Positions 1-64,000 of a stretch of 64,000 nt of DNA are shown one piece after another. The position numbers were made by a program, and so were the translations under genes. This DNA comes from Thermoanaerobaculia bacterium (GTDB lineage: Bacteria > Acidobacteriota > Thermoanaerobaculia > Multivoradales > Multivoraceae), in contig OY761158.1 in NCBI GenBank assembly GCA_963664405.1, positions 1,408,001 to 1,472,000 on the forward strand, given 5' to 3'. The notes under the pieces were generated by a model that saw nothing but the letters and a program-made list of their open reading frames with translations, had not been told where the DNA came from and ran no database searches. Position 1 is the first letter of the stretch. Each line of letters begins with the position of its first letter.

Positions 1-1751
1 CAATCGTCGTCTGTCTGGCCCTCCTCGCATCACTCTTCGAAGCCTTCTTCATCCTCCCCGCTCATGCCTACGAATGGACCGGTGCTCTGGGCCGGCGGGC
101 TCAGCCCCAGCCGAAAGTTTGGATCGTCGCGCTCACCAGCCTCTACGCCAGGCTCATCGAGAAGGCGCTTCGCCGGCGCTACTGGGGCGTGCTCAGCCTC
201 CTTCTGGTCGCTGCCGCCGCCGCTGCTCTGGCCACACGAATGGACTTCATCTTGTTTGGAGGATCGGACCTACGTTCATTCAGCGTGGCAATGGAAGGCC
301 GAACAAGCGCCTCCTTCGGAGAGACGGATCGCATCCTCACCGAGATAGAGACGGCGATGATGAAACTGAAGGAGAGGACACCTGATATCGAGAGTGTGCG
401 TACCCGAGGTGGATCCCTGCGACGCGGCTACACCTCGGTGAACGGGACGCACGTCGGGGAGGTTACGGTCGACCTCCTCGATCTCGCGTCTCGGGAACGG
501 AGCGGACACGACGTGCTGGCGGAAGCGCGCAAGCACCTGGGGGATGTCGCCGGAGCTCGTGTTCTCGGATTCGAGGCGAACCTGGAGGTGCCGGGCGTGG
601 GCCGCGCCGTCAACGTCCGTGCCAAGGGACCGGGCTTCGAGACTCTGGTTGTAATCGCCGAAGAGGTGAAGAGCTACCTCCGCACCCTCGAAGGAGTTGT
701 CGACATCGCCGATGACTTTCCTCCGGGCAAGGACGAGGTGCGGCCGGTCCTCGATTTACACGAAGTCGCCGCGGTCGGTCTGGACGTCCGCCAGATCGCC
801 GCCGAGATACGCGGTGGCTTCGAGGGCATCGAAGCGACGCGCATCTACGACGGCGACGAGGAAGTCGAAGTCATGGTCAAGTACCACCAGAGCTCTCGCC
901 GAAGTATCGCCAACCTTGCCGAGATGAAGTTCGCTAGCCCCACGGGCATGATTCCGTTCTCCAACTTGGGCACCCTGGCGAGACAGCCCGGCTACAATCG
1001 GATCGCCCACCACGACTCTCAACGCGTCATCAACATCACCGCCTCCGTAAAAGAAGGGGTTGTGACTTCGCAACGGGCCAACCAGCTGCTGATCGATCAC
1101 TTCCTTACCCTCCCCGATCGCTTTCCAGGCTACTCGCTCGAGTTCGGAGGGGAGTTCGAGGAGACTCAGGAATCGATCGCCTCTCTCTTTCGCGCATTCT
1201 TCTTTGCAGTGATCGTGATCTACGTCATCCTCGGCGGACTGTTTCAGTCGTTCGTGCAGCCGCTGGTGGTGATGGTCTCTGTGCCTTTCGCTTTCATCGG
1301 TGTCATCGTCGGCCTCGTCATTCTCGACCTACCTCTGAGCACGGCCTCGCTCATCGGCGTCATTGCGTTGACCGGGATCGTGGTCAACGACTCCCTCATC
1401 TACATCGACTTCATCAATCGCCGCCGCGCCGAGGGCTTCGATGCCGACCAGTCGATTCTCAGCGCCGGCGCTGCCCGGCTACGCCCGATCATCCTCACTT
1501 CGGTGACCACCGTAGCCGGCCTTCTGCCGATGACCCTAGGCCTCTTCGGCGTCGATGAGACGCTGAGGCCAATGGCAGTCAGTATCGCCTGTGGCCTCTC
1601 CTTCGCGACTCTGCTCACTCTCTTCGTCGTCCCCTGCGTATACCGCATCGTCGACGACCTGAGCCTTAGACTTCGGGGCTACCCGCTGTCGGTCTCCAAG
1701 CCCGTCGAAGAGGATACGCCGCCCCACCTCGCCCCCGAAGGCACCCGCTAG
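1..1751 (+). CDS. RND efflux transporter permease, AcrB/AcrD/AcrF family (5' partial)
   Basis: Frame open from position 3 (IVVCLALLASLFEAFFILPAH...) into the 520-aa ORF; C-terminal RND motifs GIVVNDSL and RLRPIILTSVTTVAGLLPM. Confidence 0.9.
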   Translation, partial: IVVCLALLASLFEAFFILPAHAYEWTGALGRRAQPQPKVWIVALTSLYARLIEKALRRRYWGVLSLLLVAAAAAALATRMDFILFGGSDLRSFSVAMEGRTSASFGETDRILTEIETAMMKLKERTPDIESVRTRGGSLRRGYTSVNGTHVGEVTVDLLDLASRERSGHDVLAEARKHLGDVAGARVLGFEANLEVPGVGRAVNVRAKGPGFETLVVIAEEVKSYLRTLEGVVDIADDFPPGKDEVRPVLDLHEVAAVGLDVRQIAAEIRGGFEGIEATRIYDGDEEVEVMVKYHQSSRRSIANLAEMKFASPTGMIPFSNLGTLARQPGYNRIAHHDSQRVINITASVKEGVVTSQRANQLLIDHFLTLPDRFPGYSLEFGGEFEETQESIASLFRAFFFAVIVIYVILGGLFQSFVQPLVVMVSVPFAFIGVIVGLVILDLPLSTASLIGVIALTGIVVNDSLIYIDFINRRRAEGFDADQSILSAGAARLRPIILTSVTTVAGLLPMTLGLFGVDETLRPMAVSIACGLSFATLLTLFVVPCVYRIVDDLSLRLRGYPLSVSKPVEEDTPPHLAPEGTR

Positions 1752-1755
1752 AACA

Positions 1756-4326
1756 CTAGTCGCCGATCCAGAACGGGCTCGACCAAGCCTGCCCGCCGTC
1801 TAACTGGGTGAGGCGCACATAGTAGTAGTCGCCGCTCTCGGGGTCCTCCATGTCGGTGAACTGAAGCTCGCGGTCCATCGATGCCTCGGGGTCGACAAGT
1901 TGGATACGAACCCGATCGGTGTGGAGGTCGACTTGCATCTTGTGCTCGAAGCGACCGTCCTCGAGGTCCGCTAACGACATCCGAAGCTCCTCTGCAGGGA
2001 GCTCGGCGGGCTGTCTGACCATGACTGGAGCGAACCCATACTCCTGAGTCGGCTCGAGATGGAGATCCACGGTGGTCGTAGCGGTGGCACCTTCAAGCTC
2101 GATCAACAAGGTGTCGCGGCGGCCCCGTGTCTCGGCGTGAAAGAGCACACGGCCCTCATTCTCGCTGTCGAGGGAGGCACTCTCGAGATAGGCATTGTCG
2201 AGACCGACCGGGAGCACCTGCAGTACTCGAGCGCCTTTGACGTCGAGAAAACCCTCCCAGACGCGATAGGGGCGGGGGTTGTCGCGGCCCTCGAAGACCT
2301 CAGAAGACGACTCGAAACCGATCTGCAACCAGGTGTGAGATTGCAGCGTCGCATCGAGGTAGTGGCGGCTCAAGATCACCTCACCGTTCTTGACAATGTC
2401 GATGTGGTCGATCGGCGACGTCCCCATCGCACGGACTTCGATCTCTCTGGTCTCGCTGAAGGACTGTCTGGTTCCCATCGCTTCACCATTCACGCGTACG
2501 TCGAGAACGATACGGGGGCCCGAGGTTGCGTAAGCGCTGAGATCGCGCAGCCCATCGAAGATCGCATCGGTCGTCTTCTCAGGCGCTAGCACCGCGGCGA
2601 GCCCTCCCCACTGGGCCAGCGGTGCACGCCTCAGCCCGTGGGCGTAGCCCGGACGCGATCTGTGGTCGTCGGAGGCGGCAATGAATCCGATCTCAAAGCC
2701 ATTCTGGAGGTAGAGGTTGCCAAACCACTCGAAGCTGCCGTGCATCGAGTAGATCTCGACCAAGCGCTCGAGCTCGGGATCGCTCTGGGTCCAGTCGCCC
2801 GCCTGATGCGCGTGCGGAATGATCAGTACTTCTTCAGGTCGCACTCGCTGGTGCAAGCCGCGGTAGAGCTCCTGAAGCATCGGGGCTACCTGCCCCCCGA
2901 CTCGATCCTTGTCGGGAGTGCGGAAAAAGACATTGTGGTGCCCCCCGAGCTGTCGTGGGCTCGACCACTCGTAGCCCAGAAAGGCCACGAACTCCCCTTC
3001 TTCGGTGGTCTCCCGCGCAAGACGCTGCATCTCTTGCCATTCGTAGTCGTCGAGCCAGCTGTCATGCTCCGAGATACCCGCGAAGTCGAGACGCGCGTCG
3101 TAGCGAGCAAAGACGTAGAACTGCCCTGCGGAGCCCTGGCCCTCTGCCATGCCTGTGTGTCCGTGAGTCTCTCCCCAATACACTCGTGAAGAGGGATTCT
3201 CTTGCACCCACACCGGGTTACTCAACGTAGAGAGCGAGTCGTCCTCGGAGACGACCTCGTAGCGGTAGACCCCGGGCTGCTCGAGGCTGAGGTTCTCGAG
3301 GTTGGTCAAAGCATCGCCGCCGGCCGCCACCACCGCCACTTCTTCTCCCGCCAACAGCACGCGATATCCCGGAAGCGAGCCGGTGGCCCTGTTGTAGAGC
3401 CCATCCTCACTGCGAATGCGAAGGACGAAACTCTCCCCAACCGCGACCACCGACGGCGCGATAGCACTGACCGCCCGCACCTCGTTGCCTTCGACCGTTA
3501 CTGCCGGCCAACGAGGCGTCAGGAAAACTCCGTTCGCCTCCAGGTCGAGATAGAGAGGCAAGAGCAGCTGATCGCTAGAGAAGGTCTGTAGACCGAAGCC
3601 ACGAGAGCCTCCCGAGCGATCTCCGTAGATAACGGTGAACGAGTCGCCGGGCCCTAGGCTCGCGCCGCGCAGACGAAACGCCGGCATCGGTTCGGCGCCA
3701 CGAAAGCCACCATGCATTCCGGCCAGCGGAGACTCGATCCTCTCCCAGGTGGCGTCGGCGCCCGAGGAGCGAATGGAGACGTAGTGATCGGCGGCAGAGT
3801 CGGTGTTCTGATAGAGGCCCTGGTCCGACATCAATTGGCGACCCAGCATTACCACCCCTCCGTCGGCCATTGGCATCGAGCCGACGACGTACGTCTGCTC
3901 GAGAGTGACGAAAGAGCCGGCGGCCAGGGGTCCGGAAGGAGCGATCTCCAACTCGCCGATCGCGTCAGGGCGTTCATCCTTGATCTGGAGCTCGTAAAGG
4001 TAGTTATCGACAGATCTCAGCAGAGAGCCGCCGTAAGCTGTCGGCCCTGTCCCTCCATTCGTTTGCTCGGCGCGGGATGCCCGGGCAACGCTGGTCTTGG
4101 CGGTGGTCAAATTGACCGGCAGAACGCCACCACTCAAGGCGTAGGCATTGCCCCAGTCCCACAAGATCTGCGCCCGCTCGGAGACTGTCTCCTCACTCGT
4201 GGCCGATACGGCCATCTCCTTTTTCAACTGCTCTACACGAGAGCGCAGGTCGGCGCTCATATAGTCGCCGCCGCCGCAGCCAAGCGCGAGAAGAGCCAGC
4301 GAAGTAGACAGAGTGGCCTTGCCCAT
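1756..4326 (-). CDS. PHP-fold metallohydrolase lipoprotein (DUF3604/CehA-McbA-like)
   Basis: Lipobox-like LALGC; WGETHGHT, SEHD, GYEW, GHHNV and ASDDH metal-binding motifs; C-terminal YYYVRLTQ..AWSSPFW. Confidence 0.75.
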   Translation of the reverse strand: MGKATLSTSLALLALGCGGGDYMSADLRSRVEQLKKEMAVSATSEETVSERAQILWDWGNAYALSGGVLPVNLTTAKTSVARASRAEQTNGGTGPTAYGGSLLRSVDNYLYELQIKDERPDAIGELEIAPSGPLAAGSFVTLEQTYVVGSMPMADGGVVMLGRQLMSDQGLYQNTDSAADHYVSIRSSGADATWERIESPLAGMHGGFRGAEPMPAFRLRGASLGPGDSFTVIYGDRSGGSRGFGLQTFSSDQLLLPLYLDLEANGVFLTPRWPAVTVEGNEVRAVSAIAPSVVAVGESFVLRIRSEDGLYNRATGSLPGYRVLLAGEEVAVVAAGGDALTNLENLSLEQPGVYRYEVVSEDDSLSTLSNPVWVQENPSSRVYWGETHGHTGMAEGQGSAGQFYVFARYDARLDFAGISEHDSWLDDYEWQEMQRLARETTEEGEFVAFLGYEWSSPRQLGGHHNVFFRTPDKDRVGGQVAPMLQELYRGLHQRVRPEEVLIIPHAHQAGDWTQSDPELERLVEIYSMHGSFEWFGNLYLQNGFEIGFIAASDDHRSRPGYAHGLRRAPLAQWGGLAAVLAPEKTTDAIFDGLRDLSAYATSGPRIVLDVRVNGEAMGTRQSFSETREIEVRAMGTSPIDHIDIVKNGEVILSRHYLDATLQSHTWLQIGFESSSEVFEGRDNPRPYRVWEGFLDVKGARVLQVLPVGLDNAYLESASLDSENEGRVLFHAETRGRRDTLLIELEGATATTTVDLHLEPTQEYGFAPVMVRQPAELPAEELRMSLADLEDGRFEHKMQVDLHTDRVRIQLVDPEASMDRELQFTDMEDPESGDYYYVRLTQLDGGQAWSSPFWIGD

Positions 4327-4458
4327 ACTTCTTCCTCCTTACAACTGCAGCCTTGCCCGGGAGAGCCTGCGCACTATACCGCTGGAGGGACAGTGACGCG
4401 AGAGCAGCGATAGAGGAGGCGCCGAAGCTCCCCGCGACAGAGCCGGCCGCGGGGCTGC

Positions 4459-5868
4459 CTAGGGTTTCAGGTTGTTACGCTCGAGACCCTGCTCGGCCTC
4501 GAGATCGATCTGAATGACAGAGACGTTGTCGCTGAGAAGATAAGAGTCGAGAGTCCCGGATTCACTGGCATTCTCGAGCACGATGCCGGCGGTTCGCACA
4601 TCCTCCGCCAGCACATTTCGAATGCGCAGCGCTCGAAAATGCTCGTCGGACACAATCCGGTAGCGGACCCCATACTCGGGTTTCTTCGCACCTCGGAAGA
4701 CGACGTTGTCGATCAACAAGTCGCTGGTGTCCTGCACCAGCATCGATGCTCCGCTGTGGTTGGCGTCGACGAAGGAGACGTTGCGCACCGTGACGTTGGT
4801 GCTGTTTTCGACAAAGAGGCACGGCTCGCCGGGGCACCCGTAGATGCGGACGTTCTCAATCACGACATCCGCAGTGTTTCGAACATGAATCGGCCGCCAG
4901 TCATTGACCAAACTCCGATTACTTGAGGTACCTCGTCGTGGCGGCTGCTGGCCGGCAGCAGGCCGCCCCGCAGGAGTCCGCGGCGTCGAGGTTGCGCGAT
5001 TCAGATCTCCCGATCGCTGCCCTCCTTCGCGTACGCCTTCGACGCTCACATTTCGAATCGTGAGGCCGTGGTGGCCGAAGTCACTGTTAGCGGTGCGGAT
5101 CGCGACTTCGCAGTCCTTGACGTGAACGCCATCGATGGTGATGTGGCGATTGACCTGGCCGGGCCTATTGTGGTCTTGCACATCGACGCCATAGGCACAC
5201 GACTCGGCATAGATATCTCGCACCGTAATGTACTCCGAGCCGTTGGAGACTTCGACCGGGCCGCGCAGGGCGGAATCGTAGGCACGGATGTTCTCGACGA
5301 CCAGGTGACGAACGAAGAGCCCCTCCTCTCCTGCACCGCTGATCGAAACGGCGTCGCGAATCGTATTGCGGGCCGTGAGATTACGAACGACTCCGTGCTC
5401 GATATCTCCGTACTCGGCGAGAGGCGAGATCATGATGCCGTCTTTGGTGCTGTTGTTGGTCTCGCCGTTCTCGATCACGAACCGCCCCCGGCGCACCACC
5501 ACGAGGGCGGCCCGCCGATCTTGACCGACAGTGTCGTTGTTGCCTTCGAGCACGAAGTCGCGAAGGTGCACCCCTTCTGATAGCACTTCCAGAATGGGTG
5601 TCCGACCAAGCCCGGGCTGCAGACGGGCATTGAGGCCGACCAAAGTCAAAGGTTTGGTAATGCGGACGGTCGAAGTGATCTCGATCTGCGAGGCATGATC
5701 GACGATCACAGTGGAATGTGGCGGAGCTTGATCTACCGCCTGCTGCAAGCTGGACGCATCACGGTAGCTGACGGCATGGCTGATAGCGGGCATCGCATAT
5801 CCAATCAGTAACGCCACAAGGAAGCCTTGAAGGAGTTTGTGAATCGACACCACTGAACCTCCGATCAT
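4459..5868 (-). CDS. Secreted right-handed parallel beta-helix repeat protein
   Basis: Signal peptide; repeated (V/I)x(V/I)xN(V/I) beta-helix pattern. Confidence 0.7.
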   Translation of the reverse strand: MIGGSVVSIHKLLQGFLVALLIGYAMPAISHAVSYRDASSLQQAVDQAPPHSTVIVDHASQIEITSTVRITKPLTLVGLNARLQPGLGRTPILEVLSEGVHLRDFVLEGNNDTVGQDRRAALVVVRRGRFVIENGETNNSTKDGIMISPLAEYGDIEHGVVRNLTARNTIRDAVSISGAGEEGLFVRHLVVENIRAYDSALRGPVEVSNGSEYITVRDIYAESCAYGVDVQDHNRPGQVNRHITIDGVHVKDCEVAIRTANSDFGHHGLTIRNVSVEGVREGGQRSGDLNRATSTPRTPAGRPAAGQQPPRRGTSSNRSLVNDWRPIHVRNTADVVIENVRIYGCPGEPCLFVENSTNVTVRNVSFVDANHSGASMLVQDTSDLLIDNVVFRGAKKPEYGVRYRIVSDEHFRALRIRNVLAEDVRTAGIVLENASESGTLDSYLLSDNVSVIQIDLEAEQGLERNNLKP

Positions 5869-7172
5869 TGGGTTCTAACAACAGTAGCACCGCGCCACCG
5901 GTCGAGGATCACGGTGAGCCCGAAGAGGACCGGAGCGACGACGTGGAAGATGAGCCGAGGGAAGCTCGATAGCAGCGAGAACTCGTAGTCGAAGGTAGCG
6001 GTGAAATATCGAAGGACGTAGACACCGAGGAGCAATAGCACCAGGGAACCGATGACGCGGGTCTCCGCTCGCGCGACCAATAGGGGGATCAGCAAGAGAC
6101 AGACCGGGACTAGGTGCCACTCGGGCCGAAGGAAGGTCTGCCACAGTGCCGCTGCGATCTCGGGCGCTCGACCGGCTTCGAAAGATCCACTCTGCGAGTG
6201 TGAGAACAGGCCGTGTCGATAACCTTGGACCAGCCACGGCAAGCAAGCCAGGAGAGGCGGGGCGAGCCAGCGGCTAAGGATGGAGATACCAGGCCGATGC
6301 CCCGCCTGGAGGCGACGCCACAGGGCCGCGCCGATCAGCAGAACGGCAAGGGCGACTCCTTCGAGCTTCGCCGACGCCGCGAGTCCGGCGAGCAGGCCGA
6401 TCTGCAAATCACCAGTGAGACTCGGGGGCCGGCCCAAGGAAGGCAGAGCAGCAACCAGAGCCAGAGCGATCACCCAGTCTGAGCTCCCCGCCATCAAGTA
6501 GCCGACACCGAACATGACCAGGGTGACGGTGATGATGGCAAGTGAGAACTGTGCCAGGACTCGTTCGACATGCCAGGAACGCAGAGCCTCGCGCGCGCAC
6601 ACCAGCAGCATCGCGAGGAACGCGGCCGACCACAGCAGCAAGGGACCTTCACGGAAGCCGCCGGCAGCCAATGAATGAACAGCATAGAGCTCGGGCAGAA
6701 GCTGGGGATAATCGGGATGTAAGACGAGGTTCCAGTCGTAACTCAGATATTCGTAGTCAATGCCGCGGAGAAGAAAGTATCTGTGGCCCTTGATGCCCCA
6801 GTGGTAGATGAAATCTGGAAAGGTAATCCGCCCCGACGCGGCGAGAACCGCGAAGAAGCCGGTCGCGGTGACCGCCAGCGCGTCGGCCCATCCCAGTCGA
6901 GTCCCCTGTTCGACCGGAGGCCCAGCTGAGCCGATCCAACGGAAGCCGGCGATGGCGAGTCCGGAGACCAACACCACCAGCAGCGCCGGATGCCAGGGCA
7001 AGCCGACCAGATCCAGCCAAGCAAGAGTGATGTGGACTACGAGCAGGCCGGTCGCCAGATACATACACCCGCGAAAGCCAGCGGCGTCCTCATCGCCCAT
7101 AGCGGGGCTCCCGAAACCCCTCCCGAGAGCAGGAAGAGTTGCCAACAAGGCGAGGAGTGCAAGAAGACCCAC
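5865..7172 (-). CDS. Polytopic membrane protein, probable GT-C fold glycosyltransferase
   Basis: Many TM segments; HWGIKG, HPDYPQL and KLEG motifs; start uncertain (GTG at 7172 chosen to avoid overlapping the next gene). Confidence 0.55.
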   Translation of the reverse strand: MGLLALLALLATLPALGRGFGSPAMGDEDAAGFRGCMYLATGLLVVHITLAWLDLVGLPWHPALLVVLVSGLAIAGFRWIGSAGPPVEQGTRLGWADALAVTATGFFAVLAASGRITFPDFIYHWGIKGHRYFLLRGIDYEYLSYDWNLVLHPDYPQLLPELYAVHSLAAGGFREGPLLLWSAAFLAMLLVCAREALRSWHVERVLAQFSLAIITVTLVMFGVGYLMAGSSDWVIALALVAALPSLGRPPSLTGDLQIGLLAGLAASAKLEGVALAVLLIGAALWRRLQAGHRPGISILSRWLAPPLLACLPWLVQGYRHGLFSHSQSGSFEAGRAPEIAAALWQTFLRPEWHLVPVCLLLIPLLVARAETRVIGSLVLLLLGVYVLRYFTATFDYEFSLLSSFPRLIFHVVAPVLFGLTVILDRWRGATVVRTQ

Positions 7173-7288
7173 CGCGCCATTCTTCCACGCTGGTAGGTGC
7201 CGACGGGTGTGGCTGACGGCCTTCTGAGTGCCGACCCACCGTGTTAAGCTGTCTCGCCTTCGCGACCAAACCTGACCAGGGGAGCCTG

Positions 7289-8401
7289 ATGAATTTCGAT
7301 TTTTCCGACGCACAAAAAATGCTGAAAACCCAGGCCCGAGACTTTCTCAAGAGCGCCTGCCCAACCACCGTGCCCCGCCGAATTCTCGACGGCGACGAGC
7401 CTTTCGCCGCGGAAGTCTGGAAGGAGATCGTCGGCCTGGAATACACCGGCATCTCGATTCCTGAAGAGTACGGCGGCATCGGCTTCGGCTACCTCGAGCT
7501 CTGCTGCGTAGCCGAAGAGATCGGACGAGCGGTAGCGCCAGTACCCTTCTCCTCATCGGTCTACCTCGCAACCGAAGCTCTCCTCTTGGCTGGGAGTGAG
7601 GATCAGAAGAAAGAATACCTCCCGAAATTGGCGGCAGGAGAGATCGTCGGAACCTTCGCCTTCGCCGAGGGAAGCAAAGCCCCCATCGCAGCCAACATGG
7701 ATACCTCTCTTGCCGACGGGAAGCTGAGTGGCGTCAAGCTCCCGGTTCCCGATGGCGACGTAGCCCAACTGGCGGTTGTGATGGCGACTACAAGCGCCGG
7801 ACCGACACTGGCGATAGTCGACTTGGGCGGCGAGGGTGTCGAGAGTGAAGTCGTACAGACGATCGACCCCACACGCTCTCACTCCAAGGTCACGTTTTCC
7901 GGGGCGCCGGCCGAAGTGCTCGGCGCAGAGGGCCAGGGCTGGGATATCAAGGACCGTCTCTTCGACAGAGCGGCGATCCTCTACGCCATGGAGCAGCTCG
8001 GCGGCGCGGACGCCTGCTTGGCCATGGCCGTCGACTATGCTCGCGGTCGATACGCCTTCGGTCGTCCCATCGGCTCCTTCCAGGCGATCAAGCACAAGCT
8101 CGCCGACATGTACATCAAAAATGAGCTGGCCCGAGCGAACTGCTACTACGGTGCGTGGGCACTCTCGAGCGACGCTAAGGAGCTACCCGTGGCCGGAGCC
8201 GGCGCTCGCATCAGCGCAACCCAGGCGTACCACTACGCCTCGAAAGAGAACATCCAGACCCACGGCGGCATCGGCTTCACCTGGGAACACGACTGCCATC
8301 TCTTTTACCGCCGTTCGAAGCTCCTATCGCTCGTCGTTGGCAGCCTGCATTCGTGGAAAGACAAACTGATCACACGCCTCGAGAACGAGGCCGCGGCCTA
8401 G
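7289..8401 (+). CDS. Acyl-CoA dehydrogenase family protein (small subunit of a heteromeric pair)
   Basis: MNFDFS start; FGRPIGSFQAIKHKLADM and IQTHGGIGFTWE motifs. Confidence 0.9.
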   Translation: MNFDFSDAQKMLKTQARDFLKSACPTTVPRRILDGDEPFAAEVWKEIVGLEYTGISIPEEYGGIGFGYLELCCVAEEIGRAVAPVPFSSSVYLATEALLLAGSEDQKKEYLPKLAAGEIVGTFAFAEGSKAPIAANMDTSLADGKLSGVKLPVPDGDVAQLAVVMATTSAGPTLAIVDLGGEGVESEVVQTIDPTRSHSKVTFSGAPAEVLGAEGQGWDIKDRLFDRAAILYAMEQLGGADACLAMAVDYARGRYAFGRPIGSFQAIKHKLADMYIKNELARANCYYGAWALSSDAKELPVAGAGARISATQAYHYASKENIQTHGGIGFTWEHDCHLFYRRSKLLSLVVGSLHSWKDKLITRLENEAAA

Positions 8402-8426
8402 TTTCGGGCAGAGGGAGAGAGCGCAC

Positions 8427-9662
8427 ATGGACTTCAACGACAGCTCTGAGGAAGCGGCATTCCGCGCCGAGGTGCGGGGTTTTCTCGACGCCAACGCAAC
8501 TCTGAAGACGAGCAGCGACGACGACATCTTCGCCGACCGCGGGGACGAGAAGGATCTCGTCCGGCGGGCACAGGAGTGGCAGCTCAAGAAAGCCGAGAAC
8601 GGCTACGCTGTCATCCATTGGCCCGAGGAGTACGGTGGCCGCAACGCATCGCCGATCCAAAGTGTGATCTTCGGCGAGGAAGAGCGCAGGTACGACGTTC
8701 CTCCAGGCGTTTTCGCCATCGGCCTCGGCATGTGCGGACCCGTGCTGATGACTTACGCTGATAAAGAGACAAAAGAGAGACTCCTCCCTGGGATGGCGAG
8801 CGGTAAAGAGATCTGGTGCCAACTCTTCTCGGAGCCGGTTGCGGGTAGCGATCTCGCTGGTCTACGCACGCGCGCCGAGCGCGACGGAGACGACTGGGTC
8901 ATCAACGGCCAGAAGGTATGGACCTCCGGCGCGCACTACTCCAAGTACGGGATTCTGGTCACGCGCCACGACCCCAGCCTGCCGAAGCACAAAGGCCTCA
9001 CCTTCTTCTGGTTGGATATGGAGAGCCCGGGAGTCGAGATCAAACCGATCAAGCAAATCTCCGGCGGCTCCAACTTCAACGAGGTTTTCTTCACCAATGT
9101 GCGCATCCCCGACTCGCAGAGGCTGGGAGAGATCGGGGAAGGTTGGCAGGTCTCTCTCACCACTCTCATGAACGAGAGGCTCGCCGTCGGCGGGGCTGGA
9201 GCGCCCGACTTCGACGACATCTTCCGGCTTGCCCGTCGTGTCGAGCTAAATGTGGCCCCGGCCGTCGTCGACGCAGGCGTGAGGAGCAAGCTGGCAGATT
9301 GGTATGTTCAGGCTGAGGGTCTCCGACTGATCAGGGCACGCACCCAAACCAAGCTCGGTCGTGGCGAGACCCCTGGCCCCGAGTCCTCGATCGGCAAAGT
9401 GGTCAGCGCCAACAAGCAGCAAGAGATTGGCTCTTTCGGAATCGACCTGCTCGAACAGACCGGCGTGCTCACCGACGGCGAGCTACAACCGGGGGACGAG
9501 CTCTTCCAGAGTGGACTCTTGGGCTCACCTGGAATGCGTATCGCTGGCGGCTCCGACGAGATCCTGCGCAACATCATCGCCGAGAGAGTCTTGATGTTGC
9601 CTGGTGACATCCGAGTCGACCGCGACGTAGCCTATTCCGACATCCCGACCGGCCAGGTCTAA
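8427..9662 (+). CDS. Acyl-CoA dehydrogenase family protein (large subunit of the pair)
   Basis: WCQLFSEPVAGSDLAGL, NGQKVWTS, FNEVFF and IAGGSDEILRNIIAERVL motifs. Confidence 0.9.
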   Translation: MDFNDSSEEAAFRAEVRGFLDANATLKTSSDDDIFADRGDEKDLVRRAQEWQLKKAENGYAVIHWPEEYGGRNASPIQSVIFGEEERRYDVPPGVFAIGLGMCGPVLMTYADKETKERLLPGMASGKEIWCQLFSEPVAGSDLAGLRTRAERDGDDWVINGQKVWTSGAHYSKYGILVTRHDPSLPKHKGLTFFWLDMESPGVEIKPIKQISGGSNFNEVFFTNVRIPDSQRLGEIGEGWQVSLTTLMNERLAVGGAGAPDFDDIFRLARRVELNVAPAVVDAGVRSKLADWYVQAEGLRLIRARTQTKLGRGETPGPESSIGKVVSANKQQEIGSFGIDLLEQTGVLTDGELQPGDELFQSGLLGSPGMRIAGGSDEILRNIIAERVLMLPGDIRVDRDVAYSDIPTGQV

Positions 9663-9752
9663 GCAACGGAAAGTTCACGTCACGCTGACACAGCAGTGGA
9701 TGCCGCCCTTAGCGCTTGCGCTACAGAGCGCTACAGATGCTACAGTCAGTTC

Positions 9753-10001
9753 ATGAACAAGAGCATCAGTCAGCGGGAGCTTCGCAACGACTCAGGCGCG
9801 ATTCTGCGTGAAGTCCAGGCTGGACAAACCCTAATCGTGACTCGGAACGGTACTCCGATCGCGGAGCTTCGACCCTTACCACCCCGTCGCTTCGTCCCTC
9901 GAGCGGTCATCGGCGACGCCGCGCGGCGGGCGCCCAGCATCGACGCAGCTCAGTTCCGCAGGGATCTCGACGAATCCGTGGATCACACGGTCGATGGCTG
10001 A
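9753..10001 (+). CDS. Type II TA antitoxin, Phd/YefM family
   Basis: ISQRELRNDSGAILREV...VTRNGTPIAELRP; overlaps the start of the PIN toxin. Confidence 0.85.
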   Translation: MNKSISQRELRNDSGAILREVQAGQTLIVTRNGTPIAELRPLPPRRFVPRAVIGDAARRAPSIDAAQFRRDLDESVDHTVDG

Positions 10002-10395
10002 TCCAACTCGCGGCCTACTCGACACCTCGGTAGTCATCGATCACGACCAGATCGACCCGGAGCGGCTCCCCGACGAATCGGCGATCACGGCAGTGACGCT
10101 CGCAGAGCTCGCAGCAGGCCCCCATGCCACGGCGAATGAACAAGAGCGTGCCCGACGCCAGGACAGGCTGCAGTGGGCCGCGGCCACCTTCGACCCTCTA
10201 CCCTTCGACGCCAACGCCGCTCGGACCTACGGCCGCGTCTTTGCCGCCGTCCGTGCCGCCGGTAGATCGAGTAGAAGCCGGTTCGCCGATCTCCTGATCG
10301 CGTCGACCGCTGCGGCGAACGGCCTTCCGCTATACACACGAAACCCAGCCGACCTCAAGGCACTCGAGGGCATCGTCGAGATCGTGGAGCTTTGA
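9994..10395 (+). CDS. vapC: Type II TA toxin, VapC/PIN domain ribonuclease
   Basis: LLDTSVVID, TLAEL, DLLIASTA and LYTRNPAD acidic PIN motifs. Confidence 0.88.
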   Translation: MADPTRGLLDTSVVIDHDQIDPERLPDESAITAVTLAELAAGPHATANEQERARRQDRLQWAAATFDPLPFDANAARTYGRVFAAVRAAGRSSRSRFADLLIASTAAANGLPLYTRNPADLKALEGIVEIVEL

Positions 10396-10510
10396 ACGTC
10401 GAGAAACATGGGCGGCGGCGTGAGCCCGGCTGAACCTCGACCCAAGCAAGTCTCAACGATCTGAGAACCTCCGAGCGTTCAGCCGCTGAGGAAGAAGGAG
10501 ACTCCCGCTC

Positions 10511-10520
10511 GTATATCCTT
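10511..10520 (+). promoter_or_regulatory. Possible -10 element for the retron ncRNA/RT transcript
   Basis: TATATCCT about 6 nt upstream of the predicted ncRNA 5' arm in a GC-rich background; no clear -35. Confidence 0.25.
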
Positions 10521-10525
10521 GCGCT

Positions 10526-10678
10526 GCCGGAGCCCCCGAGGATTAATTATTGGTCGTGACAACTGCGACCGTGTAGTGTCAATGGTCCGGCCAAGGCAGA
10601 CCATTACAGGCCTCGTAGCTCATCTCAACTGGCGCGAATGGCGCCGTCGTCGGATGGAAAATCCGGAGGGGCCTCGGC
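10526..10678 (+). ncRNA. Candidate retron msr-msd ncRNA
   Basis: Imperfect 19-nt terminal inverted repeat (10526-10544 / 10660-10678) enclosing hairpins at 10552-10570, 10581-10605 and ~10621-10656, directly upstream of a retron-type RT. Confidence 0.6.
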
Positions 10679-10688
10679 GCTTCCTGTC

Positions 10689-12444
10689 GTGAGCATCAAT
10701 TCACTGGACCGCGAGATGCGCGAGCGTTTCCTAGCTGTGGAATCGCGTGCTGAACTAGCAACGATCATCGGATTCAGTGACCGGGAGCTCTGCAACATCC
10801 TGTACGGTCGCGGCGAGCGGTCGAAATACCGCACGTTTGAGACTCCTAAAAAGAGGGGCGGCAAGAGAACTATTTCGGCACCACCACACAGGCTGCGCAA
10901 CCTGCAATCTAAGCTCGCCGATGTGCTCTACAAAGTATTTGAACCGCGAGCTTGTGTACACGGATTCGTTCGCGGTCGCAGCATCGTAACTAACGCCGAA
11001 AAAACACTGCGGGAGAAGGTACCTCTTGAATATCGATCTCGAGGACTTCTTCCCTACGATTCACCTCGGCCGAGTACGGGGCGTCTTTACGAGCCCTCCT
11101 TTCAACATGCCTCCGGCGATCGCGACTGTCATCGGGCAGATCGCCTGCGATACTGACGGCAAGCTACCGCAGGGCGCGCCGACGTCGCCCATTGTGTCGA
11201 ATCTAGTTTGCGGGCCGCTTGACACAAGCCTTCAGCGACTCGCTCAGTCGAACGGTAGCTTCTACCCACGATATGCCGACGACATGAGCTTCTCGACCAA
11301 CAGAAGCAAGTTCCCCGATGACCTCGGCCACAGGCTCCCTGGCGGTACCTTTTCCGTTGGACCGCATCTTCGGTCACTCATAGTAAGCCACGGCTTCAGA
11401 ATCAACTTCCACAAGGTGTGGCTGAGAACGAGTGCAGAACATCAGGAAGTGACGGGCCTCACGGTCAACGAGTTTCCTAACATCACGCGGCGTGTAATCA
11501 GACAAACCCGCGCGATTCTCCACAACTGGGACACTACTTCGCTGGGCCAAGCAGCGCAGGTCTTTTCTCAAAAGTGCACTTCAGGTCAACCCACCGGCGA
11601 AGATGCATTCAAGCGTTTCGTTCACGGCCGGCTTTCGTTCATTGGGATGGTCCGCGGTCCAGACGACCCGGTCTACCGTCGGCTTGCAACGAAGCTCGCG
11701 TTCATCGAAAAAAGGACGCCTCCGGACTCGGGCGGGGCGGGGCCCGCGCCGTTGCGAGGAGGGCAAGCCACGACTTCGGGGTGGCAGAGAGTATATGACC
11801 GACTCCGAGAGCACCTGTACCTGCTCCAACTGGACCACGCCCAATCGGATGAGTTTGCTGCTGACCAGCTCGGAACCGCCTTTGGCTATGAGAGAGACCT
11901 CCTGATCACGGCAGGGCACAACCTGGACGGGTTTGACGTCCGCGCGATGGATCATTCGCTTCCGGAGAACGGGATCACTCCAATCAAAGTGAAGTTTCTG
12001 AACGAGCCCCATGGCGTCGACTGTGGTCTCATAACTTTGCCTCCGAATTCGCGTCGAGGATGGCCAGGACAAATCCCAACCCAGGAGCGAATCCCGCAAG
12101 TTGGAGAGGAGGTCGCGACGATAGGGTACCCCCCCCGTTGCCCTGCAGCGGCCCTCGTTAGAAGCCTAAGAGGAGACGTTCAGTTTATCCAGGTGAACTT
12201 TCGGCAAGATCCGGGCCTCAGCGGCTCGCCGCTCGTCGACAAGCGGGGCTATGTACTCGGTATTGTCGTCGAGAATGCCCTCCAGAAGCCCAAACGCACG
12301 GGGATCGATGAAGAGGCCAGCAGCGCCTCCACTGAACATGGTCAGGTACTACCTCTTGGTTACGTGCATCGACTACGGCAAATCGATTGGGGAAGTCGAG
12401 CCGGCAGCACACTGCCGGCACCAGCGATTCCCTCGTCGGAATAG
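10689..12444 (+). CDS. Retron-type reverse transcriptase fused to a C-terminal trypsin-like serine protease (type XI-like); split by an extra A at 10999-11004
   Basis: Removing one A joins the two ORFs: SIVTNAEKHCGRRYLLNIDLEDFFPTI (retron NAxxH), LPQGAPTSP, RYADD, QEVTGLTVN (VTG); protease motifs ITAGHN, VDCGLI, GYP and PGLSGSPL. Start could be 10638, 10689 or 10716. Confidence 0.88.
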
Positions 12445-12594
12445 CTGTGGCGTGAAACTCTATGAACACCGGGCTAGCCAAATCGCCTGGCGGCACGTGC
12501 TGAACTCTCGGAACCGAGCGCCCCGGCTGTGAGCTTCTTCGGGAGAGGAGTGCGTCCCCAGGCTTATCTGCAGACGGGTCGCGCAGCGGTCTGT

Positions 12595-13224
12595 CTAGAC
12601 CGAAGCACTCTGGCGAGTACTTACGGCCTCGTACCAGCGCTTTGTACGGCTGTGCCCGTCTTCCGGGCCGAGCTTGACCCAACCTGCGAAGTCGACGACA
12701 ACGAGTGCGGTGATATCGGCCAGCGAGAAGCTGCTGCCTGCCAAGTATTCGGAGTCGGCCAGGCGCTGGTCCAGCATAGCGAAGAACTCGACCCCCCGGG
12801 CCAGCCCGCGCTCGGCGAGCTCGGGGATCTGCTCGTAGTTTGTAGGCCCGGTAACGGCTCGCCCAGCCATTCGCTTGCTGCGATTACGCAGCGCGTCGGC
12901 GATCGGCCAGAGTCCTTCTAGCTCGACGCGTGCGTTCCAGCTCGAGACCAGTCCGCGCTCCTCAGGTGTCGTTCCCATCAGCCGGGGCTCGGGCACCATA
13001 GCTTCCAAGTAGGTCGCGATCCCGATGTTCTCGGTGAGGCAGGTCCCATCGTCGAGCTGGAGTACGGGGACGGTGCAGCGTGGGTTGATCTCTTTGAAGG
13101 TATCGGTAAGTTGCTCTCGTTGCCGGAGATTGACCTCGACGGTCTCGACAGTGAGACCTTTCTCGGCGATGAAAATGCGTGCCCGGCGCGGGCTCGGAGC
13201 CGTCTGACAGTCGTAGAACTTCAT
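12595..13224 (-). CDS. Glutathione S-transferase family protein
   Basis: APSPRRARIF, INPRCTVPVL and FSLADITAL motifs. Confidence 0.9.
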   Translation of the reverse strand: MKFYDCQTAPSPRRARIFIAEKGLTVETVEVNLRQREQLTDTFKEINPRCTVPVLQLDDGTCLTENIGIATYLEAMVPEPRLMGTTPEERGLVSSWNARVELEGLWPIADALRNRSKRMAGRAVTGPTNYEQIPELAERGLARGVEFFAMLDQRLADSEYLAGSSFSLADITALVVVDFAGWVKLGPEDGHSRTKRWYEAVSTRQSASV

Positions 13225-13262
13225 ATGCTTCCTCCGGGAGTCGAGCCTGGCGACGCGCCGGG

Positions 13263-14135
13263 TCAAGCAGTCGCAGGCCTGTCGTGCGTTGATTTGCTCA
13301 GGATCTCGTCAAGAACAGGTTTGATCATCTGCTTGAAGAGCTCAGGGTTCTCTGACATCGGAAAGTGCCCGAGGCCCGACATGAGCTCGCACTGAGCCCC
13401 AGGAATCCGTGCCCGGATCTCCTCTAGATGAGCCGACGTACAAGCCCAGTCGTACTCGCCATTGAGCACATAAACCGCTACCCGGTCGGTCTCGATCTCT
13501 TCGACGACGTCTCGCAAATCATGGTCGATCGAGAAGTAGAAGAGATCACCCTTGAATACCGGCGGCGCTCCCTGGCTGTATACCCACGCTGTCTCCCGCT
13601 TCGCCCACTCGGGACTGGTCGGCGCCATCAGCCCATACATCATCGACGCCTTGAAGTCGTTCGATACCCGAGGGTGGTTTAGGGTGTCGATGAACCCTCC
13701 CGGCGTGAACAGAGCCGCCTCCAGACCGATGACGGCTCTGAAGCGATCCGCATGCTGGTGAGCCAGATCGAGAGCGAGATGCCCTCCTATCGAGCTCCCC
13801 ATATACACAGGGCGGTCGAGATCAAGCGCATCAGCCAGAGCCAGCGGCACCGACATCAGAAAACTCTTGGTCAGCTTGTACTCCTCGGCCCACCACTCCT
13901 CCGAGGTGGGCGGGACAGATTTGCCGTGAAAGGGAAGGTCGTAAGCGATGACCCGAAAATCTCGCGTGGTCTCACTGTCGGCGAGCAAGTGCCGCCACTG
14001 CCGCCCGTCGGCACCCGCTGTGTGTTGCAGAACTAGGGGCACACCCGAGCCGGCCTCCTCGAAGTAGACGCGATACTCGACGCCCTCGATCTCCAGGTAC
14101 ACATACCGTCCGGTGACCTCGTCGAACTTAGCCAT
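13263..14135 (-). CDS. Alpha/beta hydrolase
   Basis: HTAGADG, DLPFHGKS, GSSIGG nucleophile elbow and GHFPMSE. Confidence 0.85.
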   Translation of the reverse strand: MAKFDEVTGRYVYLEIEGVEYRVYFEEAGSGVPLVLQHTAGADGRQWRHLLADSETTRDFRVIAYDLPFHGKSVPPTSEEWWAEEYKLTKSFLMSVPLALADALDLDRPVYMGSSIGGHLALDLAHQHADRFRAVIGLEAALFTPGGFIDTLNHPRVSNDFKASMMYGLMAPTSPEWAKRETAWVYSQGAPPVFKGDLFYFSIDHDLRDVVEEIETDRVAVYVLNGEYDWACTSAHLEEIRARIPGAQCELMSGLGHFPMSENPELFKQMIKPVLDEILSKSTHDRPATA

Positions 14136-14553
14136 CGATCGGCTCTCCCCCACCCGTCTCCCGCTCAACCGCCACATAGGATTCGCGTAGTAACTCGAGC
14201 AGCCGACCGACGGCTCGGTAGTAGGCGTAAAAGGTCATGCGATCCCCACCGATCTCGAAGCCGTGGTGCACCTGAGCGCCCCAGAGGTCCTGATAGTAGG
14301 GCGGCGGTACCGGCTCGAGCAGCTTCTTCCAGTCGTCCTCCGGCGCCTCGATCGTGATCGTCGACGGGTAAGAGTGGCGCCGCGCAAAGTCCGACGCCTC
14401 AATCTTGAGCACTTCACCGTCGTGAATATGAATGCAGTAGCGAGCCTTCCCAATGCCGAGCTCGACGCAGGTGTCGAGGTATCGGCCAGCCAGACGAAGC
14501 TCGGGATCTTCGCAGGCCGCCTTCTGGAGCTCGGCAACAGGGATCTCGATCAT
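14128..14553 (-). CDS. Small hypothetical protein (SCP2-like fold possible), coupled to the hydrolase
   Basis: 141-aa ORF overlapping the hydrolase start. Confidence 0.55.
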   Translation of the reverse strand: MIEIPVAELQKAACEDPELRLAGRYLDTCVELGIGKARYCIHIHDGEVLKIEASDFARRHSYPSTITIEAPEDDWKKLLEPVPPPYYQDLWGAQVHHGFEIGGDRMTFYAYYRAVGRLLELLRESYVAVERETGGGEPIDG

Positions 14554-14583
14554 GCACGCTCCCAGAGTGATGCGACCATTTTG

Positions 14584-15189
14584 CTAAAGCCCCCGCGCAA
14601 CACCAAGGAGTTGGTGAGGTCGATGGACCCCACTCGCCATGAGGCCGAAGAACCCCATCGCGCGAATCACTTCTTGCTCACCATCGCCGGATGCTACAAG
14701 CGTAAGCTGGACGGCGGACTCCAGCTTCTCGACGTCCATCTTCCAACCCCGAAACTCGCCCATTGCGTCGACATGCACCGGCACGACCCTGGCCAGCGCT
14801 TCGAGAGTCGGTGCGGGCCCGGAGACTCGAATCTCGAGGCCCCGCTCGATCTCTCGTTCCTCCGCCACCGCACGTAGCATCACTTCGTCGAGATCAACCA
14901 GATGCTGCCGAAGCCGGTTGATACTCACCCGGCTCCAGTCTGTGTTGGGATCCGCCAGAAGCAGACCGACGACTTCTTGAATGGCCGCGATCGCGTCCTG
15001 TCCCACACTGCGAGAGGCCACCTTGGCCGGCGAGTCGTGATGATGACGCTGGATTCCCAGATCAGAGAAGGGATCTTCGCAGCAGTCTGATCGTATTTGG
15101 GCACCGACCCCTTCGACGCCAGTCGCCGCAATAAACACCAGGGCTGCGAGAACGGCGATGATATTGAAAGACGGTCTCTCTCGGGGCAT
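14584..15189 (-). CDS. Secreted hypothetical protein with His-rich segments
   Basis: Signal peptide; HHH and C-terminal HRPHQL. Confidence 0.55.
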   Translation of the reverse strand: MPRERPSFNIIAVLAALVFIAATGVEGVGAQIRSDCCEDPFSDLGIQRHHHDSPAKVASRSVGQDAIAAIQEVVGLLLADPNTDWSRVSINRLRQHLVDLDEVMLRAVAEEREIERGLEIRVSGPAPTLEALARVVPVHVDAMGEFRGWKMDVEKLESAVQLTLVASGDGEQEVIRAMGFFGLMASGVHRPHQLLGVARGL

Positions 15190-15286
15190 CCTTCACCTCC
15201 AGAAGCGAGTGATCGAAGCACTCAACATTGTATCGACAGTAAAGGGAGCCAGGCGTGGACTTGGAGCGAGGCTCTCTCGTAGATCC

Positions 15287-16591
15287 CTAGGCCCTGCCTG
15301 CCAAGCGATACTCGAGAACCATCTCTTCGCTCAGCGACGTTCCGAACCCCGGCGCTGTCGGGGCGAGGTAGTCACCGCGATCCACCTTCGGCGTCATCGC
15401 ATCGAGCACGGGTGATCCCGCGGGAAAGCTCTCCGCCATCGTGCAACTGGGCGAGGTGAGCGCGATCGGTAGCCCCCATACGCTACCCCCGCGGTGCGGC
15501 ATCATCTCGAGCCCGGCGGCCTCGACCAGATCCCTGATCCTCCTCCCCGCGGTGAGACCACCACACCAGGTGATATCTGGCTGCAGGATCTCGGCCGCCC
15601 CCAGACGCACCAACACGTTGAAGCCGTGCTCGGTGTACTCGTGCTCGCCGCAGGCCACCCGAGTCCACTTCTTTCCCTTGCCGCCGATGCGCTGCACAAG
15701 CTCGGCATAGCCGAAGACGTCGTCGGGCGAGAGCAGCTCCTCCATGAAATAGAGCTTCGCCGTCCGAACCTGCTCGGCGAAGCCAACCGCCCACTCGACA
15801 GTCCCGTTGCGCGACACACAATCGGTCATCAGATTGCCGTCGGGTCCTACCGCCTCACGGGCAGTCATGACTTCCTCGACCACCTTGCTCTGCGCCTCCG
15901 CCGAGGTGTGTGGTCCGATCTGAGGGAAGAGCTTGAAGTGACGCACTCCTTGCGCGCGGGCCGCCGGGATGTCGCCGCCCGACTGGTAGAGCGCGATCCG
16001 ATCCCGCGGCTGCCCGCCGATCATCTTGTAAACGGGCTGCTCAGCGTACTTTCCGGCAATGTCCCACAACGCGTTGTCGACCGAGCTCAACGCCATCGTG
16101 AACAAACCCCGCCGCCCGTAGAACATCGCAGAGCTGTACAGCTGGTCCCACAGCTGCTCGACATTGAGCGGGTTGGCACCCATAAGCAGGTGGCGGAGGT
16201 GACCGTGAATGATCTCGACCGCGGCGCTGCCACCTGCGCCCTGACCATAACCAACGACCCCCTGGTCGGTCTTGATGACAGTGATGATCGCAGACGGGAG
16301 CTGGGCGAAGGGGCCGTCATACCTCCACCGGCGGGGGTCGTCATCGGAGGCGAAGCTCGGCGGGTCGAGCAGACCGTCCGAGCGAGCACCGATATAGACC
16401 GGATAGGCCTTGACCTCGCGGATCTTGATCGGCGGCTTGCTCGAGGCACCCACTGCAGACTTCGCGCCCGCCCCCTGTGCCCCGATCCCGCTCCCCGCTC
16501 CGAGCCCCGCAGCCAGAGCCGCAAAACCGCCGATCCCCAAGAAACTGCGCCGCGTCGCCGACAGCATGATGTCGCCAGTCTCAATTGTCAT
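15287..16591 (-). CDS. Mandelate racemase/muconate lactonising (enolase superfamily) protein, rhamnonate dehydratase-like, with Tat signal
   Basis: TRRSFLG Tat motif; VDNALWDI, KLF, D-E-E metal ligands, GEHE and QPDITWCGG. Confidence 0.8.
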   Translation of the reverse strand: MTIETGDIMLSATRRSFLGIGGFAALAAGLGAGSGIGAQGAGAKSAVGASSKPPIKIREVKAYPVYIGARSDGLLDPPSFASDDDPRRWRYDGPFAQLPSAIITVIKTDQGVVGYGQGAGGSAAVEIIHGHLRHLLMGANPLNVEQLWDQLYSSAMFYGRRGLFTMALSSVDNALWDIAGKYAEQPVYKMIGGQPRDRIALYQSGGDIPAARAQGVRHFKLFPQIGPHTSAEAQSKVVEEVMTAREAVGPDGNLMTDCVSRNGTVEWAVGFAEQVRTAKLYFMEELLSPDDVFGYAELVQRIGGKGKKWTRVACGEHEYTEHGFNVLVRLGAAEILQPDITWCGGLTAGRRIRDLVEAAGLEMMPHRGGSVWGLPIALTSPSCTMAESFPAGSPVLDAMTPKVDRGDYLAPTAPGFGTSLSEEMVLEYRLAGRA

Positions 16592-16618
16592 GCCAGGCAG
16601 TCTACACGCCGCCGTGTC

Positions 16619-17736
16619 TTACCAACTCAAGCGCAGCCCCGTTGTAGCCGACCATCCGCGGTACTCACCGCCGTCACTCGCCCGATCTTCCATCTCGACG
16701 TACTGAACTCCGGTCTGCCACTTGAGCTCGTGCCCATAGAAGTAGTAGTTGACGCCCAAGTAGGCCTCGTCGTAGTGATCCCCACGCCCCTTCTCGACCA
16801 CCGACTCGTAACGGGTGAACCGGACCCCGTTCACGTCGTCGCTGTCGAGCATGGTGTAGCGAAAGACCAGCTGGAGCTTGTCGCTGAGGTTGAGAAAGGG
16901 CATCAACACGACGCCGCTGATGTCGCTTTGCCCCAAGTACCCGGTCGCGGTCGAGACGTCGCCGCGAAAACCCCAGCGCTCGACTTCGTACACCCAGGTC
17001 AGCGAGGCGATGTTCTCGAGATCTCTGGTGAAGCCGTTGTCGGGATCAGGCTCGTTGTCGACAAGGCTGAATCGTAGAAGGGCTTCTTGCGCGTCCAGCG
17101 CATCCGCGAAGTCGTGACCTAGAGTGAGGAGCACGAACTGGCCGGCGTTGAAGTCGCCGAACTCCCGATTGCTGTCTCCCGAAGTGAAGAACCCGGCGTG
17201 TAGATCAGGCCCCGCGCCTCCCCCTTGACACTGATTCCGGGAATGTACTCCTGGCTGTACCAGATGTTGTTGGAGAGGTTGTTGCGGTCGATAGTGATCA
17301 ACCGCTTCGACGAGGTCAGGCCATCGAGAGTGAATCCTGCCGAGTGCTTTCCCACGATGAGGCTTGTGGCAGCGTTCGCCTTCCAGGCGACGTTCGCGTC
17401 GGTCAGACGCAGGTAGAGAGGGTCCGCCTCCTGAGGGTTGAACTCGCCCTCGACGTGAAGAGTGAAGTCGTTTAGGAATGTCGTCTTGAAGCCAAGGCGC
17501 AGACGACGAACGTTGAACTCGTCGTGGCTTCTCTGGCCCTCTTCGAGAACGGCGTAATCCAACTGAAAACGGCCGCTCAGAACGAAGCCCTGGAAGAACG
17601 AATCAGAATCCCCTTCATAGAGCCGCTTGTGATTCCACACCCGGTCGTAGCCGGATTCCTCGGCAAGAGCCTGACGGGTTGAGAGGTGGAAGCAGACTCC
17701 CAAGAGCGCCAGGGCCACACCAAGATGAGATCTCAT
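16619..17736 (-). pseudogene. Phosphate-selective porin (OprO/OprP-like), frameshifted near 17199
   Basis: GRFQLDY and RRLRLG motifs; C-terminal LRLSW; adding one base joins the two ORFs (…LIY?AGFFTSGDSNREFGDF…). May be an assembly error. Confidence 0.7.
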
Positions 17737-17912
17737 TCCTGTTTTCCCCGTTTGACCAATCAAGTGCGCTTCTCGTCGGCGGCGGGAGGTTCCCTCAACC
17801 GCCACGGGTAGCCTAGAGAGGGGGTCCTACGGCTCTGTCACATCGATGTGACAGTCATGTGATGATCGACACAGGCATAGAATGCGGGAAACCCCATCAA
17901 GGAAGACAGGAC

Positions 17913-18305
17913 ATGATGGCGAAGCTTGCTCTTGCGGCGAGGATTCTGCTCGGCCTGGCATTCACCGTTTTCGGCCTCAATGGACTCTTCGAGTTCTTTG
18001 AGGCTCCGCCGATCGAGGGTGCCGGAGGCGAGCTCATCGATGCCTTCATGGCCAGCGGCTACTTCTGGACTTTTCTCAAGCTCTGCGAATCGGCGTGCGG
18101 AATCTTCTTGCTGATTGGACGCTTCGTGCCTCTGGCTCTTCTGGTGCTGGCGCCAATTGTTCTGAACATCCTTCTCTTCCATGTCTTCATGGATCCCGCA
18201 GGACTCCCCATCGGGCTCGTCACCACTGCCCTCGGAATCTTTGTCGCCTACAGCTACCGCGGCTCTTTCGCCGGCGTGCTGAAAGGGGGTGCCCGCCCGA
18301 GCTGA
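17913..18305 (+). CDS. DoxX family membrane protein
   Basis: RILLGLAFTVFGLNG and LAPIVLNILLFH. Confidence 0.8.
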   Translation: MMAKLALAARILLGLAFTVFGLNGLFEFFEAPPIEGAGGELIDAFMASGYFWTFLKLCESACGIFLLIGRFVPLALLVLAPIVLNILLFHVFMDPAGLPIGLVTTALGIFVAYSYRGSFAGVLKGGARPS

Positions 18306-18356
18306 TTGCCCTCGGGGGGGCGAGGTGCTCGCGTCGTCGGCCCCGGTGCGAAACCG

Positions 18357-18836
18357 CTACGCCTTCTTCGCGCCAGGGGCTCGCTTGGAAGCTGTCGAGC
18401 CAGCGGCTTTCTTGCGGGCTCGCGGCGATGGGCTCTTCAACTCCGGCAGCGCCGCTTCGAGCTTATCAAGCCTCTCTTGAAGCCGATTGATCTCGTCTCG
18501 GGCCTCGCGAATCGGCGCCAAACGCTCGAGCGAGGCTCGCATCAGCCGATTCGCGGTGCGCTGAACCTGGTCGACACCAGAGGAGATTCGCTCTCCGCTC
18601 GATCGCACGAGGTCATGAAAGAACTCGGACGAAAGTCGCCCCCGACCGCTGCGCCCCTCATCGAGAATGATCTGCGCCAGGGTCTGGCTGGTGACGATGT
18701 CGCCGCTGACGTTGTCCACCACCTCGATCTCTTCGCCGTCGCGTATCTGATCAGCAATCTGTTCGAGAGAAACGTAGCGGCTCTCTTCCGTGTCGTAGAG
18801 CTTGCGACTTTCGTAGCGTCGGATCATTCTCGTCAC
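18357..18836 (-). CDS. Polyhydroxyalkanoate synthesis regulator (PhaR-like DNA-binding domain)
   Basis: IRRYESRKLYDTEESRYVSLEQIA...TLAQII. Confidence 0.8.
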   Translation of the reverse strand: MTRMIRRYESRKLYDTEESRYVSLEQIADQIRDGEEIEVVDNVSGDIVTSQTLAQIILDEGRSGRGRLSSEFFHDLVRSSGERISSGVDQVQRTANRLMRASLERLAPIREARDEINRLQERLDKLEAALPELKSPSPRARKKAAGSTASKRAPGAKKA

Positions 18837-18931
18837 GGCCTCCCTTTCGTTGCCGCGCTGCGGCGAGATTCATCTTACCGCACTGCGGCATTTTGTAAAG
18901 ACTGGCCTGAAAGCTCGATAGTCTAGGAGAG

Positions 18932-20857
18932 ATGCGAACCCTCCCCCTCCTGCTCGTAGCCACCGTTCTCCTGGCTTGTCGGGGCGAGATCTCCACTCTC
19001 GAACCGGCCCAACCCTCAGCCCCACCTTCTCGCCCCGAGCTCCTCGAGCTCTTGCGCGAGGACCTCGCAAGCCAACCTCATCCCGCCGACGGCGGCGGCC
19101 GCGCCTGGCTCGAGAGCCAAGAGCCCGAGCCGATTCGCGCCGGTGAGAGAGGGCGCTGGTCTCTGGTCTACGAGGCCGGCCCCCTGGGCATCGACGACGG
19201 AGGAATGCTTCTGCTACAAGTCTCGCCGTTCTGGGGCTGGAGCACACCGCAGGTCGTCGACCCGTCCGCCATCGGCTACACGACGGTCACCACCGAAGCC
19301 GAGGGCGTCGATCTCGTTGCCTCCGCCCTCGATCAGCAGTTGCTGGGAATCAGCATCTCCGGTCGCAGACTCGAGGCCGGTGAGACGATCCGTCTCGTCT
19401 ACGGTGCCGGCGAAGCGGGAGCCTTCGCAGATCGTTTCGCCGAGCGAGAGACTCGCTTCTGGATCTCGGTGGACGGCGACGGCGACGGTCGGCGCAAACT
19501 GGTGGCAGAGTCACCAGCGATCGACGTTCTTGCCGGGCCACCGGCGCGTCTCGTCGCCCACCTTCCAAGCACAGCCGAACCCGGCACCCCGATCCTCCTG
19601 CGGCTCGCCGTGCTCGATCGCTTCGGCAACGCAGGCGTCGACTTCACCGGGCCGGTCGCACTCGCCTCTTCCCTCCCGCTCGAGGCTCTTGGTGACTCGC
19701 TGGTCTTCGAGGCTGAGGACCACGGATTGAAAAGAGTGGAGATCATCGCTCCACAAGAAGGAGTCCTACGCATCACCGCGAGCACCGCCGACGGGCTGGC
19801 GACGGAGTCGAATCCGACGGCGATCAGCGCCAACTCTCCCCGGCTGCTGTGGGCAGACCTTCACGGCCACTCTCACTTCTCCGACGGCACCGGCACCCCA
19901 GAGGACTATTTCGCCTACGCCAGGGATGTTGCAGGGCTCGATGTCGTCGCCCTCACCGATCACGATCACTGGGGCCTGGAGCCCCTCTCGCGAAGGCCGG
20001 AGATGTGGCAGGAGATCCGCCGGCAGGTCGACCTCTTTCACCGGCCCCATCAATTCGTAACCGTACTCGGTTACGAGTGGACCAGCTGGATCTGGGGCCA
20101 CCGCCACGTTCTCTACTTCAGCAACGAAGGAGAGATCCTGAGCTCGGTGGACCCCGACTACGAGACTCCCCAACAGCTATGGGCGGCATTGCGTGGCACT
20201 CGAGCTCTCACTTTCGCCCACCACTCGGCAGGCGGGCCGATCGCCACAAATTGGACAGTGGCTCCCGACTCCGAGCTCGAGCCGGTTACCGAAGTGGTGT
20301 CGGTCCACGGCTCCAGCGAAGCGCCGGACTCTCCAGCAGCGATCTACTCCCCTGTCGCTTCGAACTTCGTTCGTGATGTCCTCGATCGCGGCTACCGTCT
20401 GGGCCTGATCGGCAGCGGCGACTCCCACGACGGCCACCCCGGCCTCGCCCACCTGGCGTCGCCGTCGGGTGGAATGGCTGCCATCCTGAGCTCTGAGCTC
20501 ACTCGTGAGGGGGTCAGGGAAGCGCTACGCGCGAAACGCGTCTATGCCACCAACGGACCCCGAATCATTCTTCGCGTCGCTCTCGATGGCAAGCGCATGG
20601 GGTCGACGGTGCCATCCGGCGAGATCCACACCTTGCGAGGTCTGGTCGTCGGCACAGCACCCTTGGAGCGAGTCGATTTGATCCGTCGCGGCGGCCAAAT
20701 CACGTCTCTTGCAGCAGACGGACGCAGCTTCTTCAGCTTCGATCAAGAAATTCGAGACACCGACGCCGGCGACTACCTCTACCTACGCGCCATCCAAGAA
20801 GACGGCGGTGCAGCGTGGTCGAGTCCCTTTTTCTTCGACGCCCGCAAGGAGCCCTGA
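18932..20857 (+). CDS. PHP-fold metallohydrolase lipoprotein (DUF3604/CehA-McbA-like), paralog of 1756-4326
   Basis: Lipobox LLAC; WADLHGHS, TDHD, GYEW, GDSHDGHPG and AWSSPFF. Confidence 0.75.
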   Translation: MRTLPLLLVATVLLACRGEISTLEPAQPSAPPSRPELLELLREDLASQPHPADGGGRAWLESQEPEPIRAGERGRWSLVYEAGPLGIDDGGMLLLQVSPFWGWSTPQVVDPSAIGYTTVTTEAEGVDLVASALDQQLLGISISGRRLEAGETIRLVYGAGEAGAFADRFAERETRFWISVDGDGDGRRKLVAESPAIDVLAGPPARLVAHLPSTAEPGTPILLRLAVLDRFGNAGVDFTGPVALASSLPLEALGDSLVFEAEDHGLKRVEIIAPQEGVLRITASTADGLATESNPTAISANSPRLLWADLHGHSHFSDGTGTPEDYFAYARDVAGLDVVALTDHDHWGLEPLSRRPEMWQEIRRQVDLFHRPHQFVTVLGYEWTSWIWGHRHVLYFSNEGEILSSVDPDYETPQQLWAALRGTRALTFAHHSAGGPIATNWTVAPDSELEPVTEVVSVHGSSEAPDSPAAIYSPVASNFVRDVLDRGYRLGLIGSGDSHDGHPGLAHLASPSGGMAAILSSELTREGVREALRAKRVYATNGPRIILRVALDGKRMGSTVPSGEIHTLRGLVVGTAPLERVDLIRRGGQITSLAADGRSFFSFDQEIRDTDAGDYLYLRAIQEDGGAAWSSPFFFDARKEP

Positions 20858-20868
20858 GGATCTTATAG

Positions 20869-21687
20869 ATGCCTACTTCCGACAGCCGCAGTCCCTGGCT
20901 GCCCACGGTCAGCTGGGACCCTGGCCAGTATCTGCGCTTTGCGGGGCCTCGTCTGCAGCCTCCCCTCGACCTTCTCGGCCGCCTCTCCGAGCTCGAGCCG
21001 CGCCGGATCTGGGACCTCGGCTGCGGGACAGGCGATATGACCCGGCTCCTCGCCCGGCGCTGGCCCCAGGCAGAAGTGGTCGGCATCGACCGATCCTCAG
21101 AGATGCTGGCCAAGGCCGCTGCCACGGCCGGGGAGGTGCGCTGGCTGGAAGCCGACATCGCGACTTGCGGCCCGCCACAGCCCGCCGACCTTCTCTTTTC
21201 CAACGCCGCTCTTCACTGGCTGCCCGACCACGGCGCCCTTCTTCCGCGCCTGCTCGGTAGCCTCGCCCCAGGCGGAGTCCTCGCTGTCCAGATGCCGCTG
21301 AGCTGGGATCAGCCCTCCCACCTGCTGATGCTGGAAGTACTTGTTGGCGAAGACGGTGGCCGGCCGCTCGGGACAGAAGCTCTCCGCCAAAGCCTGGAAC
21401 AGCCGCCGGTCCTCCAGGCAGCCGAGTACTTCGAGCTGCTGAGCCCACTCGCCCGCCAAGTCGATGTCTGGGAAACCACCTACCTCCATGTTCTCGACGG
21501 GGACGATCCCGTCCTGGAGTGGGCTCGCGGGACCGGGCTGCGCCCTATCCTGGAAAGCCTGGAGGAAACCGAGCAGGGGCTCTTTCTCGAGCGCTATCGA
21601 GCGGGTCTCCACCGCCTTTACCCCGAGCGAGCCGACGGCGGCACCTTCTATCCCTTTCACCGCCTCTTTTTCTGCGCCTCGGTGTAA
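20869..21687 (+). CDS. tam: Trans-aconitate 2-methyltransferase
   Basis: WDPGQYLRF, DLGCGTG, FSNAALHWLPDH, GTGLRP and PFHRLF. Confidence 0.85.
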   Translation: MPTSDSRSPWLPTVSWDPGQYLRFAGPRLQPPLDLLGRLSELEPRRIWDLGCGTGDMTRLLARRWPQAEVVGIDRSSEMLAKAAATAGEVRWLEADIATCGPPQPADLLFSNAALHWLPDHGALLPRLLGSLAPGGVLAVQMPLSWDQPSHLLMLEVLVGEDGGRPLGTEALRQSLEQPPVLQAAEYFELLSPLARQVDVWETTYLHVLDGDDPVLEWARGTGLRPILESLEETEQGLFLERYRAGLHRLYPERADGGTFYPFHRLFFCASV

Positions 21688-21720
21688 TGTCGTCAGCCTC
21701 ATGAGTCGAAGGAGGATCCC

Positions 21721-22635
21721 GTGAAGCCAGTTCGTATGCCCGCAGTCTCACTCGCCGCTGTGCCCGGCCGAAGACGCAAGACTCTCGATCTCGCCCGCCA
21801 AGTCGAAGAGCTCGGTTTCAGCGGTCTCTACTGCCCCAGCTTGGGGGACAGCCTGGCGCTATGCCAGGGGATTGCCATGGTCACAGAGACCATCCCCTTC
21901 GGCACCTCGATTACGCCCATCTACACTCGACACGTAGCCGACTTCGCGGCCAGCGCATCTTTCATTCACGAGATCTCGGGCGGCCGCTTCCGCTTCGGCA
22001 TCGGCGTGAGCCACGGCCCGGTGCATGAGCGCCTCGGGATCAAACCGGGTCGACCTCTATCCGACATCCGGGACTTCGTAAGCGAGCTCGAGTCCACCGA
22101 GGGCGTCGGCGAGCTCCCTCCAGTCGTGCTCGCTACACTCCGCGACAAGATGACCGGCCTCGCCGGCGAGATTGGTGACGGTGCAGTATGGGCAAACGGC
22201 AGCCGCTCCCATATGAGCCACTCACTCGGGCTCATCGCTGAGGCCAAGAGAGAAGACGATGCATTCTTCATCGGCGACATGATCCCCACCTGCATCCACG
22301 ACGACGTCGAGCGCGCCGCGGCGGTGAACCGACGTACCCTGAGTCGCTACGCGACTCTGCCGAACTACCGTAACTACTGGAAGGCGGCCGGCTACGTCAC
22401 CGAGATGGAGGGCGTCGAGGAAGCCATGGCCAACCGAGATTTCGCCAGCATCCCGAAACATCTCTCCGACCGATGGCTCGAAGACTGCACCCTCTTCGGT
22501 CCCGCCGAGAAGGTGCTCGAGGGATTGGAGGCCTGGTTCGACAGCGGCATCAAGACTCCGATCCTGGTACCATCCTCCGCCGAAGGGGGCCAGCTCAAAG
22601 CCTTCGAAGAGCTCTTCCAGACCTTCAGCCAGTGA
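21721..22635 (+). CDS. LLM-class flavin-dependent oxidoreductase
   Basis: FGTSITPIYTRH and ISGGRFRFGIGVSH. Confidence 0.8.
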   Translation: MKPVRMPAVSLAAVPGRRRKTLDLARQVEELGFSGLYCPSLGDSLALCQGIAMVTETIPFGTSITPIYTRHVADFAASASFIHEISGGRFRFGIGVSHGPVHERLGIKPGRPLSDIRDFVSELESTEGVGELPPVVLATLRDKMTGLAGEIGDGAVWANGSRSHMSHSLGLIAEAKREDDAFFIGDMIPTCIHDDVERAAAVNRRTLSRYATLPNYRNYWKAAGYVTEMEGVEEAMANRDFASIPKHLSDRWLEDCTLFGPAEKVLEGLEAWFDSGIKTPILVPSSAEGGQLKAFEELFQTFSQ

Positions 22636-24251
22636 ACGACCTACTCACCGCGATCCGGCAGGCTCGCTCGACTCTGGACCCGGTCATCGACGCGATCGAG
22701 CGGCGCAGTGGCGAAGGCCCTGCCTCCCGCGAAGTCCTCGACCGCCACCAGCAGACCTGCTTCGATCTAGCCTGGAGTGCGGCCGAGCTCGAGGCTGCGC
22801 GACAGGCACTCGACCAGGAGAGCGATGACGGCGGCATACGCGACAGGCTGACGGAGTGCTTCGCGGCACAAGCCCTGCAACGGCACCGGTACCGCATCGA
22901 GCCTCACCTAGCCGAGCTCGGCCTCGATCTCTCAATCCTCGAAGGACTCGCTCGAGCGGCGCTGCCCCACCTCGCCAGTCAGGCCAAAGCCGAGCTCGGC
23001 GGGCGCATCCTCACCGAGGGCCCCCACTTCGACGACAGCTCTCTGGGCGGACATCATCGCCTACTTCGCGACAGCTACAGGCGCTTCGGCGACGAGATCG
23101 TCAAGCCTCGCGCCGAAGAGATTCATCGTCAGGATCAGATCGTGCCGGACGAGATCATCCGGGGGCTTGGCGATCTCGGGTGTTTCGGTCTTTCGATCCC
23201 CCAACGCTACGGCGGCCTCATGGACGAGAGCCGACCCGACACCCTGAGCATGCTTTTGGCCACCGAAGAGCTCTCGCGGGCGTCGCTCGGAGCAGCCGGA
23301 AGTCTGATCACCCGGCCCGAGGTTCTCGCTCGCGCGCTCCTTGCGGGAGGCAGCGAGGAGCAGAAGGCCCATTGGCTTCCGCTCCTCGCCAGCGGCGAGA
23401 AACTGTCCGCCGTTGCCGTAACCGAGCCAGACCACGGCTCCGATGTGGCCTCGATACAACTGCGGGCCCGCCGCTACGACGGCGGATTCCGACTCAGCGG
23501 CACCAAGATGTGGACGACGATGGCGGGCCGGGCCGACGTGCTGATGGTCCTCGCTCGCACCAGTGACGATCCTGCTTCCGGTCACCGCGGTCTCTCACTC
23601 TTCCTGGTCGAGAAGCCGCCCTTCTTCGGCCACGACTTCGAGCTCACAGGCGACAACGCCGGCTCGCTACGCGGCCGAGCGATCGCAACACTCGGCTACC
23701 GCGGCATGCACTCCTACGAGTGCTTCTTCGACGACTGGGAAGTGCCGGCCGAGGCCCTTGTCGGAGGAGATGCGGGCGAAGGAAAGGGCTTTTACATGAC
23801 CATGGCCGGCTTCGCCGGTGGCCGCATCCAGACCGCCGCCCGCGCGGTCGGCTTGATGCAAGCGGCCTTCGAAGAAGCGCTCGAATATTGCCGCCATCGG
23901 CAGACTTTCGGCCGCCCGATCGGAGACTATCCCCTACTTCGCTGCCGACTCGCCGAGATGGCGGCGCAGCTGCACGCCTCTCGCTGTTTCGCCTACGCGG
24001 TGGCCAAGCTCATGGACCGCGGCGCCGGTGACATGGAAGCGAGCATGGTCAAGCTCTTCGCCAGTCGCTGCGCCGAGCAGGTCACTCGCGAGGCGGTACA
24101 AGTGCACGGCGGTATCGGTTACGCCGAAGAGAGCCCGGTGAGCCGCTACTTCGTCGATGCTCGAGTGCTCTCGATCTTCGAAGGAACAGAAGAGATCCTG
24201 GCACTGAAAGTGGTCGCTCGCTCGCTCTTCGAAGGCAGCCGCTCGCACTGA
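22632..24251 (+). CDS. Acyl-CoA dehydrogenase with N-terminal extension, (2S)-methylsuccinyl-CoA dehydrogenase-like
   Basis: GSLITRPE, AVTEPDHGSD, LGYRGMHSYE, GRIQTAARAVG and DARVLSIFEG. Confidence 0.75.
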   Translation: MNDLLTAIRQARSTLDPVIDAIERRSGEGPASREVLDRHQQTCFDLAWSAAELEAARQALDQESDDGGIRDRLTECFAAQALQRHRYRIEPHLAELGLDLSILEGLARAALPHLASQAKAELGGRILTEGPHFDDSSLGGHHRLLRDSYRRFGDEIVKPRAEEIHRQDQIVPDEIIRGLGDLGCFGLSIPQRYGGLMDESRPDTLSMLLATEELSRASLGAAGSLITRPEVLARALLAGGSEEQKAHWLPLLASGEKLSAVAVTEPDHGSDVASIQLRARRYDGGFRLSGTKMWTTMAGRADVLMVLARTSDDPASGHRGLSLFLVEKPPFFGHDFELTGDNAGSLRGRAIATLGYRGMHSYECFFDDWEVPAEALVGGDAGEGKGFYMTMAGFAGGRIQTAARAVGLMQAAFEEALEYCRHRQTFGRPIGDYPLLRCRLAEMAAQLHASRCFAYAVAKLMDRGAGDMEASMVKLFASRCAEQVTREAVQVHGGIGYAEESPVSRYFVDARVLSIFEGTEEILALKVVARSLFEGSRSH

Positions 24252-24327
24252 GCGCGGCCTTGGCCGAAGAAGCCTCGTCCGGCGCCTTGACAACTTCCTA
24301 GGTGTAAGCTTACACTTACCGTAAGCC

Positions 24328-24630
24328 ATGACTTACGATTTGATCTTGACCGCTCTCGGCGACCCCACTCGGCGCAAGATCTTCGAGATCCTGCGTCAGG
24401 GGCCCAAGGCGGTCGGAGAGATCGCAAGTGAGCTGCCGGTGAGCCGGCCAGCGGTATCCCAACATCTGAAGGTTCTTCGCCAGACAGGACTGGTGACGGA
24501 AAAGGTAGAGGGCACTCGCCACATCTACTACCCCGACCCGACCGGCCTCGAGCCCTTGCGTCATTATCTCGACGCTTTCTGGGGCCGGGCTCTGGACGCA
24601 TTCAAGGCCTTCGCTGAGAAACACGAATAG
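24328..24630 (+). CDS. ArsR/SmtB family transcriptional regulator
   Basis: ALGDPTRRKIF...VSRPAVSQHLKVL. Confidence 0.9.
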   Translation: MTYDLILTALGDPTRRKIFEILRQGPKAVGEIASELPVSRPAVSQHLKVLRQTGLVTEKVEGTRHIYYPDPTGLEPLRHYLDAFWGRALDAFKAFAEKHE

Positions 24631-24635
24631 AGGAG

Positions 24636-24801
24636 CTAGACCAGCGTTTCCAAAGTTCGCGCACATATCTCGGCCCCTTCTGTCCGCTGGCGGCGTTTCG
24701 CCTCCTCGACATATTGCCCAATATGCCTGCGTCGGCGCGCCTGGCCAGCGAACAGAATGACCTCGAGCTATTGCACACGAACTTTGGAAACGCTGGTCTA
24801 G
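24636..24801 (+). repeat. Palindromic repeat family A (MITE/RPE-like), copy 1
   Basis: 24-bp perfect terminal IR CTAGACCAGCGTTTCCAAAGTTCG; 162 bp between the CTAGs; near-identical to copies at 32627 and 52964. Confidence 0.9.
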
Positions 24802-24803
24802 TC

Positions 24804-25268
24804 ATGAATCAACAGACCACAATCGACCCCATCTCAAAAGAGCTCGAGCTCCCCTGCGATCCGACGCGCGCGTTCGACATGTTCACCAAGGAGCTGTCCA
24901 GCTGGTGGCCATTGGCTACGCATTCGCTGGGTGGAGAAGGCACCAGGGAGTGCCACATGGACGACCACGTCGGCGGCCAGATCTACGAAATGGGCGGTGA
25001 CCAAGTGCGTCAGGCCTGGGGCACCATAAAGGCGTGGCAACCGCCACATCGCCTCGTCTTCACCTTTCACCCCGGCCGCGAAGAGGCAACTGCCGGCACT
25101 GTCGAGGTCAGCTTCACGGCAGCAGGAGGTGGCTGCCGCGTCGAGCTCGAGCACCGCGGCTGGGAGCTGCTCGGAGAGAGCGGAGCTACGATGAGAGACA
25201 ACTACGACAGCGGTTGGGGCGAGGTATTCGGTCGCAGCTTCTTCGAGTACGCCGTCGAAGCCTCCTAG
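24804..25268 (+). CDS. SRPBCC/AHSA1 domain protein
   Basis: AFDMFT...SWWP, WQPPHRLVF, VELEHRGWE and SGW; typical ArsR partner. Confidence 0.85.
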   Translation: MNQQTTIDPISKELELPCDPTRAFDMFTKELSSWWPLATHSLGGEGTRECHMDDHVGGQIYEMGGDQVRQAWGTIKAWQPPHRLVFTFHPGREEATAGTVEVSFTAAGGGCRVELEHRGWELLGESGATMRDNYDSGWGEVFGRSFFEYAVEAS

Positions 25269-25380
25269 CCCTGTCGCCCCAGCGCTGGATCGACATCTGT
25301 CGACCGATCCAGGGCGGCTCGAGACTCCCCTGCTAGACTACCGCTTCGCTGCGGAAGACCTCAATGGAGGCGATACAAAG

Positions 25381-26520
25381 ATGTCTCGAGCTACGTCCCT
25401 TCTTAGTCTCGTTCTTCTCGTGAGCGCGGCTCCTCTCGCTGCCGAATCGGCTACCGTCCTCCACTTGGATCGCAGTGTCGAGATCGAGCGAACCCTCCCC
25501 GACCCAACCGATCTGTGGGTTCCACCCTCGGACCTCGAACGAGTCAGCGGCTTCGTCTTGAAGCCAGAGGGGGCCTGCCTGGACGATCTATGCGTGCCGG
25601 TGCGTCAGGACGGTGACAGCGACATCTTCGTTCGGCGTAGCGGCGAAGCCTGGCTCAACGTCACCGAGCTCGCGGATCGGCTGGAGCAGAAATACGCCTT
25701 CGACTCCGAGCACCGAGTGTGGAACTTTGGCGAAGTCCCCGCCACGCGTGCTGCCTTTCACGACCAAGCCATCGCACCCGACTTCTCACTCCCCGATCGC
25801 GAAGGCAACCTGGTTCGGCTCTCCGATTTTCGCGGTAAGAAAGTGATGATCCTCTCGTGGGCATCGTGGTGAGGATGCAGTCGTGACCTGCCAGGCTGGC
25901 AGGAAGTCTACGAAGATCTCGCAGATGAGGGGTTCGAGATCGTTGCCGTAGCTGAGGACACGGCCGGCGAGAGCGCGGCAGGGCCGTTTTACGACGCCGC
26001 TCGAGCCACTTTCACCACCCTCATCGACACTCATCACGCACTGAGCTCGCTCTACAACATGGTCAACGTGCCCACCGCCGTCTGGGTCGACGAAGAGGGC
26101 CGTATCCTCCGCCATGACGAAGACGCCTACTCGAAGTCCTACAAGGCCGGCCAGCTGACCTTCGGCAACGACATCTACCGTCCCGCTGTCTACGACTGGG
26201 TTCGCAAGGGCGCCGCCAGCCGCTACCTGCAGAGCCCGGAGGAGCTCCTTCGACAGATCCCGCGGCGCAGCGACGCCGAAGCTCTCGCCGAGCCCCTCTT
26301 TCGGCTCGGTGTCTACTTCTACCTCGAGGGAGAAAGCGAGCGGGCAAACAAATACTGGGATGAGGCTCAGGCTCTCAATCCAGCAAGCTGGAACTACCAC
26401 CGCCAGGATTGGTCCTTTCTCGCCCCGGCAGAGACCGGCAAGAACTGGATGAGCAAATTCCAGTCACTCGGCGACAAGCCCTACTACAGACCTCTCGAAC
26501 TGCCGGCGGGTGAAGAATAG
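25381..26520 (+). CDS. Selenocysteine-containing redoxin (TlpA/AhpC-TSA family), secreted
   Basis: In-frame TGA at 25870-25872 in WASW-U-GC at the redox motif; frame stays open to 26520; hairpin just downstream. Confidence 0.85.
25881..25913 (+). promoter_or_regulatory. Bacterial SECIS-like hairpin
   Basis: tcgt-gac-ctgcca-GGC-tggcag-gaa-gtc-t-acga; apical loop begins about 21 nt after the UGA and starts with G. Confidence 0.65.
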
Positions 26521-26552
26521 GTCGAACCGTCCCCAAGGAGACAACAGAAAAT

Positions 26553-28304
26553 ATGGCCAACGACAACGAACGCACCCTCGAGACTAAAGGCGGCGAAGAA
26601 GCGTCGGTAACGACCAGCTCCGCCAAGACCACCACCAAGTCCACATCTGAGAGCACCACCCTTCGAGGCGGCACAGTCATCGCCAGAGCGCTCAAGGCCC
26701 AAGGCGTCGAGCACATGTTCGGGATCGTCGGCTACCCTGTATACGGTATCGCCTCTGCCGCACAGAAAGAGGGGATCCAGTATCTGGGCTTCCGGAACGA
26801 ACAGGCGGCAAGCTACGCAGCCGGAGCGGTCGGCTATCTCACCGGGAGACCCGGCGCCTGTCTCACCGTCTCCGGACCCGGCATGATCCACGGTCTCGCC
26901 GGCCTCGCCAATGCCCAGGTCAACTGCTGGCCGATGGTGCTACTCGGTGGTGCGAACGAAACCTTCCTCGACGGCCGCGGCGCGTTCCAGGACGCTCCCC
27001 AGGTCGAAGCTGCCAGGCCTTTCACCAAATACGCCGCTCGGCCGGACCGCCTCGAGCGGGTACCGTACTTCGTCGAGCAGGCCGTGCGCACCAGCATCTA
27101 CGGGCGCCCAGGGTCGGCCTATCTCGACTTCCCCAGCGACATGATCGCCGGCAACGCCGAAGAAGCGGATCTGAGCTTCCTGCCGCGCTGCCCAGAGCCC
27201 CCACGTAGCTGCGCCGACCCTGCCGATGTCTCTCGCGCTCTCGACAGTCTGAGAAGCGCGAAGCGGCCCCTGGTGATCGTCGGCAAGGGTGCCGCCTACG
27301 CGCACGCCGAGGCTCAGGTGCGAGCCTTCATCGACGCAACAGGGCTCCCCTTCCTAGCGACTCCCATGGGCAAAGGAGTTGTCCCCGACGAGAGCCCCCT
27401 GTCGGTCGCGGCAGCCCGCTCGTTCGCCTTAGAGAACGCCGACGTCATCCTGCTGATCGGTGCACGCCTCAACTGGATTCTCCACTTCGGCACACCGCCG
27501 CGCTTCGCTGACGATCTACGAGTCATCCAGATCGACATTGCCGCCGAGGAGATCGGCACCAATGTCGCGTCCGAAGTGGCGCTGGTCGGAGATGCCGAGC
27601 GGGTCACGGGGCAGCTCAACGCGGCTCTCGAAGCTGAGCCCTTCCGCTTCAATGACCAGGATGGCTGGCAGAGTGCTCTCGATGAGGCGGGAGCCCAGAA
27701 CACGGCCGCCGTCGAGGCGATGATGGCGGACGCGACCGAGCCCATGGGCTACTACCGTGCACTGCGGGAGATTCGCGACCGCATGCCCGAGGGCACGGTC
27801 ATGGTGTGCGAAGGCGCAAACACCATGGACATCTCTCGCACCGTGCTCACTAACAGCGAGCCCCGCACCCGCCTCGATGCCGGTACCTTCGGCACCATGG
27901 GAGTCGGCTGCGGCTTCGCCATCGCCGCTTCAGTCGTTCACCCACAGCAGCGCACGGTCTGCATTCAAGGTGACTCCGCCTTCGGCTTCAGTGGCATGGA
28001 GGTCGAGGTAGCCTGCCGCTACGGCCTACCGATCACGTTCATCGTGATCAACAACAACGGCATTGGCGGCGGCTTGAGCGAGCTCCCTCAGGGGCGTATC
28101 CCGGCCACGGTATTCACTCCCAACGCCCGCTACGAGCGCATCATCGAAGCCTTCGGCGGCGAGGGCTTCTATGTGGATTCGATCGCCGATCTGGGTCCGG
28201 CTCTAGACCGCGGCCTGGCCGCGGAAGGACCGAGCTTGGTCAACATCATGATCGACCCCAAGGCCGCACGTAAGCCCCAGAAGTTCGCGTGGCTTACGCG
28301 CTGA
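26553..28304 (+). CDS. Oxalyl-CoA decarboxylase / 2-hydroxyacyl-CoA lyase (TPP enzyme)
   Basis: FRNEQAASYAAG, GARLNWILHFG, DAGTFGTMGVG and GDSAFGFSGME...NN. Confidence 0.85.
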   Translation: MANDNERTLETKGGEEASVTTSSAKTTTKSTSESTTLRGGTVIARALKAQGVEHMFGIVGYPVYGIASAAQKEGIQYLGFRNEQAASYAAGAVGYLTGRPGACLTVSGPGMIHGLAGLANAQVNCWPMVLLGGANETFLDGRGAFQDAPQVEAARPFTKYAARPDRLERVPYFVEQAVRTSIYGRPGSAYLDFPSDMIAGNAEEADLSFLPRCPEPPRSCADPADVSRALDSLRSAKRPLVIVGKGAAYAHAEAQVRAFIDATGLPFLATPMGKGVVPDESPLSVAAARSFALENADVILLIGARLNWILHFGTPPRFADDLRVIQIDIAAEEIGTNVASEVALVGDAERVTGQLNAALEAEPFRFNDQDGWQSALDEAGAQNTAAVEAMMADATEPMGYYRALREIRDRMPEGTVMVCEGANTMDISRTVLTNSEPRTRLDAGTFGTMGVGCGFAIAASVVHPQQRTVCIQGDSAFGFSGMEVEVACRYGLPITFIVINNNGIGGGLSELPQGRIPATVFTPNARYERIIEAFGGEGFYVDSIADLGPALDRGLAAEGPSLVNIMIDPKAARKPQKFAWLTR

Positions 28305-28948
28305 GGTGCGTGCTGGTACCGGCCTCGATCGCTGCGTTGGCAGTCTGCGGCGTGGCTCGCGGCCAAGAGTGGCAAAGAGGGGTAACGGTCGACCCGGACA
28401 GCGTCGAGGAGCTGACGGCGGCGGTGGTAGAGAACGCTGCAGGCTTTCACTTCGCCGTGGCGCGAGCGACGGCGAGTGAAAGAACCCTCGGGTTCTTCCG
28501 GCTGCCGGCGAGCGATCGCGACTTCCTCGACCCGCGCCGCCCGCTCACCGCACGCATCGACGAAGAGCCGGCCCGCCAGCTGGTGCGAGTGGCAGGAGGC
28601 CTCAAGTCGCTCAGCTTCCGTCTCTGGGACGGCCAGGGAGAGCCGGTGATCGGTCCGCTGCGAGAGCTCATGGAGGGGCGCGAGATCACCTTCGAATACC
28701 CTCTTCACGGTGGCGGTCACAAGAACGTCACCCTCCCCCTCCTCGGCGCGAAGGCCGTGATCGCCGACGTTCTCGGGGTGCAAGAGGAGATCGACACCAT
28801 CGCCCGCGATCTCGCTATGGCAAGAACCGAAGCAGTAGAAGGCTGCCTCGCTATCGCCAAGAAGAAAGCGCGAGAGAAATGTATGACCAGCCTCGTCGAG
28901 TGCAAAGACGCGGCGAGCGCTGACGAGCTTCAATCCTGTCTGGAGTAG
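28289..28948 (+). CDS. Secreted hypothetical protein
   Basis: Signal-like N-terminus; four C-terminal Cys; start uncertain. Confidence 0.5.
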   Translation: MAYALRCVLVPASIAALAVCGVARGQEWQRGVTVDPDSVEELTAAVVENAAGFHFAVARATASERTLGFFRLPASDRDFLDPRRPLTARIDEEPARQLVRVAGGLKSLSFRLWDGQGEPVIGPLRELMEGREITFEYPLHGGGHKNVTLPLLGAKAVIADVLGVQEEIDTIARDLAMARTEAVEGCLAIAKKKAREKCMTSLVECKDAASADELQSCLE

Positions 28949-28950
28949 TC

Positions 28951-29823
28951 ATCTCCGAGGCACCCTCCAGCCCCTACCTCGTCGCACCGGGAGGTGAATT
29001 CCGGGTCGCCTCGGCTGCTACTGCGCCGCCCCCCGAAGTCGCGGAGAAAAAGCAGCTGCGCAAAGCCCTGCGCAAGAGCATCGAAGAGCTCGACGAGCTG
29101 CAACAGGTTCTCTACGCCGACGACCGCCACGCGGTCTTGGTGATCTTCCAAGCGATGGACGCGGCAGGCAAGGACGGAACCATCCGTGCCGTCATGAGCG
29201 GGGTCAATCCGGCGGGTTGTCAGGTCTCCTCCTTCAAGGCTCCGTCGTCTTCAGAGCTCGACCATGATTTCTTGTGGCGCAGCAGCCAGCGGCTCAGCGA
29301 GCGCGGACGCATCGGCATCTTCAACCGCAGCTATTACGAGGAGGTATTGGTGGTGCGGGTGCACCCTGGAATCCTCTCTTCTCAACGCCTTCCTTACCCA
29401 GTCGACGAAGCCAGCATCTGGGAAGACAGGCTCGCATCGATCCGCGACCACGAGCTCCACCTGGCCAGAAACGGCACTGTGATCCTGAAATTCTGGCTCA
29501 ATGTCTCGAAGGACGAGCAGCGTCAACGCTTTCTCGCCCGCCTCGACGAGCCCGACAAGAATTGGAAGTTCTCCGAAGGGGATATCAAGGAGCGAGGTTT
29601 CTGGGATCAATATATGGGAGCCTACGAGCACGCTCTCAACGCCACCTCGACGAGTTGGGCCCCCTGGTACGCGATCCCCGCCGACAACAAGGACTTCATG
29701 AGGTGCCAAGTGGCCGACATCTTGGTGCATACTCTGAGCAGCCTGGACCTACGCTACCCGCAGGTGTCTGAAGAGAGCCGCCTCAGGTTTGACGAAATGC
29801 GAGCGTTGCTCGAAAACGAATGA
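28951..29823 (+). CDS. ppk2: Polyphosphate kinase 2 family protein
   Basis: QAMDAAGKDG, FNRSYYEEVL and APWYAIPADNK; frame open from 28924; likely start is an ATC after GGAG. Confidence 0.85.
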   Translation: MSEAPSSPYLVAPGGEFRVASAATAPPPEVAEKKQLRKALRKSIEELDELQQVLYADDRHAVLVIFQAMDAAGKDGTIRAVMSGVNPAGCQVSSFKAPSSSELDHDFLWRSSQRLSERGRIGIFNRSYYEEVLVVRVHPGILSSQRLPYPVDEASIWEDRLASIRDHELHLARNGTVILKFWLNVSKDEQRQRFLARLDEPDKNWKFSEGDIKERGFWDQYMGAYEHALNATSTSWAPWYAIPADNKDFMRCQVADILVHTLSSLDLRYPQVSEESRLRFDEMRALLENE

Positions 29824-29833
29824 AGGAGTGGTA

Positions 29834-30679
29834 ATGCCGAAGCTCGATGGAAGAGTAGCGCTGGTGACCGGAGCCAGCCGTGGCATCGGTCGAAAGATAG
29901 CGAGGCTGTTCGCTGCCGAAGGCGCAAAGGTCGTGTGCACGGCTCGCACCGTGAGCGAAGGAACCCATCCGCTGGAAGGATCTCTAGAGACCACTGTAGG
30001 AGAGATCGAGGCGGCAGGCGGAGAGGCGGTCGCTGTCGCCTGCGACGTATCCGAGTACGGCAACTGCCAAAAGGCGGTCAGCGAGGCTCGGTCGAGCTAC
30101 GGCCCGATCGACGTGCTGGTCAACAATGCCGCCCTTACCTACTTCATCCCGATCCAGGACTTCCCGGTCAATAAGTGGCTGCGCTCGACAGCGGTCAACT
30201 TTCATGCCCCGTTCTATCTATCGCAACTGGTGCTGGAGGACATGCTGCCCCGCGGTAGCGGCGCAATCGTCAACATCTCGAGCGGCGCCGCCATCGGTCC
30301 TGGAAGAGGGCCTTACTCCGAGCCTCCGCCCCGCGGCGGCACCCTCTACGGTGCGGAGAAAGCTGCACTGGAGCGTTTCACCCAGGGCCTGGCCTCCGAG
30401 GTATTCGAGCATGGCATTTCGGTCACCTGCGTCAGTCCCTCCCAGGTTGTAGCGACACCGGGTGTCTTGCACCACAAGCTGGTCAAGAGCGTTGACGACC
30501 CCCGCGCGGAGCCCGAGGAGCTGATGGCAAAGGCTGCGCTACTGCTCGCGACCGAGCCGGTGGAGAGGGTTTCCGGCCGAGTCACCTACAGCCAGGAGAT
30601 CCTGGTAGAGATGGGCTGGATCGACGAGGGGCACGGCATCGGCTTCGACAGAGAAGGCTCCGGTTACTCCAAGAGCTGA
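29834..30679 (+). CDS. SDR family oxidoreductase
   Basis: TGASRGIG, NNAA and YGAEK catalytic motif. Confidence 0.9.
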   Translation: MPKLDGRVALVTGASRGIGRKIARLFAAEGAKVVCTARTVSEGTHPLEGSLETTVGEIEAAGGEAVAVACDVSEYGNCQKAVSEARSSYGPIDVLVNNAALTYFIPIQDFPVNKWLRSTAVNFHAPFYLSQLVLEDMLPRGSGAIVNISSGAAIGPGRGPYSEPPPRGGTLYGAEKAALERFTQGLASEVFEHGISVTCVSPSQVVATPGVLHHKLVKSVDDPRAEPEELMAKAALLLATEPVERVSGRVTYSQEILVEMGWIDEGHGIGFDREGSGYSKS

Positions 30680-30681
30680 GA

Positions 30682-32658
30682 TTAGCGGAGCTCTTTGCGA
30701 TCGCGGAACTCCTCCAGCGCCTCCGGATTGGCCAGGGCACCCAGATTCTTTACCGGGCTGCCGTTGACGACATCACGCACGGCGATCTCTGAGATCTTGC
30801 CGCTGCGGGTGCGGGGGATGTCGCTGACCGCGAGTATTCTCGCCGGAACATGCCGAGGAGAGGTACGCTCGCGGATCCTTTTCGCGATGTGCCCTGCCAG
30901 CTCTTCGTCCAGATCGAGACCCTCTCTGAGTTTGACGAAGAGAACCACTCTCACATCGCTCTCCCAAGACTGGCCCACCGCGATCGACTCGACGACCTCA
31001 TCGAGCGCCTCCACCTGACGATAGATCTCGGCAGTCCCGATCCGGACCCCGCCAGGGTTCAGCACCGCGTCGGAGCGTCCATAGATGACGAAGCTCCCTC
31101 GCTCGGTCTGGATGGTCCAGTCGCCATGGCACCACACTCCGGGGAAGCGCTCGAAGTAGGCGGCGGAGTATCGGGCGCCGTCGGCATCGTCCCAGAAACC
31201 GAGGGGCATCGACGGGAACGAGCGCGTGCACACCAGCTCCCCGGTCTCCCCTTCTACCGCCCTACCCTCATCGTCGAAGACCGCAACCGCCATTCCCAGA
31301 CCCGGGCTCTGAATCTCACCGCGGTAGACCGGGGCGGTCGGGTCGCCTAGCACGAAGCAAGAGATGATGTCGGTGCCGCCGGAGATCGAAGCGAGGTGAA
31401 GATCCGTCTTGATGTTGGAGTAGACATAGTCGTAGGCCTCGGGTGCCAGGGGTGAGCCGGTCGAGAGCATCGTCCGCAAAGGACCGAGATCGTGACTGGT
31501 GATGGGGGCGACTCCGGCTTTGGCACAAGCGTCGAGAAACTTCGCGGAGATGCCGAAAACCGAGACCTCCTCGCTCTCTGCCACGTCGAAGAGAGAGGTC
31601 GGCCCTGGATGGAAGGGTGAGCCGTCGTAGAGCACCAGAGTCGCACCAGAAGCAAGACCCGAGACCAGCCAGTTCCACATCATCCAACCGCAGGTGGTGA
31701 AATAGAAGAACCGGTCCCCTTGACGAAGATCGACATGGAGTCGATGCTCCTTCAGATGCTGGAGCAGTGTTCCTCCGGCGGAATGCACGATGCATTTGGG
31801 CTTACCGGTCGTTCCCGACGAAAAGAGGATGTACAGAGGGGCGTCGAAGGGAAGCTGAAGGAAGGAGGGCTCAGACTCGCGCCCTTCGAGCTCGTCCCCG
31901 AGGAGGGTCACCCGCGGATCGTCCTGAAGCTCAGGGACCCCGGCGCCGTAGGGGGCGACCAGGGCCTTCTCGACCGAAGGCAGCCCATCGAGCAGATCCG
32001 GGAGTTTGTCGAGGGTGGCGTGCCATCGGCCGTTGTAAAAGTAGCCGTCGGTACAGAAGAGAACCTTGGGCTCGATCTGCGGGAAGCGATCGAGAACCGC
32101 GGCGACGCCGAAATCAGGAGAGGTCGTCGAGTACACGGCGCCTATCGAAGCCGTCGCCAACATCGCGACCACCGCCTCCGGAACGTTGGGCAAGAGCGCG
32201 GCGACCCGATCGCCCTGTCGGACCCCCAACTCCGCCAATAGCGAGCTGAGAGCCGCCACCTCGCCACGAAGCTCGGCCCAAGACATCTCTCGTCGTGCGC
32301 CGCTCTCACTACGAAAGATCAAGGCCGGACCAGCGAGATCCGGAGCCAGCAGATTCTCGGCAAAATTCAGCCGTGCCTCGGGGAACCAACGGGACCCGGG
32401 CATCCGGTCGCCATCGACCAGAACGCTACTACCCCTCCCCGCCGCCCTGACTCCGCAGAAACGCCAGACTTGAAGCCAGAACTGTTCTCGGTTTTCGATC
32501 GACCAACGGTGAAGATCGCCGTACCCGTCGAACGAACGACCAAGATTGGCCTCGGCTTTGGCGGTGAAGGCCGTCAACTGGGCCGCTGCAACGCGCTCCG
32601 GCTGAGGGCGCCAAACCGGGGAGTGACTAGACCAGCGTTTCCAAAGTTCGTGCTGCAT
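30682..32658 (-). CDS. Acetoacetate--CoA ligase
   Basis: RLNFAENLL, FSSGTTGKPKCIVH, GWMMWNWL, SGGTD and RTRSGKI; the ATG lies inside repeat A copy 2. Confidence 0.9.
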   Translation of the reverse strand: MQHELWKRWSSHSPVWRPQPERVAAAQLTAFTAKAEANLGRSFDGYGDLHRWSIENREQFWLQVWRFCGVRAAGRGSSVLVDGDRMPGSRWFPEARLNFAENLLAPDLAGPALIFRSESGARREMSWAELRGEVAALSSLLAELGVRQGDRVAALLPNVPEAVVAMLATASIGAVYSTTSPDFGVAAVLDRFPQIEPKVLFCTDGYFYNGRWHATLDKLPDLLDGLPSVEKALVAPYGAGVPELQDDPRVTLLGDELEGRESEPSFLQLPFDAPLYILFSSGTTGKPKCIVHSAGGTLLQHLKEHRLHVDLRQGDRFFYFTTCGWMMWNWLVSGLASGATLVLYDGSPFHPGPTSLFDVAESEEVSVFGISAKFLDACAKAGVAPITSHDLGPLRTMLSTGSPLAPEAYDYVYSNIKTDLHLASISGGTDIISCFVLGDPTAPVYRGEIQSPGLGMAVAVFDDEGRAVEGETGELVCTRSFPSMPLGFWDDADGARYSAAYFERFPGVWCHGDWTIQTERGSFVIYGRSDAVLNPGGVRIGTAEIYRQVEALDEVVESIAVGQSWESDVRVVLFVKLREGLDLDEELAGHIAKRIRERTSPRHVPARILAVSDIPRTRSGKISEIAVRDVVNGSPVKNLGALANPEALEEFRDRKELR

Positions 32659-32792
32659 AGCTCGAGGTCATTCTGTTCGCTGGCTAGGCGCGCTGACGCA
32701 GGCATATTGGGCAATATGTCGAGGAGGCGAAACGACGCCAGCGGGCAGAAGGGCCCGAGATATGTGTGCGAACTTTGGAAACGCTGGTCTAG
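32627..32792 (-). repeat. Palindromic repeat family A, copy 2 (inverted relative to copy 1)
   Basis: Same 24-bp terminal IR and internal sequence; 162 bp between the CTAGs. Confidence 0.9.
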
Positions 32793-32818
32793 TGCTAGGC
32801 AAACGAGACGCGTCCGGT

Positions 32819-33547
32819 TCAGCCGCCGGAAGCGAAGCCTGGCAGCAGAAACTTGACCCGCACCTGCGCCATCGCCTCGCTCGCATGGACTTGGGTCACG
32901 GCGTCGTTGAGCTCCTGCCAGGATAGGTCGACAGCGATAGAGGTGCCGCAGCGATCCCGGCAAGCCTTCCAGCGCAACGTGCTCTTGCCATGGAAGCCCT
33001 CTCCTCGCAGCTTCCCGAGGCGCTCGTTGGTGCCGTAGTCGAGCCTCATGGTCAAACGCAGGTCATCGCCCGCCGGCTGCCAGCTGGGCTGGACAAAGAT
33101 CTTCCGGGCCTCCTCGACCCGCGCAAGATCGTCGCGGCTTTCGATCGCGGATCCGCCAATGATCCTGAAGCTCGCGATCGGTCGGAAACTGAGCTTCGCC
33201 GCAAGCGAAGTGGCCAGGAGCCTGCCCTCTGTCGGCTCCTGCCGCTTTTCCAAGCGCCGGTCCTCGAGAGAGTCCCAGGCGAGTGCGTGTTCTTGCGTAT
33301 TGCTCCCCTCCCGTTCCGAGTCGAGACGGAGAAACAGATCCCCGGTGAGCCCGCCCAACCAACCATCACCACCCAGGATGCACAAACCCTCGAACGCGCT
33401 CGACTCTCCCTCTTCGGTGAACAGAGCTCCAAACTCTCGAGCCTCTTGCGCCGTGGGATCGCCGAATGGATCGGCCGCGGCCGAGGTGCCGACCGACGTC
33501 AGCGCCAGGATGAGGAGAGCACTGTTCCTAAGGCGCGAGAAAGTCAT
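32819..33547 (-). CDS. Secreted/outer-membrane hypothetical protein
   Basis: Signal peptide (LLILALTSVGTSAAA) and amphipathic beta-strand-like segments; start uncertain. Confidence 0.45.
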   Translation of the reverse strand: MTFSRLRNSALLILALTSVGTSAAADPFGDPTAQEAREFGALFTEEGESSAFEGLCILGGDGWLGGLTGDLFLRLDSEREGSNTQEHALAWDSLEDRRLEKRQEPTEGRLLATSLAAKLSFRPIASFRIIGGSAIESRDDLARVEEARKIFVQPSWQPAGDDLRLTMRLDYGTNERLGKLRGEGFHGKSTLRWKACRDRCGTSIAVDLSWQELNDAVTQVHASEAMAQVRVKFLLPGFASGG

Positions 33548-33647
33548 ATCGCGATGGTAGTTTACACCCTGGTCCAAGCTCCGGTCAGAGTCAGAGGGGT
33601 AGCGGGTCAAGGTGCGTGAAGCTTCTTGGAGCGCCGCGGCGCAGAAG

Positions 33648-35909
33648 CTACTGTTGGGTCATCTCTCGACGCACGCGGGCGCGGTCGAGCTCGTAGATCT
33701 CAAGCCCATCCAACTCCTCGGTAACCTCGAAGTGGAGCTTCGTGAAGCCGCCCTGAAATGGGAACGGGCCGACATAGTCGTCGGTGACGGCAGAGCCTGC
33801 GTCCTTGCCGACATCCATACCGGACATTCCGATAAACCGCAGGACCCACGGCACTCGACCCTCAATGTGGTCACCGCCGCGAGATCCAACGGTGACGGCT
33901 GCGCCCTCGTCGTCGCGCACGAAGTCCACTTCGACCACGCACTCGCCGGCGGGCAGAGCGGCTCGAAGAACATGGTGGTCACCGAAGAGGTTGTAGTCGA
34001 ACACGATCTCCGCGTCCTTCACATACCAGCTCAGACCCGTGTTGGCGGTACCCCAAGCGACCAACACTCCCTCTTCGTCACCTGTCGAACGATCGATCTG
34101 AGCCTCCATCCGCCAGCTCCGACCCGCAATCGCAGGCGCGGCCTCGTTGGGTAGCCGAGACATCGGAGGCAGGTAGCGATAGAGCTTTTCCGCGTGGGGA
34201 GTACCAGCCCTGCGCTCGCGGAAGGCCATGCCACTGAAGTCGTCATCCAGGGGCAGGACTCCGTGCTTCTCAGCCTCTGACCACCACAGCTGAACGAGCT
34301 CTTCTAGCTTCTCCGGATGTTCCCCGCCGAGGTTGCGCGCCTCGGAAAAGTCCTCGTCGACGTGATAAAGCTCCCACACGTCGTTCTCGAAGGGCTTATA
34401 AGCGCGGTGGTAGGTCACGGCCTTCCAGCCATCCGACCAGATCCCGCGATGGCCGAACATCTCGAAATACTGGACCTCCTTACGACTTCGCACCTGCGCG
34501 TCGCCGAAGGTATAGCCAAGTGAGATCCCGGCTATCGGCAGTTGGTCGCGCCCCTTGAAAACCGATGGCTGCTCGACGCCGGCCTGCTCGAGGATCGTCG
34601 GTGTCAAATCGGTGACATGGTGAAACTGATTCCTGATCGTCCCCCTGTCGCTGATGCGATCCGGCCAGTGAATGATAAGTGGGTCCCTGACGCCGCCACC
34701 GAAGGTGTTCTGTTTGTACCACTTGAGCGGTGTGTTGCCGACCTGGGCCCAGCCCCAGGGATAGTTCGAATGGGAGCTCCGCGTGCCGATCTCGTCAAGC
34801 CTGTCCTGAGCGGCATCGACATCTTCGCGTACCCCGTTGAAGAAGCGCATCTCGTCTACGACACCCGTCGCGAATCCTTCCTGGCTCGCCCCGTTGTCCG
34901 AGGTGACGATGAAGATCGTGTTGTCAAGCTCGCCAATCGACTCGAGAAAGTCAATAAGGCGCCCGATCTGAGCGTCGGTGTGGTCGAGAAACGCAGCGAA
35001 GGCCTCATTGAGTCGCGCCGCGAGCTTCTGCTCACCCTCGCTCAGCTCGTCCCAGGGCTTGACCCCACGGTTCCTCGGCGCCAGCTCGGTTCCTTCCGGA
35101 ATGATCCCGAGCTCGAGCTGCCGCTCAAAGTAGCGCTGGCGAATGACGTCCCAACCCTCGTCGTAACGGCCCCTGTACTTGTCTAGGTACTCCTGAGGCG
35201 CCTGATGGGGAGAGTGGGTGGCGCCCCAGGCGATATAGGAGAAGAAGGGGACATCGGGTCGGACCGACTTCGACTCGCGAATGAAGTCGATGGCTCGATC
35301 GGTCAGATCTTCCGACAGATGGTAGCCATCGTCAGTCTCTGAGCGGGGCTGGAGATGGTGGTTGTCGAAGGTGAGCTCGGGGTGGAACTGGTCGGTCTCA
35401 CCTTGGAGAAAGCCGTAGTAGCGATCGAAGCCTCGCTGGAGTGGCCAGTCGTCGAAGGGGCCGGCCACCGAAGTGTCGGCCATCGGGCACAGATGCCACT
35501 TTCCGATGCAATGGGTTGCGTAGCCGGCATCGTTCAGAAGCTCTGCGACAGTCGCGGCGTCATGACTGATGCGCCCGCGCATATTGGGATAACCGGTATC
35601 GAAGTTGGAGATACACCTCATCCCCACGGTGTGGTGATTGCGGCCGCTCAGCAACGAGGCTCTCGTCGGCGAGCACAGGGCCGTGGTGTGGAAGTTGTTG
35701 TAGCGAAGGCCGTTGCGAGCCAGTCTGTCGATATTCGGTGTTTCGATGTCGGAGCCATAGCAGCCGAAGTGGGCAAAACCGGTGTCGTCGAAGAGCATCA
35801 AAACGACGTTCGGTTTGCCCTCCAACTCAGGTGGCTCAGGCCACCAAGGTGTCGATTCATCCGCCGTGCTGGCAATAACGCCACCGAAATCTTCACGTTC
35901 TCCCATATG
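33648..35909 (-). CDS. Arylsulfatase
   Basis: PNVVLMLFDDTG, CSPTRASLLSG (formylglycine motif), GKWHL and SDNG. Confidence 0.92.
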   Translation of the reverse strand, partial: HMGEREDFGGVIASTADESTPWWPEPPELEGKPNVVLMLFDDTGFAHFGCYGSDIETPNIDRLARNGLRYNNFHTTALCSPTRASLLSGRNHHTVGMRCISNFDTGYPNMRGRISHDAATVAELLNDAGYATHCIGKWHLCPMADTSVAGPFDDWPLQRGFDRYYGFLQGETDQFHPELTFDNHHLQPRSETDDGYHLSEDLTDRAIDFIRESKSVRPDVPFFSYIAWGATHSPHQAPQEYLDKYRGRYDEGWDVIRQRYFERQLELGIIPEGTELAPRNRGVKPWDELSEGEQKLAARLNEAFAAFLDHTDAQIGRLIDFLESIGELDNTIFIVTSDNGASQEGFATGVVDEMRFFNGVREDVDAAQDRLDEIGTRSSHSNYPWGWAQVGNTPLKWYKQNTFGGGVRDPLIIHWPDRISDRGTIRNQFHHVTDLTPTILEQAGVEQPSVFKGRDQLPIAGISLGYTFGDAQVRSRKEVQYFEMFGHRGIWSDGWKAVTYHRAYKPFENDVWELYHVDEDFSEARNLGGEHPEKLEELVQLWWSEAEKHGVLPLDDDFSGMAFRERRAGTPHAEKLYRYLPPMSRLPNEAAPAIAGRSWRMEAQIDRSTGDEEGVLVAWGTANTGLSWYVKDAEIVFDYNLFGDHHVLRAALPAGECVVEVDFVRDDEGAAVTVGSRGGDHIEGRVPWVLRFIGMSGMDVGKDAGSAVTDDYVGPFPFQGGFTKLHFEVTEELDGLEIYELDRARVRREMTQQ

Positions 35910-35966
35910 CCTGACGTTAGCCCCCATAGATCTCTCGAGCAAGGCCGCGCCCTGCCGGGCCGAATG

Positions 35967-38643
35967 TCAATCGATGGGGACCAGCTGCGCCAGGCGGTCG
36001 AACCAGTTCAGATACACCTGAAACCAGGTGGTTTCGGCCCCTGCCTCGGCGCGCACCATGAGGAAGCGATCGTCGGCCGATATGTCGTAGTTCGGGTTTC
36101 CCCAGGGGTCGCTGGCATAAGCCGCCTCGAACAGGACCCGCGCGGGCTCCGCCCGGAAGCGGCCATCCTCGGACGACACGCCCACCGCCATCATCTGGTC
36201 GCCGTTTCGAAAGAAGAGCTCGCCTCCGTCGCGACGCCATGACGGCTCGCGGCCGCCCTCGGTCGAGATCAGGAGCTTGCCTCCGGGGCCGGGATAGGCC
36301 TGCACATAGACCTCGTCACGGCCCGACTCGTCAGAGACGTAGGCGAGCCAGTTGCCGTCGGGAGAGAACATGGGCGACCGCGCTGAAACGCGTAGTCAAG
36401 AAGGGAGAAGCTTCGCCGTCGATGCTACCGACCCAGATATCGCGCCCGGTCTCGCTGCTGATGGCGTAGTAGGCAATTCGCTCCCCGTCCGGCGACCACG
36501 AAAAAGGGTGATTCTCGATCAAGCTCTCGAGGAGTTGTTCGGTTGCACCGCTGCCGTCGCTACTCTTCCAGTGAATATTCACAGTCGGGCTGAGGTTCGA
36601 AGAGAACGCGAGTCGCTCCCCATCCGGAGTCCAGATTGCGCGGCGGTTCGATGTACCTTGGGTAGTGACTCGGGTGTTCGCGCCACGCTCGAGGTCGATC
36701 ACCCAGATGTCGTCGCCCGCCTCCGAGGCGAGCGTCACAGCAACGCCGCTGCCGTCGGGAGCGATTCGAGGGAACGCGCCTCGGCTCTGCCCCATGTCCG
36801 GGCCGAGTGAGGATTCCACGCCGTCGGGGCTCACCCAGACCAGCGTGCCTTCCGGCGTCGCATCCATGGCACTGTGGGGAACGTAGACCAGAGTACCGTT
36901 GTCTGCGACTGCAATCTGAGCCGGCCCGCCTGTCGTCACGCGCTCGTCGGTGAGCACTGGGACCGGCGGCACCGTGATCTCGGCGAGCGCGGTGTCGAAG
37001 GGGGTCGCCCAGAGCGAATCCTCGCGCGCAAAGATGAGATGGCCGGTGGCAAGATAGTTCGGCGCGGCGCCGTCACCGAGGATGCGAACCTCGCCACCGG
37101 CGAGAGGAACGAGGGCTATGCGACTCGTTCGCGAGCCCTCCCAGATGCTGAAGAGTACGGTGGTGCCATCGGGAAGGATCTGAGGCGAGTTGTGGGCCAC
37201 CTGGCCCGCCGCCTCGTCGAGAGCGGTGACCGCAAGGAGCTCGCCGCCGGCGTCGGGAACTCGAAGCAGTCCCCTGCTACCGCCAATAACGATCGTTCCG
37301 TCCTGGCCCCAGGCTCCGGTACTGCCGGTACCCTGCACACTCGCGAGAGTGACGGGCTGCCCTCCCGCGAGCTCCACTTTCTTTAGCAATCCGTCGGCGA
37401 AGAAAGCCACCCAGGCCCCGTCCGGCGAAAAGAAGGGGCTCATTGCACCCTCGGTGCCGCGCAGAGCCACCGCCTCCAGTTGATCGATCGGTCGCCGGGC
37501 AAGCTCGGTGACCTCACCCGCGAAGCGTACATACACGAGATCGCTACCGTCCGGCGAAAGCGCGAACACCCGGCTACCGTCGAGAACGGAACGGGCCGTA
37601 AGCACTTGGCGGCCCTGCGGATAAGGGATCGCCAGTCTCGCTGGGCGCGCAGCCTCTCCACCTCGCGGTTGCTGCGTAAAGCTCCACACCGCCAAGCCGG
37701 CGAGTACGGCGCCAACGATCGCCGCGGCGGCGGCTGGTTTCCAGGCCTTCCGTCCTCCGCCCTCGCGCTGGCGAGCCGCCGCCACGACTTCGGTGGCTCT
37801 GGTCCACTCGAGCTCCATCCTCAAATCTGCAGCGCTCTGCCAGCGTTCCCTGGGATCTTTCGCCAGGCAGGCACTGACCAGATGAGAGAGCGCCGGATCC
37901 AGACCGGGTTCGAGATCGGAAAGGAGCGGGGGGTGGCGCTCGAGGATGGCGGCGATCGCGCTGGCCTGGTTCTCCGCCGAGAACGCCTTCTGCCCGGAGA
38001 TCATCTCGTGAAGCATGGCGCCGAAAGAGAAAATGTCGCTGACCGCCTCGGCGTCGCCACTCTGGAGCTGCTCCGGCGCCATGTACTGCAGAGTGCCAAG
38101 GATCAATCCCTGGCTGGTGAGAGGCTGGACAACGGTCGGAGCCGAGGAGTCCGTCGAGGGCGCCACGTCGAGACCGGTGCTCTTTGCCAGCCCGAAGTCG
38201 AGGAGCTTGGCGCCCTTCCGCGTGAGCATGATGTTGCCAGGCTTCAAATCACGATGCACGACCCCACGGCCATGCGCCTGGTCGAGCGCATCGGCCACCT
38301 CGATGGCGATCCGCAGTGCCTCGGCGCGCGGGAGCCGTCCGCGCTCGAGCCGCTCGGCCAGGGATTCGCCTTCGAGCAACTCCATGACCAGAAAGAGGAC
38401 ACCCCCCTCGTGGCCGATGTCGTAGAGCGTGCAGATGTGTGGATGGGAAAGACTCGAGATCGCCTTCGCCTCGCGCTCGAGGCGCTGGCGCATCTCGTCG
38501 TCCTGGGAAAGCTCGCGCGGCAGCACCTTCACTGCGACGTCGCGGTCGAGACGAGTGTCGCGAGCACGATAGACCTCTCCCATTCCGCCAGCTCCCAGGG
38601 CGGAGAGAATCTGGTAAGGCCCGAGTCGAGTACCGCTTTCCAT
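35967..38643 (-). CDS. Ser/Thr protein kinase with C-terminal TolB/PD40-like beta-propeller repeats; frameshift near 36378
   Basis: LGAGGMGEVY, HRDLKPGN, DFGLAK and repeated SPDG motifs, which continue in the 35967-36371 ORF. Confidence 0.85.
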
Positions 38644-38657
38644 TGAGTCGCGGGCTC

Positions 38658-40217
38658 CTAAGAAGTCTCGAGAGCGGTGTGGGCTGGCGATGGCGACGGC
38701 TCTGCCATCGCTTCGAGGAGCGAGTCGAGGTCCTGTTGAGAGGGCAAGGACCACCTCTCTTCGTAGTTGAAGACGTCTGCGAGAGTCCTGGCCGTGAAGC
38801 CGTCGTCGAGGATCTCGAAATGCTCGTTCGAGATGAACGCAGGATGAGCAACACCGCAGGCGTGACACAGCTGCAGCAGATTCTTGCGCATCGTGACTAG
38901 GTAGTTGGCGAGCCGAGCCGCCTTCAGCTCAGGATCGAGCCCCCGCATCAGCCAGCGATTCTGGGTCGCGACTCCGGTAGGGCATCGGCCTGTGTGGCAT
39001 CGCTGAGCCTGAATGCAGCCGAGGGAGATCATCGCCTCTCGGCCGACATTGACCATGTCGCAGCCGAGTCCGAAGGCGAACAGAGCCTTCTCCGGAAAAC
39101 CGAGCTTGCCGGATCCTATAAAGACCACGCGCTCGGCGAGATCGCGCTCGGAGAAGACTCGGAAAACTCTCGAGAACGCTAGCTTGAAAGGAAGGGCGAC
39201 ATGGTCGGTGAAGGCGAGCGGCCCAGCCCCGGTGCCCCCTTCTCCCCCGTCGATGGCGATGAAGTCGACGCCTCGATCACCTTCACTCATCAGCTGCGCC
39301 AGCTCGGTCCAGAACGCCAACTGCCCTACGGCCGACTTGATCCCGACCGGCAATCCGGTCTCTTCTGCGAGCATCTCGACAAAGTCGAGCAGCCCATCGG
39401 GCCCCGTGAACGCCTGGTGGAAGGGTGGGCTCACGCAGTCACAGTCCCGAGAGATCTTCCGGATCGAGGCGATCTCGGCAGTGATCTTTTCTTTGGGCAG
39501 CAGCCCACCCAGCCCCGGCTTGGCCCCCTGGCTGAGCTTGACCTCGAGAGCGCGGACCGGCCCTGAAGCCACCATTTCTTTGAGCAGACCGAGATCGAAA
39601 GAACCGCTGTCATCACGGCATCCGAAGTAGCCAGTGCCGATCTGGCAAATCAGGTCGCCACCGTGAAGATGATGGCTGCTGACCCCGCCCTCGCCGGTGT
39701 TCTGGAGACAGCCGGCGAGTTTGCTGCCGCCATTCAGGGCTTCGACCGCGCGGCCGCTGAGCGAGCCGAAGCTCATTCCCGAGACGTTGACCACCGAGGC
39801 GGGCCGGAAGGCGAAGCGTCGACCGCGCGCGCCTCCCAATACCTTCGCCGCGGGTAGCGGGTATCCGAGGCTCTCTTCCCCCCCCGGGTGCTCCGCGCCC
39901 ACTTGGGAACCGAGAGAGCAATGTTTGATGATCAGATAGTTGGGACTCTGCTCCAGGTCGTTGTCGGTGCCGAAGCCGAAATAGTTGTTTTCCTTCTTCG
40001 ACGACGCGTAGATCCAGCGCCGCTGGTCCCGACTGAAGGGCCTTTCTTCGTCGTTGTCGGTGACGATGTACTGGCGCAGCTCCGGCCCTACGGCCTCGAG
40101 TAAATAGCGAAAGTGGCCAACGACAGGAAAGTTACGCAGGACCGCGTGGCGCCGCTGCACCAGGTCGTAGACGACTACGGCGCCAAGGATTGCTAGGAGT
40201 GCTGCAGCCAACAACAT
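38658..40217 (-). CDS. FMN-binding glutamate synthase family protein
   Basis: GMSFGSLS, NTGEGG, KLSQGAKPG, DGGEGGTGA and CIQAQRCHTGRCPTGV. Confidence 0.9.
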   Translation of the reverse strand: MLLAAALLAILGAVVVYDLVQRRHAVLRNFPVVGHFRYLLEAVGPELRQYIVTDNDEERPFSRDQRRWIYASSKKENNYFGFGTDNDLEQSPNYLIIKHCSLGSQVGAEHPGGEESLGYPLPAAKVLGGARGRRFAFRPASVVNVSGMSFGSLSGRAVEALNGGSKLAGCLQNTGEGGVSSHHLHGGDLICQIGTGYFGCRDDSGSFDLGLLKEMVASGPVRALEVKLSQGAKPGLGGLLPKEKITAEIASIRKISRDCDCVSPPFHQAFTGPDGLLDFVEMLAEETGLPVGIKSAVGQLAFWTELAQLMSEGDRGVDFIAIDGGEGGTGAGPLAFTDHVALPFKLAFSRVFRVFSERDLAERVVFIGSGKLGFPEKALFAFGLGCDMVNVGREAMISLGCIQAQRCHTGRCPTGVATQNRWLMRGLDPELKAARLANYLVTMRKNLLQLCHACGVAHPAFISNEHFEILDDGFTARTLADVFNYEERWSLPSQQDLDSLLEAMAEPSPSPAHTALETS

Positions 40218-40260
40218 TTCGATGCCTTTCGTCCTCTTCCAACCCGCAAAGTGGTAACCA

Positions 40261-41121
40261 TCATTTCCCTTCGTTCGCTCGAACCACCAGCAACGAGCAG
40301 GCAGACTCGAGCACGGCGTCGCCGGATCCGCCAAGAAGAACAGGCGTGTCGGCCGGCAATACTAGAAGATGGTGCCGGAACAGGCCTAGGGTCGGGGCGA
40401 CATCGGCACCTCCCGGACTCGCGATCGGGCGAAGCCTGACGCGCAGCCCGCTCGCCCGAGCCCACTCTTCGACCTCTTGACGAAGGTCCCGAGACGACGC
40501 CTCTTCAGCGTGGGGCACGAGGACGCAGATCTCGACTTTGCTACCACGTCCGAGCTGGTCAACCAGCGCCAGCGCGCGGCGCGAGGCAGAGCCGCCGTCA
40601 TAGAGAACGGCGATCGGCAAATCTCGAAGGCGGCCGCTTCGGTGAATCAGCGTCAAGCCCCTATCGCGACGCAGCACCTCCGCTGTGGTCGCAATTCGGC
40701 GGCGATCGATGCCCGAGCTCCAGCGCTCACGGCCAATGGCGATCGCATCCCCATCACTCGAGGCGGCTAGCACCTCGGCCGCGACATCTCCCTCGGCGAC
40801 GCTCCACGACCACTTCACCCGGCGCCCCTCGGCGACCCGCTGAAGCGTAAGCCGAGCCTGCTCCGCCCGCGCGCGCAGCTCGAGCTTCAGCCGGTCAGTA
40901 TCCCAGGGCTGAACCTGCCCGCTCTCCATCAAGAGCTCCGTAGTCAGGGGGTGCTCGGCCAAGCTTCGCAAACCAGCTCCCACGACGAAAAGGCCGCGAA
41001 GCTCGGCGTGAAACGCCACCGCCAGCTCGACCGCCGCCGCTACAGCCTCCTGATTGCCCGAGCCATGATCGACGGCAACCACGACATGCCGGATTCGGCC
41101 TTGCTCCTGAGCCTCGCTCAT
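40261..41121 (-). CDS. Universal stress protein family
   Basis: HVVVAVD; second domain IAVLYDGG. Confidence 0.7.
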   Translation of the reverse strand: MSEAQEQGRIRHVVVAVDHGSGNQEAVAAAVELAVAFHAELRGLFVVGAGLRSLAEHPLTTELLMESGQVQPWDTDRLKLELRARAEQARLTLQRVAEGRRVKWSWSVAEGDVAAEVLAASSDGDAIAIGRERWSSGIDRRRIATTAEVLRRDRGLTLIHRSGRLRDLPIAVLYDGGSASRRALALVDQLGRGSKVEICVLVPHAEEASSRDLRQEVEEWARASGLRVRLRPIASPGGADVAPTLGLFRHHLLVLPADTPVLLGGSGDAVLESACSLLVVRANEGK

Positions 41122-43508
41122 GGAGTTTCGTTCCCAGATCGCGAAGCGACACGACTCTTCTCAGCCAATTCCTCCATCCGACGCTTCACCAGACCGTTGA
41201 TCGATTCTGCCGGATACTCGCCGCTCTCGTCCAACTCTCCGGCAGGCACACCCGTAAGCAGCTCGATCCCCTGGTCGATGGTCTCAACCGGATAAACGCA
41301 GAAAGTACCGGCCTCGATGGCTTCCACCACATCCGGACGCAACATCAGGTGTTGAACATTGCTCGCGGGAATGAGCACTCCCTGATCGCCACTCAGCTCC
41401 CGAGCCCTACAGAGATCGAAGAAGCCCTCGATTTTGTGATTGAGCCCACCCACCGCCTGCACGAAGCCGTGCTGGTTCACCGACCCGGTCACCGCCAACG
41501 ACTGTCGCAACGGCACTTCCGAGAGGGCGGAGAGCAGAGCGTAGAGCTCGGTCGAGGAAGCGCTGTCTCCATCGACACCGCCATAAGATTGCTCGAAGAC
41601 AAGACTCGCCGTCATCGACAGCGGCTGGTCGCGGGCATAACGGGCTCCCAGAAAACCGGTGAGGATGAGAACGCCCTTGGAATGAATGGGGCCACTCAGC
41701 TCCACCTCCCGCTCGATGTCCAAGACTTGGCCCTTCCCCAACCTCACCCGGGCACTGATCCGGGTCGCGCGACCGAAGGAGAACTTCCCCATCTGTAGCA
41801 CCGAGAGACCGTTGACCTCGCCGACGCGCTCGCCCTCGGTTGCGATCAGCACGGTCCCGCGCAGAATCATCTCCTGGCTGCGCTCGCGCATGCGGTCGAG
41901 GCGAAAAGTGCGCGCTGCCACAGTCTGGTCCACGTGCTCGGCACTGACGACTTCGGAGGCGCCGTCCTCACCGGCAAAGTAGTCGGCCTCGCGCAACAGG
42001 TCGCCGAGCTCCCGCACTCGCGCCGAGAGCTTGTAGGCATCGTCCGTCATGCGCGCGCTCTCCTCGATCACTCGCTCGACCGCCGAACGATCGAAGGGCC
42101 GCAGCTCACGATCGCGAACCAAGGTCGCCACAAGACGCGCATAGAGCATCTCTCTCTCGGCGTCCCTCGGCAGTTCGGGATCGAAATCGGCGGCAACTTT
42201 GAAGAGGTCGCCGAAATCTGGATCGTGCTGAGCCAAGCCGTAGTAGAGCATCGCGTCGCCGATCAGGACGACCTTCGCCGAGAGCGGCACCGCCTCGGGC
42301 TCGAGCGAGATCGTGGTAGCGAAGCCCAGTGCTTCACCCGGTGATTCGATCCGCAGCTGTCCCGCCTGCAGAGCCCTCTTGAGGCCATCGTAGGCATAGG
42401 GCTGAGAAAGCAGTTTGCGCGCATCGAGGATCAGATACCCCCCGTTGGCGCGATGCAGCGAGCCTCCCTTGATGAGGGTGAAGTCGGTCGTAAGCACGCC
42501 CGCTCGCGCCGCGTGCTCGATACGCCCGATCAGGTTGGCGAAGCTGGGGTTGTCATCGTAAACAACCGGCGCCCCGACCTGGTCGCTATGATCGACGAGC
42601 AGGTTGACGTGATACCTGCGCACCGCCGCCTCAGCGACCTGCAGCATGCCGTCAGGGGCGGCGACGAGGATCTCCCGAAGCTTCTCGACCACATCCTTCT
42701 TAACCACATCGAGGAGCTCGAGTACCCCCGGCAGCTCTTGGTGCCGTGCCTTCAGGTCTTCGATCATGGGTGCAATCGCCTGGCCTACCACTTCTCTATT
42801 CAGCTCCCGGGTCCTCTCCTGACGTTCCCGCTCCCAGCGCGGGGCCTCGTTCAAGCCCTGTTGCAACTTATCCTGCAGCTCGCTGACCTCTTGCTGTAGC
42901 CGCAAGCGCTCCTCCTCCGGCAGCTTGCGGAACTCCTCCGGGGGGGCAACCTCGTCACCCTTGAGCGGTGCAAAGGCGACCCCCATCGGCGTTCGCAGAA
43001 CCGCCAGGCCGCGCTCTTTGGCATCCGTTTCGAGATCGGAAAAGATCTTCTCGCTTCGACTCTTGATCTCTTCGTCGATGACTTGACGGCGAGTACGGTA
43101 CTCGTCGCCTTCGAGTACCGTAGAGAGCGTGGTGCTGAGGTCCTCGACGAAGTCTTCCATGTCGCGTCGCAAGCGACACCCGACTCCGGCCGGCAGCTCG
43201 AGCAGGCGAGGCTTGCGAGGGTCTTCGAAGTTGTAGACGTGGCACCAGTCGCTGGGAGTGGCCTTCTCTTGCGCTACCTGACGCAGGAAGTGCTCCACCA
43301 TCGAATGGCGCCCGGATGCGGGTGGTCCGAGGACGAAGATGTTGTAGCCGTCATGATCGATCCCCACGCCGAGCTTCAGTGCCTCCACCGCTCGTGGCTG
43401 GCCGATAGTGGAGGGCAGAACCTCCAGCTCAGCGGTAGTGTCGAACCCTGGCTTGCCAAGGTCGGCCCTGCGGCGCGCAGTAGCGGCATCGATGGCGGTT
43501 GGAATCAC
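41118..43508 (-). CDS. Lon-like AAA/S16 protease (LonC-like)
   Basis: IGQPRA, GSLHRANGGYL, HSKGVLIL, DGDSASS and GGLNHKIEGFF. Confidence 0.88.
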   Translation of the reverse strand: MIPTAIDAATARRRADLGKPGFDTTAELEVLPSTIGQPRAVEALKLGVGIDHDGYNIFVLGPPASGRHSMVEHFLRQVAQEKATPSDWCHVYNFEDPRKPRLLELPAGVGCRLRRDMEDFVEDLSTTLSTVLEGDEYRTRRQVIDEEIKSRSEKIFSDLETDAKERGLAVLRTPMGVAFAPLKGDEVAPPEEFRKLPEEERLRLQQEVSELQDKLQQGLNEAPRWERERQERTRELNREVVGQAIAPMIEDLKARHQELPGVLELLDVVKKDVVEKLREILVAAPDGMLQVAEAAVRRYHVNLLVDHSDQVGAPVVYDDNPSFANLIGRIEHAARAGVLTTDFTLIKGGSLHRANGGYLILDARKLLSQPYAYDGLKRALQAGQLRIESPGEALGFATTISLEPEAVPLSAKVVLIGDAMLYYGLAQHDPDFGDLFKVAADFDPELPRDAEREMLYARLVATLVRDRELRPFDRSAVERVIEESARMTDDAYKLSARVRELGDLLREADYFAGEDGASEVVSAEHVDQTVAARTFRLDRMRERSQEMILRGTVLIATEGERVGEVNGLSVLQMGKFSFGRATRISARVRLGKGQVLDIEREVELSGPIHSKGVLILTGFLGARYARDQPLSMTASLVFEQSYGGVDGDSASSTELYALLSALSEVPLRQSLAVTGSVNQHGFVQAVGGLNHKIEGFFDLCRARELSGDQGVLIPASNVQHLMLRPDVVEAIEAGTFCVYPVETIDQGIELLTGVPAGELDESGEYPAESINGLVKRRMEELAEKSRVASRSGNETP

Positions 43509-43636
43509 GAAAGTCTCCTCGTAGCCGGTCTCCGGTCCGGTGCTCGATCGAGCCTATAGCTTACGCGCAATCCGCCGGCGAGGTAGACGGAACGCGCTCT
43601 ACCCAGAATGAGATCGGACCTCCTGCCGGTGGTAGC

Positions 43637-44089
43637 ATGAAAACCACGATGTCTCATTACAAACGACTCCTGGTAACCACCGATTACTCCGAAAGAGCTC
43701 TTGTCGGCCTCGAAGAAGCGGCCAAGCTAGCTAGCGATCTGGGAACGGAAGTCGTGCTCGCCTACGTAGTACAAAACCGGCTGCCGCCGATGATGCTCGG
43801 CGCGGGCCTTCATTGGCAAGAAATGGTCGAGAAGCACGAAGCGACTGCCATGGAAGCATTGAAGGAATGCGCAGAGGCCCACCTGCCTGGCCTCGATACG
43901 GAGACCGTAGTTCGCGTGGGCAACCCGTCAGAGGCTATTTTGCAGTTGATCGAAGAGAAAGAAGTCGATCTCTTGGTCATGGCCTCCCACGGCTACGGCC
44001 TGGTCGGACAGATCGTTCTCGGCAGCACCACGGAGCGAGTGCTGAAACGAGCCACCTGCCCGGTGCTCGTGGTGCGCTCCCGAGACTGA
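43637..44089 (+). CDS. Universal stress protein
   Basis: KRLLVTTDYS...VMASHG...LGSTTERVLKRATCPVLVV. Confidence 0.9.
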   Translation: MKTTMSHYKRLLVTTDYSERALVGLEEAAKLASDLGTEVVLAYVVQNRLPPMMLGAGLHWQEMVEKHEATAMEALKECAEAHLPGLDTETVVRVGNPSEAILQLIEEKEVDLLVMASHGYGLVGQIVLGSTTERVLKRATCPVLVVRSRD

Positions 44090-44356
44090 GAGAGCACGGC
44101 CCTACTCTCGTCGCGAAAGATCTCGAACGATCGTTCTGATGCTCTCGGCGACCCGTTTCGGCTCCTGATGGAGACGCCGATTCCGCACTCTCTGTCGTTG
44201 TCGATCGAGATGTGCCTCGAACTCTTCGAGCTCCACCGGGGGGGCCTCTTTCGCTGCAGGCGGTTTGGCCGCTTTCATGAAGGGACTTTATCCCAAGCCG
44301 CGGGGTCCCCGGGCCACCTCCAGCGAGGCGGGCACTGACTAACCACCGGGGGGTTG

Positions 44357-44422
44357 GCGGCGACCAACGCCGAGCCGGTGGCTGTCTACTACGGCTTCAC
44401 GATCAACTTCAGCTTGCAATGA
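44357..44422 (+). pseudogene. Possible remnant of an energy transducer TonB C-terminus
   Basis: Encodes ATNAEPVAVYYGFTINFSLQ*, resembling TonB C-terminal endings, with no matching upstream gene. Confidence 0.3.
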
Positions 44423-44433
44423 CTTAGCTCGGG

Positions 44434-44447
44434 TACCTACCCTGGTA
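44434..44447. promoter_or_regulatory. Possible CsoR-like copper operator
   Basis: TACC-N6-GGTA palindrome just upstream of the Cu-ATPase. Confidence 0.25.
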
Positions 44448-44503
44448 TCTAGGTTATGACGTCTCGTCGATCGAAGCTGAGCGGCGGGACTCGTGAGGTG
44501 ACT

Positions 44504-46837
<2,334 letters not shown>

Positions 46838-46894
46838 GCACCCTTCGAATGTTAGCCTTCGCCTGCCAATGGCAGCTGCGATGGAACCAACCTG

Positions 46895-47677
46895 ATGGGC
46901 CTGCGTGAGAGCGGCAGCGACGTTCGTGTCGGTAGCAGCTCGCTGCTCCTCTGGCTGGCAATCGCCCAGTTCGCTGGAACCGCGGGAAGCGCCCTGGCTC
47001 AGGGCGGCCCCCCCCTCCTCACCGACGACCCCGGGACCCCCGGCGACGGCAACTGGGAGCTGAATCTCGCGGTCGAGCTCGTGGACGGAGAGGACGAGAC
47101 AGAATGGGCAGCGCCGCTTGTGGACCTCAATTACGGCGTTGGTGAGAGGGTACAGCTCAAGTTCGAGGTGCCGTGGCTCTTCTTGGAAGAATCGGGCCAC
47201 ACTCGCGACGGTCTCGGACCTTCGAGTGTAGGGGTCAAATGGCGATTTTACGATGCCGGAGAGGGAGGCAGATCTTTGTCGATCTACCCCCAGCTCGAGT
47301 TCCCGAGCCCGGGCTCCTCGGCCGACCGGGGGTTGGTCGAAGACGACACCAGCCTCTTCCTCCCAGTCGAGCTGGTGCAACCTCTCGGGCCGGTCTCAAT
47401 GAACGTCGAAGTCGGCTATCTAGTATCCGATCTCGGTGACGAGGTGGTGCTGGGGGTGGCCGTGGGGCGAGAGCTGACAGAGAGACTGGAGCTGGTCGCG
47501 GAGGTGTGGGGCGCCGAGCCGACGTCCGGAGGGGACGGCATCTGGGTGGCCAACCTGGGGTTACGTGTCGATCTGCAGGAGGGGCTGGCGCTCCTGGTGG
47601 CTGGGGGAACGGGCGTGGCGGGAGCCCATCAAGAGGCCGAAGGACTCGGGTTCCTAGGTCTTCAGATGACCTTCTGA
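46895..47677 (+). CDS. Outer-membrane beta-barrel/transporter-like protein
   Basis: Signal peptide; GPPLLTDDPGT; terminal F (GLQMTF). Confidence 0.6.
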   Translation: MGLRESGSDVRVGSSSLLLWLAIAQFAGTAGSALAQGGPPLLTDDPGTPGDGNWELNLAVELVDGEDETEWAAPLVDLNYGVGERVQLKFEVPWLFLEESGHTRDGLGPSSVGVKWRFYDAGEGGRSLSIYPQLEFPSPGSSADRGLVEDDTSLFLPVELVQPLGPVSMNVEVGYLVSDLGDEVVLGVAVGRELTERLELVAEVWGAEPTSGGDGIWVANLGLRVDLQEGLALLVAGGTGVAGAHQEAEGLGFLGLQMTF

Positions 47678-47712
47678 GCGGCGAAATAGACGGGCCAAAG
47701 GAGAGTAACGCG

Positions 47713-48954
47713 ATGCAACACTCACTCAGACGATGCGCGAAGCTGGGGCTGGCGACCCTACTCGCACTGATCATGGCCCGACTGCCCGTCGCCGCTCAAC
47801 CGCAGACTTCGAGCGCAGATGGTGGCCACACTTTTGTCGGCTCGGAGACTTGCGGGTCTTGTCATAGAGCCATCTACGGCCGCTGGAAGAACACTCTGAT
47901 GGCCAACATCCTGCAAGACGTCAAGGAGCGCCCCGAGGCCATCAAAGGCGACTTCACGACGCCCCATGAGTTGGTGACCTTCGACAAGGAAGACATCGTC
48001 TTCACCTATGGCAGCAAGTGGAAACAACGCTACTTCACCAAGATCGGGAGCGACTATTACGTCTTCCCCGCTCAGTGGGACGTCACCAACCGCGAGTGGC
48101 GCAACTACTACGTCAGAGAAGGCACAGACTGGTGGGTAGAGCACTACCCAGCCGATCAGATGCAGAGGCCGACAGGGCCACTTTGCGACGGATGTCACTC
48201 GACCAACTACAACATCGAGACCAAGGAAGTCACTGAGTGGAATGTCGGCTGCGAGAAGTGTCACGGAGCGGGTAGCGAACATGCTGTAGACCCAACCATC
48301 GGGAACATCACCAATCCGGCCCGGCTGGACTACGTGCGATCCGCCGACGTCTGCATCCAATGCCACTCTCAGGGCCAGCCGCTCACCAATCCGATCGACG
48401 GCACCTACTATGACTGGCCGGTTGGATACCAGCCCGGCGATCGGCTCAGTGACTTCTGGATGCTAGAGGAGCACCACCTCGGTGAGGAGTCGTTCACTCA
48501 CTGGCCTGAAGGCTCCGCCCACAAGAACAGAATGCAGGGGAATGACTACATCTCGAGCGTCATGTACACGCGAGGAGTGCAGTGCTCCGCCTGTCACGAC
48601 GTACACGGAACCGCGCATGGCGCCGAGCTCACCAAGCCCGACAATGCCCTGTGCCTTCAGTGTCATGGCCCGCGCTCTCCGAACGGTCCCGGCGGCACCC
48701 TCGAAGAGCACACTCATCATCCTCCGGGGAGTGAAGGAAGTCAGTGCGTCGCCTGTCACATGCCGAAGATCGCCAAGACGATCGGCGATGTGATGGTACG
48801 AAGTCACACCTTCAAATTCATACCCCCGGCCATGACCGAGCAGTACGGCATTCCGAGCCCCTGCACTTCGTGCCACGCCGACCAGAGCTCCGAGTGGGCG
48901 AAGGAGGAGCTCAAAGGCTGGCCGAGCGTCTCTCCCTGGCGAGTGGCGCAGTAG
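47713..48954 (+). CDS. Periplasmic multiheme c-type cytochrome (8 CxxCH)
   Basis: CGSCH, CDGCH, CEKCH, CIQCH, CSACH, CLQCH, CVACH, CTSCH; signal peptide. Confidence 0.88.
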   Translation: MQHSLRRCAKLGLATLLALIMARLPVAAQPQTSSADGGHTFVGSETCGSCHRAIYGRWKNTLMANILQDVKERPEAIKGDFTTPHELVTFDKEDIVFTYGSKWKQRYFTKIGSDYYVFPAQWDVTNREWRNYYVREGTDWWVEHYPADQMQRPTGPLCDGCHSTNYNIETKEVTEWNVGCEKCHGAGSEHAVDPTIGNITNPARLDYVRSADVCIQCHSQGQPLTNPIDGTYYDWPVGYQPGDRLSDFWMLEEHHLGEESFTHWPEGSAHKNRMQGNDYISSVMYTRGVQCSACHDVHGTAHGAELTKPDNALCLQCHGPRSPNGPGGTLEEHTHHPPGSEGSQCVACHMPKIAKTIGDVMVRSHTFKFIPPAMTEQYGIPSPCTSCHADQSSEWAKEELKGWPSVSPWRVAQ

Positions 48955-49002
48955 GCCCGCGAACGGCGCGACGGATGCACCGCGACCTTCGGGAACCGGG
49001 GT

Positions 49003-49242
49003 CTAAGTGACGTCTTTGAGGCTGAGGCCCAGCGTCTGCAGGTACTTGAGCAGCCCCATCTTGTTAACCGAGCGAAGGGCCCTTGTCGAAACCTTGAGCC
49101 GCACCCAGCGCTTCAGCTCAGGCACGAAGATGCGTTTTCGCTGAATGTTCGGTCGCTGAAAACGATTGGTGACGTTGTGGGCATGCGAGATATTGCGAGC
49201 CCGCAGGGGTTTCTTTCCGGTGATCTGGCATCTTCTCGGCAT
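49003..49242 (-). CDS. rpmB: 50S ribosomal protein L28 (Cys-poor form)
   Basis: MPRRCQITGKKP...NISHAHN...PNIQ...LKVSTRALR. Confidence 0.95.
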   Translation of the reverse strand: MPRRCQITGKKPLRARNISHAHNVTNRFQRPNIQRKRIFVPELKRWVRLKVSTRALRSVNKMGLLKYLQTLGLSLKDVT

Positions 49243-49264
49243 GGTGCGATTCTCCGACGTTTTC

Positions 49265-50437
49265 TCAACTGTTGGCGACTCGAAGCAGTCTCTTTCCGGC
49301 CAAACGAGCTCCGTGAATGTTACGTGCGGTGGGACCGATCTCGAGCTCGGCTAAGGGACCTGCGACGTGGATTCCCGGGGCCCAGCGTAGACCATTGTCG
49401 ACCACCGGGTACCCGCAAGAGGCGCATTGTAGCCCAAGTCGAAGGATCGTGCGATCCAACCACTCTCCTCCGGGGCGCTCCGGGCTGAACCCGGTGGCGA
49501 GGAGAACGAGGTCGGCATCGACCGTGCAACCCTCCTCGAGGGCAAGGGCTGCGCGCCCCTGCAGGTGATTGGCATCCGAGATGTTGCCTCGAGCGTGGCG
49601 AATCATGCCCCTCGCAACCGCCTCTTGGAACCTCGCCACGACATCTCCAGGGGCCGAGCCGAGATGCCGCTCCCGCTCGATCACCTGGCGGCGTCGATCC
49701 GCCGCTTCGATGCGGGCGAAGGTCGCGCTCAGCCGCGGGCCCATCCAGGCCGAGTCGATGTCGAAGTCGTGCAGACGATGGCTGTGTCTCGAGAGCAGGC
49801 AAACACGGCCAGGAGCCTCGGCGGAAAGGGCAAGAGCCTTCTGTTGCGCCGAGATCCCCCCACCGACAACGACGACCTGCTGCTCGCGTGTCAGCGGCTG
49901 ATGGCTGTACCCATCATCGAAAATGTGCCTCACTCGCGCCCCCTCGTGGGCGAGCTTCGACGCCCACGAGGGCCACAACGGCCTTTCGGTTCCGCCAAGC
50001 GCGAAGGCCACCCGTCTGGTCTCGAGACGACCCCGATCGGACTCGACCACTAAATGACCGTTCGAGCGCTCCACCGCTCGAGCTGTAGCGAGAGCTCGAA
50101 GCGGGGCCAAATGATCTCGAGCGACGACCGCCTCACAGTGCGCAGCGAAGAGCTCCAGGGAGGGGCGCAGATAGGGACCGAGAAGATGCTCCGAGCCGTA
50201 ACCCTGCTCCTCGGCAAAGCGCCTCAGCGAGCCAGGCTCGCCGTCGAGGTGATGAACGATAGAGGAGCGCAGAAAGTCCATCCCTACGGCCTTCGTACAG
50301 GCGAAAAAGCGACTGAGAGGGGCCTCATGCGGATCGAGGACCACAACCCGATCCAGCGGCACCGCCGCGTCGGCCGTAAGAACGCGCGAGAGCAGAGTTC
50401 CTTGGAACCCGCCACCGATGATGATCCATTCCAGCAT
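49265..50437 (-). CDS. FAD/NAD(P)-binding oxidoreductase
   Basis: IIGGGFQG, GGGISA, LATGF and GPLAELEIGPTARNIHGAR. Confidence 0.8.
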   Translation of the reverse strand: MLEWIIIGGGFQGTLLSRVLTADAAVPLDRVVVLDPHEAPLSRFFACTKAVGMDFLRSSIVHHLDGEPGSLRRFAEEQGYGSEHLLGPYLRPSLELFAAHCEAVVARDHLAPLRALATARAVERSNGHLVVESDRGRLETRRVAFALGGTERPLWPSWASKLAHEGARVRHIFDDGYSHQPLTREQQVVVVGGGISAQQKALALSAEAPGRVCLLSRHSHRLHDFDIDSAWMGPRLSATFARIEAADRRRQVIERERHLGSAPGDVVARFQEAVARGMIRHARGNISDANHLQGRAALALEEGCTVDADLVLLATGFSPERPGGEWLDRTILRLGLQCASCGYPVVDNGLRWAPGIHVAGPLAELEIGPTARNIHGARLAGKRLLRVANS

Positions 50438-50588
50438 CGCCTTCGTTACCTACACCAGGCCACCCCGCTACACGACTCATCTTTAGCGGCGGAGCCGGAG
50501 TTTAACCGCTGCGTCCCACCCTCTCTGCCAAGATGCTTGAGACATCTCGCCACCCCTCAAATAGAGTAGGGCGGAGAGGTGAAACCTG

Positions 50589-51143
50589 ATGTCTGAAGAG
50601 AGGAAGATGGAAGAGATGAGATCAGCAAGCACGTCCATTGCGGTCCGGGGCGAGGAGGAGGTTTCCCAGCTTCCCCCGTGCGCCCAGCTGGGGTCCGCGG
50701 AAGCGCCGACGGGCGAGCGTAGCGAGCACGGAGACGCAGCAGCGGGCGCCATCTGGGCGCGGCCGAGCCCTGTGTTGGATCCTGAGGTGGCCGCCAAGCC
50801 AACGCGGCGGACGTTCACGGCCGAGTACAAGCTGCGAATCCTCGAAGAAGTCGATCTGGCCACGCCTGGCGACATCGGCGCGATCCTGCGTCGCGAGGGA
50901 TTGTACAGCTCACACCTGACGGCCTGGCGCAGGGCACGCAGGACCGGCGCTCTGCGAAGGCTGGGCCGAAAGCGAGGGCGCAAGGCGAAGCAGGCCGATC
51001 CACAGGCCAAGAAGATCGAGCAACTGGAAAAGGAGCTATCCCGCACTCGCGAGGCGCTACGCAAGGCAGAGCTGATCCTCGAAGTGCAGGGAAAAGTTGC
51101 CGGGCTGCTGGGCTTCAACCTCGAGGACGGGAGGAACTCCTGA
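50589..51143 (+). CDS. IS3 transposase OrfA (HTH)
   Basis: RRTFTAEYKLRIL...LRREGLYSSHL; G GGA AAA slippery site at 51089-51095. Confidence 0.85.
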   Translation: MSEERKMEEMRSASTSIAVRGEEEVSQLPPCAQLGSAEAPTGERSEHGDAAAGAIWARPSPVLDPEVAAKPTRRTFTAEYKLRILEEVDLATPGDIGAILRREGLYSSHLTAWRRARRTGALRRLGRKRGRKAKQADPQAKKIEQLEKELSRTREALRKAELILEVQGKVAGLLGFNLEDGRNS

Positions 51144-52147
51144 TCGCCGCCGCCGAGTTGGCGTTGCAGGTCGGCGTCAAGCCGTCCTGTGTCGCTCTCG
51201 GCGTGGCACGGGCGACTCTGTACCGTCGTCGGAAGCCAACTACCGGGCCGCAGCCCCGGCCAACACCCGCCCGGGCTCTGAGCGAGGACGAGCGCCAAGC
51301 CGTCCTGGACGTCCTGGACTCGCCTCGTTTCGTCGACCGTGCCCCCGCCGAGGTCGTCGCCACGCTCCTGGACGAGCAACGCTACCTCTGCTCGGAGAGG
51401 ACCATGTACCGCATCCTCGCTGCGCGAGCTCCGGTGCGCGAGCGGCGCAACCAGCTTCGCCACCCCGATTACACCAAGCCGGAGCTGGTGGCGGTCGCCC
51501 CCAACCAAGTCTGGTCCTGGGATATCACCCGATTGCGGGGTCCTGAGAAGTGGAGCTACTACTACCTCTACGTCCTGCTCGACATCTTCAGCCGCTACGT
51601 CGTCGGCTGGATGCTCGCGCCCCGCGAGAACGCCAATCTCGCCGGTCGCCTCATCGAGGAGACCTGCTGCAAGCACGACGTCAAACCTGAGGTGCTCACC
51701 CTGCACAGCGATCGGGGCTCCCCGATGACCGCCAAGTGCACGGCTCAGCTGCTCGCCGATCTGGGACTCACTCAGTCGCTCAGCCGGCCCCAGGTCTGTG
51801 ACGACAACCCCTTTTCCGAGGCCCAGTTCAAGACCCTCAAGTACCACCCGAGCTTCCCCTCCCGATTCGCCAGCCAGGAGGCCGCCCAGGCTTTCTGCAG
51901 GACCTTCTTCCCTTGGTACAACACCGAGCACCGCCACGGTGGGATCGCACACCTGACGCCGCACGGCGTCCACCACGGTCGAGCGGAGCAGGCCCTTGCC
52001 GCACGGCAACTCGCGCTCGATGCCGCCTTCCAAACTCACCCAGAACGCTTCCTCCGAGGGCGACCCATCGTCTCGCCTTTACCTGGAACCGTATACATCA
52101 ACCGGCCTGACGATACGCCGGCCTCGACCGAAGAGGACCTTCACTAA
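51140..52147 (+). CDS. IS3 transposase OrfB (DDE)
   Basis: PNQVWSWDIT, HSDRGS and DNPFSEAQFKTLK; lies in the -1 frame relative to OrfA. Confidence 0.9.
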   Translation: MIAAAELALQVGVKPSCVALGVARATLYRRRKPTTGPQPRPTPARALSEDERQAVLDVLDSPRFVDRAPAEVVATLLDEQRYLCSERTMYRILAARAPVRERRNQLRHPDYTKPELVAVAPNQVWSWDITRLRGPEKWSYYYLYVLLDIFSRYVVGWMLAPRENANLAGRLIEETCCKHDVKPEVLTLHSDRGSPMTAKCTAQLLADLGLTQSLSRPQVCDDNPFSEAQFKTLKYHPSFPSRFASQEAAQAFCRTFFPWYNTEHRHGGIAHLTPHGVHHGRAEQALAARQLALDAAFQTHPERFLRGRPIVSPLPGTVYINRPDDTPASTEEDLH

Positions 52148-52259
52148 TTTATGACTCGAGGTGTCTCAAAGTTCTTGACAGGTTCCGCACGCCGCGCACC
52201 GGCAGGGACTTCCCTGTTAAGCTTGCCCGGTGCTCTGGGGTGGGAAGGCGGAGCATCAG

Positions 52260-52967
52260 ATGGCTGAAAAAGAGATCGCTAGAGATCGGGTACGTAAGGG
52301 TGCCGAGCGGAGGCGTCATGAGCGCCATTCTCTCTCCGAAGTCCCCGGCCGGCTGCACCTCGCTCGCGATGTAACCGTCTTCGACCTCAGCACGACGGGT
52401 ATGGGCATCGAAACGTCGGAGCGACTGCTTCTCGGCGGCATCTACAAGATCCGGCTCGGGGAGCCTGAAGAGGAGCTTCCGATTCAAGCCCGGGTCGTGT
52501 GGTGCAAGCTCCTCGCCACACGCAGCGAGGGCGACGGATCGATCGTGCCCGTCTACAAAGCCGGCCTACACTTCGAGAACGCCGACTCTGAGGCGGTGAA
52601 AGGACTTGGCAGATATATCCAAGACCAAGCTGCTCCGGGAGAGAATACTCAACTCGAGGCAAGGATAAAGCTCGATAAACTGGCCAGAATTCTCGTCGGC
52701 GACGAGCTCGAGTTCATGGTCACCAAGATCAGTAAAGGGGGGATGGAAGCCGAGATGAGCCACCAACCCCGTATTGATTCGGTCCTGGATCTCGAGCTCT
52801 CCCTTGCCGGCGAGCACGTAGAGGTACGGGGTCGAGTCGTCAATACCGCCCACAAAAACGGCGGCGACCAGTGCTTCATCGTTGGCATCGAGTTCCTGGC
52901 CCCGAGCGAGCAGGCGGCACAGCGCTTGGACGCTTTCATCTCCACCCTCACTGCGGCCGGACACTAG
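52260..52967 (+). CDS. Tandem PilZ domain protein
   Basis: RRRHER and DLSTTG c-di-GMP motifs; second, degenerate PilZ domain (KISKGG). Confidence 0.8.
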   Translation: MAEKEIARDRVRKGAERRRHERHSLSEVPGRLHLARDVTVFDLSTTGMGIETSERLLLGGIYKIRLGEPEEELPIQARVVWCKLLATRSEGDGSIVPVYKAGLHFENADSEAVKGLGRYIQDQAAPGENTQLEARIKLDKLARILVGDELEFMVTKISKGGMEAEMSHQPRIDSVLDLELSLAGEHVEVRGRVVNTAHKNGGDQCFIVGIEFLAPSEQAAQRLDAFISTLTAAGH

Positions 52968-53129
52968 ACCCGCGTTTCCAAAGTTCGCGCCACCTATCTC
53001 GGCCCCTTCTGCCCGCTGGCGGCGTTGCACCTTCTCGACAGATTCCCAATATGCCTGCGTCGGCGCGCCTTGCCAGCGAACAGAATGACCTCGAGCTATG
53101 CGACTCGAACTTCGGAAACGCTGGTCTAG
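52964..53129 (+). repeat. Palindromic repeat family A, copy 3
   Basis: Starts at the PilZ stop codon (cTAG); 162 bp between the CTAGs; slightly diverged IR. Confidence 0.88.
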
Positions 53130-53292
53130 TGGACCGTAACACCCAAACGTTTAGCGCCTGAGCGGCCCTCGCGGCCGATCTCTGCGTTACGCTTCCTCCA
53201 CATAGTCCCCGCTATGCCTGCGTCAGCGCGCCTTGATCTCGACCACGAATGACTCACTCAGCCACTAAACGTTCGAGTGTTACGTCCACCAG
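53126..53292 (+). repeat. Palindromic repeat family B, copy 1 (abuts family A copy 3, sharing CTAG)
   Basis: IR CTAGTGGACCGTAACAC..AACGTTTAG; near-identical to 60863-61030 inverted. Confidence 0.85.
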
Positions 53293-54544
53293 TCTCTGGG
53301 GTTGCTGAATCTCGCGGTGCTGAGAGCGCGGCCAGCGCCGGCGGCGTATAACGGAGCACAGCCTTGCCGGAGAAGATAGATCCAAGCACGACCAGGACAC
53401 CTCCCGAGCCGAGCACCGCCGCTTCGCCATAGCGATCGGCCAGAGCCCCCCACCCAAGGCCCGAAAGCGGAGAGAGCCCGAGAAAGAGTGTGGTGTGTAA
53501 AGACATGATGCGCCCACGCATACGACGCGGAGCCAGAGTCTGGATGAGGGTATTCGTAGTCGCGAGCTGAATCATGAAGCTGAACCCCATCGGAACCAGG
53601 ATCAACATCGCGGTGACCACTGAGCCGGCAAGAGAGAGGGCGAAGAGAAGAACGCCGAACGACGCGGTCGCGGCCACCACCCAACGCTCGAGTCCGTGAA
53701 CTCGACCCCGCCAGGCAAGGCTCACGGCACCGATCAAGGCCCCGAAGCCGACGGCCACTTGAAGGTAGGAGAAGGTGTCTGGGCCTCCGCCTAGATGACG
53801 ACTCGCGAAAGAAGGCAAGAGCACTGCATAAGGCATCCCCGCGATCGCCACCACCGCGAGACCACTCAGCAACGCCAGCAACGGCGGTGCGTGACGGACA
53901 TGGTGCAGGCCCTCTTGGATCTCGCCGAAAAGAGACCGGCCGGAAGGTTCGCGAGCCTCGGTCGCCGGCATTCGAATCGCTATCAGCGCTGCCACAATCA
54001 AAAGGTAGGAGAGCGCGTTCGCAAGGAAGCACCAGCCCTCACCGACCCATGGAATGAGAGCTCCGGCCAACGCCGGCCCGATGAGCCGAGCACCGTTGAA
54101 TAGGGCTGAATTCAGCCCTATGGCGTTGGTCAGGTCCTCCGAACGGACTAGGTCAAGGATGAAAGCCTGACGGGTCGGGATCTCGAAGGCTCGAGCCAAA
54201 CCGGCAAAGAAGGCCAGCAGCACGATGTGCCAGGGAACAACGACCCCGGTGACGGTGAGCAGACCCAAGAGCGAAGCTGGGACCACCGAGAGCGACTGGG
54301 TGATAATGAGGATGAGCCGACGGTCGTGCCGATCCGCGAAGGCCACGGCGATGGGGCCAAGGAGTAGTCCTTGACCCTGCCAGGCAAAGGTCATCAACGC
54401 CACCGCGGCCGCCGACTCGGTAAGACGAAACATGAGCCACGCCATGGCAGTGACTTGCAGCCACATGCCCACCATCGACCCCACCTGGCCGAAGAAGAAC
54501 AGTTTGTAGTTGCGGTGTCTGAACGCTCGAAAAACTCGCGACAA
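53258..54544 (-). CDS. MFS transporter
   Basis: FRAFRHRNYKLFFFGQ, ADRHDRR, PTRQAF and ARLIGPALAG; the C-terminus is encoded by repeat B. Confidence 0.9.
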   Translation of the reverse strand: MSRVFRAFRHRNYKLFFFGQVGSMVGMWLQVTAMAWLMFRLTESAAAVALMTFAWQGQGLLLGPIAVAFADRHDRRLILIITQSLSVVPASLLGLLTVTGVVVPWHIVLLAFFAGLARAFEIPTRQAFILDLVRSEDLTNAIGLNSALFNGARLIGPALAGALIPWVGEGWCFLANALSYLLIVAALIAIRMPATEAREPSGRSLFGEIQEGLHHVRHAPPLLALLSGLAVVAIAGMPYAVLLPSFASRHLGGGPDTFSYLQVAVGFGALIGAVSLAWRGRVHGLERWVVAATASFGVLLFALSLAGSVVTAMLILVPMGFSFMIQLATTNTLIQTLAPRRMRGRIMSLHTTLFLGLSPLSGLGWGALADRYGEAAVLGSGGVLVVLGSIFSGKAVLRYTPPALAALSAPRDSATPETGGRNTRTFSG

Positions 54545-54590
54545 ATCCTTCTCCTTTCCTGACGGTCTCCTGACGCGAAGAGTATTTAAT

Positions 54591-54863
54591 GGCCTTGTTT
54601 CGGGCCCCGCTTGGGGGCAGGGGAGCCACGGCCACGGTCGCTGCTTCCATGCTGGAGGGATGATTTCTTTAGGAGAACTTGTTCTCCTCTTGAGCCAGTC
54701 GACGAGGGCCCCCCGCCCTCGTCGACTGCACTACCTCACTCTATGTTTGGGTTCGATTCGGAGGGTTACCCAACCGATTCGGTAACCCTCCTTCCTAAGG
54801 TTCCGACTCCCAAAGGGGATGCCAAAATAATTGCCGGGAGCCCCGCTCCCGGCGCCTTTTTTT
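54591..54863 (+). ncRNA. Candidate structured small RNA
   Basis: Several perfect stems (8, 14 and 11 bp) followed by a terminator, in an intergenic region antisense to both flanking genes. Confidence 0.35.
54833..54863 (+). terminator. Rho-independent terminator
   Basis: GCCGGGAGC-ccc-GCTCCCGGC followed by gcc and T7. Confidence 0.65.
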
Positions 54864-54885
54864 CCGGCCGCCTACCCAACGATCC

Positions 54886-57024
54886 TCATCCGTAGACGGC
54901 TTCGAAAATCGTCTTCATTGCCCGCTCGTAGCGAGTGAAGGCATTCCGAGCACGACCGGGGTCAGCGAGATCACCAGCTCGGTCGAGGGCGGCGGCACTC
55001 TGCATCGCCCGCGACACCGCTTGGCTCACTTTTCCCCGCTCCCGCGCCGACAATGCGCCCAGATGGTCGAGGAGCGCCTCAGCAAGGTCACGGGCGTCGA
55101 AAGCAGGAATGTGAAGAGCGAGCCACTCCTCGCTGTCCATCAACTCTCGAAGCACATCCGTCCGAGTAACAAGCTCGGCGACGATCTCCTCCGCACTCGC
55201 CGGAATCTGCAGGGGGGGGCGCTCGTGACTGTGAGATCCCAGGGCCGCGTACCTCGCCAGCTCCGCCGCCGAGAGGTCGGCGGACAGTTCTTCGAAGTAG
55301 AAGTCGAAACGCCTCTTCTCGCCCGCAAGCGAAACAGAGGCATAGAACTCCGAGGGGAGCTCGGCTGGGATCTTGGCCTCTAAGTAGGCCGAGCCCGGTC
55401 CACCGTAGACCATCGGATAGACCGTCTCTTCCCACTGCTTCTTCTCCTCGTTCCAGCTCTCGAAGATGGCCTCAGAGGCAAAGTTGCGCGGATCCACCGG
55501 CTTCTTGAAGTCATCGTATACGTAGAGTCGGAACTCTCCCTGTGCCGGCAACGCACCCTCGAGGTGGTGATAGTTGTTCATGGCCATGAAGAACTGGCCT
55601 CCATGGAGAGGGCTGTGGTCCATATGCGCCGTAGCCTGCGGATCGACAACCCCCGAGGAGGCACCCTCGCCACCTCCGAGCATTCCTCCCTGCGACGGTG
55701 CGGGCCTCGGCGCCTGGACGGGCTCGGGGAGCACGAGGTGGTCGTTCACGGCATAGATCGCATGGAGCTCGAAGGGTCTCTCTGGCCGGTTGTCGGCCAC
55801 GCCGAGGGTGCCGGTCATCGCCAAACGCGAGCCCGGAGGGGCTTGCAGGGGACGGTCGAGAACAAAGGTGGAAGGCCAGGCGGGGTCGTACTCCTCGATC
55901 AGAAGCAACAGATCAGAACGACCGTCCGGATAGCTGAGCGTAATCTCGACCTGCTCCACCCCAGGCGGGAGGTTGGGAGCCAGAGACACCACGCGTACGT
56001 CCTCGGCAAAGGTCAAAAGAGCCTCCCTGGTTGGTGGAGGCGCCGACTTCTTCTTCCGCCTCTTGCGAGCGGCCGGCCGAGCGACCTCGGCGCTGGCGCT
56101 TTGCGCAAGGACGATCAGATCCACTTCGTCCGGCTCTTGTGCGAGGAAGAGTCCGAGCTTTGATTGATCACGGATCTCGGTATCGAAACCATCCATCTCA
56201 CGGCGCCGATACTGGACCTCCAGCTCGAGGGTCGAGCCCCGCCGCAGCCGCCGGCCCATGCCGTCCGGAAGAAGAACCGGCGCGTCTCCTCTCAGCCACT
56301 GCCCGAGGAAGTATGGCCCTGGCGGGAGCTGATAGGCACGAGTCGGCTCCGGAGCGTCTTCGTCCCTGAAGGGATCGTAGGGTTCTTGGATCTCTACCTC
56401 GAAACTCTCCGGTACCGAGCCCGCGGGAGGGTGGATCCATGCCGCCATGCGATAGACGGCGCCGGGAGTGCCAGCCCGAAACTCGAATCCCGTCACCCAG
56501 GTATCCTCCTCGATCTCGATCTCGAGAGTGTGGGAGACCTCGTCTTCGATTCTCCCCGCCTGCAGAAGGAAGGGCTCCTTCGAGCCCACCACCAGGTCAG
56601 GTTCACCAAGCTGCCACGCTCCCTCCTCGAACTCGGGTGGCGGTGGCAGATTGCGGCGCGGCCCCTGCGGCCCCCCTCCCTGGATCCAGCCCACCAGGAT
56701 CTCAATATCCTCCTGGCTCATCCGCCTGGTGTTGGCAAAGTGATCGAAGCGCGGATCCGCCTGCCACGGGGGCATGCGACCGGTGAGCACCTCCTCCTCG
56801 ATGGCGGCCGCCCAAGCGCGTGCGCCGGGGGCACTGTCAGTGCCATAGGTGGTGAGATCCACATAGCTGGGTGCCGACCCCCCTGGGCTATGACACCCCA
56901 TGCAGTGTCGGCGCAGAATCGGTCTGACGTCGTCACTGAAGTTCAGATCGGTGGTAATCCGAACGTGGGCACCCGCGGGGCACGCGATCAGGAGCAGGGT
57001 GAGTGCGGTGAGAGAGAGGCGCAT
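54886..57024 (-). CDS. Secreted cytochrome c (CxxCH) plus copper monooxygenase-like fold protein with a His-rich C-terminal domain
   Basis: CMGCH, RMPPW, WQLGEPDLV; C-terminal HMDHSPLHGG..YHHLEG. Confidence 0.55.
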   Translation of the reverse strand: MRLSLTALTLLLIACPAGAHVRITTDLNFSDDVRPILRRHCMGCHSPGGSAPSYVDLTTYGTDSAPGARAWAAAIEEEVLTGRMPPWQADPRFDHFANTRRMSQEDIEILVGWIQGGGPQGPRRNLPPPPEFEEGAWQLGEPDLVVGSKEPFLLQAGRIEDEVSHTLEIEIEEDTWVTGFEFRAGTPGAVYRMAAWIHPPAGSVPESFEVEIQEPYDPFRDEDAPEPTRAYQLPPGPYFLGQWLRGDAPVLLPDGMGRRLRRGSTLELEVQYRRREMDGFDTEIRDQSKLGLFLAQEPDEVDLIVLAQSASAEVARPAARKRRKKKSAPPPTREALLTFAEDVRVVSLAPNLPPGVEQVEITLSYPDGRSDLLLLIEEYDPAWPSTFVLDRPLQAPPGSRLAMTGTLGVADNRPERPFELHAIYAVNDHLVLPEPVQAPRPAPSQGGMLGGGEGASSGVVDPQATAHMDHSPLHGGQFFMAMNNYHHLEGALPAQGEFRLYVYDDFKKPVDPRNFASEAIFESWNEEKKQWEETVYPMVYGGPGSAYLEAKIPAELPSEFYASVSLAGEKRRFDFYFEELSADLSAAELARYAALGSHSHERPPLQIPASAEEIVAELVTRTDVLRELMDSEEWLALHIPAFDARDLAEALLDHLGALSARERGKVSQAVSRAMQSAAALDRAGDLADPGRARNAFTRYERAMKTIFEAVYG

Positions 57025-57038
57025 GGGGAGAGGGAGAG

Positions 57039-57345
57039 GAAGTGAAAGAGTGAAAGAGTGAAAGAGTGAAGAAGTGAAGAAGTAAGGGAGTAAGGGAGTA
57101 AGGAGTAAGGAGTGAGGTGTTAGGAGTGAGGAGTGAGGGTGTAAGAAGTGCGGAGTTCGGCGTTAGCTGAGGTAGTAAGCAGGAGAGAATTGGAGAGGAC
57201 GGCTGTGGCAGTGTTCCAGCCTACCCCTTGCTCCCTCAATCTTACTTCCTCACCCCAAACTCCACACCCTTACTCCTTACTCCTTCACTCTTTACTTCTT
57301 CACTTTCTTACTTCTTCACTCCTTTACTTCTTCACCCACTCCCCT
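57039..57345. repeat. Two oppositely oriented tracts of degenerate 7-8-nt tandem repeats
   Basis: (GTGAAAGA)/(GTAAGGA)-type units at ~57039-57150 and their complements (TTACTCC/TTCACTTC) at ~57240-57345. Confidence 0.8.
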
Positions 57346-58182
57346 CGGCACCAGCCCCAAAATACGAACCGGTCCCCCCGATCCGCCCTCGATCTTCATC
57401 GGCAGGGCCACCACCCAAGCTCCTTTCGGCGGCAGCTCTGCGAGCTTCGCCACGTTCTCGAGACCGAGAACGTTGGCGCCGTTGGCGATCTGGTGGACGA
57501 TGAAATCGGCTGAGGCGCCGTAGTCGATGCTTGCGGTATCGACCCCGAGCGCAACCACTCCGCGCTGAAGAAGAAGCCTGGCGGCCTCTTCGCCGTAGGA
57601 GGGGAAGTGGAGATTGGAGGCATCGCCAGGAGTGTCATCGCCCAGATAGCTCAGAGCATCCGGCCAAAAGCGCTCCCAGCCGGTTCGCAGAAAGACGGCC
57701 GAGCCGGACGGAATCTGGCCGTGCGCCGACTCCCACGCCTCGACGTCCGCTGCAGAGAGGAGGTAGTCGGGATCTGCCGCAGCACTTTCGGAGATGTCGA
57801 TCACCACGGCGGGAGATACCAGCCTCTCGAGCGGGATCTCATCTACGGTCCAGCCAGAGGCCGAGAAATGAATCGGAGCATCGAGATGAGTACCGCCGTG
57901 CTCTGGTGACGAGAAGGAGTAGGAAGAGTAGAACCAACCACCCTCCGAGGTACCGTAAGCTTCCTCCTTGTGCTGGAAGCGCTCGGTCGAGGTCGGCCAG
58001 TAGAGAGTGTCTTTGCCATAGGAATGCGACATGTCGACCGGTCGGAAGTCGCGGAGGTCGAGACTCGCGGGACCGGCCGGAGGCGGTTCTATCGGGGGAG
58101 ATCCGGGACTACAGCCCAAGGTCAGAAGCAGAGTCATGAACAGTCCTGATCTCACAGATGAATCCTCCGCGATGGCGGCCAT
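57316..58182 (-). CDS. Cyclase family protein (kynurenine formamidase-like), lipoprotein
   Basis: EHGGTHLDAPIHF, LRTGW, GVDTASID and PMKIEGGSGGPVR. Confidence 0.88.
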   Translation of the reverse strand: MAAIAEDSSVRSGLFMTLLLTLGCSPGSPPIEPPPAGPASLDLRDFRPVDMSHSYGKDTLYWPTSTERFQHKEEAYGTSEGGWFYSSYSFSSPEHGGTHLDAPIHFSASGWTVDEIPLERLVSPAVVIDISESAAADPDYLLSAADVEAWESAHGQIPSGSAVFLRTGWERFWPDALSYLGDDTPGDASNLHFPSYGEEAARLLLQRGVVALGVDTASIDYGASADFIVHQIANGANVLGLENVAKLAELPPKGAWVVALPMKIEGGSGGPVRILGLVPRGVGEEVKE

Positions 58183-58309
58183 ATTCTAGCCGCCGCAGAC
58201 GATCACGATCACCTCCTCCGCCGCAAGCGCCACTCGCCACAGCAAACAGAGGGGGCCGGCGGCAGGCTCCGAGCCAGTGCTAGAGTCGCGATCGACCCAC
58301 GAAGCTACG

Positions 58310-59464
58310 ATGACGGGCATTGACTCAAAGCGACGAGGCGCTCTGCTCCGCCTCGCACTCGCCCTCGTCCTCTTCAAGATCTTCGTCCTCCTCGTCGCCC
58401 TCTCGTCGCCGGTGCTCCTGCCCGGCTTCTTCAGCGAGAACTATTACCGGGGAAATTTCCACTGGCCGCCGGACGAGGCGCCCCATGCCCTCACCACTCT
58501 CAAGACCTGGGACGCCCAGCACTACCTCTACCTCGCGACCGAGGGCTACAAGCCTGGGCGAATGCCGATCGCCTTCTTTCCCCTCTATCCGTGGCTCATC
58601 CGGGCCCTCGCGACTCTGCCCGGCGTGGGCAGCCAGGCAGCCGCACTCCTTCTGGCGAACGGCCTCTCGATCGCGGCCGTTCTCCTCCTCTTCGACCTTC
58701 TGAGGAGACGACACCCCGGCACCGAAGAGTGGACAACGGTCTTCCTCCTCGCCTTTCCAGGAGCCCTCTTCTTCCACTTTCCATATACCGAGAGTCTCTT
58801 CCTATTCCTCGCTGTGGCGGTCCTCGCCGCCATCGAAAGAGATCGGTGGGGAGTCGCCGCCGGGGCTGCCTTCCTTCTCGCCCTCACTCGCCCCAACGGC
58901 GTGCTCATTGCCGGCCTCCTCGCCTACGAGCTTCTCGTCAGGGTCAGAAGGAAGCAGAGGCCAACCCCGATGATGCTCCTCTGCGTCGGCGCGCCCGTCC
59001 TCGGTTTAGGCGCGTACTTCCTGTTCATGCAAGCCGCAACTGGTGACGCGATGGCCGGAATCGAGATGCAAAGAGCCTTCCACGCCGGCCGCTCGGTGAC
59101 CAACCTCTTCGATGTGGGAGGTATGTTGCGCAACCTCCTGGACGTCGAAGTGATCCACGGCATCCAGCACTCTCTTCTCGACCGTCTTGCCTTTCTCCTC
59201 GTGCTCGCGACGCTGGTACCGCTGTGGCGAATCGATAAAGCGTTCTTTTGGTTCGCACTGCCGATGGCGCTCCTCGGGCCACTGTCGGGGAGTCTCGTTT
59301 CCTACACTCGCTTTGCGGCGGTGATCTTCCCGACCTCCCTGGTGTTGGCACGAGCGCTCGGCGGCCAGGACCGAGTCTCCTACCGCTACCTGACCGCTGC
59401 GGTCTTCTTTGTAGTGCAGATCATTCTTCTCCTTCGCCACGCCACCAACCACTGGGCGGGGTAG
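58310..59464 (+). CDS. Mannosyltransferase-like GT-C membrane protein (PIG-V-like)
   Basis: WDAQHYL, AFFPLYP, YTESLFL and LTRPNG. Confidence 0.8.
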   Translation: MTGIDSKRRGALLRLALALVLFKIFVLLVALSSPVLLPGFFSENYYRGNFHWPPDEAPHALTTLKTWDAQHYLYLATEGYKPGRMPIAFFPLYPWLIRALATLPGVGSQAAALLLANGLSIAAVLLLFDLLRRRHPGTEEWTTVFLLAFPGALFFHFPYTESLFLFLAVAVLAAIERDRWGVAAGAAFLLALTRPNGVLIAGLLAYELLVRVRRKQRPTPMMLLCVGAPVLGLGAYFLFMQAATGDAMAGIEMQRAFHAGRSVTNLFDVGGMLRNLLDVEVIHGIQHSLLDRLAFLLVLATLVPLWRIDKAFFWFALPMALLGPLSGSLVSYTRFAAVIFPTSLVLARALGGQDRVSYRYLTAAVFFVVQIILLLRHATNHWAG

Positions 59465-59516
59465 AAAAGAACGGCAGGTCTGCATCACAGCGGTCTTTGT
59501 CGGACCCCTCCTCTGT

Positions 59517-60641
59517 ATGCAGGTGCAACTGGAGCCGAGAGACACGCGATTCGACTTGAAGCAGGTCCTGGCCTACTGCGGTGCCGCAGTGCTCTCGATC
59601 GGTGTCTTTCTTCCCCTGGTCCAAGCGTCGCCCGATCCCTCGCTCAACTTCCTCGCCAGCCCTCGCGGAGAGGGCGGCATCACCCTGCTCCTGGTCTCGG
59701 CGACAGTTCTCGCGATCTACAAGAAGCGTTTCTGGGCTCTGGCACCGGTCGGGGTTGCCAGCCTCGCCCTCCTCTTCCTCGGACTGGCCGGAGCAGGTGG
59801 TCTGATCCAGGCCAACGAGTCTGCACAACTCCTCGTAGGAGGGCCCGTGCTGGTCATTGGCGCCCTCCTTCTCGTCGGTGCGTCTGAAGTCGCGGGCAAC
59901 GAGGGAGCCTTGGCACGAGGCCCTCAGCTCTTGGCCTTCGTCGTCGGCCTCGGACTCTTGGGTGCAAGATCGATCTCATCGAGCCCCAGCCCGGTGGCAA
60001 TCCCGCAGAAGCGGCTACTGGCGGAGACAACACTCTTCGATCACACACTCCTTCCAGGCCCCACGTACCACTTCTTGCCACGACCCATTGACGACTCGAA
60101 AGGCACCAAACCTGAGCCGGAGCCGTGGCCGCAGGGCGAGCCCGAAAAGCAAGGTCGACCGCTCATTCGACGGACGACACCTCCGTCGATCGAAGAGGCG
60201 CGTAGAGAGGAGCTGGAGCGGCGCCACAGGCGGGAGCGAGAGGAGGTCCGACGTACCAGACACCGACTCGGCCAAGCGATGATCGACTGGCACCCTGTCT
60301 TCGAAGAGCGGCTTCAGGGGGTGCTGCGGGCGAGAACAGCGCTCTATGAGGGTCTCGATCGACGCCGACTCGACGAGATCGCGCCACAGTGTGAAGCCGT
60401 AAGTCTTGCACTCGACGAAGTGCGGCTGGCGGAAGCAGCTCCCGATCCCGTCGTCAAGGGCCTCGTCGCGCAGCTGGTCGCGACTTATCGGAGGTCGGCT
60501 CAGCTCTGTGCGCGTGCATCCTATTTTTCATTTCGAGAGGAAGAAAAGAAGGTCCTAGCGACAGCCCGAGCTCTGGGGCAGCGGCTCCGAGTGTACGGTC
60601 TCGCCTTGCCCGCCGCCGCCACCCAGCGTGAAGGCTCTTAG
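59517..60641 (+). CDS. Hypothetical membrane protein with a helical C-terminal domain
   Basis: N-terminal TM segments, Pro-rich linker and coiled coil. Confidence 0.5.
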   Translation: MQVQLEPRDTRFDLKQVLAYCGAAVLSIGVFLPLVQASPDPSLNFLASPRGEGGITLLLVSATVLAIYKKRFWALAPVGVASLALLFLGLAGAGGLIQANESAQLLVGGPVLVIGALLLVGASEVAGNEGALARGPQLLAFVVGLGLLGARSISSSPSPVAIPQKRLLAETTLFDHTLLPGPTYHFLPRPIDDSKGTKPEPEPWPQGEPEKQGRPLIRRTTPPSIEEARREELERRHRREREEVRRTRHRLGQAMIDWHPVFEERLQGVLRARTALYEGLDRRRLDEIAPQCEAVSLALDEVRLAEAAPDPVVKGLVAQLVATYRRSAQLCARASYFSFREEEKKVLATARALGQRLRVYGLALPAAATQREGS

Positions 60642-60691
60642 AGGCGACCCCTCAGGCACCGTAGTCGACCGGGGTATCCTGGTCCGCGTGA

Positions 60692-60898
60692 CCTCCCTGG
60701 CAAGGGCACTCCGCGCAGGCGGTCATGGTCGGAGACTCCCTATTCGACCTTGTCGCGGGTCGAGAAGCCGGCGTTGCCACCGTCTTGGTAGGAGACGGGC
60801 CGACCTCCTGGACCGATCTGGCCGACCTACAAGTTGCAGGGCTCGAAGATCTTCTCCCCCACCTAGTGGACCGTAACACTCGAACGTTTAGTGGCTGA
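60692..60898 (+). pseudogene. C-terminal remnant of a HAD-family hydrolase
   Basis: WQGHSAQAVMVGDSLFDLVAGREAGVATVLV (HAD motif IV) with no N-terminal domain; ends inside repeat B. Confidence 0.55.
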
Positions 60899-61030
60899 GT
60901 GAGTCATTCGTGGTCGAGATCAAGGCGCGCTGACGCAGGCATAGCGGGGACTATGTCGAGGAAGCGTAACGCAGAGATCGGCCGCGAGGGCCGCTCAGGC
61001 TCTAAACGTTTGGGTGTTACGGTCCACTGG
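60863..61030 (-). repeat. Palindromic repeat family B, copy 2
   Basis: Reverse complement of 53126-53292 with few differences. Confidence 0.85.
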
Positions 61031-61059
61031 GTGAGCCCGAATAGGTACAATCGCGCACC

Positions 61060-61632
61060 ATGGCAAGCGAAGGCCCGGCCCGCATCGGCATCCTGACCGT
61101 CTCTGACCGGGCCAGCCGCGGAGTCTACGAGGACCGGGGGGGGCCGGCGATCGGCGAATACCTGGACGAGGTGCTCTCCTCTCGATGGGAGGCGGTGGCC
61201 AAAGTCGTACCGGACGAGCGCCCGGGCCTCGACGAAGCGATCGCGGAGCTGTGCGACGAAGAGAGCTGCTGCCTGGTCATCACCACTGGCGGCACCGGGC
61301 CGGCGGCACGAGACCTGACTCCCGAAGCCACCGCGGCGGTCAGCGAAAAGATGATGCCGGGCTTCGGTGAGTTGATGCGCAAGGTGTCGCTGGAGAAAGT
61401 GCCAACGGCCATCCTTTCCCGCCAAACCGCGGGCATTCGCGGGAGCTCCTTGATCGTCAATCTACCTGGACAACCGAAAGCGATCAGAGAGTGCCTGGAC
61501 GCGGTGTTCCCGGCGATCCCCTACTGCATCGACCTCATCGGCGGTCCTTTTATCGAAACCGACGAAAGTCGAATCATCGCCTTTCGCCCCAAGAAAAAGA
61601 ATGCCGACCAAGCGAGCGAGCTTCCCAAATGA
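61060..61632 (+). CDS. mog: Molybdopterin adenylyltransferase
   Basis: TVSDRAS, TTGGTGPAARDLTPEAT, PTAILSR and NLPGQPKAI. Confidence 0.92.
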   Translation: MASEGPARIGILTVSDRASRGVYEDRGGPAIGEYLDEVLSSRWEAVAKVVPDERPGLDEAIAELCDEESCCLVITTGGTGPAARDLTPEATAAVSEKMMPGFGELMRKVSLEKVPTAILSRQTAGIRGSSLIVNLPGQPKAIRECLDAVFPAIPYCIDLIGGPFIETDESRIIAFRPKKKNADQASELPK

Positions 61633-61970
61633 GCGCCGGCGATCCGTACCTGACCGAAGTCAAGAAGTTGCCGGAGGAAGGGGCGCTACTCTTGACCTGG
61701 AGCGACGGCTTCCAGGCCAAGCCCTCCTACGACTATCTCTGCGGCTACTGCCCCTGTGCCGGGTGCCAGGGCTACGGTGGCACTATCGAGTATCACCAGC
61801 CGAAGCAGCCAATGGAGCCCGAGGACATCCGCCCCGTAGGAAACTACGCAATTCACATCGACTGGAAGGCCGGCTGCAAGGACGGAATCTACAGCTTCGG
61901 CTTCCTGCGCAAGCTCTGCTCGGTAGACGCGAGCAAGACCCCGACTCTCGACAAAGACGAGATCAAGTAG
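61629..61970 (+). CDS. DUF971 / GBBH-like N-terminal domain protein
   Basis: WSDG, CPCAGC, PVGNYAI and GIYSF. Confidence 0.85.
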   Translation: MSAGDPYLTEVKKLPEEGALLLTWSDGFQAKPSYDYLCGYCPCAGCQGYGGTIEYHQPKQPMEPEDIRPVGNYAIHIDWKAGCKDGIYSFGFLRKLCSVDASKTPTLDKDEIK

Positions 61971-62601
61971 TCGGCAAGGCGTCGCGCTCGTAGCCGGGGG
62001 TCACGTTCCCCAACTCGTCCGCTTCGAGGAGCGCGTGGAAGGGGTAGCCGCGCTCACGAATGCGCTCGGCACCTCCCGCTTGACGATCGAGGACCGCCGC
62101 AACCACAGCGATCTCACAGCCTGCCTCTTCGATCGCATCGAGGGCGCGAAGCACCGAGCCGGCGCTGGTGACGACGTCGTCCACCAAGGCGACACGACGA
62201 CCCGGCGTCAGAAGATCGCCATCCGGATGCCAGGAGACATCGATCTTCTGGCCTCTCCCGTGATCCTTCTGTTCCGAGCGCACGCAGAAGCCGTAGATCG
62301 GTCTCGACGAGCGCTCGCTGGCGATCGCCACGGCGGTAGCAAGGTAGGAGGCCCCCATCGCCAGGCCCCCGACAGCTTCGACCCCGAAGGGCTCCAGCAG
62401 GTCGCAGAGAGCTTCACCGACGAGCTTTGCACCTCGCGGCGAAAGTACGGTCAGTTTGGTATCGCAGTAGTAATGGGTCTCGGCGCCGGACACGAGAGTG
62501 AACTTACCGAAACGAATGCTCCTCTCAGTCAGCAGGGCGGCCAGCTCGTCGAGGCTCGCCGAAGCGACTTCTCCTCCGTCTCCCGACTCAGGGGCGGTCA
62601 T
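61963..62601 (-). CDS. pyrE: Orotate phosphoribosyltransferase
   Basis: FGKFTLVSG, KDHG and VDDVVTSAGS (PRPP motif). Confidence 0.88.
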   Translation of the reverse strand: MTAPESGDGGEVASASLDELAALLTERSIRFGKFTLVSGAETHYYCDTKLTVLSPRGAKLVGEALCDLLEPFGVEAVGGLAMGASYLATAVAIASERSSRPIYGFCVRSEQKDHGRGQKIDVSWHPDGDLLTPGRRVALVDDVVTSAGSVLRALDAIEEAGCEIAVVAAVLDRQAGGAERIRERGYPFHALLEADELGNVTPGYERDALPTT

Positions 62602-63434
62602 CCCTCCTCCGCTTCATTCTCGACTCGCGGCTCGATATAGGCATAGGCGTTATGAGCGTGGATCGACTCGAAGTTCTCCACTTCCACGGAGAACCACTTG
62701 ATGCGCGGGTCCTTGCGAAGAAGAATCGTGACTTCGCGGCTCAGGTCCTCGACGAAGCGCGGATTGTCGTAGGCCTTTTCGGTCACGAATTTCTCGTCTT
62801 GGCGTTTGAGCACGGGATAGAGGTCGCAACTGGCGGATGCTTCGATCCACTCGATCAGCTCCTCGATCCAGAGCTCGCCCTCGAAGCGGGCCTTGACTCG
62901 CACCAGACTCCGTTGATTGTGCGCCCCGCGGGCACTGATCTCTTTCGAGCAGGGGCAGAGGGTCGTCACCGGCACGTCCACCTGTACTACGAAGTCATTC
63001 ACGTTGCCGGCACAGGCGTCGAAACCGCAGACATAGGGCATGACCCCACGAGCGCCGGTGACCGGGGCTGACTTCTCGATGAAGTAGGGAAAGGTCACGT
63101 GAAAGTGGGCTGTCTCCGCCTCCAGGCGGGTGCGCATCGCCTCCAGAAGGGCGGGAATCTCGTCCACTCCGATGGCGCCATCGTGGGCATTCAGCACCTC
63201 GAGGAAGCGACTCATATGAGTCCCTTTGAAGTGCCCGGGGAGATCGACATACATATTGATCGTGCCCACGGTCGACTGGGTTCCCTTGCCGCGGTCCCGA
63301 ACCACGATGGGGTACTCGATGTTCTTCACTCCGACCTTGTCGATCTTGATCTCGCGCCGGTCGGCAGAGCCCTGCACGTCGGCAAGCTCGGAAGTGTTGA
63401 TTGCCTTGCGTACTTCGTCGATCACAGTGGTCAT
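62598..63434 (-). CDS. folE2: GTP cyclohydrolase IB
   Basis: KGTHMSRF, TTLCPCSKEIS, GAHNQRS, NPRFVED and ESIHAHNAYA. Confidence 0.93.
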   Translation of the reverse strand: MTTVIDEVRKAINTSELADVQGSADRREIKIDKVGVKNIEYPIVVRDRGKGTQSTVGTINMYVDLPGHFKGTHMSRFLEVLNAHDGAIGVDEIPALLEAMRTRLEAETAHFHVTFPYFIEKSAPVTGARGVMPYVCGFDACAGNVNDFVVQVDVPVTTLCPCSKEISARGAHNQRSLVRVKARFEGELWIEELIEWIEASASCDLYPVLKRQDEKFVTEKAYDNPRFVEDLSREVTILLRKDPRIKWFSVEVENFESIHAHNAYAYIEPRVENEAEEG

Positions 63435-63470
63435 AGCAAGTTCTCCAAAAGAAAACGATATCGCAGAAAC

Positions 63471-63872
63471 CTAAGGCGTGTCCCGAGATGCCATACGCCG
63501 AGACTCGATCACTTTCATCTTGCGCTCCACCTCGCTGGCGAGGTCGACGCCCCTCGTGTTCGCATAGTTGAGGATAGCGATCACGACATCCGCGGCTTCA
63601 TCTTCGAAAGCCGCAGCATCCTGTTGCTGCCCCCGCCAAGCCTTCTTCTCGAGATTCGCAAGCTCGCCGGCTTCGCCACAGAGCTCGAGCGCAAAAAAGC
63701 TGGTGGAGCGCTGAGGAAAAGCAGCCTCCTGATAGCGATCGAACTCCTTCTGCAGGGAACGCAGTCCCTCATAAGAGGAAGGAAGCATGGCAGGACTCAG
63801 GTCGGACATGGTCTTCTCCACATCGAGTTGGATCACGCCTGGCGGGCACTCACACCGCGAGCTCTGCACCAT
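63471..63872 (-). CDS. MazG-like nucleotide pyrophosphohydrolase
   Basis: ELCGEAGELANLEKK...EDEAADV (ExxE..ExxD); start is 63872 (strong SD) or 63809. Confidence 0.75.
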   Translation of the reverse strand: MVQSSRCECPPGVIQLDVEKTMSDLSPAMLPSSYEGLRSLQKEFDRYQEAAFPQRSTSFFALELCGEAGELANLEKKAWRGQQQDAAAFEDEAADVVIAILNYANTRGVDLASEVERKMKVIESRRMASRDTP

Positions 63873-64000
63873 AGGAGATTCCCCTCCTCGGGGCAACTCG
63901 ACCCCTTCGGGTTGGGTTCTCGTAGCTGGGGCCTCCGGGCTGGGGCCTCGCTCCGAAGAGCCGGCTGCCGGGGCGCGAGGCGTTCCCTGCTCGCTCGGCT

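Follow-up and report, generated by a model that had tools for sequence, protein, structure and literature searches.

The locus described here lies on the + strand of a 64,000-nucleotide stretch of a Thermoanaerobaculia bacterium genome (called the window throughout). Judged by its sequence and by a predicted structure, it is a retron of type XI, in which a clade-8 retron reverse transcriptase (RT) is fused to an HtrA-like serine protease. We consider it probable that this member of a published class was acquired horizontally and has been inactivated recently: an additional adenine shifts the reading frame inside the RT, a short segment is missing from the protease, and the conserved residues of both domains have been retained.

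Identity of the RT-protease

The coding sequence is distributed over two overlapping + strand ORFs of different frame (10638..11156 and 11026..12444). Homology to retron RTs ended in the first frame (frame A) with the residues NAEK at 11003 and resumed in the second (frame B) with H-C-G at 11005. Joined at this point, 105 aa of frame A (10689..11003, from a GTG codon at 10689 to the NAEK of region X) and 479 aa of frame B gave a 584-aa RT-protease that ends with a TAG stop codon at 12442..12444; in the ORF list, frame A by itself runs to a stop at 11154-11156. The retron RT-protease of about 584 aa proposed in the first-pass annotation, with its motifs and catalytic triad, could thus be located, spread over two frames. 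We regard GTG 10689 as a likelier start than ATG 10638, because the resulting N-terminal part has the same length as that of the closest homolog, P0002, and because the upstream RNA element then stays noncoding, as it does in the relatives.

Profile searches agreed with a fusion of the two domains. The Pfam families RVT_1 (E 1.3e-9) and Trypsin_2 (E 3.7e-9) both exceeded their gathering scores, and the best PADLOC family was RT-Protease_XI, whose profile was covered contiguously by the two parts of the protein, at positions 3-98 by the N part (E 1.4e-27 to 3.8e-27) and at positions 100-489 of 506 by the C part (E 4.4e-94). A protein search gave 1329 matches at E <=0.001 among 8000 scored candidates. 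Among the listed homologs the closest were P0002 (64% identity) and P0003 (61%), and Trypsin_2 was found in 58 of the 119 other proteins listed, the full-length ones typically being about 530-625 aa long.

The RT palm and thumb are encoded in frame B at 11005..11715 (the end being approximate), as delimited by RVT_1, PADLOC and the fold. This part includes RT motif 1 (NIDLEDFF), LPQGAPTSP (11164-11190), YADD (11272-11283) and the VTG of region Y (11449-11457); region X, NAxxH, was found as well, with NAEK and H on either side of the frameshift. The protease domain, a predicted HtrA-like trypsin fold with no PDZ domain, occupies 11872..12360 (Trypsin_2 match at residues 283-413, and Foldseek), and its triad consists of the His of TAGH (11917-11919), the Asp of VDCGLI (12019-12021) and the Ser of GLSGSP (12220-12222). 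Beyond it the protein continues for about 28 aa to its C-terminus. The YADD aspartates, VTG and the His/Asp/Ser triad were invariant in 59 aligned RT-protease sequences (the 58 listed homologs and the window).

When solved structures were searched by sequence with the protease part, the only matches were marginal ones around GxSGxP (best E 0.015); a fold search was needed. The AlphaFold2 model of the 472-aa part had a mean pLDDT of 85.6. In Foldseek, the nearest structures to its RT half were cryo-EM chains of retron Eco2 (9i2f_C, E 3.4e-13, 30-34% identity), and those nearest to its C-terminal half were Deg1, Rv3671c, DegS and HtrA1, with target TM scores of 0.46-0.71. In the Pfam scan of the RT-protease, no PDZ family appeared at E up to 0.1 and no signal peptide was seen.

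A quick maximum-likelihood tree was built from 86 RT cores, with no outgroup of other RT classes. The window sequence fell with P0002 and P0003 (SH-aLRT 98) in a clade that comprises eight protease-fused RTs (SH-aLRT 95); RTs with a fused protease were not monophyletic overall, and the backbone was weak. It is hardly conceivable that this is an RT of another class (group II intron, DGR or UG/Abi) with a mere resemblance to retron RTs. Retron RTs account for every one of the 25 best PADLOC families listed for either part, the top matches among solved structures are the Eco2 chains, NAxxH and VTG are both present, and a retron-type ncRNA module lies upstream (see below).

RT-protease fusions are named type XI in the retron classification of Mestre et al. 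2020, in its account of that type (PMC7736814). The assignment of the locus to type XI in the first-pass annotation was borne out by Pfam, PADLOC, the RT-core tree and the fold, in which the C-terminal domain came out as the expected trypsin fold of Deg/HtrA proteases. Its view of the locus as the best candidate for a novel system has to be given up, as the class was published in 2020 (PMC7736814, in its treatment of type XI) and PADLOC profiles for it already exist.

Frameshift in a run of six adenines

Since the homology changes frame between 11003 and 11005, the break could be pinned to the run of six adenines at 10999..11004 (+), in which a one-base insertion produces a +1 frameshift. This base had earlier been handled as a sequencing fault to be mended by a one-base correction. 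The extra A recurs, however, in contigs of four public sequencing runs (X1, X3, X4 and X6), where the A6 run was identical, with 0 differences and 0 gaps. The four runs represent four samples from two studies, sampled from 2023 to 2025, and may include the source of the assembly itself. Contigs of three of them each cover 10400-12500 in one piece. The 31-mer contigs were free of errors over 5.9 kb at a depth of 4.6-8.9, which argues for accurate reads and against a shared homopolymer error; a systematic error of this kind common to all runs is unlikely. The recurrence of the extra A in the contigs of four runs indicates that the gene is broken as it exists. Contigs discard rare variants, so that an A5 allele at low frequency, or slippage in transcription, may have gone unseen.

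The relatives have kept this region in one piece. In 21/21 full-length relatives from named genomes, NAxxH...LNxDL is encoded in a single frame, and the frameshift site has no conserved homopolymer among them. Among 23 protease-bearing relative loci, 21 encode one continuous protein; one (L068) has lost the N-terminal third, in frame, and another (L046) has the RT and the protease as separate ORFs. Decay thus occurs within the RT-protease family, as these two loci illustrate. A type XI member would be expected to have a single ORF; in the window the RT N-terminus lies in the other frame, with the RT core and the protease sharing one ORF, and this split ORF marks a damaged member of type XI, not a separate family.

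Deletion in the protease and conservation of residues

The protease of the window carries a second lesion. Its segment from GYP to IQV has 18 aa, as compared with 25-32 aa in all 58 listed homologs and 29 in the nearest relatives. The homolog alignment placed the 11-aa deletion at 12133..12159 (+), adjoining a run of eight cytosines, and the DNA of this site was the same in the contigs of X1, X3 and X4. The absent 11 aa correspond to a strand-turn element of the second barrel that precedes the conserved G-x-V-x-A-L strand. In the AlphaFold2 model the pLDDT dropped below 50 at residues 374-377, exactly at the deletion, and a trypsin fold was still formed around it. An alignment-driven model would form this fold regardless, so that the loss of protease function is something we infer. 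The protease had been called apparently intact before; this holds for the triad, and it does not hold for the second barrel, with its missing residues and locally low confidence.

Apart from these two lesions, the protein showed no decay. The other 58 listed sequences define 55 columns with a conservation of at least 90%, and the window protein deviated at none of them, the range across the 59 sequences being 0 to 7 deviations, and the ten near-invariant columns of the N-terminal part were likewise retained, counting the H that is read in frame B. With all conserved residues retained, the damage looks recent, unless the gene is still used somehow.

Alternative explanations

An error of sequencing or assembly, with an intact 584-aa ORF as the real gene, is an improbable explanation of the frameshift. 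Homopolymer indels are the commonest error in long-read assemblies; the genome consists of a single 6.78-Mb contig, and all conserved residues are intact, which would suit an error. Against this stand the same ungapped A6 run in independent contigs of four runs, from four samples and two studies, and the accuracy of the k-mer contigs over 5.9 kb at depth 4.6-8.9. Unlikely, if to a lesser degree, is a functional retron in which the frameshift is bypassed or switched at the A-run. Ribosomes might slip by +1 at a low rate, RNA polymerase might slip, or slipped-strand phase variation might alternate A5 with A6; in each case very little of the dangerous RT-protease would be made, or its amount could be switched. 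The shift does sit in a homopolymer, the lysine codon is followed by ACA, a codon probably uncommon in a genome with 62% GC, conserved residues have been lost at 0/55 columns, and the same allele was present in samples from 2023 to 2025. Efficient slippage or phase variation, however, usually takes a longer run than six adenines; 0/21 relatives have a frameshift linked to a homopolymer here, the contigs of the four runs contain A6 alone, and the additional 11-aa deletion points to decay. In a more specific form of this idea, the A-run frameshift would be a recoding or phase-variation switch that keeps a self-toxic RT-protease nearly silent, the 584-aa protein being made in trace or switchable amounts. 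We give this only a small chance, and keep it open because all 55 diagnostic residues are conserved and the allele persisted from 2023 to 2025; if true, this would be the first retron so controlled.

More doubtful still is a working split form, in which the 472-aa product from TTG 11026, containing the RT core and the protease, would be active with or without the N-terminal fragment, for instance as an independent protease. There is an ORF that begins with TTG, and the relative L046 has its RT and protease in separate ORFs. Here, however, it is the RT fingers that are interrupted, between region X and motif 1, and not the junction of the two domains, 21/23 relatives' loci encode a continuous protein, and the protease itself bears a deletion. 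The recent inactivation of a horizontally acquired type XI retron is the explanation that we favour. Among the points that weigh against it, the complete absence of decay by point mutation would also fit a gene under selection, and the loss of protease function is deduced from a deletion around which AlphaFold2 keeps the trypsin fold.

ncRNA upstream of related RT-protease genes

Published accounts disagree on whether type XI has an ncRNA. According to the 2020 classification, a recognisable ncRNA module is lacking in type XI (PMC7736814), and a 2026 survey, as far as its covariance models are described, has none for the ncRNA of this type (PMC13712802). A preprint on an experimental census reports, in its listing of validated ncRNAs, ones of clade 8, type XI, from other loci (PMC10849725). 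We compared the 350 nt upstream of the RT start in 21 full-length RT-protease loci. In 18/21 the best long-range inverted repeat spanned 113-177 nt immediately before the RT start, with its 3' arm (a2) ending at -54 to +24 relative to the start. Such a bracketing repeat was among the top three in 20/21 loci, L036 having none. When the geometry was fixed, 11/21 repeats exceeded all 60 dinucleotide shuffles, and 17/21 were matched by at most three of the 60.

In the relatives, the 5' arm is directly followed by a first hairpin, which contains a conserved ACUGCG stretch and covaries. Its six pairs, in an alignment of 14 sequences, were 78.6% paired as compared with 64.1% after shuffling, a value reached by 0/500 shuffles, and five of the pairs varied on both sides (26/500 shuffles). 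The a1 and a2 arms were not in register in full-length MAFFT alignments of the ncRNA, the RNAalifold energy being near zero on one of them, and the covariance model was for this reason limited to the 5' module.

This model (R1) was built from the 44-nt 5' module of 14 other loci, with the window excluded. Over 80 relatives' loci it gave 30 matches at E <=1, all on the RT strand; for 29 of the 30 the distance upstream of the RT ORF was at most about 300 nt, and 18 were outside the training set. PADLOC assigned types to ten of the untrained loci: three are RT-Toprim I-C, four are RT-TIR XII, and the matches of the remaining three to the XI profile are confined to its RT part. The occurrence of the module upstream of I-C and XII loci indicates that it is common to this RT clade.

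Candidate ncRNA in the window

The best R1 match in the 64-kb window, with both strands searched unfiltered, was at 10539-10582 (16.9 bits, E 0.23), and the runner-up scored 10.7 bits; when the search was confined to the 300 nt preceding the RT start, the same match had E 0.0011. A retron msr would be expected at this place. Its score was below the 18-31 bits of the relatives. The matched segment, 10539..10582 (+), is a putative conserved 5' ncRNA (msr) module made up of the inner end of a1, a spacer and the first hairpin, in which 10552-10557 would pair with 10565-10570 around a loop with the ACUGCG motif.

The remaining parts were assigned mainly from the MFE fold of 10520-10688, which is mildly unusual (z -1.78). 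The candidate a1 arm lies at 10525..10544 (+), a position like that in the relatives, and the candidate a2 arm at 10660..10679 (+). In the fold, 10526-10530, 10532-10536 and 10540-10544 pair with 10660-10678, giving 6 + 5 + 5 = 16 pairs with one A.C mismatch and a 3x3 internal loop. The placement of the two arms fits the a1/a2 geometry of the relatives; candidate a2 ends 9 nt before GTG 10689, within their range, and the stretch GGAUGGAAAAUCC before it resembles the AAG..GAAU motif that precedes a2 in the relatives. Between the arms, a variable middle (10581..10645, +), the presumed msd template, was delimited by the inverted repeat I8 and by the MFE fold, without comparative support, and would form two small hairpins (10581-10605 and 10631-10645).

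As a duplex, a1/a2 of the window was no better than chance, since 20/60 shuffles were as good when scored as ungapped stems and 102/300 when scored by duplex energy. An unpaired G directly after the 5' arm, present in most relatives, is absent from the window. With the duplex not exceeding shuffles, the ncRNA call is carried by the single 44-nt module. As far as the sequence can tell, the ncRNA is present in outline and is weaker than that of the relatives. The idea that the gene has its own upstream ncRNA was upheld for the conserved 5' hairpin module and not for the a1/a2 repeat, which is not significant here.

No Rfam retron family was matched between 9000 and 14000 of the window at E up to 10. 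A scan for sigma-70-type promoters over 10300-12700 gave 0 promoter-like sites, and two terminator-like sites were found in the same interval, no more than in shuffles. An Rfam match at 12812-12855 to a viral frameshift element (17.6 bits) was discarded as due to chance.

Genomic context and probable acquisition

Upstream of the retron are two acyl-CoA dehydrogenase genes, a Phd/YefM antitoxin gene and a PIN toxin gene; downstream, on the opposite strand, are genes for a glutathione S-transferase, an alpha/beta hydrolase, two unknown proteins and an enolase-superfamily enzyme. The acyl-CoA dehydrogenase pair is syntenic in 14/14 relatives' loci, and in 0/14 of these are the toxin-antitoxin pair, the retron or the downstream genes found within 1.5 kb. 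Synteny stops at the second acyl-CoA dehydrogenase gene, and no insertion boundaries or repeats could be defined. A homolog of the RT-protease at E <=1e-20 was present in 0/56 other genomes of the family. The GC content was 0.555-0.598 inside the retron and 0.61-0.655 beside it. The synteny, the lack of homologs in the family and the GC content all speak for horizontal acquisition.

Across 22 loci (21 relatives and the window), no cluster of neighbouring proteins was common to more than two, which fits a single-gene system.

Proposed mechanism and its probable loss

The way in which intact relatives work can be sketched by analogy with retron Eco2. The RT would bind the first msr hairpin, prime on the branching G beside the a1/a2 duplex and copy the msd into msDNA. 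The resulting msDNA-protein complex would hold the fused protease inactive. Damage to the msDNA by a phage factor, or its binding by one, would free the protease, which would then cut host proteins, and the infection would be aborted. In Eco2, according to the description of its mechanism in PMC12916289, the msDNA cages the Toprim domain, which is released by the phage nuclease DenB. An msDNA-caged protease is a reasonable analogy to this type I-C retron; the literature searched contained no experiment on an msDNA-caged protease or on phage defence for type XI.

In the window, the extra A puts RT motif 1 and all that follows out of frame with region X. With this frameshift no full protein can be made from the start codon, as translation stops after 155 aa, and neither msDNA nor protease should come from the main start. 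The 11-aa deletion, which takes the strand-turn element out of the second barrel of the protease, is a second hit. As the frameshift lies upstream of both domains, it would do away at once with the protease, the presumed toxin, and with msDNA synthesis, the presumed antitoxin function, and could in this sense be a "safe" loss.

Significance and comparison with known systems

Taken as a whole, the locus appears to be an ordinary and probably defunct member of a published defence class. A freshly broken single-gene retron would be a useful case of how cells safely lose such systems. The clade-wide ncRNA module is a more useful by-product than the locus itself: canonical RT-protease loci carry an ncRNA bracketed by a1 and a2, with a first hairpin common to I-C and XII loci, and the 44-nt module could aid the annotation of type XI and type XII ncRNAs, which is needed for work on retron editing.

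The closest known system is type XI itself (PMC7736814). The locus shares with it the domain order and the size (584 aa as compared with 565-595 aa), the best profile match, the single-gene layout, the RT motifs and the triad. It differs in being frameshifted and in lacking the 11 aa of the protease found in 58/58 listed protease-fused homologs, and its nearest listed homolog is 64% identical. The type was presented in the 2020 classification as having no recognisable ncRNA (PMC7736814), whereas the relatives compared here show an element bracketed by a1 and a2.

Retron Eco2/Ec67 (type I-C, RT-Toprim) provides the nearest solved RT structure, with 30-34% identity, and belongs to the same RT clade. 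It is likewise a one-protein retron with a C-terminal effector domain, as described in the report on its structure and activation (PMC12916289), and the 5' ncRNA module was also found upstream of three RT-Toprim loci (L013, L018 and L024). The effector is a serine protease here and a Toprim nuclease in Eco2. It is only for Eco2 that the effector has been shown to be caged by msDNA and activated by a phage nuclease, and that a trimer has been shown to form (PMC12916289).

Type XII (RT-TIR) is close in its RT. The N part of the window protein matched RT-TIR_XII (2.4e-28) as well as it did RT-Protease_XI (1.4e-27 to 3.8e-27), and the module was also present upstream of four RT-TIR XII loci (L034, L040, L021 and L033). 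The C-terminal domain, however, is Trypsin_2 and not TIR, and the C part scored 314 bits on the XI profile as against 264 on XII. With HtrA, DegS and DegP, which also belong to Trypsin_2, the protease of the window shares a similar fold, the His-Asp-Ser order and the GxSGxP motif; unlike HtrA and DegP, it is not followed by one or two PDZ domains and is fused to an RT.

Sequence surroundings of the retron

The retron was recovered in three public sequencing runs on a contig of exactly 5905 nt with identical ends (about 9555-15459 of the window). Since contigs of the same length and ends were obtained from all three runs, the assembly graph branches at the same two places, one inside the dehydrogenase gene and the other near 15459. 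The dehydrogenase gene found at the contig end has eight paralogs in the genome.

Directly upstream of the retron, we located a VapBC-like pair (9696-10395), in which a Phd/YefM antitoxin gene overlaps the gene for a PIN-domain toxin by 8 nt. The GC content of this pair (0.65) is host-like, and that of the retron differs; thus the pair and the retron may have arrived separately. Between the stop codon of the PIN gene and the ncRNA lies a perfect 9-bp inverted repeat (arms at 10427-10435 and 10477-10485, 41 nt apart), which lies between the arms (10413-10424 and 10518-10529) of a further, possible long-range repeat. Within the retron gene, a run of eight C (12131-12138) immediately before the protease deletion site was the second homopolymer located at a lesion.

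RT-like matches elsewhere in the genome came as pairs with identical scores at two places (G000:C1:3047822-3049612 and 6397799-6399589), with a third, related place at G000:C1:2677472-2680759. All of these matches resemble a repeated element that carries an RT and may be a group II intron.

Relatives of the retron and their ncRNA module

Among the relatives, a Parcubacteria MAG (L046) carries the RT and the protease as two adjacent, separate ORFs (L046:2632-4261), and its ncRNA module match (5890-5933) lies about 1.6 kb downstream, not upstream. The RT-protease locus L068 is a further damaged copy, because its ORF (L068:3093-4283) begins only at profile position 154.

The covariance model of the 44-nt 5ʹ ncRNA module was built from RT-protease loci. 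When searched across L009-L088, it also matched upstream of RT-Toprim (I-C; e.g. L013:2356-2399, L018:2501-2544), RT-TIR (XII; e.g. L034:2543-2586, L021:2519-2562) and RT-only loci, and 17 of the 18 untrained matches were located upstream of the RT. Judged by this module, the whole RT clade, type I-C and XII retrons included, looks like it has one ncRNA family.
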